Virus record (IMG/VR): IMGVR_UViG_3300037601_000088
Location: 83,253-147,252 of that record
Strand: one strand, 5' to 3'
DNA: 64,000 nt
Origin: a virus
Lineage: Duplodnaviria; Caudoviricetes
Shown: piece after piece, positions 1 to 64,000 of the stretch
How the letters are laid out: the number at the start of each line of letters is the position of its first letter
How positions within the stretch are numbered: position 1 is the stretch's first letter
Position numbers and translations under genes: made by a program
The notes under the pieces: generated by a model
Database searches by the model: none
What the model was told of the DNA's origin: nothing
What the model saw: only the letters and a program-made list of their open reading frames with translations

Positions 1-157
1 TGCTTTCCTCAAATTCATCCTCAACTATTGCTTTGGCCACAATTGAATCATTATCAATTGGTTTAATTTTTATTACATTTCCTTTTTCAACATATAAATT
101 AACACTTATGTTTGAAAAAGAATGTAATATTGTTAATGTTTCTTTACTAATTTTCAT
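1..157 (-). CDS. 45: sliding clamp gp45, N-terminal part (runs off the window)
   Basis: Manual translation MKISKETLTILHSFSNISVNLYVEKGNVIKIK resembles the gp45 N-terminus; downstream of gp46/47 as in T4. Confidence 0.75.
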   Translation of the reverse strand, partial: MKISKETLTILHSFSNISVNLYVEKGNVIKIKPIDNDSIVAKAIVEDEFEES

Positions 158-410
158 TCTTTTTTTCTTTCAATTTATAACCTTCATCAAAATGATATGC
201 TATACCAATTATAGAAAATATATAGGTAACCCATAACACAATATCTATTGACCAATGTAAAAAAGGACCTAAAAACAAAATAAACTTACCAATTAGAAAT
301 ATTAAAGATATAAAAAATCCAACTTTTAAGCCAATAATTGCAAATCCTAGTATACTATATGTCAACGTTCCTTTTTTTATTTTAAGGAAATTCAATAATC
401 TTTTTGTCAT
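147..410 (-). CDS. small membrane protein
   Basis: Hydrophobic ORF packed in the minus-strand operon. Confidence 0.5.
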   Translation of the reverse strand: MTKRLLNFLKIKKGTLTYSILGFAIIGLKVGFFISLIFLIGKFILFLGPFLHWSIDIVLWVTYIFSIIGIAYHFDEGYKLKEKKNEN

Positions 411-412
411 AT

Positions 413-1255
413 CTATTTTTTCTTAATTTTGCTTTTATCCGCCGTAGCTGATGCACCAATTGAAATAAGATGTGGCAATGATCCCTGAAATTTATATGTA
501 CCTATATGACCTAGTCTCATCCATGGTACCATATATATGTTTTTACCCATGTTTGATACCTTACGGCAAAACCAATAATCCTCAGACAAGTATCTTTTAG
601 ATTCCGGATCAATTTCAGTGTGAAAAAATAATCCTATTTCCCTGGATCCATCGAAATGTTTTTGTCTTACATGATCAGGTAAATATGAAAGCTCCGGATA
701 AAATTCCTTAAATTCTTCGAGAAGCTTTCTATCAAACATCATAAACCCAGTTCCTGCTTCGGATACTTTAAATGGTTCATCTGTTTTTATTTGTTTGGTA
801 TCAGGATGAAAATTAAAAACGTAATCACCCACATAATTGGCTAATTCGTTTGGATCTTCATCCGCTCTACCTTTATCAACTGCATCTTTAATTTTTTCAA
901 ATGCAATTGTTTTCTTTGAATAAGGTGCACATATTACGTCATAATTTTCATTTGTACACATTAAGTGTGCTAAAACCAAAACATCCATTGGTTCAAACTG
1001 AATATCAGCATCAATGAACATAAAGATTTCATAGTCAGTTCTTAAAAAAGCATCGACAGAATAATTCCGAGCTCTTTGAACAAGTGATTCATTCATTAAA
1101 AAGTATGTTTCCAATGGAATTTGGTATTGAGAACATACTCTTTGAAGGTTAATTAAGCTCTTGGCCGTTTCACCATAACATAGACCACCATACATTGGCA
1201 TGCCTATGAAAATTTTCTTTTTTCTTAATTCTTCTAATTCTATTTTAACTTCCAA
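413..1255 (-). CDS. GT-A fold glycosyltransferase-like protein
   Basis: GMPMYGG, ESLVQRARN, FIDADI (DxD), YLSEDYWFC motifs; TTG start with GAGG SD. Confidence 0.7.
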   Translation of the reverse strand: MEVKIELEELRKKKIFIGMPMYGGLCYGETAKSLINLQRVCSQYQIPLETYFLMNESLVQRARNYSVDAFLRTDYEIFMFIDADIQFEPMDVLVLAHLMCTNENYDVICAPYSKKTIAFEKIKDAVDKGRADEDPNELANYVGDYVFNFHPDTKQIKTDEPFKVSEAGTGFMMFDRKLLEEFKEFYPELSYLPDHVRQKHFDGSREIGLFFHTEIDPESKRYLSEDYWFCRKVSNMGKNIYMVPWMRLGHIGTYKFQGSLPHLISIGASATADKSKIKKK

Positions 1256-1261
1256 TTATAT

Positions 1262-1636
1262 TCATTCCTCTTTAAATAATCCTTCGGGTTCGTATTCAAT
1301 AATATCGGCAATTTGGTCAAATGTAAGACCTTCATCATTTAATACAGTTAATCTATAATATGAATTATATAAACAAAACAAACCTTCACTTTCTTTAAAT
1401 CCATAGTAATCCATTACTTCAGCAGGCAAAACTGAATATTTATTCAAATAATAGTGTTTATTGCCATAACCGATAAATTTAAATTCATCTAATTTTGAAA
1501 TTTCACAAGCAACTCCTAAACAACAAAATGAATCAAACAGTTTTAGTTTTCCTCGAGTTTGTTCATATTCACCTGATCGCAATGCTTCTACGAGTTCTTT
1601 ACGGTGTTGTTTCTGTTGTTCTAATGTGTAAGTCAT
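1262..1636 (-). CDS. CCLGV-family hypothetical protein, paralogue 1 of 5
   Basis: EALRSGxYxQ...CCLGVxCE...LNDxGxTFDQIADIIE motifs shared with four other ORFs. Confidence 0.8.
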   Translation of the reverse strand: MTYTLEQQKQHRKELVEALRSGEYEQTRGKLKLFDSFCCLGVACEISKLDEFKFIGYGNKHYYLNKYSVLPAEVMDYYGFKESEGLFCLYNSYYRLTVLNDEGLTFDQIADIIEYEPEGLFKEE

Positions 1637-1651
1637 AATCAAAAACTTTCT

Positions 1652-2122
1652 TTAAAAATAATAAACGTGAAATTTTATTCTAAAAATATTTTGTAAATCT
1701 ATCAATATAGATGAAATTATATTCCAATCACCACCAGCTAAGCCAGCTCCAATTTTTGGAATTGATATAATAGAATTTTCCTTAATATTATTATCAATAA
1801 TAAATCGTTCAAGACTGGTTCGTAAAGCAGTATAAACGATGCGGACATTTCCATCATACCCATAATCATATTGAGTGAAAAGATTGCCTATAATTAAATT
1901 ATCTTTTTTGTAAGTAATGTGTTGACCCAATAATTTATAATCATCGTCAAAAGTAGAAACAAAATATGAATATTTTTCATAACATTCAGGATATAAATCC
2001 CGAACATATTTAGCAAACCCTGAACCCATTTTACCCATACAATTACATCCATGTGCAATAATATTGGGATTATCATCAAACAGATTCTTATTAATCATTT
2101 CTAATTCATTAAATTTATCCAT
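1652..2122 (-). CDS. macrodomain ADP-ribose processing protein (T4 Tk.4/Poa1p-like)
   Basis: IAHGCNCMGKMGSGFA and PKIGAGLAGGDW motifs. Confidence 0.85.
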   Translation of the reverse strand: MDKFNELEMINKNLFDDNPNIIAHGCNCMGKMGSGFAKYVRDLYPECYEKYSYFVSTFDDDYKLLGQHITYKKDNLIIGNLFTQYDYGYDGNVRIVYTALRTSLERFIIDNNIKENSIISIPKIGAGLAGGDWNIISSILIDLQNIFRIKFHVYYF

Positions 2123-2124
2123 GA

Positions 2125-2322
2125 TTAAAGCCTGTCGAAAAAATCTTTAACTAATTCCCGAATTGATGGAATTTCAGAGCTATCAATATTAAATTCTTCA
2201 AATAAACCTTCGATACTCATAAGAAATTCATCGGCATCATTTCTTACTGCTTCTTCATCAATAGGGTCATCATGTTGATAATTGAAAAAAAGATCACTAA
2301 TATATCCGTTAACTCGTCGCAT
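2125..2322 (-). CDS. hypothetical acidic protein
   Basis: ORF abutting both neighbours. Confidence 0.5.
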   Translation of the reverse strand: MRRVNGYISDLFFNYQHDDPIDEEAVRNDADEFLMSIEGLFEEFNIDSSEIPSIRELVKDFFDRL

Positions 2323-2737
2323 TTTTCTTTCTCCATTTTTCAGTTTTTTTCAATGCTCTATCTTTTTGAAGTTTGGATACTCTATCAAAAAAACCAATAC
2401 CTTCAAGCCGATCAACACATATTTGCATTAATGCAGCAGTCATACCACTATATCTGTGTGTTTGTACATCACCGTTTGGTGTAGTAAAACGAATGCGTAT
2501 AGTTTCTGATCTTTTTACTTTTAAATCTATCTCAGGATAATCAGGATCTTGTTCAATCGAATAAATTATATCATCAGAGGTATAAACTATTTTAGGGTCT
2601 TTAGCAATGATAATTGGTTTTGAATTTATGGCAAATCTATTATTTTCCTTATCCACTACATAATTATAGCCGTTTGTTTGTACCTCTATACAAAGGTCTG
2701 CTATGTCCTGTGGTATTTCTTCTTTATTGAACTTCAT
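2309..2737 (-). CDS. hypothetical protein
   Basis: ORF overlapping the gp46 stop. Confidence 0.6.
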   Translation of the reverse strand: MKFNKEEIPQDIADLCIEVQTNGYNYVVDKENNRFAINSKPIIIAKDPKIVYTSDDIIYSIEQDPDYPEIDLKVKRSETIRIRFTTPNGDVQTHRYSGMTAALMQICVDRLEGIGFFDRVSKLQKDRALKKTEKWRKKNATS

Positions 2738-4400
2738 ATTCTGAGAAACCTTTTATTTTTTCAACTTTAATTGTTCTATCAAAAATGGTATGAGATTTGA
2801 TATCAGGATTATGTGAGATAAAGATATTATTAATTCCCTCGACTGACCCAATACAATCCAAAACGCTATTAACATTATCAGAATCAATATTATCGACTAA
2901 TTCATCTATAATTAACAAATCACAATTAATATTATTGTTCATCTGAGTAATATGACGAAAAGCCAATAAAATTGCAAGATTAATTCTACTTTTCTCACCC
3001 TCTGAGAAAGAATTATATGAAAATTTATCCCTATACCGAGATTTTATAGTCTCATTAAATTGGCTATCTAACTCAAAGCTTATGAAAAGATTGAATTTTT
3101 CTAGATAAGAATTGATAATGTTATTAAAAATAGGAATATAATTATCAATTAGAACAGACTTAATGCCATCATCTTTCATCATTGTTATTGCTACATTAAG
3201 ATTATCTCTTTCTTTTCTATTTTCTGAAAGAGATAGATTAAGTTCTTTGATTTCTTTATTAACTTCCTTTAATTTTTTATCGATACCTTCATCTTTTTGC
3301 TCTTCTTTTTCCTGAAGTTCTTGATAAGAGTCAACTTTATCTTTTAAATCATTTATTTTTTCATTAAGAAATTTTTGATTAGATTCCAATGAATGTATTT
3401 TTTGAAGAAAATTTTCATATTTTTCAATCACTCTCTCATTTTCTTCAATTTTACTTTTAAATTCATCTGATTTTTCACGCCATACTTTTTCTAAATCATC
3501 ATTAGCCTTATAGAATTTTTCTCTATAATCATCCGAAATATCCTGATGACATTTTTCACATTTGCCTTCATCAATAGTTTCTTTTTGTTTCGAATAATAT
3601 TTAACTTTAGAAAAGGCATCTAAATATTTTGTTTTATAATCTTCTTTTTCAACTTTAAACTTTTTTATATCAAACCCGTCTATTTTTTCTTTTTTGCTTA
3701 ATAATTTCTCGTTATTAAGTTTAAAAGTTTCTTCACACTCTTTAATTTGTTGATTTAAATCATCTATTTTTTCAGAATAGTCGTTTTTTTCAGAAGAAGA
3801 CGTATTTTGACTATTCAAATAGTCGATCATGTCTTTTTTAGAATCTAATTTTACTGTAAGTGTTTGTATATCCGATTTCACATTTGACAAAGACTTTTTG
3901 AAATCTTCTGTTATCTTAGAAAAAACAGAAAGATCTAATAAGTGCTCGATTACTTCGCGCCGCTGTGGTGTGGATAATTTCATAAACGGTGTAAAAGCGG
4001 CCGATCCTAATATGACTATTTGGGAGAAAGTTTTGAAATTAAAACCAAGTATTTCCTCTAAATGAGATTGGTATGACTTGACATCTGTTTGTTCTATAAG
4101 ATCTTGATTTTTATAAATTTCAAATTTATTTGGGTTTGTTTGTCTTATAACCTTATAGTCATTAAAATGAACTTCACAGTATAGCTTTTTCTTATTAATT
4201 GAATTAACTATTTGAGCTTTGTTAATATCTCTGTATGTTCGACCAAAAAGCCCATATGACAAACCATCAATAATTGCTGATTTACCGGAACCAGAATCAC
4301 CAAAAATGATGGTATTTTGTACAGAATCAAAATCTATTTCTAAGGGAGATGCGCCTATACTTAAAAAATTTTTAAGAATTAGCTTTTTAAATGCTATCAT
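2724..4400 (-). CDS. 46: recombination exonuclease ATPase subunit gp46 (Rad50/SbcC-like)
   Basis: Walker A GDSGSGKS, CxxC hook, FSEGEK signature, LIIDE Walker B. Confidence 0.95.
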   Translation of the reverse strand: MIAFKKLILKNFLSIGASPLEIDFDSVQNTIIFGDSGSGKSAIIDGLSYGLFGRTYRDINKAQIVNSINKKKLYCEVHFNDYKVIRQTNPNKFEIYKNQDLIEQTDVKSYQSHLEEILGFNFKTFSQIVILGSAAFTPFMKLSTPQRREVIEHLLDLSVFSKITEDFKKSLSNVKSDIQTLTVKLDSKKDMIDYLNSQNTSSSEKNDYSEKIDDLNQQIKECEETFKLNNEKLLSKKEKIDGFDIKKFKVEKEDYKTKYLDAFSKVKYYSKQKETIDEGKCEKCHQDISDDYREKFYKANDDLEKVWREKSDEFKSKIEENERVIEKYENFLQKIHSLESNQKFLNEKINDLKDKVDSYQELQEKEEQKDEGIDKKLKEVNKEIKELNLSLSENRKERDNLNVAITMMKDDGIKSVLIDNYIPIFNNIINSYLEKFNLFISFELDSQFNETIKSRYRDKFSYNSFSEGEKSRINLAILLAFRHITQMNNNINCDLLIIDELVDNIDSDNVNSVLDCIGSVEGINNIFISHNPDIKSHTIFDRTIKVEKIKGFSEYEVQ

Positions 4401-5407
4401 ACAGAATACTCATTATATTTTTTGATTATCATATTATAAATGATATCTTGCTCAATTTCTTCTTGTGAATAAACATATGTTTTAATGATATCATGAATTG
4501 GAATATCAATGACTTCATCAGAAGATCTTAATGTTGGATTTTTATACTTATTCACTGAAATTTGAACACCATAACATAATTCTTCCAACTTTTGAATTGC
4601 TTTTTCTTGTTTTTTCTCTTCCAATTTTTCAAGATTAAAGACTTTTATATAACAGTCCTTATAGTATTCTATATCAAATTGTTCATTCTCTTTAGAGAAA
4701 TCAATATATTTAAAAATGTCATATGGATTATGTATAAACTCGATTTCATAGGTTTCTGTATCAAATATGTAAAAGCCTTTAGGATCTTCAACATCGGCCC
4801 AGGTTTGTTGTGTGGGCGAGCCTAAATAATGAATAGAACCGCGACTTTGCCTTGAATGATAATGGCCTGAAAATACTTTTTCAAATTTATCAAGTATTTT
4901 CGGCGGCATTCCGTGTTTAGCAACCTGATATTTGTTAAGGTTAAATCCCTTTAATTCGAAGTGACCCATACAAACAGAATCATTTGAATTTTTGATCAAA
5001 TTCTGACATTCTTTAAAATTATGTTTGTCTATCCAAGGAATAAAAGTAATTCCACCCTCAGACATAGGTTTATCAATAATTGAAATAGCATCATTACATA
5101 ATAAATTTGGACTATTTACATAATTATCGCCATTAAAATATTGATCATGATTTCCTAAAAGAAGATACATCTGAAGTTCATATTCATATAATTTCTTAAA
5201 GAAATATTCATTCGCTCTATATAAGGTATAAATGTCTATTTTTTTTCGTGAATGAAAAAGATCTCCTAAATTTATAATCTCTGAGATTTTTCTCTTTTTT
5301 AATTCTGGAAAAAATATTTCGCTAAAAAACTTTTCCATATTATCATGAAATCTAGGTGAATCACCTCGTACACCAAAGTGAATGTCAGATATTAAAGCAA
5401 CCTTCAT
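4397..5407 (-). CDS. 47: recombination nuclease subunit gp47 (Mre11/SbcD-like)
   Basis: SDIHFG, LGDLF, GNHD, SGHYH motifs; adjacent to gp46. Confidence 0.95.
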   Translation of the reverse strand: MKVALISDIHFGVRGDSPRFHDNMEKFFSEIFFPELKKRKISEIINLGDLFHSRKKIDIYTLYRANEYFFKKLYEYELQMYLLLGNHDQYFNGDNYVNSPNLLCNDAISIIDKPMSEGGITFIPWIDKHNFKECQNLIKNSNDSVCMGHFELKGFNLNKYQVAKHGMPPKILDKFEKVFSGHYHSRQSRGSIHYLGSPTQQTWADVEDPKGFYIFDTETYEIEFIHNPYDIFKYIDFSKENEQFDIEYYKDCYIKVFNLEKLEEKKQEKAIQKLEELCYGVQISVNKYKNPTLRSSDEVIDIPIHDIIKTYVYSQEEIEQDIIYNMIIKKYNEYSV

Positions 5408-5553
5408 TAAGAATATCTTTTAATTATTTCATTACATTTATCGCGAATAAAAACCAGGCGTGATATTAAAGTAGCTCTTAAGCCTGGGTTTCTTTCTTTT
5501 TTAACTTGTTCGATTAGGTCAGCCACTGGAGCTGGTAGATAATTATGACTCAT
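5407..5553 (-). CDS. 48-aa hypothetical protein (not in ORF track)
   Basis: MSHNYLPAPVADLIEQ...; fills the gp55-gp47 gap with overlapping start and stop. Confidence 0.5.
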   Translation of the reverse strand: MSHNYLPAPVADLIEQVKKERNPGLRATLISRLVFIRDKCNEIIKRYS

Positions 5554-6079
5554 TTTCTTCTTCTAAAAATTGATCTAAATTATTGGATACTTTTTTAGCC
5601 TTTTCTGTTTTCTTTTTTTCAAACTTCTTTTCCAAATCACTTCTCTCATAACCATCTGATAAATCAGGCGGTTCTTCACCATTACATATCAAAAGATGGA
5701 TTTCATTATGCATTTGCTTATATTTTATATAACTTTGTTTATGCTCTTGATTAATGCGATTAATAAATGCATTATGTATTATTTGCGTAAAATAAGCAAA
5801 CGGGTTTGGATTTTCTCTGTAAATATCATATTTTTTATCTCTTAAAGCTTTAATGCAGCTTACAAGAGCGTCATCTTTCATTTCATCTAAGTAAGAATAT
5901 CCAGCAAATTTGCCTTTTTTACCATAGTTATCTATGATTTGTAAAATGCCGATTGCTATGAAATTTGGTATTTCATCTTCTTCTGATTCATACCATTCAG
6001 AAAGTCTCTTATGAAGTTCAGGACCAGATATATAATCTCTATCTTTATTTCTTCTTTGTCTTTTTTTCTTTATTTCCAA
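5543..6079 (-). CDS. 55: late-transcription sigma factor gp55
   Basis: FAGYSYLDEMKDDA and NPFAYFTQIIHNAFINRI motifs; synteny. Confidence 0.9.
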   Translation of the reverse strand: MEIKKKRQRRNKDRDYISGPELHKRLSEWYESEEDEIPNFIAIGILQIIDNYGKKGKFAGYSYLDEMKDDALVSCIKALRDKKYDIYRENPNPFAYFTQIIHNAFINRINQEHKQSYIKYKQMHNEIHLLICNGEEPPDLSDGYERSDLEKKFEKKKTEKAKKVSNNLDQFLEEENES

Positions 6080-6519
6080 TTTTTATTTTTTCTTCCTAGA
6101 TTTGCTAAATTATCTGCCCTTTCATTCATGTAATGGCCATCATGACCTTTCACCCATTTCCAATTTATTTCATGTAAATTATTCAAACGATCTAATTCAA
6201 TCCATAAATCTTTATTTTTAACGTCTTTCTTTTGAGATGTTTTCCAATTACTTTTTTTCCATTTTTGGATCCAATTGGATACACCATTTTTTAAATATTT
6301 TGAATCTGTGTATAATATTACATTACATTTTCTTTTAAGTAAACATAAACCTTTTATGGCAGATAATAATTCCATTCTATTATTGGTCGTATCTTCTTCA
6401 CCACCATAAATTTCTTTCTTTTTATTTTTATACTTTAAAATTGCAGCCCATCCGCCATCTCCAGGGTTAGGACTGCATGAACCGTCTGTCCATATATAAA
6501 CCATTGATTTATTTGTCAT
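6070..6519 (-). CDS. rnhA: ribonuclease HI (bacterial type)
   Basis: TDGSCSPNPGDGGW, TTNNRMEL, TDSKY, WVKGH, NERAD motifs. Confidence 0.95.
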   Translation of the reverse strand: MTNKSMVYIWTDGSCSPNPGDGGWAAILKYKNKKKEIYGGEEDTTNNRMELLSAIKGLCLLKRKCNVILYTDSKYLKNGVSNWIQKWKKSNWKTSQKKDVKNKDLWIELDRLNNLHEINWKWVKGHDGHYMNERADNLANLGRKNKNWK

Positions 6520-6524
6520 ATTTT

Positions 6525-7144
6525 TACAATTCGCGTTTTTAGATCCTATTCAACTTATCAAGACGTAATCTCACACAAGTAAAAAAAGAATTAATTTAAT
6601 CTTAAAATAGATATAACACGTAAAACATAATAAAGGATCTAAATTATTCTCTGAAAAAATTAATCAGTGAGAACTGTCCTTTAATAACGTATCCATATGA
6701 CGGTACGTCACTCTATCTGAATCCTTCTATACCTCAGCTGCCGATTTTCCGCTGGCCAAACGTCCCACCCCTTTTTACTAAAAGAGAAAAAATTTTTAAA
6801 TGTGATAAATTAGCTGAGTTACTTTTATGCTCTATAGAGAAGAAACATAAAACGGTCGCCTAGCCGAAAGGAAACCATAGTTTGGAGACTGGTAAACTAT
6901 CAAACCCGCTCAACATTTTATTAGATCTAGACAGACCCGAATAGAGAAATGTATTCGTAAAAACTATTCTTTTTATTTAAAAAATTTCTTTTTCTCTTTA
7001 AATAAAGCGGGAACCTCCGAGCAGACCTTTAATTTAAAGAAATAAGTGTTACCTTTTTAAACCTAATTTTTAGCAGTTAAAAGTTTCAGTTATCTGGATT
7101 ACTCTTCTATCACTATGATAGAAATTGCTTGTCTTATTAGTCAA
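6525..7144 (-). ncRNA. candidate long structured RNA (or RNA-primed replication origin)
   Basis: 670-bp ORF-free gap with nested inverted repeats whose mismatches become G-U pairs on the minus strand; promoter at 7151-7180. Confidence 0.5.
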
Positions 7145-7150
7145 TTTTTC

Positions 7151-7180
7151 TATATAAGATATAAAAATATATTTGTAAAC
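7151..7180 (-). promoter_or_regulatory. early sigma70-type promoter
   Basis: GTTTACA-N17-TATATA, same form as four plus-strand promoters. Confidence 0.65.
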
Positions 7181-7192
7181 ACTAAAAATGAA

Positions 7193-8647
7193 TTATTTTA
7201 GGTCATATGAATGATATTCAACTTCAAATTCTTCTCTTTCATAAAGAGCAAGTCTTTGTTTGCCATGTTTAAGAGCATAATTATCTCTTTTCTTATATTT
7301 CATATTGTCTATAATGTCATGAATTTTAACAGTATCTTTCCCTTCAGCTAATCTTAAACCTCTACCAATAAGCTGAGGTACTTGTATTTCACTTTTCATT
7401 GGAGCTGCGATAATAACATGATTAATTCTAGGTATATTAATACCTTCAGAAAATGTACCCATTGAAACAACACCTACTATATTATTTCCGGTTCCCATCC
7501 ATTTTTGATATTCAGAACGTCTCTCAACACTTATAGATCCATCAATATAGAATCTTTCCTTATTTGTGAAGCATTGATAAATTGCATTTCCATGTTCCCT
7601 ATTTCTGAAGGCAACAATTATATTTCCATCAAGTGTTTCAATTAAACGTCCCAAAAACTTGAGTCTTTTTTTACTTTCTGATATAATTGAGAATTCGTCT
7701 TTCCAATCAACTTTATTTTTTGCTATCATTCTATTAAATCTTTCTGGATAATTTAATAGAATTGCATTAATTTTTGGTCTTGCGACAATGCCTTTATCAA
7801 TTAGTTGTTTAGTTGTGGCTAGTCTTTTTGCTGGCCCAAACAAACCTTCCAATGTCAATTTATGTGTTTCAATATCTTTAATTGTTCCAGTAAAACCATG
7901 ACGATACTTGATTTTTTTGCATTTTTTAAGTAGTGACGCACATATTTTAGCATCCCATCTATGAACTTCGTCGGCCATAATAACGTCAAATTGTTCAAAC
8001 CATTTCGGCTGTTTATTCTTTATTGATTGCCATGTTGAGGCAACTATTTGAGCTTTTGAATTTTTTTCTTTACCAGAAAAAATGGTATGTGATGTAAAGG
8101 AATTTTTATTTTTATCATACTCATTTTTGAAATTATCTTCAATTAATTGATCAACTAAACCAGCTCTATGAGCAACAATTAATATTCTCTTTTTCTTTTC
8201 TATGTAATATCTTGATAGACCATAAAGAAGATATGATTTACCATTTGATGTAGGAAGTATAGAAATATTTCTTTTTGAATTAATACAATCAACAAAGGCC
8301 TCTACCTGTTCATCATGAGGAATAAAAGGTCCTTCTATTTTTTTATAAAATTTATATACAAAATCTTCATCGATTAATTCTTCATCAGAAAATAAATTAT
8401 CATCTAATTCTATACCAATTTTTTTATTTTCACAAAATTGTATTATCATTGGTATCAGACCTTTATAAATTAAGCCATTTGATACATTCAATAAACGAAT
8501 TTTACCGTCCCAAATACGTTCTCTATATTTTGGTGAAAATTTATAGTTTTCGGCATAGAACGTGAAAAATTCTGATATCTCTAATAAATAACCTCTGTCA
8601 CCTTTTAGCTTACAGTGGACTTCATCAAACTGTTCTATTCGTAACAA
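7193..8647 (-). CDS. uvsW: UvsW SF2 helicase
   Basis: PTSNGKS, DEVH, GFTGT, QLIGRGLR, WDGKIRL motifs. Confidence 0.95.
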   Translation of the reverse strand: MLRIEQFDEVHCKLKGDRGYLLEISEFFTFYAENYKFSPKYRERIWDGKIRLLNVSNGLIYKGLIPMIIQFCENKKIGIELDDNLFSDEELIDEDFVYKFYKKIEGPFIPHDEQVEAFVDCINSKRNISILPTSNGKSYLLYGLSRYYIEKKKRILIVAHRAGLVDQLIEDNFKNEYDKNKNSFTSHTIFSGKEKNSKAQIVASTWQSIKNKQPKWFEQFDVIMADEVHRWDAKICASLLKKCKKIKYRHGFTGTIKDIETHKLTLEGLFGPAKRLATTKQLIDKGIVARPKINAILLNYPERFNRMIAKNKVDWKDEFSIISESKKRLKFLGRLIETLDGNIIVAFRNREHGNAIYQCFTNKERFYIDGSISVERRSEYQKWMGTGNNIVGVVSMGTFSEGINIPRINHVIIAAPMKSEIQVPQLIGRGLRLAEGKDTVKIHDIIDNMKYKKRDNYALKHGKQRLALYEREEFEVEYHSYDLK

Positions 8648-9088
8648 TTATACTCCAGACTCGAATTTTCTTATGTCAATTAAGTTTTTAATAATATAAC
8701 CTCTTTGTTTCACAACAACCAATATATCTTTAAGAAATTCCATTTTTTCTTTATAAAGTGTTAAATTTATTGTAGATTCAACTACATCTTTATCATTATT
8801 CACATATCTGTGAACTTCACTCTTAAGAACAACCTTAGAAAAAGGCTTCCATCCATATTCATTCAATTCGGATTTTTCTAATTCTCCCAAATAATATTGG
8901 GTTTTAATATGAATTAATTCATCGTGTTTAATTTGCTTTTTAAGATAAGCTATTCGTGCTTTTAGAAAAATCTCATAATATTTACTGTGTAAAATTGCAG
9001 ACTTTACTGTCTCGCCTGCAATATCTTCCTCATTAATTGTGCTATCTTTAGCCCATTCGCTTAATATATCGTCTAATTTCATGTACAA
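8648..9088 (-). CDS. uvsY: UvsY recombination mediator
   Basis: LHSKY, YYLG, IKNLIDIRKFESG; adjacent to uvsW. Confidence 0.9.
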   Translation of the reverse strand: MYMKLDDILSEWAKDSTINEEDIAGETVKSAILHSKYYEIFLKARIAYLKKQIKHDELIHIKTQYYLGELEKSELNEYGWKPFSKVVLKSEVHRYVNNDKDVVESTINLTLYKEKMEFLKDILVVVKQRGYIIKNLIDIRKFESGV

Positions 9089-9098
9089 ACCTTTAACT

Positions 9099-9605
9099 TT
9101 ATTCTATGAAAAATGTATCATATTCAAAGGTTGTTGTACAATTTACGTAGGCTATGGTACTATTTTCAATATTTAATGAAATATCTGATATATCTGTTGG
9201 CCAAGCATTCTTAAAAATAAAGTTTTTATTAGCATTATTTTTACTCGTTTTTGTAATAACAGTTATATCAGATACTAGATTATCTTTAGTTTTTGTAGAA
9301 TGAACTTTACTTTTGTATTCATTAAATTTATTAGGGAATGAAATAGAATTTATCCATGAAAGGATTTCTTTATAGTTTGATAAATCTTCATCAACACGAA
9401 AAGTTAAAGACAATGGCGCAAAAACAGGATGATCCCCCTGTTGTTTAATATTAGAAAACGGGGTAGGTTGAAATACTGTTCCAATACTAATACTTGGAAT
9501 ATTAAATTCATTACAGAAAAAAGTTACATTAGGGCACATATCAATTACAACTTCGAAATTGATATTTTCCAATAAATTAATAGAATCGGATCTTATATTA
9601 CTCAT
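9099..9605 (-). CDS. 3: tail tube terminator/completion protein gp3
   Basis: NVTFFCNEFNIPSISIG, FRVDEDLSNYKEI, FKNAWP tube-protein motifs; start 9605 (ATG) or 9623 (TTG). Confidence 0.75.
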   Translation of the reverse strand: MSNIRSDSINLLENINFEVVIDMCPNVTFFCNEFNIPSISIGTVFQPTPFSNIKQQGDHPVFAPLSLTFRVDEDLSNYKEILSWINSISFPNKFNEYKSKVHSTKTKDNLVSDITVITKTSKNNANKNFIFKNAWPTDISDISLNIENSTIAYVNCTTTFEYDTFFIE

Positions 9606-9864
9606 GAAGCAAAAACCTTTCAATGATATTTATCAAACCAATATGGAGCGGTTTGAAGAAAAAATTAGAAATTTACAATCTAAGTATGATTTAAATGCTT
9701 GGGAAGCAATACAAAAATATCAAGAAGATACAGGAATTGAGGAAGAATTAATCGGCAATATGATTAATGGTTTACCTAACCTGAAAAAAGATATATACAA
9801 TGCAACTTCTATGCTTAATTTAGTAGAAAAAAATGATAGTAAATTACCAGATTATGAAGAGTGA
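9604..9864 (+). CDS. 33: late transcription coactivator gp33
   Basis: Size, LNLV...KLP C-terminus and position before gp32; start uncertain (9604 or 9643). Confidence 0.65.
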   Translation: MKQKPFNDIYQTNMERFEEKIRNLQSKYDLNAWEAIQKYQEDTGIEEELIGNMINGLPNLKKDIYNATSMLNLVEKNDSKLPDYEE

Positions 9865-9894
9865 CATGCATAAATTTAGGCCTATTTTTAGTCC

Positions 9895-9902
9895 TATAAA
9901 TA
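9895..9902 (+). promoter_or_regulatory. T4-type late promoter upstream of gene 32
   Basis: TATAAATA. Confidence 0.6.
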
Positions 9903-9957
9903 TACTTGGCTGCTAGACAGCGTAATTAAAGAAAATTAAGGAAATTAAAGAAAACAT

Positions 9958-10947
9958 ATGTCAAATTCATTTGCAGATTTATTAAAAAATAGAAAAAAAC
10001 AAAACGAAAAACTAAAAGAAAAAATTCAAAAAGCATCAGGTGAAAAAAAAGAAGTAGATGATCGCTTCTTCGATTTAAAAACAATTAAAGATGAAAATGG
10101 TCATGGTAAAGTTCTTATTAGATTTTTACCACCACCCCCAGGAGAAGATTGTGAATTCGTCACATATTTCTCGTATACAGATCAAAATAAAGAAAATGGT
10201 GTATGGTATTGGCACAATAGTCATAAATCATTTGACCCAGATGCCGAAGATCCTGCGTGGGATTATAATGGTAAAATTTGGTCTTCCCCAGATTTAACAA
10301 AAGAAGAAAAGAAAATTAAATCAATTCGCAGAACGAAAAATTTCGTTTCAAATATCCTTATTGTAAAAGATTGGGAAAATCCAGAAAATGATGGTAAAGT
10401 ATTTCTTTATCGTTATGGCCCAATGATTTTCAAAATGATTGAAGAGAGACAAAATCCAACATCTTCTTCAGATTTTGATGAAGCAGCAAATCCATTCGAT
10501 CCTATTGAGGGTTGTAACTTCCTGTTAAAAATTACTCCGAAACAGGTTGGTATGGATACAATGTCTACATATGAAAAATCTGTTTGGAAAGATCCTTCTC
10601 CTATGGCAGATGATGAAGAAGAAATGGAAAAAATTTGGAAGCAATGCTACAGTCTTACTGAATTTATTGATCCAGAAAATACTGACATGTATAAGACATT
10701 GGCTAAACAAAAAGCGGATCTTGCCCGTTATTTAGGCGAAGACGAAGAAGAAGATGATGATAATGTTAAACCTGCAAAGGAAGAAAAATCAAAAAGCTTT
10801 GCTAAAGAGCTAGACGATGATATTCCTTTCAAAGAACCAAAATCATCTAAGGATGATGAAGAAGAGGAAGACGATCTTCCTTTTACCGTTGATGATAGCG
10901 ATGAAGATGACGATGATGATTCATTTTTCGATAAATTTAAGGAATAA
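9958..10947 (+). CDS. 32: single-stranded DNA-binding protein gp32
   Basis: IRFLPP, PENDGKVFLYRYG, NPFD..EGCNF, acidic tail. Confidence 0.95.
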   Translation: MSNSFADLLKNRKKQNEKLKEKIQKASGEKKEVDDRFFDLKTIKDENGHGKVLIRFLPPPPGEDCEFVTYFSYTDQNKENGVWYWHNSHKSFDPDAEDPAWDYNGKIWSSPDLTKEEKKIKSIRRTKNFVSNILIVKDWENPENDGKVFLYRYGPMIFKMIEERQNPTSSSDFDEAANPFDPIEGCNFLLKITPKQVGMDTMSTYEKSVWKDPSPMADDEEEMEKIWKQCYSLTEFIDPENTDMYKTLAKQKADLARYLGEDEEEDDDNVKPAKEEKSKSFAKELDDDIPFKEPKSSKDDEEEEDDLPFTVDDSDEDDDDDSFFDKFKE

Positions 10948-10949
10948 TT

Positions 10950-11399
10950 ATGATGGATCGTTTATTTACTCTTAAGCGATATGCTCAAGAAATCAATGGA
11001 AGACAGTATCGTCAAGAAATTGATTCGGATTTAAGAAGAAGACTTAAAGAAGACGAAGTCGTGGTGCTCTACGGAGCATCCGACGATCTTCTTGAAATCG
11101 ATGGTGTTTTTCAAGAAGAAGTAGGGGCATATGATGGTGGCCTTTTTGAACCCGTCGTATTTGGTAATACAGATTATTATGATTTTGTAGCGTCTGAAGA
11201 AAAACAGTCTTTTCTGGAGAATAATAATTATCCATACATTGATATGGTTTGGTCTCCCGAAAATTCAGATTTTTCATGGATAATTGATACAAATATTCCC
11301 CATGAAAGATTTATCATTTATGAAGATGACGATACTTATTGCGAGGGTGTACTTTTTTATCTGGAAGATTTAAGAAGTATGATAATCGCTTCCAGATAA
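10950..11399 (+). CDS. hypothetical phage protein
   Basis: VVLYGASDDLLE and IPHERF motifs recognised from phage proteins. Confidence 0.65.
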   Translation: MMDRLFTLKRYAQEINGRQYRQEIDSDLRRRLKEDEVVVLYGASDDLLEIDGVFQEEVGAYDGGLFEPVVFGNTDYYDFVASEEKQSFLENNNYPYIDMVWSPENSDFSWIIDTNIPHERFIIYEDDDTYCEGVLFYLEDLRSMIIASR

Positions 11400-11412
11400 A
11401 AGTGTTTTTATT

Positions 11413-11814
11413 ATGATTAGAAATGTGAAAATGATACATGAAATGGCAGCTGATCTTAACAATGATTTTCGCTTTAAGATTGTGGCTGCCATTTTTTTGA
11501 AAAATAAACCCGTTTCATTTGGGTATTGTCATTTGAAAAGCCATCCTTTTCAGGCTTCATATGCAAAGAATGATGATTCTATTTATTGGCATGCGGAAAC
11601 TTATGCAATTTTCAACTCGTTGAAAAGAATCACTAAAAAAGATCTTGAAAAAGCTACCCTTATTGTGGCAAGATCGAAAGAAAATGGTCAGTTTGGTATA
11701 GCTAAACCATGTTGTGGGTGTGTACGTTGTATTTCTGATTATAAAATTAAAAAAGTAGTATATACTCTGGATGATCCATATAATAAAGAGTATGCAATTA
11801 TTGATAATAGGTAA
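11413..11814 (+). CDS. cytidine/dCMP deaminase-fold protein
   Basis: HAE and PCxxC zinc motifs. Confidence 0.8.
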   Translation: MIRNVKMIHEMAADLNNDFRFKIVAAIFLKNKPVSFGYCHLKSHPFQASYAKNDDSIYWHAETYAIFNSLKRITKKDLEKATLIVARSKENGQFGIAKPCCGCVRCISDYKIKKVVYTLDDPYNKEYAIIDNR

Positions 11815-11817
11815 AAA

Positions 11818-12909
11818 ATGCAAGAAGCTTTAGATTTTTCACAAGTATTAATTGAGCCCCGCTATAGTCTTGTTAATTCAAGAAAAGATGTGTCATTAAT
11901 TAATTCTTTTACACTGCCAAATTCAAATCAAATTATTACAGGTGTTCCCATTATTGCATCAAATATGCATTCTGTTGGTAATCTTAAAACGGCTAAAATA
12001 CTTCAAGAAGCTGAAATGTTTACGTGCTTGTCAAAATTTGAAAATCCATTTGAAAATCACTTAGATATGGAAACGGATAATTTTAAACACGGCTATCTTG
12101 CTAGAAAAATGTCACTTACATATTCGATAACTAGAAATAAAGATTTAGATCCTGAATATATAATTCCATCTATTGGTTATGATATGAAAGATTCTCATGT
12201 TAATAGAATTTTTGATAATTTTAATATTGTATGCGTTGATGTAGCAAATGCACATACTCAAAGAATGATTGATTACTGCACTACTTTAAAAAGAAAATAT
12301 TCCGAAAAAGCCATTATTATCGGTAATTTAGCTTCATGTGATTCTACATTAATACAGAAATATATTGATGCTGGTGTGTCAGGCTTTAAAATTGGGATTG
12401 GTTCTGGTTCTATGTGCACAACACGCCTTCAAACAGGAATAGGTGTTCCTCAATTTACACTAATCAGGAATTTTGTTGAAGCACTTAAATATTATCCTGA
12501 TCATCTTATTATTTCAGATGGTGGAATTCAAACACCAGGTGATATTGTAAAAGCTTTTGGTGCTGGTGCTAATATAGTTATGGTTGGTTCCATGTTTGCC
12601 GGTTTTAAAGACAATTCTGTAGCGGACGCAGATGGAAATGTTGAAATTTATGGAATGAGCAGCAATTTTGCCTCAAAACAGCTTGATATTAAAAATCATG
12701 ACCATAATGTATCAGAGGGTAAAGTTGTTCAAATTCCTCAAAAACAAATCACATTAAAAGAATTTACATCTGAAATTAAAAATTGTATAAGAAGCGCATG
12801 CACTTATGTAGGAGCTAATTATATTGGTGAATTAAGTGGAAAGTGTAATTTTATTAAAGTAAATCAACAATATAATAATTCATATGATAAATATACAATA
12901 GGAGATTGA
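11818..12909 (+). CDS. guaC: GMP reductase (IMPDH/GMPR family)
   Basis: PIIASNM, DVANAH, GIGSGSMCTTR, SDGG, RSACTYVGA; no CBS insert. Confidence 0.8.
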   Translation: MQEALDFSQVLIEPRYSLVNSRKDVSLINSFTLPNSNQIITGVPIIASNMHSVGNLKTAKILQEAEMFTCLSKFENPFENHLDMETDNFKHGYLARKMSLTYSITRNKDLDPEYIIPSIGYDMKDSHVNRIFDNFNIVCVDVANAHTQRMIDYCTTLKRKYSEKAIIIGNLASCDSTLIQKYIDAGVSGFKIGIGSGSMCTTRLQTGIGVPQFTLIRNFVEALKYYPDHLIISDGGIQTPGDIVKAFGAGANIVMVGSMFAGFKDNSVADADGNVEIYGMSSNFASKQLDIKNHDHNVSEGKVVQIPQKQITLKEFTSEIKNCIRSACTYVGANYIGELSGKCNFIKVNQQYNNSYDKYTIGD

Positions 12910-12993
12910 TGCGGATTAGACTGGAGAGGTATTTAGGCCCCAGCTCTGGTTCATTCCCAGATGACATAGGTTCAAACCCTATATCCGCAACCA
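12910..12993 (+). tRNA. tRNA-Met(CAU), initiator-like, atypical
   Basis: TGCGGAT/ATCCGCA acceptor, TCTGG-TTCATTC-CCAGA anticodon arm, ATAGG-TTCAAAC-CCTAT T arm, ACCA end. Confidence 0.8.
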
Positions 12994-13004
12994 ATAATTA
13001 TATT

Positions 13005-13436
13005 ATGAAAAATCACAAAAAACGTAAAATTCTTTATTTTGAAAAAGCCAATACACATTGTGTTTATTGTGAAATTCAGATGAAATATGTTGACTTTTCG
13101 GAAGAATGTTGTAATTTACCCAACGCATGTACAATAGAACATATTATACCAAAGTCTAAAGGCGGAACAAATCATATTTCAAATTTAACTTTGGCATGCA
13201 GAAAATGTAATACTACGAGATCTTCAATGGATATTGAAGATTTTAAACTAAAGTCTCGTATTGAAAAACTTGCAAAAAGAAATAAAAAATCACGGTCTTT
13301 GAAAAAAATTGAAAGAAATATTAAAAAATTAAATAGTATGATAAAAAGTGATTCTCAAAATTTTGAGAATTGGTTAAATACGTTGCGATTGCCTAAAGAT
13401 CAAGAAATGTTATTTAAATTTATACATTATGGATAA
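13005..13436 (+). CDS. HNH endonuclease
   Basis: CVYC, TIEHIIPKSKGG, NLTLACRKCN; true start after the tRNA. Confidence 0.85.
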   Translation: MKNHKKRKILYFEKANTHCVYCEIQMKYVDFSEECCNLPNACTIEHIIPKSKGGTNHISNLTLACRKCNTTRSSMDIEDFKLKSRIEKLAKRNKKSRSLKKIERNIKKLNSMIKSDSQNFENWLNTLRLPKDQEMLFKFIHYG

Positions 13437-14598
13437 TATTATGACAAACAAATTTCCAAAAATCGAACGTATGTCTGATGTTTCTGAATTTTATGATTCA
13501 GAATTCTTTACACTTAATGAAAAAGAAATTTTCGGGCATAAAGTAAAATGGTATAACTATCATGTAATATTTTCTGACACTTTTAATAGCGGAAATTCTT
13601 TACGGGATAGTGTTGTTCAAGAGTTTCGTGGTATTACATTTTGCTCAAAAACAGGCAAGCTTTTAAGACGCCCTCTTCATAAATTCTTTAACTTGAATGA
13701 AATACCTTCTACTTTTGAACTAAATTTTAAAAATGGTACATATAACTATAATGACTATATGGCTATGGATAAAGTTGACGGTTCAATGATTTGTCCTATT
13801 ATTATTGGTAATGATATTTTTTGGGGGACTGGAAATCTTGCGACCGAATTTCACGACTATGTTGAGGAATTTTTGATTGATTCTGGTAAAAAAGATGAAT
13901 ATAAATTGTTTGTTAATATGTTAAGTTCATCAGGTCATAGTCCTATTTTTGAATTTACATCTAAGCACAATAGAATTGTGCTTGATTATAAGAAACCTGA
14001 TTTAAAACTATTGCATATTCGTAATAAAAAAACAGGTCAATATGTAAACCCTAAAAATATAGACAAACTTTTAGGAGATACTTTTACTAATATTTCAGTA
14101 TGTCATATCTATAAAAAACCTTTTGATTCTACCCTTGTTCAAAAACTTAGTAAAATGAGTGATATTGAGGGAATTGTTATTTTTAATAAAGGACATATGA
14201 TTAAAATCAAAACTGAGTGGTATTGTAATCTTCACAAGATTAAAGAATCCCTTTCAAATGAACATAAAACCATTGAAATTATTTTAGATGGTAAAATGGA
14301 TGATCTTCTCTCATTAGTGAACGACGACGACGACTATGACTATGTTCTTATGGTTGAAAAAATGATTGAAAATCTTTTTCATTCTACATATCATCGCATT
14401 TTACATTTAGCAAGTCAAAATTTATCTAAAAAGGATCTTGGCTTATCCGATGAAAAACATTTGATTAAAACCGTTATGTTTAGTTGTTGGGATAATTTAT
14501 CCGAGGATAATATCAAAGATATGATTTTTTCTGTAATTAGAAAGAATTTAACTACATTATCTAAATGGCAAAAATTTAAAGAAGAGAATTATTCATGA
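13429..14598 (+). CDS. rnlA: RNA ligase 1
   Basis: EFRG, HKFFN, KVDGS, EGIV, KIKTEWY motifs. Confidence 0.9.
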   Translation: MDNIMTNKFPKIERMSDVSEFYDSEFFTLNEKEIFGHKVKWYNYHVIFSDTFNSGNSLRDSVVQEFRGITFCSKTGKLLRRPLHKFFNLNEIPSTFELNFKNGTYNYNDYMAMDKVDGSMICPIIIGNDIFWGTGNLATEFHDYVEEFLIDSGKKDEYKLFVNMLSSSGHSPIFEFTSKHNRIVLDYKKPDLKLLHIRNKKTGQYVNPKNIDKLLGDTFTNISVCHIYKKPFDSTLVQKLSKMSDIEGIVIFNKGHMIKIKTEWYCNLHKIKESLSNEHKTIEIILDGKMDDLLSLVNDDDDYDYVLMVEKMIENLFHSTYHRILHLASQNLSKKDLGLSDEKHLIKTVMFSCWDNLSEDNIKDMIFSVIRKNLTTLSKWQKFKEENYS

Positions 14599-14710
14599 AA
14601 ACATTAAAAACGTACATGAAGATGCTTAAAGCTTTAGTAAATGGAAAATTAAAAAAAGCGAATAAACTTAGAAATAAATTAATTAAATTAGAATTAAAAG
14701 AAAAATAATT

Positions 14711-14986
14711 ATGAATTACAATAAAAGATCAGAATATGAACATATTGATCGAATGTTGGAAATCTTGACAAATTCTGAAAAACAACAAAAACATACTGAA
14801 ATTAAAAAGGATTCTTTTAATCCTTATATGGCATTGGGTATATTATTTGGGGTATGGTTGATACTATTCACTGTTGGAATTACGTATTCCATATTAGATG
14901 AAAGACCTTCACAGTGTGAAGAAATGGGTGGTACCTGGATTTCACGAGAATCAATATGTGTATCAGAAATTAACTTAACAGAATAA
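14711..14986 (+). CDS. membrane protein
   Basis: One TM helix, CxxxGG.W motif. Confidence 0.55.
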   Translation: MNYNKRSEYEHIDRMLEILTNSEKQQKHTEIKKDSFNPYMALGILFGVWLILFTVGITYSILDERPSQCEEMGGTWISRESICVSEINLTE

Positions 14987-14998
14987 AGGAAATTAAAA

Positions 14999-15256
14999 AT
15001 GACTGAATCAAATATTGCAGCAGCGCAACTTCGTTCCTTAATTGAACGAATTGAGAACCTTGAAGAAGAGAAAAAAGCCATTGGCGATGATATTAAAGAT
15101 GTCTATGGTGAAGCAAAGGCCAACGGGTTTGATTCTAAGGTATTGCGCCAAATAATTAGAATTAGAAAACAAGATCAGGCAGAGCGTCAAGAACAAGAAG
15201 CTTTACTTGAGCTTTATCTTTCTGCGTTAGGTCAATCTGTTGCATCCAATGACTAA
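14999..15256 (+). CDS. gapR: GapR/DUF2312 nucleoid-associated protein
   Basis: [36 protein letters not shown] is the DUF2312 pattern. Confidence 0.92.
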
Positions 15257-15452
15257 TGAAAAATTAGATGAAATACCTATTGAGGCAGCAAAAAACATTT
15301 CAAAAAAGTACAATTTTGACCAAATAGTCATTATTGGCCGTAGGGTAGGCTCGCATGAAGCCGTTACTACATACTGTAAAAATAAAGAACATTGTGATGT
15401 TGCTGCTAGAATTGGTAATTATTTAAAATTTAAAATTATGAATTGGGTATAA
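15249..15452 (+). CDS. hypothetical phage protein
   Basis: ORF overlapping the gapR stop. Confidence 0.55.
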
Positions 15453-15476
15453 TCATAATTTGATTAATTCTCCAAC

Positions 15477-15484
15477 TATAAATA
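15477..15484 (+). promoter_or_regulatory. late promoter for amidase
   Basis: TATAAATA. Confidence 0.6.
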
Positions 15485-15521
15485 TATGTGTAAAAAGCAT
15501 TAATTATAGTTGGAGAATACG

Positions 15522-16403
15522 TTGCTTAAAATTCAAAATGATAAATTAGTTTCAGATGAATTTAAAATTGATTATAGAACAACACATAAAAAATCTTCTG
15601 GAAGACTTAATAAAAAATTCTTAGTTATACATTATACCGCTGGTCTTACCTATGAAGGTGATTTAAGAGTTTTATCAAGTTCAAGTGCTCAGGCATCATG
15701 TCATTTAGTACTTGGTCCTGAGGGTGAAGTTGGCCAAGTTGGCGATTTTAATGATGTTTTATGGCACGCCGGAAGATCTTCATGGAAAGGTTTAAGTGGT
15801 TTAAATCGTTATTCAATCGGTATTGAAGTTACATCTCCTGGTTGGGTTACAAAAGATTCTAATGGGGTTTGGCGCCATTCAAGAGGTTCTGCGATTCCAT
15901 CGAAACACCAAAATCTTTATAATTATGTCAGAGCCCGCCACGAAAATGGTGGTCCTGAAAGATGGTGGGCTGGATTTACTGACGCTCAAAATGAAAGATT
16001 ATTGGATATAGGATCTTTCTTAATGAAAGAATACAATCTTGAAGTTGTCGGCCATGACCAAATTGCACCATCCAGAAAAATTGATCCAGGCCCTTGTATG
16101 TCTGACAATATGTGGAGGCTATTAAGGGGCGGTGGTGATCGTTCAAGCGATGGTCCAGATGTTGGTGATTTTCAGGATAATCCTGATTTATCTCTTGAAT
16201 CTGATAATGAAGTTTCACCAAAAACTAAAAGAGTAATGGTCGATGGTCTTAATTTTAGAGCAGGACCTGGAACAAATTATCAAACTAAAGGTAAACTTCC
16301 AATTAATATTGAAGTAAAAGAATTAAGAAGAAGTGGAAATTGGTCTAAGGTTGAAACGCCAGCTGGTTACATCGGTTGGGTTCATAACGGTTATTTAGAT
16401 TAA
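15522..16403 (+). CDS. N-acetylmuramoyl-L-alanine amidase with C-terminal SH3b domain (endolysin)
   Basis: VIHYT, SCH, WHAG, SIGIE, GH..RKIDPG; LNFRAGPGT..GWV SH3; GGAG SD before TTG 15522. Confidence 0.9.
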   Translation: MLKIQNDKLVSDEFKIDYRTTHKKSSGRLNKKFLVIHYTAGLTYEGDLRVLSSSSAQASCHLVLGPEGEVGQVGDFNDVLWHAGRSSWKGLSGLNRYSIGIEVTSPGWVTKDSNGVWRHSRGSAIPSKHQNLYNYVRARHENGGPERWWAGFTDAQNERLLDIGSFLMKEYNLEVVGHDQIAPSRKIDPGPCMSDNMWRLLRGGGDRSSDGPDVGDFQDNPDLSLESDNEVSPKTKRVMVDGLNFRAGPGTNYQTKGKLPINIEVKELRRSGNWSKVETPAGYIGWVHNGYLD

Positions 16404-16750
16404 CCAATAATATTTTCATACATGGAAATGGCAATTTCTTGCAGGTTGCCATTTCCGCTTGATATAGAAGCTTGGTCTGTAGAAGATCCAATAATTCTTA
16501 ATATTTGTTTCAATGTATTTAATTGAGATGGGGTTATAAAAAATGGAGATGGTTCAATTTGATTTACTGCATACAAACCTTTATTATCGCCACCTCGGAT
16601 CATAATGGTAGATGATGCATTGCCATACACTTTTCCATCAAAATCTATATATGTAACGCCAGAAGGAATATTTATTTCTTCATTAGGTTTACTTTGTGTA
16701 AATTCTATATTAAGAGAAGTAAACCCATAACGGAAATCATTTATGTTCAA
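16400..16750 (-). CDS. late hypothetical protein, possibly degenerate amidase fold
   Basis: Own late promoter at 16781-16788. Confidence 0.55.
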   Translation of the reverse strand: MNINDFRYGFTSLNIEFTQSKPNEEINIPSGVTYIDFDGKVYGNASSTIMIRGGDNKGLYAVNQIEPSPFFITPSQLNTLKQILRIIGSSTDQASISSGNGNLQEIAISMYENIIG

Positions 16751-16780
16751 AAAATTAATACCTTATAATTTACTTACAAA

Positions 16781-16788
16781 TATTTATA
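16781..16788 (-). promoter_or_regulatory. late promoter
   Basis: TATAAATA on minus strand. Confidence 0.55.
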
Positions 16789-16879
16789 CAAATGAAATAT
16801 ATTTAGCAATTCAACACGATCTTGCTGATATGGCTGTGAGAAGTTTTTTCATATATTCATATTACGCAGGAGCACTTCT

Positions 16880-18070
16880 TTGGTAACAATAGAACAATCG
16901 GTTGAAGCAAAAAATTTATACGACGAATTAAAATCTCAAGAATCAGTTGCTAATAAATTAGGAATTTCTAGGCATCAAGTCAAAAAGCGTTTAGATTTTT
17001 ATTATTCAAATCCTGAATCCATAGTCTATAGAAACGCTATAGAAAATGGTATTGATTATAATTCAGTAAAATTTTCATGGATTAAAAATGAAGAAGTTTC
17101 CATGTTTTGGAAACGGGAAGATGATCCTTCCTTTACTTATTTTGATAAACGCCATGAAATTATAGAGGAGATGAAAAAGCATGCTCCCACCTATCCTAAA
17201 ATTCAGAGAAGTATTAAAACAGGCAATTATTGTTTAATTATTGATCCTGCAGATATTCATGTGAATAAATTAGCTCTTGCCAAAGAAACAGGTAAAGATT
17301 ATAATATTAATATTGCTGTTGATACCGTTTACGAAGCAGTAAAAAATCTTGTAAGAACAGCAAGTAATTCATATGAAATAGATGAAATAATTTTTGTTAT
17401 TGGAAATGATGTACTTCACACAGATGATCATAGAGGAAACACTACATCGGGAACTCCTCAGGATTATGAGGCTCCGTGGTGGTTAGCATATCAGTTTGCT
17501 AAACAACTTTATATTAAATGTATAGAGCTTTTCCTTCCAATTGCTCCCGTTTATATTGTTTATTGCCCATCTAACCATGATTGGAAAGTTGGCCAATATT
17601 TGGCGGATAGTCTTTATTCATGGTTTCACAACCAACCCGATGTACGATTTGGTTTTGACCAAAATAATATTTCTATGCTTCATAGAAAATATGTTGTATA
17701 TGGAAATAATTTGATTGGTTTTACTCATGGTGATGGGGCCAAATTACAAGATCTTTCAAATATTATGCAGTATGAAGCCAGAGAAGAATGGGGTAAAACG
17801 AAATTTGCCTATTTCTACACTCACCATCTTCATCATAAAATGACCCACATAAACAACCAGATGGTTGAAAAGGATTACGTAGGTGTGACTGTATTAAGGT
17901 CAAATAGTATGTCAGAGCCTAATAATTCAGTGTATATTGAAACCATAAGAAGTCCGTCATCTCCGGATGGCTGGCACCATAGAAATGGTTATATAAATAA
18001 TACTGCAATTGAAGCCTTTGTTCATCATACTGAAAAAGGTCAAGTTGCCAGGTTCGTAGAGTATACATAA
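16880..18070 (+). CDS. HTH plus calcineurin-like metallophosphoesterase
   Basis: VANKLGISR HTH; ADIH, GND, SNHD, THGD, HLHH motifs. Confidence 0.75.
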   Translation: MVTIEQSVEAKNLYDELKSQESVANKLGISRHQVKKRLDFYYSNPESIVYRNAIENGIDYNSVKFSWIKNEEVSMFWKREDDPSFTYFDKRHEIIEEMKKHAPTYPKIQRSIKTGNYCLIIDPADIHVNKLALAKETGKDYNINIAVDTVYEAVKNLVRTASNSYEIDEIIFVIGNDVLHTDDHRGNTTSGTPQDYEAPWWLAYQFAKQLYIKCIELFLPIAPVYIVYCPSNHDWKVGQYLADSLYSWFHNQPDVRFGFDQNNISMLHRKYVVYGNNLIGFTHGDGAKLQDLSNIMQYEAREEWGKTKFAYFYTHHLHHKMTHINNQMVEKDYVGVTVLRSNSMSEPNNSVYIETIRSPSSPDGWHHRNGYINNTAIEAFVHHTEKGQVARFVEYT

Positions 18071-18295
18071 ATGATAGCAGAAGATAATCCAATTAAAAAA
18101 AGAGAAGTAGACATAGAAGGTATATTTTTTAAAAATATGGAGGAAAATATTGAGTACAGATATCTTCTTCTAGAAGTTTTAAATTCTGACATGGCTATGA
18201 GAGAAGAAGATGAAGGAGAAATTTCTCCCCTTCTTGAAAAAATAAGAAAAACACTTAAAAAGAATAATCTGTTTGATCTAAAGGAACATTCCTAA
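18071..18295 (+). CDS. hypothetical protein
   Basis: ORF in operon. Confidence 0.5.
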   Translation: MIAEDNPIKKREVDIEGIFFKNMEENIEYRYLLLEVLNSDMAMREEDEGEISPLLEKIRKTLKKNNLFDLKEHS

Positions 18296-18759
18296 TGAAT
18301 ATAATAGATAACATAACAAAAATTTTTCCTCTCCTTGAATTTGATAAAAAATATGGAAAGGCTCCTTATTTAAAGGTTAATGTTTCGCCTGAAGACAATA
18401 ATATTGTCGACATTCAATATCTTAGTCAAAATATAGAATGTTATATGGATAATGAGGAGCTTATTGAGGAAATATGGTATAATTTAGGAAGACTTCCTAT
18501 AAAAAATTTTGGAATATTAGATGAAAATTTAGAAAAAGCTGAGTTACAAAAAAATACTTATATTAATAAATGGGTATTAGAAGTGGCTAAAAATACTCGA
18601 AGAGGCGTTGCAGAATTCTTTTATAAAAACCATTATTTATATATAAATCAGAATTCAAAGTTTGATTCTCCTTTAATAATTTGTAAATGGAAAGACAAAT
18701 TTGGTTTATTTATTCATCCTGATTTCCCTAAATATGGATTTAGAGTTTTAGAAAATTAG
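18295..18759 (+). CDS. hypothetical protein
   Basis: ORF in operon. Confidence 0.55.
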   Translation: MNIIDNITKIFPLLEFDKKYGKAPYLKVNVSPEDNNIVDIQYLSQNIECYMDNEELIEEIWYNLGRLPIKNFGILDENLEKAELQKNTYINKWVLEVAKNTRRGVAEFFYKNHYLYINQNSKFDSPLIICKWKDKFGLFIHPDFPKYGFRVLEN

Positions 18760-18834
18760 TGTCGGTGGCGGAACGGTTACGCGGTAGTCTGCAAAACTAC
18801 GTCAATGTGGGTTCGAGTCCCACCCTTCACTCCA
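18759..18834 (+). tRNA. tRNA-Cys(GCA)
   Basis: GTAGT-CTGCAAA-ACTAC arm, GTGGG-TTCGAGT-CCCAC, U73, CCA; two acceptor mismatches. Confidence 0.85.
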
Positions 18835-18848
18835 TCTTTAATAGTTAA

Positions 18849-19376
18849 ATGATAAGTTCTTTTTCTCCATTATTATTTTTAATTCTTTCACTTGTTTCTT
18901 TAAATAATTATTCTACCCCTTTACCAAATATTCACCGGGACGGAACAACCGTTTATTTTGAAGGATCATTCACACTCCCTACTACTGTACATTCTTTAAT
19001 GCACGAAATAGTCTATGAGGGTGAAACAGAAAGACTTGTTATTAATAGTTCAGGCGGAATAATATCATTAACTCTTTATATATTAGATATTCTTTTAGAA
19101 AATGATATAACACTCCATGTTGATAACTATTGCTATAGTTCATGTTTGCTATTAGCTACAGGGGCAAATCAAACTTATGCTGAACATGATTCTGTTTTTA
19201 TGATACATTATGCAATAGATAATTATAATGGAATAAATTTGGAAGCAACAGACTTTTATCAAAGATTTTTGCATTATAATGGTATGAGTAAAAAATTAAC
19301 TGCACATCAACCTGACTTCTTTTTTGGTCCGGAATATGCATTACAAATGAATATTATTAATAAAATATTAGAATGA
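18849..19376 (+). CDS. exported ClpP/crotonase-fold protein
   Basis: Signal peptide, INSSGG, CYSSC, FMIH. Confidence 0.55.
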   Translation: MISSFSPLLFLILSLVSLNNYSTPLPNIHRDGTTVYFEGSFTLPTTVHSLMHEIVYEGETERLVINSSGGIISLTLYILDILLENDITLHVDNYCYSSCLLLATGANQTYAEHDSVFMIHYAIDNYNGINLEATDFYQRFLHYNGMSKKLTAHQPDFFFGPEYALQMNIINKILE

Positions 19377-19383
19377 GGAAAAA

Positions 19384-19704
19384 ATGGAAGATAGAGATAT
19401 AAATGACAAAATTTTAGAAAATTTTATTAGTCTTAAAGTTGAAAATAAAAAACTTTCCAGCTTAAATTTTGATTATGCAAAACAAGTTCAAAAAATTCAG
19501 GAAGATCTTAAAAATTTAAGAAGTGAACTTAGAAATATGTCATATACTATGGAAGAAATCAGAAAATTCTTTATACAAGAATTTCAAGATGAAGAAGCTA
19601 TAGCATTATCTGGAGAATTATTTAAAGATACAAAAGAAATACAAATTTTTAACTTATTGGTTGAAATTGAATGTTATCTTCAAACTGAAGGCTTTAAACA
19701 ATGA
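19384..19704 (+). CDS. hypothetical coiled-coil protein
   Basis: ORF with GAGG SD. Confidence 0.55.
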   Translation: MEDRDINDKILENFISLKVENKKLSSLNFDYAKQVQKIQEDLKNLRSELRNMSYTMEEIRKFFIQEFQDEEAIALSGELFKDTKEIQIFNLLVEIECYLQTEGFKQ

Positions 19705-20102
19705 GAGTTTTAGTATGTGGTGGAAGAGATTATACTAATTATAATCAACTGTGTTATACCCTAAATGAAATACATAAAATTGATGGTATTAGTGTAATTA
19801 TTCATGGTAATTCTCGAGGGGCCGATATCATGGCAAAAGAATGGGCGATTGCTAAAGGTATTAGACATATTCCTTTCCCTGCTGACTGGGGTGATATGAC
19901 AGAACCATGTTATGTTAAAAAAATACAGGGCAAACAATATAATGCTTTAGCCGGGTCTAAAAGAAATCAAAAAATGATTGACGAAGGTAAACCTGATATG
20001 GCAGTTGCTTTCCCGGGCGGAAACGGAACAAAAGACATGATTAATAAATTAATGAAAGCAAACATAGATGTTAAATTGGTAGGTCAATATCAAAATGCAT
20101 AA
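19701..20102 (+). CDS. SLOG superfamily (DUF2493/YspA-like) protein
   Basis: MRVLVCGGRDY, IHG..RGAD, AG..RNQKM, AFPGG.GT.DM. Confidence 0.85.
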   Translation: MRVLVCGGRDYTNYNQLCYTLNEIHKIDGISVIIHGNSRGADIMAKEWAIAKGIRHIPFPADWGDMTEPCYVKKIQGKQYNALAGSKRNQKMIDEGKPDMAVAFPGGNGTKDMINKLMKANIDVKLVGQYQNA

Positions 20103-20400
20103 TGGATTAACAAAAGCACAGGAAGAAAGATTAACCCTTCTTATTGAGGAAGCAAGCGAAATAATTTATATTGCGTGTAAAATTAAAAGATTTGGTTTTG
20201 AGTCTAAAGATCCTACACGGCCGGATTCTCCTTCAAACAGAGAATACCTTTTTGAAGAATTAAAGGATTTAACTGCTGTTTTATTTGCTATGCAAACAGA
20301 TGAACTTAATCAGTTTAAAATGACTAATGATGCCATTTTTAAATCATGGGAAAGAAAAAGAAAATATTTAAAATACCAAAAAGAATTAAGTAATGACTAA
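20095..20400 (+). CDS. MazG-like NTP pyrophosphohydrolase
   Basis: LIEEASE...EELKDL acidic motifs. Confidence 0.6.
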   Translation: MHNGLTKAQEERLTLLIEEASEIIYIACKIKRFGFESKDPTRPDSPSNREYLFEELKDLTAVLFAMQTDELNQFKMTNDAIFKSWERKRKYLKYQKELSND

Positions 20401-20722
20401 AAATCTATATAGAAGTTGAGGTAAAAGAAAATGGTAAACAGATCGATGAAAATAATTAAAACTTTATATATTTTAATTAAATGTTTTTTTCTTTGTATAT
20501 GCATGATTTTATTATCAATTATTAGTACTATATTATTTTTCTTTCTTATTTTAAAAGAAGAAGGTGAATATTTAATTGATTATAGCATTATAGATATAAA
20601 AGAAATATGGAAAAAGAAAAATAATTGAGACTTTTTTAGAAATATTTGTTTTATGTATATTTAGTATTACTTTATGAGAAAAAAATGGAGATGGCTTTGA
20701 ATTAACTCATAAATACCATTGA

Positions 20723-21124
20723 ATGTGGTATTTTGAAAATAAGCCTTTTACAGAAGATTTAATTCCAGACGGAATTATAGGTTTTATCTATGAAATAACA
20801 AATCTTCAAAATGGAAGAAAATATATAGGTAAAAAACAATTCTTTAGAACCATTAAAAGACCTCCTTTAAAAAATAAGAAGAGAAGAAGAATTTGCCAAG
20901 TAAAATCTGACTGGGAAGACTATTATGGTTCAAGCCCGTCTTTACAGGAAGATATAGAAAAACTAGGTAAAGACTCTTTTAAAAGAGAAATACTTAGATT
21001 TTGTAGAAATAAAACGGAATTATCTTATTACGAGGCAGAAATGCAATTTAAAAAGGGTGTACTTTTATCTGAAGACTATTATAATAATTGGATAGCGGTA
21101 AAAATTACTCAAACCGGCTTATAA
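20723..21124 (+). CDS. GIY-YIG nuclease (EndoII/DenA-like)
   Basis: GFIYEITN..GRKYIGKK, SDWEDYYGSS, YYN. Confidence 0.8.
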   Translation: MWYFENKPFTEDLIPDGIIGFIYEITNLQNGRKYIGKKQFFRTIKRPPLKNKKRRRICQVKSDWEDYYGSSPSLQEDIEKLGKDSFKREILRFCRNKTELSYYEAEMQFKKGVLLSEDYYNNWIAVKITQTGL

Positions 21125-21295
21125 ATGGAAGTAATAAAATCAAAGTGCCCTAAATGTAAGGTTGAACATTCATTAATAGAAATGAAGAAAATATTGATCT
21201 CCAAAAAAGAAAACAAACATAGATCATATATTGAATGTATAAAATGTAGGGCAAAATTCAGTCAAGTAAAAAAAGAAAGTTTAAATGAAAATTAA
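21125..21295 (+). CDS. 56-aa zinc-ribbon protein (not in ORF track)
   Basis: CPKC...CIKC; fills the gap. Confidence 0.55.
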   Translation: MEVIKSKCPKCKVEHSLIEMKKILISKKENKHRSYIECIKCRAKFSQVKKESLNEN

Positions 21296-21557
21296 AATTT
21301 TTGGAAAAGAAAACTGCCCTTATTGCGATTTTGCTAAACAATTACTAGATCGTGTGGGTGAAGAATACGAATATGAGAATGCTTCTTCACCTGAAACAGT
21401 TTCTATGATTAAAGAAACATATGGTGATTCAATATCTACCGTTCCTGTCGTAATTGTTGATGGGATTTATATTGGTGGTTATGATCAATTAAAAGAGCAC
21501 ATTAATAAAAATTATGCTATGGTAAACGGAGAATATAGAAAGGTTCTTTATGAATAA
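21285..21557 (+). CDS. nrdC: glutaredoxin
   Basis: CPYC, TVP, IGGYD. Confidence 0.9.
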   Translation: MKIKIFGKENCPYCDFAKQLLDRVGEEYEYENASSPETVSMIKETYGDSISTVPVVIVDGIYIGGYDQLKEHINKNYAMVNGEYRKVLYE

Positions 21558-21825
21558 GACACAGTTTTTAAAAGAATTAAAGAAACCAAATCCATTGGAA
21601 ATAACATTTGAGAAATCTGATGGTACAGAACGCGTTATGTTATGCAGCCTGTTTCCTGACTATCTACCAAAGACAGAAAAAAATTCAACAAAAACAACAA
21701 AAAAGAAGCCAAGTAGTGATATTATTGTTGTTTTTGATTTAGAGAAATCTTCATGGAGAAGTTTTAAGGTAAAATCAGTCACAAATACTGAGGTTATTCT
21801 AACAGCAGTATCAATTTCAGAATAG
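21550..21825 (+). CDS. WYL-like/Sm-like SH3 barrel protein
   Basis: ITFEKSDGTERVM...VFDLEKSSWRSF. Confidence 0.75.
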   Translation: MNKTQFLKELKKPNPLEITFEKSDGTERVMLCSLFPDYLPKTEKNSTKTTKKKPSSDIIVVFDLEKSSWRSFKVKSVTNTEVILTAVSISE

Positions 21826-21834
21826 AGAATTTAT

Positions 21835-22779
21835 ATGAGTATAATATTAGACGGTGAATGGATTCGTGATGACTTAACAAAAAATGCAAATGGCGGCACT
21901 GAATCTATCATTAAAGGAATGTTAAAATACATTCCCAATAAAAAATTAAAGGGTTGGCAGATAATTCATTCACGTCTTCCTGATTTTTTAAGTGATGACC
22001 ACAAAACAATGGTTGTTTTCCATGATATGCCAGCTGACCCAATGTATGATAAGCTTTTAGAGCCTTCATATGTTGCAAAAATTGACAAATTTGTCTTTGT
22101 TTCATATTGGCAAATGGAAAGATTCATTCTTCAATATGGTATTTCATATGATAAGTCTACGGTTATTCAAAATTTTATTGATTCTTTTGAATTAAGAAAG
22201 GCTGAACGTGATATTAATCACGTTAATCTAATTTACCACACTACTCCTCATAGAGGGTTAGACTTATTAATGGCTTCCTTTGAATCCATTTATGAAATTG
22301 ACAAAGATATTAGTCTTGACATTTATTCTTCATTTGAAATTTATGGTTGGAAAGATAGGGATAAACCCTATGAAAAACTTTTTGAAAAAGCAAAAAATCA
22401 TGAAGGTATACGATATCATGGATATCAACCCAATGAGGTTGTTCGCAAAGCGCTAAAAAAATCTCATATTTTTGCGTACCCATGTACATGGTCTGAAACA
22501 AGCTGTATATCGGCAATCGAAGCACTTTGTTCTGGTAATGTGGTCATCTGTCCTAGGTATGGGGCACTTCCTGAAACATGTGGTATGTTTGGTATCTATT
22601 ATGATTTTTCCCCTTCAAACGTGGACCACGCCAACACATTTGTTAATGTGTTGTACAAGTCTATTCTTGCTATGAGAAATCAAGGCTTAAACACAGAATT
22701 CCAGCAAATGCTTTATAACAAATTTTATGATTGGAAAACTAATGCTCACTTGTGGAAAAACATCCTCGAAGATAAATAA
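21835..22779 (+). CDS. GT-B (family 4-like) glycosyltransferase
   Basis: GGTE, TPHRGL, YPCTWSETSCISAIEA, GALPET. Confidence 0.85.
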   Translation: MSIILDGEWIRDDLTKNANGGTESIIKGMLKYIPNKKLKGWQIIHSRLPDFLSDDHKTMVVFHDMPADPMYDKLLEPSYVAKIDKFVFVSYWQMERFILQYGISYDKSTVIQNFIDSFELRKAERDINHVNLIYHTTPHRGLDLLMASFESIYEIDKDISLDIYSSFEIYGWKDRDKPYEKLFEKAKNHEGIRYHGYQPNEVVRKALKKSHIFAYPCTWSETSCISAIEALCSGNVVICPRYGALPETCGMFGIYYDFSPSNVDHANTFVNVLYKSILAMRNQGLNTEFQQMLYNKFYDWKTNAHLWKNILEDK

Positions 22780-22783
22780 TAGT

Positions 22784-23134
22784 ATGGGGACACTCCTTAA
22801 ATTTCCGGATCAAAAAACTGGAAATCAATTACCTAAAAATATTATTGAACTTCGAAAGAAAATTTTTGAAGAGCGAAAGGAGATAATCGAAGAAGCAGCT
22901 GATCATATTCATGAAATGACAGTAAAATCCATGTATTCTATGGGGCTTTATCCGGCTGAACCAGATGAAGGATATGATAAAAGTTTGATGCTTTTATATG
23001 AGGCAACCCGTTCAATAATTTGTAAATCTTTTCAGATATCACACCCTCTTCAAGAAATGGCAGATGACATATTTACTCCTGATGAAGATCAGGATATAGA
23101 TGAAGAAATGCTTGAAGACGGAGAAGAACAATAA
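22784..23134 (+). CDS. hypothetical protein
   Basis: ATG 5 nt after GATAAATA; HPLQ motif; precedes rnh. Confidence 0.6.
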   Translation: MGTLLKFPDQKTGNQLPKNIIELRKKIFEERKEIIEEAADHIHEMTVKSMYSMGLYPAEPDEGYDKSLMLLYEATRSIICKSFQISHPLQEMADDIFTPDEDQDIDEEMLEDGEEQ

Positions 23135-23985
23135 TACTCGTAGATTATAGCCAAGTAGCAATTTCTTCTTATTTTGGTGCAGTCGGTAATCATACAAATT
23201 CACCTATAGAAGAAAATGCATTAAGGGCTGCTATACTCAATAGTATACGCTTTATTAATGCCAAATTTAAAAATTCTTATGGTGAAATGATATTATGTTG
23301 TGATGATTATCACACGTGGCGTAAAGAAATTTTTCCATATTATAAAGTTTCCAGGAAGCATCAACGTCAATTAGACGACGTTGATTGGCCTGTTCTTCTT
23401 AAAATTATTTCACAAGTAAAAGAAGAATTAAAAGAAAACTTTCATAGGAAAGTTATTCAAGTAAAAAATGCTGAAGCAGACGATATAATTGCTACTATAA
23501 TTAAATTAAATCCAGACACAAAAATAATCATAGCTTCATCTGATAAAGACTTTAATCAACTTATTTCAGGTAATGTAGCAAGATTCGATAATAAATCTAA
23601 AAAATTAGTTGAAGATGTTGATGCTAAATCATATCTGAAAGAACATATTTTTAGAGGTGATTCTGGTGACAGTATTCCTAATATTTTAACAAAGGATGAT
23701 TACTTTTTAGTTAGAGAAAAGGGTCATCGCCAAAAAACAATAACAAAAAAAATGTTGGAAAAATGGGAAACTGATGGATATGAAGAATCTTTCGATGAGA
23801 CCACAATGGATCGATTTAAAAGAAATAAAAAACTTATTGATTTATCTGAAATACCACCACACATTGAAAGTGCTATAGCAATAGAATTTCAAAATTCTAA
23901 GCCTAAACCTTTCTTTACTTTTAGTAATTATTTAATTAAAAACAAACTTAAAACTATGTATGAAAAAAAGCAGGACTTTCTATGA
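23131..23985 (+). CDS. rnh: T4-type RNase H (5'-3' exonuclease, FEN family), probable ATA start
   Basis: ILVDYSQV N-terminus, WRK..FPYYK, EADDII, SSDKDF, GDSGDSIPN. Confidence 0.9.
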   Translation: MILVDYSQVAISSYFGAVGNHTNSPIEENALRAAILNSIRFINAKFKNSYGEMILCCDDYHTWRKEIFPYYKVSRKHQRQLDDVDWPVLLKIISQVKEELKENFHRKVIQVKNAEADDIIATIIKLNPDTKIIIASSDKDFNQLISGNVARFDNKSKKLVEDVDAKSYLKEHIFRGDSGDSIPNILTKDDYFLVREKGHRQKTITKKMLEKWETDGYEESFDETTMDRFKRNKKLIDLSEIPPHIESAIAIEFQNSKPKPFFTFSNYLIKNKLKTMYEKKQDFL

Positions 23986-24428
23986 TTAGAACGGAAAAAA
24001 GAAATATTGGATCCATTTTAGCCGATGTTAGCAAAATTAGAAAAAAAGATGAAAGAAAACAAGCACTAAGACAGGTTTGTACTGATAAGGCTGTAGCAAT
24101 AGCCATTCAATATGCTTATCATCCAGACGTCATCTGGGAATTGCCTGAAGGTGATATTCCTGATACGCTTAAGAAGAAGGTTGAACAAGGCGATTGGAGA
24201 ATGTTAAGACAAATACTTCTTCAGAATAAACTGAAGTATTGCCAAAAAAGTTCTGTTGTTTCAAAAGCTAAAAAAGAATACATTTTCCTAGATTATTATT
24301 TCTCATGTGACGAAATTGATAGACCTATTCTTCTAGGAATTAAAGACAAAAAATTACCAGTGCCTTACTTAACGGAAAAGTTTTGCATGGAATCCCTTCC
24401 AGAGCTTTTTCCAGCGAAGGATGAATAA
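23982..24428 (+). CDS. conserved T4-like hypothetical protein
   Basis: WELPEG, IKDKKL motifs; synteny after rnh. Confidence 0.65.
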   Translation: MIRTEKRNIGSILADVSKIRKKDERKQALRQVCTDKAVAIAIQYAYHPDVIWELPEGDIPDTLKKKVEQGDWRMLRQILLQNKLKYCQKSSVVSKAKKEYIFLDYYFSCDEIDRPILLGIKDKKLPVPYLTEKFCMESLPELFPAKDE

Positions 24429-24658
24429 TGCCAATTTATACTTTTAGAAACAATCATACAGGAGAGCTATTTGACGAAACAATGAAAATTTCAGAAATGG
24501 AGGAATTTATTAATAAAAACCCCCATTTAAGCATAGTTCCTGCTATTCCTAAATTTGTGGCTGGCAGAGGAACTATCAAACCAGATGATGGATTTACTGA
24601 TATTTTAAAAACAATAAAAAAACAAAATCCAGGTTCTACAATAAGGACCAAAAATTAA
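24428..24658 (+). CDS. FmdB-like small protein
   Basis: MPIYTFRN..TGE, PDDGF..IL..IKK..PGS. Confidence 0.65.
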   Translation: MPIYTFRNNHTGELFDETMKISEMEEFINKNPHLSIVPAIPKFVAGRGTIKPDDGFTDILKTIKKQNPGSTIRTKN

Positions 24659-24669
24659 GAAAGAAAAAA

Positions 24670-25410
24670 ATGTCATCACAGGTTTTAATGAAAAAAAATC
24701 AAAGAAAACAAAAACCTACTAAATCAAATGGCAAATTACAACTTACTAGAGTTGAACCCAAAACAGCTAATCAACAAAAAATGATTAATAGTTTTGAAGA
24801 TAATGATGTGGTTGTTGCACATGGTTATCCAGGAACAGGTAAATCATTTATGGCTCTTTATCTTGCTTTATCTGAGTTGGAAATAAACCCTGAATTTTAT
24901 GAAAGGGTTCATATTATAAGGAGTTCTGTTTCTACTCGTGAACTTGGCTTTTTACCCGGTAAAGCAGATGAAAAAATGAAGGAATTCGAAGTTCCTTACG
25001 AAAAAATATGTGAAGATCTTTATAATCGTGGAGATGCATATGGCATTTTAAAACAAAAAGGTGTTATAACGTTTTCATCTTCATCTTTTCTTAGATCGGT
25101 TACATTTACAAAATCTATAATCATAGTTGATGAATTCCAAAATATGAGTTATCAAGAATTATGTACCATTATAACTCGTATAGGTGAAGATTGTAAGATG
25201 ATTTTCATTGGTGACATTGAACAAGATGACCTAACTTCAGAAAGATTTAATGAAAAATCTGGTGCTTTGACCTTTATAAATTTGATGAAAAAAATCTCAA
25301 ATACTGGTTTTGTATCGATGGAAATCGAAGATATTGTTAGATCCCAATATGTTAAGAACTTTATAATTGAAAAAGTTAAATATGAAAAAAATATAAATTA
25401 TATGCAATAA
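24670..25410 (+). CDS. phoH: PhoH-family ATPase
   Basis: GYPGTGKS, LGFLPG, VDEFQN, TRIG, DIVRS. Confidence 0.92.
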   Translation: MSSQVLMKKNQRKQKPTKSNGKLQLTRVEPKTANQQKMINSFEDNDVVVAHGYPGTGKSFMALYLALSELEINPEFYERVHIIRSSVSTRELGFLPGKADEKMKEFEVPYEKICEDLYNRGDAYGILKQKGVITFSSSSFLRSVTFTKSIIIVDEFQNMSYQELCTIITRIGEDCKMIFIGDIEQDDLTSERFNEKSGALTFINLMKKISNTGFVSMEIEDIVRSQYVKNFIIEKVKYEKNINYMQ

Positions 25411-25414
25411 AGGT

Positions 25415-25444
25415 GTTTACAAAGCTGTTTCTATTTCGTATAAA
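25415..25444 (+). promoter_or_regulatory. early promoter
   Basis: GTTTACA-N17-TATAAA. Confidence 0.7.
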
Positions 25445-25491
25445 GAGATCATCGAACATGCAGACATAAAAAACTCTCAGAGAAAAAAAAT

Positions 25492-25521
25492 GTTTACATG
25501 CAGCGAAAAATGTGTTAAACT
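25492..25521 (+). promoter_or_regulatory. second tandem early promoter
   Basis: GTTTACA-N17-TAAACT with extended TG. Confidence 0.65.
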
Positions 25522-25549
25522 GAAACAGATTAAATTATGGAGATAAATT

Positions 25550-25777
25550 ATGCGTACTAAAATCACGAATAAAAATGAACTTGCCGTTCGTTTGGCTAAA
25601 GTCAATGAATTGACCCCTTACTTCCGCGGTCGTATGATCGAAGAAGGTTATGTCAATGAAACTCCGGCTAAAGTTAAAGGAATGGGCCGTGGTGCACCTC
25701 GTAAAGTGTACAAACTGACCAAAAAAGGTCAGGCTATGGTGAACTTTAATATGCCTAAAGATGAAGCTGCTGCTTAA
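25550..25777 (+). CDS. small basic early protein with winged-helix-like wing
   Basis: GGAGA SD, GRGAPRKVYKLTKKG, own promoters and terminator. Confidence 0.75.
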   Translation: MRTKITNKNELAVRLAKVNELTPYFRGRMIEEGYVNETPAKVKGMGRGAPRKVYKLTKKGQAMVNFNMPKDEAAA

Positions 25778-25801
25778 ATTTACTTTAGGCTTTACATTAT
25801 G

Positions 25802-25837
25802 AAATAGCCCGGTTAAATTTGATCGGGCTATTTTTTT
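25802..25837 (+). terminator. intrinsic terminator
   Basis: AATAGCCCGGT/ATCGGGCTATT stem plus T-tract. Confidence 0.85.
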
Positions 25838-25855
25838 ACTTAAAAAGGAATAATT

Positions 25856-28447
25856 TTGGATTTTTATACACACTTTCATTCAGATAAAAAAAACATATAC
25901 ATATCCGGATATAAAAATAACAAAAAAATATACCAAAAATTTAAATTGAAGCCATACCTCTTTATTCATGATAAAGAATCTGAAGATTATAAAGATTTAT
26001 CTGGCTTACCCGTTTCAAAAAAAGAATTTAATACAAGATCCCAGGCTATGGCCTATATTGAAAAATATAGAGGCGTAGAAAATTTTGATATATTTGGAAG
26101 CACCTTTTTTGATTATGTGTGGATTAATGATAATTTTAAAGAAATAAAATCAGATAATACTGTTTTAAGATATGGAATTTATGATATTGAAACAGATTCT
26201 GAAGGCGGCTTTGCTGATTTAGAAAAAGCAAATAAAGAAATAACCGCAATATCAATGTCAGTAATGGGAGAAGATGAAGTCTATTGCTTAGGCTATAAAG
26301 ATTATGATCCCAAAAAATCTGATATTCTTGAAAAAGAATGCCCAGGTAAAAAATTTGTTTATATTAAGTGTAAAAATGAAAACCAGCTCCTTAAAAGATT
26401 TGTTGAGCTCTGGAATTATTTAAATATTGATATAATTACAGGATATAATATTAATCTTTATGACCATCCATATGTAATTAGAAGAATTATTCAAATTCTA
26501 GGAGAAGAATGGGCATTAAAACTTTCTCCCTATGGTCAAATCAAAAGCTCTAATTTTGTTTATTATGGTAAAAACCAAACCAAATATGAAATAGTAGGAA
26601 TACCCACACTTGACTATTTTGATCTCTATCAGAAATTTTCATATAAAGATACCGAAAGTTATAAACTAGATTATATATGTAAGCTTGAATTGGATAAGGG
26701 CAAACTCGATTATTCAGAATATAAAACACTTGCCAATCTCTATAAGGAAAATCCTGCTAAATTTTATGATTATTCTATTATTGATACCGTTAGAATTGAA
26801 GACCTAGAAAATAAGCTCAAATTTATTGACCAGGTTTTTTCTCTTACACACTTTACTAAATGTAATCTACTAGATTGTTTTGGTACAGTGAGAATGTGTG
26901 ATGTTCTCACTCATAACTTTATGATGGAAGAGCATATAGTTATTCCTATTAAAAAAGATAAGATAGGAATAGGTAGACAAATAGCGGGCGGTTATGTTAA
27001 GCCAGTGAAGAAAACCATGGCTAAATATATGATTAGCTTTGATTTTACATCACTATATCCACATATTATTAAAGCTTTTAATATTTCACCTGAAAAATAT
27101 GTTGGAAAAATTGACAAATATGATTCTCTTCAAATTCATCCCGACATAATCAATGGATCTTTATCTGAAATACGGAATGAATTAGTAGATAACGATTTAT
27201 GTATAACGGGTAAGGGAACTGTTTTTTCAAGAGATGGCCAGGGTTTTTTCCCAAAAATCATGACATTTCTCTTCAATAAAAGAAATGAGTATAAGAGTGA
27301 AATGTCCTCCTTCAAGAAAAGAAAGGAATTAATCACTCAAGAATTATCTAAAAGAGGTTCAACCAAACTTAAAGATTTTTCGGATGAAAAACTCAACCAA
27401 ATCAAAAAGCAAGTTGAATATAAAGTCACGGAATTTCATAATAAGCAGATAGCAATTAAGTATGTTCTTAATTCGTTCTATGGTCAATTAGCAAATGAGC
27501 ATTCTCGCTGGTTCGATGAAAATATTGCTGAATCAATTACAATGTCTGGTCAATTATCGATCAATTGGGTAAAGACCTATATTGATAGAATGTTGAACGA
27601 GTATTGTGGTACGAAAGATGAAATATATGTCATCGGTGTTGATACTGATAGTTGTTATGTAAGTCTTGAAAATGTTTTAAAAATCAACAATATAAATGAA
27701 GAAGATTCATTGGATTTTCTCATAGAATTCGTGGATTATATACAGGAAAAAATAATCAACCACGCACTCGAGGAATTATATAAGGACACAAATATTTTTG
27801 AAAAATGCCTTTATATGAAACCCGAAATTATTGGCAGGGGTTTATGGAGAAAAGCCAAAAATTATATAATGGGTGTTTGGTGGGAAGAAGGCATTCGTCT
27901 CAATGAAGAAAAAATAGCAATGAAGGGAATTGAGGCAGTTAAATCTTCTACTCCTGAAATTTGTAGAAACAAAATAAAAGATGCTGCTCCTATTCTTCTT
28001 GATAATGATTCTGAAAAGCTTTTGGATTTCGTTGAAGAATTCAGAAGTTCATTCAATGAATCAAACCTAGAACTTATTGGTAAACCAACCAAAATTACAG
28101 ATATAGATAAATGGTATTCTGGTGACGGTTTAATAAAAAAAGGAACTCCTTTTCATTGTAGGGGTTCACTTATCTATAATAGTATGATATCTAAATTAAA
28201 GTTAGACGCGACATACCAAAAAATAAATAATGGGGATAAGATTAAGAGTTGGTACTTGAAAGAACCTAACCCCGTAGGAAGTTATGTGATTTGCGCTCCA
28301 GACGAATTACCAGAAGAATTCGAACTGGAAGATTATATTGATAAAAACTTACAATTTAATAAGACTTTTTTAGAACCCATTGAAAGCCTGGCTGCAGCGG
28401 CAGGTATATTAATGGACGACACTACAGATATGGATCAATTTCTATGA
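25856..28447 (+). CDS. 43: family B DNA polymerase gp43
   Basis: DIETD exonuclease, DFTSLYP, KYVLNSFYG, DTDS; C-terminal clamp-binding MDQFL. Confidence 0.97.
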   Translation: MDFYTHFHSDKKNIYISGYKNNKKIYQKFKLKPYLFIHDKESEDYKDLSGLPVSKKEFNTRSQAMAYIEKYRGVENFDIFGSTFFDYVWINDNFKEIKSDNTVLRYGIYDIETDSEGGFADLEKANKEITAISMSVMGEDEVYCLGYKDYDPKKSDILEKECPGKKFVYIKCKNENQLLKRFVELWNYLNIDIITGYNINLYDHPYVIRRIIQILGEEWALKLSPYGQIKSSNFVYYGKNQTKYEIVGIPTLDYFDLYQKFSYKDTESYKLDYICKLELDKGKLDYSEYKTLANLYKENPAKFYDYSIIDTVRIEDLENKLKFIDQVFSLTHFTKCNLLDCFGTVRMCDVLTHNFMMEEHIVIPIKKDKIGIGRQIAGGYVKPVKKTMAKYMISFDFTSLYPHIIKAFNISPEKYVGKIDKYDSLQIHPDIINGSLSEIRNELVDNDLCITGKGTVFSRDGQGFFPKIMTFLFNKRNEYKSEMSSFKKRKELITQELSKRGSTKLKDFSDEKLNQIKKQVEYKVTEFHNKQIAIKYVLNSFYGQLANEHSRWFDENIAESITMSGQLSINWVKTYIDRMLNEYCGTKDEIYVIGVDTDSCYVSLENVLKINNINEEDSLDFLIEFVDYIQEKIINHALEELYKDTNIFEKCLYMKPEIIGRGLWRKAKNYIMGVWWEEGIRLNEEKIAMKGIEAVKSSTPEICRNKIKDAAPILLDNDSEKLLDFVEEFRSSFNESNLELIGKPTKITDIDKWYSGDGLIKKGTPFHCRGSLIYNSMISKLKLDATYQKINNGDKIKSWYLKEPNPVGSYVICAPDELPEEFELEDYIDKNLQFNKTFLEPIESLAAAAGILMDDTTDMDQFL

Positions 28448-28752
28448 TAAAAAGAAAAGATTTTGGCTTTACCACAAATGATTTTTCGTTTGAATTTAAC
28501 GCCGATGATAGTACTGAAAATAATGATGTTTTATTTTCTAACTATAAAGATAAAATCGAAAAATTATATAATGAAAGTAATAATTTGGCTGAAATGTTTC
28601 TACCGTTTCTTAAAAAACTAAGAGATGGTGAAGGAGACGTTATTAAATGGCCCGAGGAAATAAGACTAAAACAAATCAATAGTTTTATGAATCAGATAGA
28701 AAAACAACAAGATTTATTAACAGAAATATATGGAGAAAATATTCAAGAATGA
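28444..28752 (+). CDS. hypothetical protein
   Basis: Coupled between gp43 and uvsX. Confidence 0.6.
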   Translation: MIKRKDFGFTTNDFSFEFNADDSTENNDVLFSNYKDKIEKLYNESNNLAEMFLPFLKKLRDGEGDVIKWPEEIRLKQINSFMNQIEKQQDLLTEIYGENIQE

Positions 28753-29807
28753 GTTTAAGAGATAGATTATTAAAAACTTCTAAAAAAGCACAGATTTTAA
28801 GTGAATCAAAAGAATATAATTATAATATTGATATACCCACACAAATTCCCGCATTAAATTTACTCCTTTCAGGAGAAGTTGGAAAAGGTATTACTCCAGG
28901 CATTACTTGTTGGGCAGGCCCTTCCAGACACTTTAAAACATTATTTTGTTTAATTTCTGCCAAGACATATAAAGATAAATTTCCTGATGCAACCATTGTA
29001 ATGTTTGATTCTGAATATGGATCTCCTCCTAATTATATTGGTTCTTTAGGTCTGGATCCTGAAGAAATTGTTCACGTACCTGTTGATACATATGAAGAAT
29101 TAAAATTTGAAGCAAACAAAATAGTTAAAGCCGTTGAACCAGGAGAAAATGTATTCATTCTTATTGATTCTTTAGGGAATTTGGCTTCAGCTAAAGAGGC
29201 TAAAGACGCTGATAATGAGAATTCCGCCGCTGATATGACCCGCGCCAAAGAATCAAAATCGTTTTTTAGAATTATTACTCCTCTCCTAAAAAGACGTAAT
29301 ATTCCCATGCATGTTGTACAGCATACGTATGATACCATGGATTTTATGCCTAAGAAGGTTATTGCCGGTGGCCAAGCAACACTTCTATCTGCAGATAATG
29401 CATTTATTATTGGTAGAAGACAAGAAAAAGACGGAAAAGAACTTAAGGGATACCACTTTGTTGTAAACGTTGAAAAATCTAGATTTACTAGAGAAAAATC
29501 AGTTATACCTATTCTTGTTACTAGCGAGAAGGGTATTTTTAGATGGTCCGGTATGTTCGACCTTGCCTTAGAGTTAGGAATTATAGAAAAAGTTTCTGCT
29601 CAACTATATAAGCTAAAAGATTCAGATGAAGACGATACCTTTAAAAGAAAAAATGTTGAGGCCTCGTCTAAATTTTGGAAAGGTGTTTTCAACAATACGG
29701 ATTTTGCTGATATGTTAAAAAATAAATTTAAACAAGATAGTTTAAATTTAATATCGGATGATATAGAAGATGAAGAAGAAGATTATAATGAAGAAATAGA
29801 AGAATAA
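28749..29807 (+). CDS. uvsX: UvsX RecA-like recombinase
   Basis: AGPSRHFKT, DSEYG, IDSLGNLAS, ADMTRAK, KSRFTREK. Confidence 0.95.
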   Translation: MSLRDRLLKTSKKAQILSESKEYNYNIDIPTQIPALNLLLSGEVGKGITPGITCWAGPSRHFKTLFCLISAKTYKDKFPDATIVMFDSEYGSPPNYIGSLGLDPEEIVHVPVDTYEELKFEANKIVKAVEPGENVFILIDSLGNLASAKEAKDADNENSAADMTRAKESKSFFRIITPLLKRRNIPMHVVQHTYDTMDFMPKKVIAGGQATLLSADNAFIIGRRQEKDGKELKGYHFVVNVEKSRFTREKSVIPILVTSEKGIFRWSGMFDLALELGIIEKVSAQLYKLKDSDEDDTFKRKNVEASSKFWKGVFNNTDFADMLKNKFKQDSLNLISDDIEDEEEDYNEEIEE

Positions 29808-29810
29808 TAT

Positions 29811-31139
29811 ATGATATCCACAGATGTTGTATTTTCACAAATAATTTATAACAAAAATTATATGACAAAAGTTCTACCCCATCTTAAGGTAGATTATTTT
29901 GATAAAGATTCTGATAAAATTGTTTATAAATTAATTGGAAGTTATATTTCCAAATATAAAAAAATACCGAATAAAAAAGCGCTCATTGCTGAAGCTTATA
30001 GTAAAAATCTAAACAACGATTTAACAAGTTCCGTGGTTGATACTCTAACCAAGTTGGAGAATGAGCCATATGATGAAGAATGGCTGTTTGATAAGACAGA
30101 AGAATTTTGTAAGGAAAAAGCTCTTTATAATGCTCTTTATAAATCGGTAGAATTAGCTGAAGGTGAAGAAAGGGGAAATATTCCTGAAATTCTTCAAAAG
30201 GCTTTAGCTGTTTCATTTGATACAAGTGTCGGTCATGACTTTTTTAGAGATGACCGATATGAATATTACCACAAAAAAACACATAAAATTCCATTCAGGT
30301 CAAAAACGTTTAATGATATTACTGATGACGGGCTAGAGCGTAAAACTATTGCATGTGTGATGGGGCCAACCGGCAAAGGTAAATCTATTAACCTTTGCAA
30401 CTTCGCTGCTGATTATTTAAAAGATGGTTTGAATGTCCTTTACATAACACTTGAAATGTCTGAAATAGCAGTTGCGGCTCGCATTGAACAAAACCTTATG
30501 GAATTAACAAAGGAAGAAGTTAAATCCTTATCCAGATCAGAATATAGGAAAAAACTTAAAAATGCACAGGAAAGATCGGGTGAGCTTCTCATTAAAGAAT
30601 ATCCATCTACGTCTGTTCATACCGGCCATTTTCGACATTTAATTCATGAACTAGAAACGAAAAAAGGAATTAAGCCTGATGTAATTATGGTTGATTATTT
30701 GGGTATTTGTAATTCTGAAAGAGTTAAATTCAAACAAAATTCTTTTGATTATTTAAAAGCCGTTTCTGAAGAATTAAGATCTTTAGCTGTAGAGACAAAT
30801 ACTCTAGTTTGGACTGCTATGCAAACAAATAGAGATGGGGCTAAAAATGAAAATTATGATGAAACAAATGTCTCAGAAAGTTGGGGAGTTGTTTATACTT
30901 TTGATTTCTTCATAGGATTTAAAAGAAATGAGGATTTAGACAAGCAAAACAAAATTATATTCACACAATTTAAAAATAGAAATGTCGACGAATCCTTAAT
31001 GAAGTCATTTGCTATGGGGATCAATAGATCTAAGATGCTTTTATATGATTTGGGGGATGAAGATGAAGGAGATGATTTAGTTCAAAAATTTGATAATATT
31101 CCAGATAAAGAGAAGTTTAAATCGATATTTAAAACATAA
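29811..31139 (+). CDS. 41: replicative helicase gp41
   Basis: GPTGKGKS, YITLEM, KEYP, VDYLGI, EELR, QTNR. Confidence 0.95.
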   Translation: MISTDVVFSQIIYNKNYMTKVLPHLKVDYFDKDSDKIVYKLIGSYISKYKKIPNKKALIAEAYSKNLNNDLTSSVVDTLTKLENEPYDEEWLFDKTEEFCKEKALYNALYKSVELAEGEERGNIPEILQKALAVSFDTSVGHDFFRDDRYEYYHKKTHKIPFRSKTFNDITDDGLERKTIACVMGPTGKGKSINLCNFAADYLKDGLNVLYITLEMSEIAVAARIEQNLMELTKEEVKSLSRSEYRKKLKNAQERSGELLIKEYPSTSVHTGHFRHLIHELETKKGIKPDVIMVDYLGICNSERVKFKQNSFDYLKAVSEELRSLAVETNTLVWTAMQTNRDGAKNENYDETNVSESWGVVYTFDFFIGFKRNEDLDKQNKIIFTQFKNRNVDESLMKSFAMGINRSKMLLYDLGDEDEGDDLVQKFDNIPDKEKFKSIFKT

Positions 31140-31147
31140 ATATCTAT

Positions 31148-31540
31148 ATGGCTTTAAATTTAGTTACTTATTCTGATATTAAAACAGATTTTGAACCTCA
31201 CCCCTTAACCGGCGATATATCTATAGTTACGGATATTGATTCGATTAAGCAGTCGGTTGTAAACATTGTTTTTACCGATTTCTATGAAAGATATTTTTCT
31301 CCTACATTTGGTGCAGGAGTTCCTCAGAACCTATTTGAAAATATGGTTCCTCAGACGCGATATGAAATTGAAAAAAGAATTAATGAAGCAGTAGAAAATT
31401 TTGAACCCAGAGCAAGAATAGTAAGAACAAGAGTTACACCGTCTCCAGATGACAATAATATTGTGGTAACAATTGTTTTTAGACCAGTTAATTCAACAGA
31501 AGATGTAAGTGTTCAAAGAATTTTAAGGAGAATAAGATAA
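31148..31540 (+). CDS. 25: baseplate wedge subunit gp25
   Basis: YSD..F.PHPLTGD, SIKQSV.N, ER.F.P.FG, FEPR. Confidence 0.9.
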   Translation: MALNLVTYSDIKTDFEPHPLTGDISIVTDIDSIKQSVVNIVFTDFYERYFSPTFGAGVPQNLFENMVPQTRYEIEKRINEAVENFEPRARIVRTRVTPSPDDNNIVVTIVFRPVNSTEDVSVQRILRRIR

Positions 31541-31912
31541 ATGGTTAAACTACCATTTATAGGAGCTTTTAGCACTGTAAAGCTTGTACTATATGGAATA
31601 GGTTTTTTGGCTGTAGCCGGTATAGTTTTAAATATATATTTGACTTATCAAGAATTAGATAAAATCAAAATAGAAAATGGAGCTTTAAGAAGTGACTTAG
31701 CCGTTGCAAGCCGTGCAATAGATACTTTAGAAACAAACATAGAAAACATTAATATAACTCTTGAAAAAAGAGATGAACAATTAAGCGATTTAAGAGAAGA
31801 ATTAGATAATATTACCGTAGATTTAGGATCAGATTCAAATGATTTAGCTCCTGAATCATTGCGCGAACTTATCAGGCGTTTAGGGGGCGAACAAAACAAT
31901 GGTCTTGAATAA
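31541..31912 (+). CDS. inner-membrane spanin (Rz-like)
   Basis: N-terminal TM plus coiled coil, overlapping a lipoprotein gene. Confidence 0.65.
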   Translation: MVKLPFIGAFSTVKLVLYGIGFLAVAGIVLNIYLTYQELDKIKIENGALRSDLAVASRAIDTLETNIENINITLEKRDEQLSDLREELDNITVDLGSDSNDLAPESLRELIRRLGGEQNNGLE

Positions 31913-32180
31913 AATAATACTAGTTGTATTTTTGGGATTATTTTTGGCAGCTTGTCAAAGTACTGGTGAAAGAACACTGGTAGAAACAGTGTTTATAACT
32001 CCGCCCGATTCTGTAGTTCAATGTGAAAGATATACAAATTTACCTAATCCTGAAACTTTAACAAATCAAGAAGTCTCAAATTTAATTATTGGGCTATATA
32101 CAAATCTAGAAACATGTGCTATTAATATGGATGCAATTCGTGATTTTATTCGAAGAGCGGAAGCATCACAATCTAATTAA
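31899..32180 (+). CDS. outer-membrane spanin lipoprotein (Rz1-like)
   Basis: Lipobox LAAC, Pro-rich, two further Cys. Confidence 0.7.
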   Translation: MVLNKIILVVFLGLFLAACQSTGERTLVETVFITPPDSVVQCERYTNLPNPETLTNQEVSNLIIGLYTNLETCAINMDAIRDFIRRAEASQSN

Positions 32181-32201
32181 AATAGGATAAATTTTTTTAT
32201 T

Positions 32202-32717
32202 ATGTCTGAGCGAAATGTATTTGTGATAAGTGATACACACTTTTGTCATACAAATATCCTTAAATTTAAGGATAAAAATGGCAATCATATCCGGCAATTT
32301 GGCTCTGTTGATGATATGAATCATACAATGATTTCCAATTGGAATTCTTTAATTGAAGATCATGATTTAGTTTACCATTTAGGTGATGTTTCATTTGGCA
32401 ATCATTCCCAAACTCATGAAATACTTAGTCAATTAAAAGGTCGTAAAAGGCTGATTGTTGGGAACCATGATCCGATTAAAAGTAAAGTTTTACACGACCA
32501 TTTTCAAAAAATCTTCATGTGGAAGCCATTTAATGAAAATGGTGTAAAAGCTCTTTTAACTCATGTGCCGGTTCACCCCTCTAATATTCCTGAAGGGTAT
32601 ATCAATGTTCATGGCCATATACATCAAAATAATTCTCCAGAAGGACCATATTTTAATGTATCTGTCGAAAAAACTGATTATAAACCAGTTAAACTTTGCC
32701 ACTTAATTAATGGATAA
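32202..32717 (+). CDS. metallophosphoesterase
   Basis: SDTHF.H, LGD, GNHD, THVP, HGHIH. Confidence 0.9.
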   Translation: MSERNVFVISDTHFCHTNILKFKDKNGNHIRQFGSVDDMNHTMISNWNSLIEDHDLVYHLGDVSFGNHSQTHEILSQLKGRKRLIVGNHDPIKSKVLHDHFQKIFMWKPFNENGVKALLTHVPVHPSNIPEGYINVHGHIHQNNSPEGPYFNVSVEKTDYKPVKLCHLING

Positions 32718-32723
32718 TTTAAC

Positions 32724-33104
32724 ATGACTATCGGTTCAAATATGAAGAATATTGCTTTAAGTAAAGAATTAAAACAACTTGATAAAATTTTAAAAAATAT
32801 TGAGCGGCTAAAAAAGATTATTAGAAAAAAGTCTCTGAAACAATCTGAAATTAATATTAAGATAACATATAAAACATTTGGTTTTTTAAATTATAATCTT
32901 GATTATGAAATTATTAAATCTTTATTTGATAAGTATTATTTTTTAAAATTAAATTCGGCTAATACAGAAACTTTTAATTGTTATCTTAAAAATTTTAAAG
33001 AATGGGCTGAAAATGAAGATCTAATAATTAAATATCAACGTCACCCGGGATACTATCATTCTAATTCTTATATTAAACTAAACATTTTACCAAAGGAAAA
33101 TTAA
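32724..33104 (+). CDS. hypothetical protein
   Basis: ORF only. Confidence 0.45.
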   Translation: MTIGSNMKNIALSKELKQLDKILKNIERLKKIIRKKSLKQSEINIKITYKTFGFLNYNLDYEIIKSLFDKYYFLKLNSANTETFNCYLKNFKEWAENEDLIIKYQRHPGYYHSNSYIKLNILPKEN

Positions 33105-33107
33105 ATT

Positions 33108-33407
33108 ATGAGTTCTTATGAAATATTTCATGGTTATTTCGAAAAATTTGATTTGGATGTTGCCGATATTAATGACGAAGACTATTTATATGATTTAGAA
33201 AAAGAACATAAATGTTATTTTGTAAACGTTGATGATCAATTATATAAAGTTTGGTCGTCTGATTTATATCTTTCATATTATGGTTTTAGTGAAATTATAG
33301 AGCCATCAGATAAGCCCCAATTGCTATTGTATTGGTATAATGGTGGTGCGGGAATACGTGAAGTGGCTGAAGAAGCTATTAAAAAATATTTAAAGAAAGA
33401 TGAATAA
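33108..33407 (+). CDS. hypothetical phage protein
   Basis: SD; WYNGGAG motif. Confidence 0.6.
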   Translation: MSSYEIFHGYFEKFDLDVADINDEDYLYDLEKEHKCYFVNVDDQLYKVWSSDLYLSYYGFSEIIEPSDKPQLLLYWYNGGAGIREVAEEAIKKYLKKDE

Positions 33408-34318
33408 TGCAAGTAAAAACGATTAATTCAGTTATAACAAATAAAATGAAGGCAGTTGCTAAATCCTTTAACGATGATTATATTCGAAATAATTTTGTAG
33501 ATAATGCCGTTGTTTCTGGCGGATGTATATCTAGTATGCTTCGAAATGAAGAAGTAAATGATTTTGACGTTTATTTTAAAACAAAAGATTTTGCTACTAG
33601 GGTTATATGTGCTTTGCTTCCTGCGGCTGAAAAAAACAATGACAGTAATAAAGTTAGCAAAATTGAAGTTAGACAAACTGAAGATGGTGTGAGGATTTTT
33701 ATTAAATCTTCAGGTATTATAGGAACAGAAAATTCAGATTCTAATTATGAATATTTTGAAATTAGCGGTAATTCTGCCAAAGAATTTTTAGCTGCTGCTA
33801 AAGAAGATAATCCAGATAATAAAGATTATTATCCTGTTTATTTTACTGATAATTCTGTCACATTAAAAAACAATGTTCAATTAGTTACACGTTTTGTTGG
33901 CGAAGCAGAAGAGATTCATAAAAACTATGATTTCCAACATTGTATGGTTTATTGGACTAAAAAAACTGGTGTCGTTTTAAACGAAAAATCCCTTTTATGT
34001 ATGATGGATTCTCGATTAGAATATTCAGGATCTAGATTCCCAATTTGTTCTCTTTTTAGACTTCGTAAATTTATCAGTCGAGGCTGGAGAATATCGGCTG
34101 GTGAAATGATGAAAATAGCCTGGGATATTTCCAAATTAGATCTTGATAATATAGAAGTTTTGGAAGATCAAATGATGGGTGTAGATCATGCTTATTTTAG
34201 GGAAGTTATTGATGTATTAAAAACAAATAGAAAAGAACTGGACCGAACCTATCTTTTTGAACTTCTTGATGCTGTTTGGAACGATGAAATGGATACAGAT
34301 GTGAGTGATAATGCCTAA
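33407..34318 (+). CDS. Pol-beta-superfamily nucleotidyltransferase-like protein
   Basis: SGGCI....E.VNDFDVYF (GG..DxD), YDF.HC. Confidence 0.65.
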   Translation: MQVKTINSVITNKMKAVAKSFNDDYIRNNFVDNAVVSGGCISSMLRNEEVNDFDVYFKTKDFATRVICALLPAAEKNNDSNKVSKIEVRQTEDGVRIFIKSSGIIGTENSDSNYEYFEISGNSAKEFLAAAKEDNPDNKDYYPVYFTDNSVTLKNNVQLVTRFVGEAEEIHKNYDFQHCMVYWTKKTGVVLNEKSLLCMMDSRLEYSGSRFPICSLFRLRKFISRGWRISAGEMMKIAWDISKLDLDNIEVLEDQMMGVDHAYFREVIDVLKTNRKELDRTYLFELLDAVWNDEMDTDVSDNA

Positions 34319-34604
34319 AAGCAAAACATATGAAAAATTATCATATAAATTTATTTTAGAAGGCGAGGAAGATTTTGATGATTTTACATATCAATCTTCT
34401 TCGTATTTTAGAGATATCGCATGTAAAAAATATTGTCAATATTTATTTCATGAAAGAGACGGGTGGGAATGGATGAAAGATATAGATTATAAACCTATGT
34501 TTAAAGTTTATGACCCATATGAAAAGTGTTTCTATGCATGTACAGTTGAAATAGGAAATGAACCTGTTTTTTATGTTCGTGATAAGAAGGTAGAAAATGG
34601 ATAA
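34311..34604 (+). CDS. hypothetical protein
   Basis: ORF in operon. Confidence 0.5.
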   Translation: MPKSKTYEKLSYKFILEGEEDFDDFTYQSSSYFRDIACKKYCQYLFHERDGWEWMKDIDYKPMFKVYDPYEKCFYACTVEIGNEPVFYVRDKKVENG

Positions 34605-35019
34605 AATATACGATTATAAATTAATTCAATCTTTAAATTCATTCATTTTAAATTTTTCTCGTAGATCTGGAAGAACTATTGAATCTATTAAGGGATTAAA
34701 AGAAGGTGATATTTTTGTAGTGAATAGTACTTCTATGTTTGTTTATGCAAAACATAGAATGCTAGAATTTTTTAAAAATAATGAAATTTTGATAGTAAAC
34801 CCAAAATCAAATGATTTAGCTAATGATCTTTTTCGTAAAATTCATCTTTTGCCGGGCCAAAGAATAATTTTTGATCATCATTGGATCGAATTACGGGCTC
34901 TTTCTTATGTAGAAAAATCATTAAACGATTTACAATTTGAATATGATATGGTATTTAAAGAAAATCAAATAAACACAAATATTGCTTTACCAAACACTCA
35001 TAATTCAGGTTTATTTTAA
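34597..35019 (+). CDS. hypothetical protein
   Basis: ORF in operon, RRSGRT P-loop-like. Confidence 0.5.
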   Translation: MDKIYDYKLIQSLNSFILNFSRRSGRTIESIKGLKEGDIFVVNSTSMFVYAKHRMLEFFKNNEILIVNPKSNDLANDLFRKIHLLPGQRIIFDHHWIELRALSYVEKSLNDLQFEYDMVFKENQINTNIALPNTHNSGLF

Positions 35020-35516
35020 TGAAAACATTAATATTATTGATAGGCATGCCATGTTCAGGTAAATCAACCTGGATAAAGGAAAATAAAAAATATATGCCTA
35101 TTTTTACCGATGTTTTTAGCACCGATTCTATCATTGAAAAATGGGCTAAGGATCAAAATAAAACATATACTGAAATTTTTTCTGATAGTATTCAGGAAGC
35201 TGAAAATGTTTTCTGGCAACAAGTAGAAGAAGCTATGGTAAAGGGCAATGACAATATTGTCATCGATAGAACAAATTTAACTGAAAAAGGCAGAAAAAAG
35301 TGGTTTACTCTCGCGTCCAAATATGATTACATTGTAAATGCATTCTTGTTTTTAGAATCTAAAAATACTTTAGAGAAAAGAAACATTGAAAGGAATAAAA
35401 AAACAGGAAAATATATTCCTGATAATATATTTCATAGTATATTTCATAGAATGTATCATTCGTTTGAGCCTCCAAAATATAGTGAAGGCTTTGGTTATAT
35501 TAATTATGTTGGTTAA
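35019..35516 (+). CDS. P-loop polynucleotide kinase-like protein (AAA_33)
   Basis: GMPCSGKSTW, STD, IDRTNL...R, R...R lid, EGF. Confidence 0.8.
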   Translation: MKTLILLIGMPCSGKSTWIKENKKYMPIFTDVFSTDSIIEKWAKDQNKTYTEIFSDSIQEAENVFWQQVEEAMVKGNDNIVIDRTNLTEKGRKKWFTLASKYDYIVNAFLFLESKNTLEKRNIERNKKTGKYIPDNIFHSIFHRMYHSFEPPKYSEGFGYINYVG

Positions 35517-35534
35517 ATTATAAAGGAAAATAAA

Positions 35535-35951
35535 ATGTCTGATCGATTTTTGGGTTGGTTTATGGGTACTGTTACAGCTGTGATTATTTTAAGTCTTATT
35601 GTAATGGCCCTTCTTTGGACACCACTTGTAGGGCCTTGGGCGGCAGAACGTAGAGGTATGGCAGAGCTTCGTCAAGCACAACAAAATAGGCAAATTCTAG
35701 TTGAACAAGCCGAAGCTCAACAGCAGGTTTCAATTATTCGTGCTCAGGCTGAAAAAGAAGCTAGTGAATTGAGGGCTGAAGCAATTGCTATTATTGGTGA
35801 GGCGGCTCAACGATATCCTGAATATCGCCAGCAAGAATTTATTGGAGCCTTTGCCGTAGCTTTAGAAGAAGGATCAATTAGTCAAATTATTTATGTTCCT
35901 ACTGAAGCCAATATTCCTATCCTTGAAGCTGGCTCCGGAAGAGTTCAATAA
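35535..35951 (+). CDS. membrane-anchored coiled-coil protein
   Basis: TM, Ala/Glu/Gln coil, IIYVPTEANIPILEA. Confidence 0.7.
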   Translation: MSDRFLGWFMGTVTAVIILSLIVMALLWTPLVGPWAAERRGMAELRQAQQNRQILVEQAEAQQQVSIIRAQAEKEASELRAEAIAIIGEAAQRYPEYRQQEFIGAFAVALEEGSISQIIYVPTEANIPILEAGSGRVQ

Positions 35952-35961
35952 ATAAAATTAT

Positions 35962-36038
35962 CTGTGTGTAGCTCAGTCTGGTAGAGCGCCGCAATTGGGC
36001 TGCGGAAGCCGGTGGTTCGAATCCATCCTCACAGACCA
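35962..36038 (+). tRNA. tRNA-Pro(UGG)
   Basis: C1-G72, CCGCA-ATTGGGC-TGCGG, TTCGAAT loop, ACCA; U6-U67 mismatch. Confidence 0.9.
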
Positions 36039-36138
36039 AATTCCTGAGGATAATCAAAATATGGCTTGAACTCCTTAGTGTGAGTGGATAAAAATAGTGC
36101 AATTATCGCGACTCACTTTAATTTTAAAAAATAATCTT

Positions 36139-36213
36139 GCCGGGTTAGCATAATGGTAATGCACGCCGCTCATAACGGTAAAAATATTGGTTCGAATCCA
36201 TTACCCGGTACCA
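36139..36213 (+). tRNA. tRNA(CAU), Met or Ile2
   Basis: GCCGGGT/ACCCGGT acceptor, CTCATAA loop, ACCA. Confidence 0.85.
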
Positions 36214-36233
36214 TTTAACGAGAGAATTTCAAC

Positions 36234-36776
36234 ATGTATGAATATGGAACAGAAATTAAAGATGAAAACGAAAAAAAGGAAACTTTAATTGAATTGTTGT
36301 CAAAGATCTTAATTCGCGAAGCATCACTTGAACTTTATGTTAAAGAATTATCTGAAGTATTAAAATGGTATGGTGAAAATTCTCGTTTAGCTCGATTAAT
36401 TCATAGTGAAGGAGATGCTGGGCGACACGCTCTTGCTGCTGATGGAGGATATCTTGCTAACCGTACTCTTTCTTATAAACCTTTTGATAAATCTTCGGTC
36501 GGGAATAGAGTTCTTCAAGAATTAAAGCATTATGTAATTAATAATAATTTTCTTAAACTTAAATTAGAAGCACATGAGAGAGAAATTTCTCAATTAAAAG
36601 AGGTTTCGCAACAAATAAAAAATGATACAATTGAAAAATGTATAAAAGTAGCAAATGAACACCGAGAATTAGAAAAAGATGCTGCTTTAGCCGGTATTGA
36701 AGATGCTGATGAATATTTTTCCGGTTATGATACTGCAGCATGGGATATTGCTACATCAATTCGTAATTCTGTATAA
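36234..36776 (+). CDS. hypothetical protein
   Basis: ORF with SD. Confidence 0.55.
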   Translation: MYEYGTEIKDENEKKETLIELLSKILIREASLELYVKELSEVLKWYGENSRLARLIHSEGDAGRHALAADGGYLANRTLSYKPFDKSSVGNRVLQELKHYVINNNFLKLKLEAHEREISQLKEVSQQIKNDTIEKCIKVANEHRELEKDAALAGIEDADEYFSGYDTAAWDIATSIRNSV

Positions 36777-36783
36777 TAGAAAA

Positions 36784-37035
36784 ATGGACAGTTCAATGAA
36801 AATTACATATATCGGTTATAAAGAGAAAGATTTTGGTGTGTGGGAAGTTTTTTGTAATCAATATGAACTTTATACCATGTCTAATACATTAGATAATGCG
36901 TTAGAAGAATTGAAAAAATGTATTAATGATTCTCAAATACCTCTTATAAATAGAAAAACAGACATTATTATTCCTCGCGATATAGAATCAATTTGTTCGG
37001 GAAATTTAATTGAAAAAATTCAAAGACGGTCTTAG
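36784..37035 (+). CDS. hypothetical protein
   Basis: ORF; start uncertain. Confidence 0.4.
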   Translation: MDSSMKITYIGYKEKDFGVWEVFCNQYELYTMSNTLDNALEELKKCINDSQIPLINRKTDIIIPRDIESICSGNLIEKIQRRS

Positions 37036-37130
37036 CGATCGTGAAATTGATGAAGGTTCTTATATAGTTTTTAAAACTGCATTTTATTTTGTTATAATTT
37101 TTCTTGTTTTTCTTTTAGTTTTATTTTTTG

Positions 37131-37160
37131 GTTTACATGTTGAAAATATTTTGATATAAA
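37131..37160 (+). promoter_or_regulatory. early promoter
   Basis: GTTTACA-N17-TATAAA. Confidence 0.7.
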
Positions 37161-37191
37161 TAAATATATCAAAAATTGGAGACTATATATT

Positions 37192-37506
37192 ATGGGTTAT
37201 CAAACACGTAAAACTGAAATTACTCCTAAGGGTGTAAAAGCGATTGGTTATCGCATTAATGATGATGTTTATACAGTTCAGAATCCCGATACAGGAAAAT
37301 GGAATGTGTATCATCAACCCTCTGATGGTTATTTTCGTAGTTCAAAGGGTCTTGGAGACTTTTCTAAGAAAGGTCAAGCAGATAAATTTGGCAATTTGAT
37401 TATTGAAAATTTTAATATGGGGTTCGATAATGAAGACGGTTTCCAAGAAGTAAATCCAGATTTTGTTGAAACGGCTCAACATTTTCATTATGAAAGTTTG
37501 ATATAA
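37192..37506 (+). CDS. early hypothetical protein
   Basis: GGAGA SD after early promoter. Confidence 0.7.
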   Translation: MGYQTRKTEITPKGVKAIGYRINDDVYTVQNPDTGKWNVYHQPSDGYFRSSKGLGDFSKKGQADKFGNLIIENFNMGFDNEDGFQEVNPDFVETAQHFHYESLI

Positions 37507-37511
37507 TTTAT

Positions 37512-37600
37512 TGGAGTGTACTCGAGTGGTAGCAGAGAGCGGACTGTTAATCCGTTAGCCGAAAGGCTCATCGCTGGTTCGAATCCAGCCACTTCAGCCA
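37512..37600 (+). tRNA. tRNA-Asn(GUU) with long variable arm
   Basis: U1-A72, G73, GCGGA-CTGTTAA-TCCGT, extra arm AGCC-GAAA-GGCT, CCA. Confidence 0.85.
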
Positions 37601-37604
37601 ATAT

Positions 37605-37679
37605 GAACCGTTAGCTCAGTGGTAGAGCACTGGACTTTTAATCCGGGTGTCATGGGTTCGAATCCCATACGGTTCTCCA
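37605..37679 (+). tRNA. tRNA-Lys(UUU)
   Basis: GAACCGT/ACGGTTC, CTTTTAA loop, CCA. Confidence 0.92.
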
Positions 37680-37713
37680 AAAATGACTATAATAAAAGAT
37701 AGGTAAAATACCT

Positions 37714-38385
37714 TTGACATTTAGATTAAATGGAAAAGATTTTGTAGTTCCTGATGGCGATACTGGAACTACTGGTTATTTTAATGAAGAAACAGGTAAA
37801 GGAGATGGTCCTTTAGGTGATTACATGAGAGATCATGTTCAATACCTAGAAGCATCTAAACTTTATTTTTATGACAAAGTCTGTATTCAAGCCGGTGGTG
37901 CATTTGGTTTATATCCAATTTTATTAACAAAATATTTTAAGCACGTATATACAATCGAGGCAAACAAAAAAGCTGTTCCATATTTAGAACAAAATTGTAA
38001 AGATTATAAAAATATAACAATAATAGGTGGCATGGCATTATCAGATGAATCTGATAAAATTGTTTATCTAAATCCAGGCCCCGACAGTAATTGGGGAATG
38101 ACGAAGGTTGTGAATACTCAAACATTGAAAACTGACGAAGTTATAACAATTACCATCGAAGATATTACTGATGAATATGACATACATCAACATGTTGGTT
38201 TAATTTGGTTTGATTTAGAAGGTTATGAATTAAATGCTTTGAAAGGGTCTGAAGGCCTCATTAAAGCAGATAAACCCATTATTGGTGTTGAAAGACCGTC
38301 GCAAGAGGTTAGAAATTATTTAAATTCACTTGGTTATGAAAAAGAAAGTAGGTCCTCTATGGATGTTTTCTTTTCTCCATTTTAA
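37714..38385 (+). CDS. FkbM-family SAM methyltransferase
   Basis: QAGGAFG, DLEGYE.NALKG, P.I.VE. Confidence 0.85.
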   Translation: MTFRLNGKDFVVPDGDTGTTGYFNEETGKGDGPLGDYMRDHVQYLEASKLYFYDKVCIQAGGAFGLYPILLTKYFKHVYTIEANKKAVPYLEQNCKDYKNITIIGGMALSDESDKIVYLNPGPDSNWGMTKVVNTQTLKTDEVITITIEDITDEYDIHQHVGLIWFDLEGYELNALKGSEGLIKADKPIIGVERPSQEVRNYLNSLGYEKESRSSMDVFFSPF

Positions 38386-38398
38386 AAAAGTGATTCCA

Positions 38399-38581
38399 TT
38401 AGGATTTAAGTTTTTGTCTTTCCTGTTCCCTTTTTTCCAATTTTTGTAAAGTCAAACCCATAAGAATATCTCTTTCGAACGGGACAAGACTTTCAAATTC
38501 AGAAGGGCATATTTTTATTTCATCATTGAAAATATGCATCATTTGATAATAGTGCTCGATTGGATAAACTTCGAGCACTAT
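38399..38581 (-). CDS. 51: gp51-like short hub chaperone ORF, probably a -1 frameshift extension of gp26 (not in ORF track)
   Basis: IVLEVYPIEHYYQMM...SEFESLVPFERDILM matches the YY..E...PWER pattern of short gp51 ORFs. Confidence 0.7.
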   Translation of the reverse strand: MVLEVYPIEHYYQMMHIFNDEIKICPSEFESLVPFERDILMGLTLQKLEKREQERQKLKS

Positions 38582-46585: not shown

Positions 46586-47605
46586 ATGAACAATAATCTA
46601 GACAGTTTAGATAATTTAATATTACAAATACAATTTGTTTCAAGGGTTGGACCGTTATTAGAGAGATTTTCTCTACATAACACCAACCCTTTATCTGCTT
46701 CATGCCGTTGTAATATTTGTGGTGATTCTCAGAAAAGCAAAACTAAAAGGCGTGGTTCCTTTTATCAAAGGGACTATACTCTTTTTTATAATTGTTTTAA
46801 TTGTGGTGCTTCATATAGATTTGATACTTATTTAAAGTTATATTTCCCCTCACTTTTTTCAGAATATTTGTATGAGAAAAAGTTTGGTTCAGTTAATAAA
46901 CAAGATCTTCCAGAAGAAAATAAACAAGAAGTTAATGATTCAATCAATCCTATGAATGGATTGGATCTTGCTAAGTACGATAACCAATGTCTGAAATATA
47001 TTAAAAGCCGTAAAATTCCAGAAGAAAAATGGGATAGAATTTATTATACTTCTGAATTTTATCGGTATGTTAATACTATTCTTCCAAATAAATTTTCAGA
47101 AAACAGACTGTTAACAGATCATAAACGAATAGTGTTTCCTTTCAGAGATGTAATGAAAACATGTTTTGGTCTGAATTCTAGAGCAATAGATGATGAATAT
47201 ATGAGATATATATCTGTCATGTTTGACAAATCATTTCACAAGATCTATGGTATTGAATATATTGACTTTAACAAACCAATTTATTGTACTGAAGGCCCTA
47301 TTGATAGCCTATTTTTAGATAATGCCATATCCTTTGGGGGTTCTGATGGAAATCTTGATGTGTCATATATTGTTGTGCTTGATAATGAGCGCCATAATCA
47401 AGATATAGTTTCAAAATATCATAAATATATAGACAGGGGCCATCCTATTTTTGTATGGCCTTCTAAAATAAAATCTAAAGATATCAATGACTTAGTCCTC
47501 AATGAGGGATATTCTCCTTCTGTTATTCAGAATATTATTGAAAACAATATCTATTCAGGATTAAAAGCAAAAATACAATTACAAAAATGGCAAAAACAGA
47601 TATGA
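46586..47605 (+). CDS. 61: DNA primase gp61
   Basis: CNICGDS..CFNCG zinc domain, EGPIDSLF, DNE, KDIND TOPRIM. Confidence 0.95.
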   Translation: MNNNLDSLDNLILQIQFVSRVGPLLERFSLHNTNPLSASCRCNICGDSQKSKTKRRGSFYQRDYTLFYNCFNCGASYRFDTYLKLYFPSLFSEYLYEKKFGSVNKQDLPEENKQEVNDSINPMNGLDLAKYDNQCLKYIKSRKIPEEKWDRIYYTSEFYRYVNTILPNKFSENRLLTDHKRIVFPFRDVMKTCFGLNSRAIDDEYMRYISVMFDKSFHKIYGIEYIDFNKPIYCTEGPIDSLFLDNAISFGGSDGNLDVSYIVVLDNERHNQDIVSKYHKYIDRGHPIFVWPSKIKSKDINDLVLNEGYSPSVIQNIIENNIYSGLKAKIQLQKWQKQI

Positions 47606-47841
47606 AAACGATAAATCTCGATTTTTCTTCTAAAGAAGAAGATGATATAAAAATAGAATTTATTGATAAAAGAGTTTTTGCCGTTACTATTAATAATATA
47701 TACACACTCTTCTACCAATTGGGGAAAAACCAAATAATAGAAGATTATCTAATGTTTGAAAAAAGTTTTAAAAAAATGCTCAACAAAAAACACGAGTATT
47801 TTTTTAGCACAAAAAATATTTCTACCAAATCAAATTTATAA
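47602..47841 (+). CDS. hypothetical protein
   Basis: ORF coupled to primase stop. Confidence 0.4.
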   Translation: MKTINLDFSSKEEDDIKIEFIDKRVFAVTINNIYTLFYQLGKNQIIEDYLMFEKSFKKMLNKKHEYFFSTKNISTKSNL

Positions 47842-47860
47842 AAATAAAAAGGATAATTGA

Positions 47861-50062
47861 ATGCAAGAATTCAATACACGTTCGCTTATGTCTGAAGCAA
47901 AATTTTATGAAGCATATTCCCGTTGGGACGACGAAAAAGGCCGTTATGAAACATGGGATGAAGCAGTTGATCGTGTAATGAAAATGCATAAAATGAAATA
48001 TGATGATAAGCTTAAGGATAATACTAAACTTCAGGAATTTTTCCAAAAGGCTGAGGATGGTTATAAAGCTAAAAGATATCTAGGAGCACAGAGAGCTCTT
48101 CAATTTGGTGGTGATCAAATTTTAAAAAATAATATGAGAATGTACAATTGCACTTCTTGCTATCTTGATAGCCCAGAAAGATTTGGTGAGATCTTCTGGG
48201 TTTCTTTGTGTGGCTCTGGTGTAGGCTTTTCTGTTCAAAAACACCATATTGATAAATTACCCGAAATTGCTGCTAGAAATAAACAACCCAAAACATTTGT
48301 TGCTCCTGATTCTATTGAAGGATGGGCACAATGCTTGGACGTTCTATTATCATCATATTTTGTTGGTGGCGGAAAACACCCTGAATATGAAGGGCGCAAA
48401 GTTTATTTTGATCTTTCTAAAATAAGGCCTAAGGGATCTAAAATTTCAGGAGGATTTAAAGCTCCTGGTCCAGACCCTCTTCGTAAAGCGCTTGACCATG
48501 TAGAATTTCTTTTACAGGGGTTAATCTTAAAGGGTCAAAAGAAACTAAAATCAATCAATGCGTATGATATTATTATGCATTGCTCTGATGCTGTTCTATC
48601 AGGAGGTGTTAGAAGGGCCGCAACAATTTGTATTTTTTCTATTGACGATGAAGAAATGATGAAGGCAAAAACTGGAAATTGGTTTGTTGATAATCCACAA
48701 AGAGGTAGATCAAATAACTCTGCTCTTGTTCTGAGAAACGGAACAACAAAAGAGCAATTTTCTAATCTTTTTCAACATACTAAAGAATATGGTGAACCAG
48801 GATTTATTTTTGCTGATACATATGAAGCATTATTTAATCCATGTGTAGAGATTGGTATGTATGGCCATTATGAAGATGATACCGGTTTTCAGGGATGTAA
48901 TTTAGTAGAAATTAACGGATTTGTTTGTGATACACCAGAAAAATTCTACCAAATATGTGAAGAAGCTTCAATTATGGGTACAATTCAAGCAGGATATACC
49001 GATTTTAAATTTGTTTCAGAAACAACAAGAAAAATATTTGAAAGAGAAGCATTGCTCGGTGTTTCTATTACTGGTTGGATGAATAGCCCCAATATTCTTT
49101 TTGATAAAGAAGTTCTAGAAAATGGAGCAAAAATAGTAAAAGAAACAAATAAAAAAGTAGCTAAATTACTAGGAATTAACACAGCTGCCAGAACGACTTG
49201 CACTAAACCTGCTGGCACCACGTCTGTTCTCTTAGGTACTGCTTCGGGAATTCATCCAGAACATTCTCCTAAATATATACGTAATATGCAAATGAATAAA
49301 GATCAAGAGGTTGGTCAATTAATTAAAAAACAAAATCCTTACATGATTGAAGATTCAGTATGGAATTCTAGAGATTTTGTTATTTCTTTCCCAGTAACAT
49401 CTTCAAATGATTCTCATTTCAAAAAAGATATGTTGGATACTAAATTTCTCGAAAAAGTTAAATTTGCTCAGGAACATTGGGTAGAATCAGGAACAAATAA
49501 AGATCTTTGTGTAGAGCCAGGAATTCGTCATAATATTTCAAATACTGTTGTAGTTCCAGAACATAGATGGGATAAAGTAAAAGATTATCTTTTTGAAAAT
49601 AAAGAGTTTTTTGCTGGTGTTTCATTTATATCAGAATCAGGTGATAAGGACTATCCGCAAGCACCATTTACACAAGTATTTACGGAAAAACAGATTATAG
49701 AAATGTATGGTGAAGCTTCACTCTTCGCTTCTGGTTTAATAGTTGATGGTCTAAGTGTTTTCAATACCTTATGGGAAGCATGTTCGTCTGCACAAAATGA
49801 TTCTGATGAAAATTCACAGGAAAAATTAGATTCGCAGGCCGATTGGATACGTAGATTTTATAAATTTGCAGACACCTATTTTGATGGGAATTTAAAAACA
49901 ACTGAATATTGTCTAAAAGATGTGTACTTACTCCACAAATGGTGTAAAATAAGAGATAACTATAAATCAGTTAGTTTTACGAACGATATCAAAGAAATTA
50001 AGTATACTGATATAGACACAATAAGTGCTGAGGCCTGTCATGGTGGAGCATGTGAATTATAA
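47861..50062 (+). CDS. ribonucleotide reductase, monomeric class II (RTPR/NrdJ-like)
   Basis: YNC, PDSIEGW, IRP.G, GGVRR, NPCVEI, KPAGT, C-terminal CHGGAC; no nrdB in window. Confidence 0.85.
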   Translation: MQEFNTRSLMSEAKFYEAYSRWDDEKGRYETWDEAVDRVMKMHKMKYDDKLKDNTKLQEFFQKAEDGYKAKRYLGAQRALQFGGDQILKNNMRMYNCTSCYLDSPERFGEIFWVSLCGSGVGFSVQKHHIDKLPEIAARNKQPKTFVAPDSIEGWAQCLDVLLSSYFVGGGKHPEYEGRKVYFDLSKIRPKGSKISGGFKAPGPDPLRKALDHVEFLLQGLILKGQKKLKSINAYDIIMHCSDAVLSGGVRRAATICIFSIDDEEMMKAKTGNWFVDNPQRGRSNNSALVLRNGTTKEQFSNLFQHTKEYGEPGFIFADTYEALFNPCVEIGMYGHYEDDTGFQGCNLVEINGFVCDTPEKFYQICEEASIMGTIQAGYTDFKFVSETTRKIFEREALLGVSITGWMNSPNILFDKEVLENGAKIVKETNKKVAKLLGINTAARTTCTKPAGTTSVLLGTASGIHPEHSPKYIRNMQMNKDQEVGQLIKKQNPYMIEDSVWNSRDFVISFPVTSSNDSHFKKDMLDTKFLEKVKFAQEHWVESGTNKDLCVEPGIRHNISNTVVVPEHRWDKVKDYLFENKEFFAGVSFISESGDKDYPQAPFTQVFTEKQIIEMYGEASLFASGLIVDGLSVFNTLWEACSSAQNDSDENSQEKLDSQADWIRRFYKFADTYFDGNLKTTEYCLKDVYLLHKWCKIRDNYKSVSFTNDIKEIKYTDIDTISAEACHGGACEL

Positions 50063-50082
50063 ATTAGTGGATATTTTATATT

Positions 50083-50574
50083 ATGGAAAAAGAGTGGAAA
50101 AATTTAACTGTACTGGAGAAAAAAACTCTAGTACAGTTAACAATTAAAAAATTCAAAAAACAGAAAAAGCCTCCTTTTGCTTTAGAAATATCTGAAGCAG
50201 TTGGAGCACCAAGCAAAAATTCAATCATAGGTTTCTGTGATAGGAATAATATTAATCTGCCTATTCTTCCAGGCGGTAAAGGTGTTACATCTAAAAATAA
50301 AGGCAAAACCTTTAAATTTAAAGTACCACGCAAAAGAAAATCATTGGAAGAATTAAGAAAAATCAAATATGAAAAATTAGGTCTTGTTCCGCCACCCACT
50401 GAAGGAATTCCTATGTCTGAAGCATGGGAAATAGACGGATGTAGGTATATCATTGGAGATTTAGTTAAGGGTGAAGAACCTTTGATGTGTGGTAAACCGC
50501 TGGATCCAGATTTTACTGAAAAGAAATTTTGCCCAAATTGTATGACATTTATTGTTAGAGAGGAAAAATCATAA
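50083..50574 (+). CDS. gcrA: GcrA-like transcription regulator
   Basis: EI...G..SKNSIIG...R HTH and CRYIIGD...CG....FC C-terminal domain. Confidence 0.7.
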   Translation: MEKEWKNLTVLEKKTLVQLTIKKFKKQKKPPFALEISEAVGAPSKNSIIGFCDRNNINLPILPGGKGVTSKNKGKTFKFKVPRKRKSLEELRKIKYEKLGLVPPPTEGIPMSEAWEIDGCRYIIGDLVKGEEPLMCGKPLDPDFTEKKFCPNCMTFIVREEKS

Positions 50575-50840
50575 TGTATAATCCAAATTTTAAAGAATTA
50601 ATTGATGCAGTTGATTGTCAAGAAGAACAAGAAATTTCTCTAGAAAATAAAAAACGTTTAAAAAATCTTTTACACTTAACCGACGAGTTTTATTATAATC
50701 TTACCGATGGTGGATACTTAAAATTGGAGGATTTTTTTGCTGGTGAAAAATTAGAGCAAATGCAAGAATCGCTGGATAATATTATCGAATTTGAAAATCT
50801 TATTCATGAATTATTGGAGGAATCCGGTTGTGAAGTATAA
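50574..50840 (+). CDS. hypothetical protein
   Basis: ORF in operon. Confidence 0.55.
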   Translation: MYNPNFKELIDAVDCQEEQEISLENKKRLKNLLHLTDEFYYNLTDGGYLKLEDFFAGEKLEQMQESLDNIIEFENLIHELLEESGCEV

Positions 50841-51090
50841 AGATAAAGCATATTGTAGAATTTTTGAAGCATTACACGCGATGGGAATTTTTGAATCAGA
50901 ACTAAATTTTCTGTCTTCTAAAGAAGTTCCTATCTTTGAATTTAAAGATATTCCAGGCTGTGTTATTGATTTAACCGCAACACACTCTGCATATGTATTT
51001 TATGAGATTATCAATAGAATTGAAATCCATTCTTATAAAAAGGGGCAAGAAAGTCTTAGAAAAGAAATCAGAGATACGTTAAGGATATAA
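50830..51090 (+). CDS. hypothetical protein
   Basis: ORF; start uncertain. Confidence 0.45.
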   Translation: MKYKDKAYCRIFEALHAMGIFESELNFLSSKEVPIFEFKDIPGCVIDLTATHSAYVFYEIINRIEIHSYKKGQESLRKEIRDTLRI

Positions 51091-51091
51091 A

Positions 51092-51787
51092 ATGCCGTGG
51101 GAAGATCATGAAGAATTAAAGTCCAAAAGTGATAGGTCTGCTAGATACAAATTAGCTTATCCTCAGGGCTATTCCAAAAAAGAATTAGACGAAGCAATGC
51201 AAGAAATGGAAATAGGAGAAATGGAGACAAGAAAGCAAATGGATGAAATTTTATGGACAGAGCGTGCAGATATCCCAACTTCTGATCAAGTTCTTGCCTC
51301 ATTAAAATTAATTGGAGAATCAACAAATGCTGCCTCTCTTTGCAGGTTGCTTGTCCTTGTCGGGTATGAAAAGAAAAATGCTTCGTTAGCAATTCAACGA
51401 GCAATAGATGATGGAACACTTCAAATTTCAGACGGTTGGAAAATTAGTAAACCAGATTCATTTACCAAAGATTATGAAAATGAAGAAAGACCATTTCATT
51501 TATGGTTTGGTTTATCATATTGTTCGTATTTAGTTTTACCTAGATTACTGCTTGATTATATGCCTAAGAAATGGCAGGTTGAGATGATTAATCTTCTTGA
51601 TCAAATTCCTGATAATATTGCAAGTAAACAGCCGGATTATCATGTTCTTCGTGAAGGTTATTGGTTACCAGAGCATTATGATAGTGAGGATGAAAATAGT
51701 ACTGTTATGTCCTATCATACTACATGGAGAAATGATCCATGGGCTGACTATAGACACGGTAATGTCAATCAAATTATTGGAGATTAA
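51092..51787 (+). CDS. hypothetical phage protein
   Basis: C-terminal WFGLSY..YLVLPR..MP..WQ domain. Confidence 0.65.
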   Translation: MPWEDHEELKSKSDRSARYKLAYPQGYSKKELDEAMQEMEIGEMETRKQMDEILWTERADIPTSDQVLASLKLIGESTNAASLCRLLVLVGYEKKNASLAIQRAIDDGTLQISDGWKISKPDSFTKDYENEERPFHLWFGLSYCSYLVLPRLLLDYMPKKWQVEMINLLDQIPDNIASKQPDYHVLREGYWLPEHYDSEDENSTVMSYHTTWRNDPWADYRHGNVNQIIGD

Positions 51788-51813
51788 AGGATTATTAATA
51801 AATATTTCAATGT

Positions 51814-51888
51814 GAGAGTGAAGCTTTTACGGTGAAGCGGTGGTCTCCAAAACCACAGAATGGGGTTCAAGTCCTCACTCTCTTGCCA
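51814..51888 (+). tRNA. tRNA-Trp(CCA)
   Basis: GTGGT-CTCCAAA-ACCAC arm, GCTT/AAGC D stem, TGGGG-TTCAAGT-CCTCA, G73 CCA. Confidence 0.88.
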
Positions 51889-51908
51889 AAATACGAAAGA
51901 AAAATCAA

Positions 51909-52559
51909 ATGAAAAAATATCTAGTAGAAGTTAAGCCTGCAGAAGGCGGAAAAGATAGTGAACTTTTTGTTGATGATCTTATTAACGCATACCAAAAAAC
52001 ATTTGACAAATTAGGTTGAAAGTATCAAATAACTGATAACACAATAGAGGTTATTGGCGATAGATCTTTATTATCTGAAAATGGTGGGCATAGAATTCAA
52101 AGAGTTCCTCCAACAGAAACTAGAGGAAGAGTTCATACAAGCACTGTAGTTGTCTCTGTAATAGAACAGGGTAGAAAAGGAAAAACTTACGATATTGATG
52201 ATGTAACAATTGAATGGTTTTCCGGTACTGGTAAGGGTGGACAGCATAGAAATAAACACCAAAATTCCTGTAGGTTAAAACATAATTCTACAGGAATAGA
52301 AGTTTCAATTCAAGGTAGATCAAGAAAATCAAATTTAACTGAGGCAAAAAGAGTTCTTAAGGAGCGTCTTGAACAACAGTTAAATCACTCCTATCATCAG
52401 GAGATATCAGGAATCAAAAGAAATAATTTTGGTTCTGGCATGAGAGGTGATAAAACATTTACATTGCGTTTTCAAGATGATATGATTAAAAATCATCAGA
52501 ACGGTAAAACAATGAAATTATCAAAATACATGAATGGTCAAATGAATAGGATATGGTAA
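51909..52559 (+). CDS. class I peptide release factor, RF1 type, lacking domain 1, with in-frame TGA at codon 37 (not in ORF track)
   Basis: EVKPAEGGKDSELF...LG*KY...ENGGHRIQRVPPTE.RGRVHTST...GTGKGGQHRNK...H..TG...GSGMRGDK. Confidence 0.88.
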
Positions 52560-52930
52560 TGAAATATACTAAAGAAATGCAAAAAGTTAACCGTAAAAGA
52601 TGGGTTGAAGCACTTCGATCCGGTGAATATGAACAAGGTCAAAGTTTTCTAAATAAAAATAATAAATTTTGTTGCTTAGGTGTTCTTTGCGAAATTGTAG
52701 GAGTAGAGAAAGAATATATTCCTACCAATTATCTTTTTTCTTATGGAGAAGAAAAATCAATTTCTGCATGCTCCAAGGAAGTAATGGATGTTGTGGGATT
52801 AAATGATACACTTGGAATGTATAATAATTATTCCGCATCGTTAGCTAATTTAAATGATGGACTTGGTAAATCATTCGATCAAATCGCTGATATAATTGAA
52901 TCAGAGCCAGATGGGCTTTTTGCTAACTAG
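52559..52930 (+). CDS. CCLGV-family paralogue 2
   Basis: WVEALRSGEYEQ, CCLGVLCE, LND..FDQIADIIE. Confidence 0.8.
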   Translation: MKYTKEMQKVNRKRWVEALRSGEYEQGQSFLNKNNKFCCLGVLCEIVGVEKEYIPTNYLFSYGEEKSISACSKEVMDVVGLNDTLGMYNNYSASLANLNDGLGKSFDQIADIIESEPDGLFAN

Positions 52931-52945
52931 ATAGGTTTAATAATA

Positions 52946-53743
52946 ATGCATGATGATATTGGCGACAGAATGAAGTCATATGAGAGTGATACAAGGTTTC
53001 TTCCGTTTCTTCCTATAATTGTTAGGATCGATGGTAAACGCTTTAGTCGGTGGACAAAGGATCTTGCTCGACCATATGATAAACGGATGTCAGACCTAAT
53101 GGTGGAAGTGACAAAATTCCTTGTTGAGGAAACTCATGCGATAATTGGATATACACAATCTGATGAGATTACTCTTGTTTTATATTCCGATAAAATAAAT
53201 AGTCAAATTTATCTTGATCGCCGTGAACAAAAAACTGTTTCAATTCTAGCCTCATTGGCAACTGCAAAGTTTAATGGAATTAAATCATGGTTTCTTTTTG
53301 ATTATAAGGGTTATGGTCCTGCGATATTTGATGCAAGAGCATTCGCTGTTCCAACTAAAACAGAGGCGGCAAATGCTGTTCTTTGGAGAGTTCAGGACGC
53401 AAGAAGAAATGCTATTAGTATGGCTGCACGTGCACATTTTTCTCACAAAAGTCTACAAAACCTCAATGATCAAGAAATTCGGGAAAAACTATTAAAAGAT
53501 GCTGATGTTAATTTTGAGGATTATCCAGCGTTTTTCAAATCAGGAACTTTTGTTAGAAGAGTAACCAGGAAGATTTCTCCTGATAATTCAGCTTTTAATT
53601 CTATCCCCAAAAAATACAAGCCAAATTATCCAGTGAAAAGATCATCTGTCGAAGTAGTTAATGATATTCCGATATTTACCAAAGTTCTAAACAGAACTGA
53701 AGTAATTTTTGATCAAGCAATTCCAATTATAAAGGAAAATTAA
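52946..53743 (+). CDS. Thg1-like 3'-5' tRNA nucleotidyltransferase
   Basis: RMKSYE, RIDGKRF, YTQSDEIT, FDAR, WR..DA.RN. Confidence 0.92.
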   Translation: MHDDIGDRMKSYESDTRFLPFLPIIVRIDGKRFSRWTKDLARPYDKRMSDLMVEVTKFLVEETHAIIGYTQSDEITLVLYSDKINSQIYLDRREQKTVSILASLATAKFNGIKSWFLFDYKGYGPAIFDARAFAVPTKTEAANAVLWRVQDARRNAISMAARAHFSHKSLQNLNDQEIREKLLKDADVNFEDYPAFFKSGTFVRRVTRKISPDNSAFNSIPKKYKPNYPVKRSSVEVVNDIPIFTKVLNRTEVIFDQAIPIIKEN

Positions 53744-53744
53744 A

Positions 53745-54206
53745 ATGGAAGGCATTGAAGAAGTTGTCCTTAAAGCTTATAAAGCAAAGGATGGATATGA
53801 ATATCCTACAATTGAGGAAGCTAAAAAAGCTAATGACCGCTGGGAATATGAAAAGGATTTCACTGTAGATGATGTTCTAAAAGAAATAGAATACCATCGA
53901 AAAAGGGGTAATCAAACTATTTGGAATTTAACACGAAGACATGCTGGATCGTCATGGATTTTAGAACTTACTGGTAAATATGACAAATATACTGAAGTTG
54001 CAATAAATGTTCATGCAATTCCATTAGCCGCTTTTAATTTATTTGATATTGAGCAATTTGGCGAATATTATGATGATCGAACAGCTCTTTTATTCAAGAC
54101 AGTTATAGAAAAGAAAGATTGTTTAGCGGCCTTTAATATTTTATCATTGCGCTCTGATAACGAATATGAACATTTTGAATATTGGAAAACTAATATTAAT
54201 GAGTGA
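53745..54206 (+). CDS. hypothetical protein
   Basis: ORF with SD. Confidence 0.55.
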   Translation: MEGIEEVVLKAYKAKDGYEYPTIEEAKKANDRWEYEKDFTVDDVLKEIEYHRKRGNQTIWNLTRRHAGSSWILELTGKYDKYTEVAINVHAIPLAAFNLFDIEQFGEYYDDRTALLFKTVIEKKDCLAAFNILSLRSDNEYEHFEYWKTNINE

Positions 54207-54221
54207 ATATTTTAAATAGGA

Positions 54222-54542
54222 ATGAAGATTTTGTTAGAACCTGTAACACCAGAAGAAATTGAAGAAGGCATAAATGTTTTTCCTGATTTCGTGATCGAAG
54301 CATTTAATTATTGTATTATAGTAAATTATAATAAAAAGTATTCTTTTAAAATCTATCAAAGCGACGTTATAGATCGTATTTTGCGTAAAAACAAAAAGAT
54401 TAAAAAAGAAGATATTTTTAATAATAAATGGTTAGATGTAGAAATTTTATATAGATCTAAAGGATGGGAAGTCGACTATCATAAACCTCCATATTATGAG
54501 AATTGGCCAAGTTATTTCTTATTTAAGAAAAAAGATATATAA
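54222..54542 (+). CDS. hypothetical phage protein
   Basis: P.FVIEAFN, WLDVE..YR..GW.V.Y.KP.Y.E. Confidence 0.65.
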   Translation: MKILLEPVTPEEIEEGINVFPDFVIEAFNYCIIVNYNKKYSFKIYQSDVIDRILRKNKKIKKEDIFNNKWLDVEILYRSKGWEVDYHKPPYYENWPSYFLFKKKDI

Positions 54543-54544
54543 CA

Positions 54545-54805
54545 ATGACTGTTTATGTAGATAGTGCTAACATACCATATAGAAATATGATTATGTGCCA
54601 TATGGTTGCTGATACTACAGAAGAACTTCTTCAAATGGCTGAAAAAATAGGAGTTCAAACAAAATGGATTCAGAAAAAAGGTACCCGCCATGAACATTTT
54701 GATATTTCTAAAGGAAAAAAGTTAATAGCTATAAAAAACGGTGCTATTGAAATTAATCGAAAGCAGATGGGTCATTTTTTAAAATACGGAAATATTAATG
54801 CTTAA
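54545..54805 (+). CDS. DUF4031-like protein
   Basis: MTVYVD, MCHMVAD..EEL, W.Q..HFDI. Confidence 0.85.
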   Translation: MTVYVDSANIPYRNMIMCHMVADTTEELLQMAEKIGVQTKWIQKKGTRHEHFDISKGKKLIAIKNGAIEINRKQMGHFLKYGNINA

Positions 54806-55066
54806 TCATATAAATATTATTATGTATGTATTTTAACATAAGTTAAACAGGATGCCTTTAGATATAATATTTGAAACTATTATCGTATTTTTGATGGGGT
54901 TTGGTGTATATTTTCCATTTGTTATTATTTTTATGATTATTTGTTTTTGCTTTAAGAATAAAAAATTTAACATTACTATACCATCAAAATTAATTAAAAA
55001 ATAAGTGAATGTAGCTTAACAGAGTTTGGTTCTCTGTTTCTGAGTTATATACATGTGAGATAAATT

Positions 55067-55261
55067 ATGAAAAAACTTTTAATAGAAGCAGTGAATGAAA
55101 GATCTTACCATAAAGCTAGGGGCAAAAATGGGCGTATAGAAGCATTATGCGCTTCTATACGCATACGCGCAATATTAGACTGTATGATTCATGAAAAACA
55201 AATTGATAGTGTTACTGCCAATCGTATCTATATGAAAAAAATTCCAGTGGAAAAAATTTAG
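55067..55261 (+). CDS. hypothetical protein
   Basis: GAGA-TAAATT-ATG start like other early genes. Confidence 0.5.
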   Translation: MKKLLIEAVNERSYHKARGKNGRIEALCASIRIRAILDCMIHEKQIDSVTANRIYMKKIPVEKI

Positions 55262-55270
55262 AATTTTTGT

Positions 55271-55300
55271 GTTTACATACAATTTTTTTAGTTGTATAAA
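55271..55300 (+). promoter_or_regulatory. early promoter
   Basis: GTTTACA-N17-TATAAA. Confidence 0.7.
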
Positions 55301-55337
55301 GTTTTTGTCAAAATGACACAACATTGGAGATTATATT

Positions 55338-56297
55338 ATGTCACATGAAGTTGAAACAATGGCTTATGCAAACCAAGTTCCATGGCACGGTCTTGGTGTT
55401 CAAGTTGAAGAAGATATCACAACAGAAGAAATGCTTGTTAAAGCTGGTCTTGATTGGAAAGTAAATATGCTTCCAATTTATACAACAAACCCAGAAACAG
55501 GTGAAGTGATTGACATTACTAAGAAAAAAGCAGTTATGCGAACTTCTGATAATGCAATTCTTTCTATTGCTGGTCATAATTGGAAGCCTGTTCAGAATGA
55601 TGAAATTATCGGGTTTATGCGTGATTATGTGAGTGCGGGTGGTGCTACTCTTGAAACTGCCGGATCCCTTAAAAATGGTAAAGTTATTTGGGGCCTTGCT
55701 CGAGTCGATTATGATTTCGAAGTTGTTCCTGGTGATAAGGTAAATGGTTATATGCTTATTACTGGATCGCATGAACCTGGTCGAGCAACAACGGTTCGGG
55801 CAACAACAGTTCGTGTTGTTTGCGCAAATACAATGGCTGCTGCAGAAGCTAAACATGCTAAAAATCCTGTAATTTATCGTCAAAATCATCGTTCAGAGTT
55901 TGATGTTAAATCGGCACAATCATCTGTTGAAAGTGTGTGTGATGGTCTTGCTGCTGCTCAACGGCGCTTTCAAACAATCGAGAAGCTTAAAATTTCTACA
56001 GAGGATGCTATCAACAAGGTTTATATGCCTGTTCTTGGTTTTTCTGAAGAGCAAAGTGACGAAATTCGTAAAGGTAAAGCTAAACTTCCTCGCCAGCTTA
56101 AACAAATTCTTTCATCCTATCATAATGCCCCGGGCGCTAATACAGAGAATGGTTGGGGTGTTTTGAACGGTTTCACTCATTGGATGGATCATACTGCTGG
56201 TCATAATGCATCTACACGTATGACCAAAGCTTGGATTGGAACGGGTGTAGGTCAAAAGATTGATGTTGAAAATCGTCTTCTTGAGCTAGCTGCTTAA
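55338..56297 (+). CDS. DUF932 family phage/plasmid protein
   Basis: PWHGLG, AGLDW, PVQN, ETAGSL..G, RVVCANT, W...N..T...DH. Confidence 0.9.
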   Translation: MSHEVETMAYANQVPWHGLGVQVEEDITTEEMLVKAGLDWKVNMLPIYTTNPETGEVIDITKKKAVMRTSDNAILSIAGHNWKPVQNDEIIGFMRDYVSAGGATLETAGSLKNGKVIWGLARVDYDFEVVPGDKVNGYMLITGSHEPGRATTVRATTVRVVCANTMAAAEAKHAKNPVIYRQNHRSEFDVKSAQSSVESVCDGLAAAQRRFQTIEKLKISTEDAINKVYMPVLGFSEEQSDEIRKGKAKLPRQLKQILSSYHNAPGANTENGWGVLNGFTHWMDHTAGHNASTRMTKAWIGTGVGQKIDVENRLLELAA

Positions 56298-56309
56298 ATT
56301 TATATTACA

Positions 56310-64000: not shown

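Follow-up and report, generated by a model that had tools for sequence, protein, structure and literature searches.

The release-factor gene and its surroundings

The window, i.e., the whole stretch of 64,000 nucleotides analysed here, comprises the final 64 kb of a 147-kb IMG/VR record from a T4-like phage with 32% GC, estimated to be 85% complete. On its plus strand, behind a tRNA-Trp gene, it carries a frame (51909-52559) that translates into 216 residues followed by TAA and is interrupted by a single in-frame TGA at codon 37. An earlier note on this DNA had placed the frame, its PPT and GGQ motifs, the TGA and the tRNA-Trp gene, and translation, ARAGORN and Pfam bear out all these coordinates. 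The features of the locus are:

51814-51888, plus strand: tRNA-Trp(CCA), 75 nt (ARAGORN); context of this copy, not a family-wide partner
51889-51908, plus strand: A-rich leader of 20 nt between the tRNA 3' end and the ATG
51909-52016, plus strand: segment 1 of the ORF, codons 1-36; first strand and helix of release-factor domain 2, including the AEGG..D tip of helix alpha-5
52017-52019, plus strand: in-frame UGA gate, codon 37 (TTA GGT TGA AAG), at the conserved Trp position of RF1
52020-52556, plus strand: segment 2 of the ORF, codons 38-216; remainder of domain 2, domain 3 (GGQ) and domain 4
52107-52115, plus strand: PPT, the RF1-type PxT "anticodon", inside RIQRVPPTE..GRVHTS
52236-52244, plus strand: GGQ catalytic motif
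52557-52561, plus strand: TAATG, where the TAA of the factor overlaps the ATG (52559) of the next gene, a CCLGV-family protein (phrog_18067)

The first in-frame ATG, GTG or TTG after the gate in this gene is codon 178 and there is none in codons 38-177, so that the part bearing PPT and GGQ cannot start on its own. A terminator search over 51000-53900 found none, and for this reason the tRNA-Trp and the factor gene are likely co-transcribed. The gene that follows, a CCLGV-family paralogue (52553-52930, plus strand, ATG at 52559), may be translationally coupled through the TAATG to ribosomes that have passed the UGA; an AGGA 10 nt upstream of its ATG could also allow it to be initiated independently. 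The same terminator-free stretch contains, as the second gene after the factor (ca. 390 nt downstream), a gene for a Thg1-like tRNA-His guanylyltransferase, which repairs tRNA 5' ends (52946-53743, plus strand; PF04446, E 1e-30; phrog_4717).

The gated factor is the only gene with an RF-1 domain in this genome. Outside the window the same genome encodes a permuted two-piece tmRNA of the alpha type (at about G000:C1:8892-9284, plus strand; locus L262:293-685) that scores 139 bits with RF01849 and 113 bits with RF04321, and whose tag is, according to ARAGORN, ANDNVADGEIVRLAA. The ribonucleotide reductase of the phage is nearest to that of a Rhizobium T4-like phage (60% identity), and together with the alpha-type tmRNA this suggests that the host is likely an alphaproteobacterium. 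Also outside the window we found a tRNA with a CUA anticodon, i.e., an amber suppressor (G000:C1:79903-79976, minus strand; locus L261:604-677; 56 bits with the Rfam tRNA model), located 245 nt from a tRNA-Ile(GAT) in a genome that is not TAG-recoded. This tRNA is expected to compete at UAG with the RF1-type factor of the same phage.

Conservation of the in-frame UGA and its variants

In a first scan of IMG/VR we found 252 contigs with relatives, and the best 80 of these 252 (43–50% protein identity) were compared with the window copy. All 81 copies contained exactly one in-frame stop, always TGA and always at one and the same alignment position, which goes well beyond chance; this is codon 36 in 70 copies, and all except one start with ATG. 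The codon before the TGA was for Gly in 79 copies, and the TGA was followed by A in 63 copies, by C in 11 and by G in 7, but never by T. The missing T may reflect, at least partly, a preference for the amino acid of the next codon rather than the termination context. Over 34 phylogenetically independent pairs of relatives, which differed at 0.64–0.69 per synonymous site (pS), the dN/dS was 0.095 upstream and 0.104 downstream of the stop. Values of ca. 0.10 on either side indicate that both parts are translated in this frame.

The TGA site aligns with the Trp of the GW motif in the solved RF1s of T. maritima and S. mutans, and L096, the sole member of the clade of the window gene (clade A below) that lacks the TGA, has TGG there. 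Hence the recoded residue is Trp, and the earlier note had been right in taking this position for the Trp of RF1. Among the top 120 database proteins 116 have W at the site, nearly all of them on contigs of about 1 kb, although this comparison is at the level of protein only and does not distinguish TGG from TGA.

An isolated in-frame stop usually marks a pseudogene, and the gene callers behind the databases have given full-length proteins containing the W on short contigs. We have nevertheless assigned a practically negligible probability to a recent pseudogene or a sequencing error, and to the related explanations of genome-wide TGA=Trp recoding or selenocysteine. The first two are refuted by the conservation data (the stop is kept in 81 of 81 independent assemblies) and by the low dN/dS on both sides. 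As for the genetic code, the 172 ORFs of at least 100 codons in this phage end in TAA (133), TGA (22) or TAG (17), ORFs of that size in the standard code cover 90% of the genome, and the other Trp codons of the factor gene are TGG. Recoding of either TGA or TAG throughout the genome was rejected given this coding density under code 11 and the 22 ORFs ending in TGA, in agreement with the earlier claim that the genome is not recoded; pairs of same-frame ORFs separated by TAG are separate genes and not a sign of TAG recoding. There is no tRNA(UCA) in this genome, and thus no dedicated suppressor is needed. Selenocysteine insertion was also rejected, since there is no conserved hairpin at the bacterial SECIS position and both RF1 and L096 have Trp at the site.

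RNAalifold predicted no pairs in a consensus structure after the stop (46 sequences), and in the window copy a stimulatory RNA structure was no better than in shuffled sequences (z of -0.8 and -0.3). A sliding-window dip in MFE located 9–18 nt past the stop (mean z of about -1.2) and hairpins in one sub-clade (L023, L061, L063 and L075) may be local features.

With TGA in 81 of 81 copies, purifying selection on both halves and no start downstream, the in-frame TGA is a control device maintained by selection and not damage. A recoding device rather than a pseudogene is what the earlier note had put forward; it had also suggested looking for the TGA in homologues and comparing the dN/dS on the two sides of the stop, and both comparisons came out in favour of its proposal.

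Besides the first scan, we carried out a scan of prokaryotes with one genome per species (80 loci) and a second scan of IMG/VR (420 contigs, 80 kept) in which the query was an alignment led by a distant member; single-protein queries (L100 and L094) had poor recall. Among GenBank phages there was no relative with more than 35% identity. In total 195 out of 205 distinct genes were gated, and the gate types among the 205 distinct proteins were:

single TGA read-through: 104
TAG read-through: 1
two in-frame stops: 5
+1 frameshift cassette: 85
uninterrupted: 10

Frameshift forms were called from the motif and frame logic over three frames, with exact heptamer matches in 85 genes. In these relatives the N-terminal 31 or 41 codons are in one frame and the body of the protein in the +1 frame, with the junction CTT TGA C preceded by GGAGG, GGGAG or GGGG. 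An SD-like element was found at 73 of the 85 sites, ending 3 nt before the CTT in 50, and the stop codon (TGA in 73, TAG in 11 and TAA in one) was followed by C in 68. Judging by these motifs the cassette is that of prfB. In the window gene the TGA occupies the Trp position, and the usual frameshift site is the codon that immediately follows this position. A second gate site lies 10 codons further on and serves for read-through as well as for the shift. The window copy lacks the SD-like element with CUU UGA C and continues in frame through GGT TGA A. The earlier note had considered a prfB-type frameshift unnecessary, which holds for this copy but not for relatives that use that cassette beside the same position. 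These are the more distant ones, in jumbo phages and Myxococcota; carriers of the frameshift form include isolates (five Nannocystis species, Minicystis rosea, Thiobacillus denitrificans and Achromobacter anxifer) as well as many jumbo-phage contigs.

A FastTree phylogeny of 144 sequences with a midpoint root separated two clades. Clade A (85 rows, full support) includes the window gene, and over its tree length of about 26 amino-acid substitutions per site the TGA was altered only once, in L096. In this contig, binned as Hahella sp. (L096:3004-3115), the Trp codon is TGG and a CTT TAG C +1 site is found five codons further on, which looks like the substitution of one gate for another. Clade B contains the frameshift forms, where TGA and TAG have been exchanged at least four times between close sisters with an identical recognition loop. 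Huge phages from GenBank (LR7565xx) contain a single in-frame TGA or two of them in the gate region, between flanks in the standard code; L083 and L086 have two each. Double gates were also seen in six IMG/VR loci (L222, L223, L232, L243, L246 and L249, at positions ca. 1600–1650), with stops eight or thirteen codons apart that are TGA then TAG, or TGA then TGA. The ten ungated members (L101-L104, L183, L193, L194, L204, L209 and L210) have Tyr or Leu at the Trp/TGA site and are possible natural controls for the cost or benefit of the gate.

The protein, its tRNA islands and its neighbors

The factor was recognized in Pfam by PCRF (PF03462, E 1e-17), over the last 95 of the 194 profile positions only, and by RF-1 (PF00472, E 1e-12). 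Its alignment to the NCBIfam model of RF1 (prfA) spans positions 104-334 of 347, indicating that domain 1 (about 105 residues) is absent, and reaches 147 bits against a cut-off of 400. The RF2 model (TIGR00020) gave 78 bits against 370, and neither the SPF tripeptide nor the RF2-type switch loop is present. The recognition loop reads QRVPPTE..GRVHTS, in which Q64, P67, P68, T69, E70, H76 and S78 are invariant in our alignment A2, and PPT was found in 116 of 121 database relatives. All the residues by which RF1 reads stop codons are retained, namely Pro and Thr in the PxT motif and Gln plus His-Thr in the switch loop, while the middle Pro and a basic pair (RK, KR or RR) after PPTE are specific to the family with respect to RF1. 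An AF2 model built on a 46-sequence alignment had a pLDDT of 91 and, by Foldseek, a TM of 0.85–0.88 to ribosome-bound RF1. On this evidence the factor is derived from RF1, devoid of domain 1 and the equivalog of no curated family. Domain 1 is not needed for release, and a truncated RF1 is functional in vivo (PMC1586002).

The absence of domain 1 had led the earlier note to a comparison with PrfH-type rescue factors. The missing domain was confirmed, but the protein is not of the PrfH type, given that the PrfH model (TIGR03072) gave 36 bits against a cut-off of 166.65 and no RtcB-family ligase was found among the 10 window neighbors or in the commonest neighbor clusters of 80 loci. One might still think of a PrfH- or ArfB-like factor that rescues ribosomes jammed by RNA damage, encoded in an island for tRNA repair and counter-defence, with the gate keeping a risky hydrolase scarce. 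The short protein, its location in tRNA islands, the Thg1-like repair enzyme ca. 390 nt downstream and the tmRNA of the same phage all point in this direction, as do the neighbors of the gene. The commonest of these is a DSP/PTP-like phosphatase (weak matches to PF22785/PF00782; 27 of 80 loci, for example L074:1692-2297), and an AAA_33 kinase and a metallophosphatase also recur; the three together look like a set for RNA-end processing. However, the elements that read the stop codon are intact and invariant, unlike in PrfH and ArfB (the latter being a GGQ domain alone with a basic C-terminal tail, whereas here the codon-recognition superdomain 2/4 is present), and the RtcB partner is absent. 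No conserved protein partner was found in the phage clade beyond the phosphatase, and none in the cellular clade. A weak ribosome-binding site would restrict expression equally, and scarcity would leave the conserved prfB-type cassettes unexplained. We consider a rescue function quite unlikely.

There are tRNA genes within 3 kb in 59 of the 81 loci, nearly all on the strand of the gene, and none in the other 22. This is the general context of the family, and the linkage to tRNA-Trp that the earlier note had regarded as meaningful did not extend to it. A tRNA-Trp was found within 3 kb in 12 of the 81 loci, none of which has a tRNA(UCA) on the strand of the gene. When only the nearest tRNA is counted, Trp, Arg and Ser share first place, each at 5 of 34 loci. 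The tRNA-Trp lies at no more than 500 nt in six of the 12 loci that have one, compared with about a fifth for other tRNAs, a weak hint that comes from related loci. We also searched 21 contigs of 87–578 kb with a tRNA-Trp covariance model and found tRNA-Trp(CCA) in 14, a Trp-like tRNA(UCA) in one and a Trp-like tRNA(CUA) in three, while in at least two complete (100%) jumbo genomes, G005 and G013, this search gave no Trp-like tRNA as best match. The Trp-like tRNAs with CUA (L275:1501-1577, L281:1501-1575 and L286:1501-1575) and UCA (L277:1501-1577), which score 59–68 bits, look like Trp-derived amber and opal suppressors in jumbo phages that have the gated factor and flanks in the standard code.

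The tRNA-Trp of the window scores 63.9 bits (tRNA-Trp covariance model R1) and has an encoded G73-CCA end, a U-U mismatch in the acceptor stem and an A at position 8. A UGA suppressor of the Hirsh type was rejected since the 11:24 pair, read from the sequence, is C:G. The arrangement in the window, where the tRNA ends 20 nt before the ATG with no terminator after it, could suggest a timer, with the tRNA gene and the gated ORF as one functional unit and the factor made only once the phage tRNA-Trp accumulates. The place of tRNA-Trp among the nearest tRNAs, its short distance in half of the loci having it within 3 kb, and its presence in most of the large contigs, with a Trp-like tRNA(UCA) in one more, would fit. 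Against a timer, this tRNA is near the gene in a small minority of the loci and the enrichment is due to a few related ones, 22 loci have no tRNA at all, the two complete genomes have no Trp-like tRNA as best match, the window tRNA has no known UGA-reading change, and the frameshift-gated relatives need no tRNA-Trp. We regard a timer as unlikely. By these counts the tRNA-Trp of the host must suffice, and the adjacency found in the window is one arrangement among many and not a trait of the family.

Proposed control of synthesis and comparison with known systems

Among bacterial release factors UGA is read only by RF2, and in E. coli tRNA-Trp is the main natural misreader of this codon. Termination is weakened by an A or C after the UGA, and in prfB slow termination at the same kind of cassette leads to more bypass. 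We consider, with a probability of roughly 0.6, that the gene codes for an auxiliary RF1-type class-I release factor without domain 1, the synthesis of which is gated by programmed read-through of a UGA for which RF2 competes. That read-through occurs, that RF2 is the competitor, and the activity and specificity of the factor are what we infer in this scheme. Translation would start at the ATG at 51909 and, at codon 37, reach the UGA, whose context (GGU UGA A) is weak. There, termination by host RF2 would leave a product of 36 residues, whereas a near-cognate tRNA-Trp, from host or phage, would insert the Trp required by the fold to give the full 216-aa factor. Output would rise when termination at UGA is slow relative to tRNA-Trp, making the gate a sensor of stop-codon waiting time as in prfB, with read-through in place of the +1 shift. 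Such an increase in full-length factor should follow from RF2 being the sole reader of UGA, from misreading by tRNA-Trp, from the weak context and from the prfB precedent. The product would, by its recognition loop, release at UAA and UAG, which end 87% of the long ORFs of this phage, without RF3. An RF1-like loop and a dispensable domain 1 make a UAA/UAG factor independent of RF3 the simplest expectation.

That low RF2 is sensed, as the earlier note had proposed, is plausible. However, an RF1 supplement that senses RF2 would not form a closed loop because an RF1-type factor cannot relieve the delay at UGA. A strict RF2-specific sensor is also at odds with the exchanges between UGA and UAG gates, at least four with an identical loop, which fit better a reader of both codons or a generic sensor. 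The exchanges make a serious rival of true autoregulation of the prfB kind, in which the PPT factor, with broadened or omnipotent specificity, also reads UGA, terminates its own synthesis at the gate and so sets its own level. The loop closes only if the product acts on the codon that is sensed. The gate is overwhelmingly UGA, whether it is passed by read-through or belongs to an exact prfB-type cassette; UGA and UAG replace each other between sister genes that share the recognition loop, as expected if both are read; and the family departs from RF1 in the middle Pro and in the basic pair that follows PPTE. The eRF1 of Mimivirus, which reads all stops, is gated by frameshift and read-through (PMC3521657). 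On the other hand, the factor retains all the residues by which RF1 reads. Bacterial release factors that read purine-purine are described as also hitting UGG, which is toxic (PMC7530605). We find self-regulation possible but doubtful, the tripeptide rule being a further argument against it. According to this rule, reportedly from Ito et al. in 2000, Pro in the first place restricts the second base to A. Equally tentative is the idea that the short PPT factors form a third lineage of stop-reading class-I release factors, borne mainly by phages. Their production would nearly always be wired to the speed of stop-codon decoding, through read-through or a prfB-type +1 shift at UGA or UAG, and the factors would themselves read the gate codons, UGA among them. 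If that were true, the self-regulating loop would be closed and large phages could take over termination from RF1, RF2 and RF3.

Autoregulatory recoding in a release-factor gene has so far been a textbook peculiarity of bacterial RF2. The present family spans hundreds of phages and some bacteria, with an RF1-type factor gated at the same position by either read-through or the RF2 cassette, and is a natural experiment on the interconversion of read-through and frameshifting. It is probably a new class of RF3-independent termination factor, and raises the question of whether large phages sense and correct the termination capacity of the host. In practical terms, such genes are truncated or missed by gene callers. 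Our search of the full-text literature found no paper describing a family of stop-gated short PPT release factors. A review of recoding from 2016 knew of no RF2 gene with an in-frame read-through UGA, and a counterpart in RF1 genes was unknown (PMC5009743). The survey of release-factor families of 2019 lists RF1, RF2, ArfB and PrfH for bacteria and does not mention phages, frameshifts or read-through (PMC6514570).

Compared with bacterial RF1 (PrfA; TIGR00019/NF001859), the window factor shares domains 2, 3 and 4, a PxT-type loop, GGQ and the fold, but it lacks domain 1, has PPT and a basic pair after PPTE, stays far below the cut-off of the RF1 model and is encoded by a stop-gated gene. PrfH (RFH), the rescue factor linked to RtcB2, is likewise a short class-I paralogue without domain 1; however, its recognition region has diverged and an RtcB neighbor is obligatory, whereas the window factor keeps the RF1 residues and has no RtcB. 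The Jade phages also encode an RF1 beside tRNA genes and tie it to the decoding of UGA as Trp. In their case the recoding of TGA is genome-wide, with tRNA(UCA) and TrpRS, and the RF1 of the "code change module" is in standard code and contains no internal stop (Borges et al. preprint, 10.1101/2021.08.26.457843), while the window phage uses the standard code and its sole recoded TGA is inside the release-factor gene.

The closest parallel in bacteria is prfB, a class-I release-factor gene interrupted early by a UGA at which bypass competes with termination, all the more so as relatives of the window gene carry the same cassette (SD-like element, 3 nt, CUU UGA C). The window copy differs from it in the in-frame read-through without a shift, the RF1-type PPT instead of SPF, the lack of domain 1, and the location of the gate at a conserved Trp of domain 2 and not in domain 1. 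Furthermore, the factor is not expected to read its own gate codon, so that any self-regulation is putative. Among viruses, the eRF1 gene of Mimivirus and Megavirus contains one frameshift and one read-through (Jeudy et al. 2012, PMC3521657), and is similar in being a viral termination factor with internal stops that are passed and with both types of recoding in one family. Still, that protein is of the eukaryotic/archaeal type, unrelated to the window factor and encoded by giant viruses of amoebae, and it reads all three stops, so that there the gate forms a self-regulatory loop.
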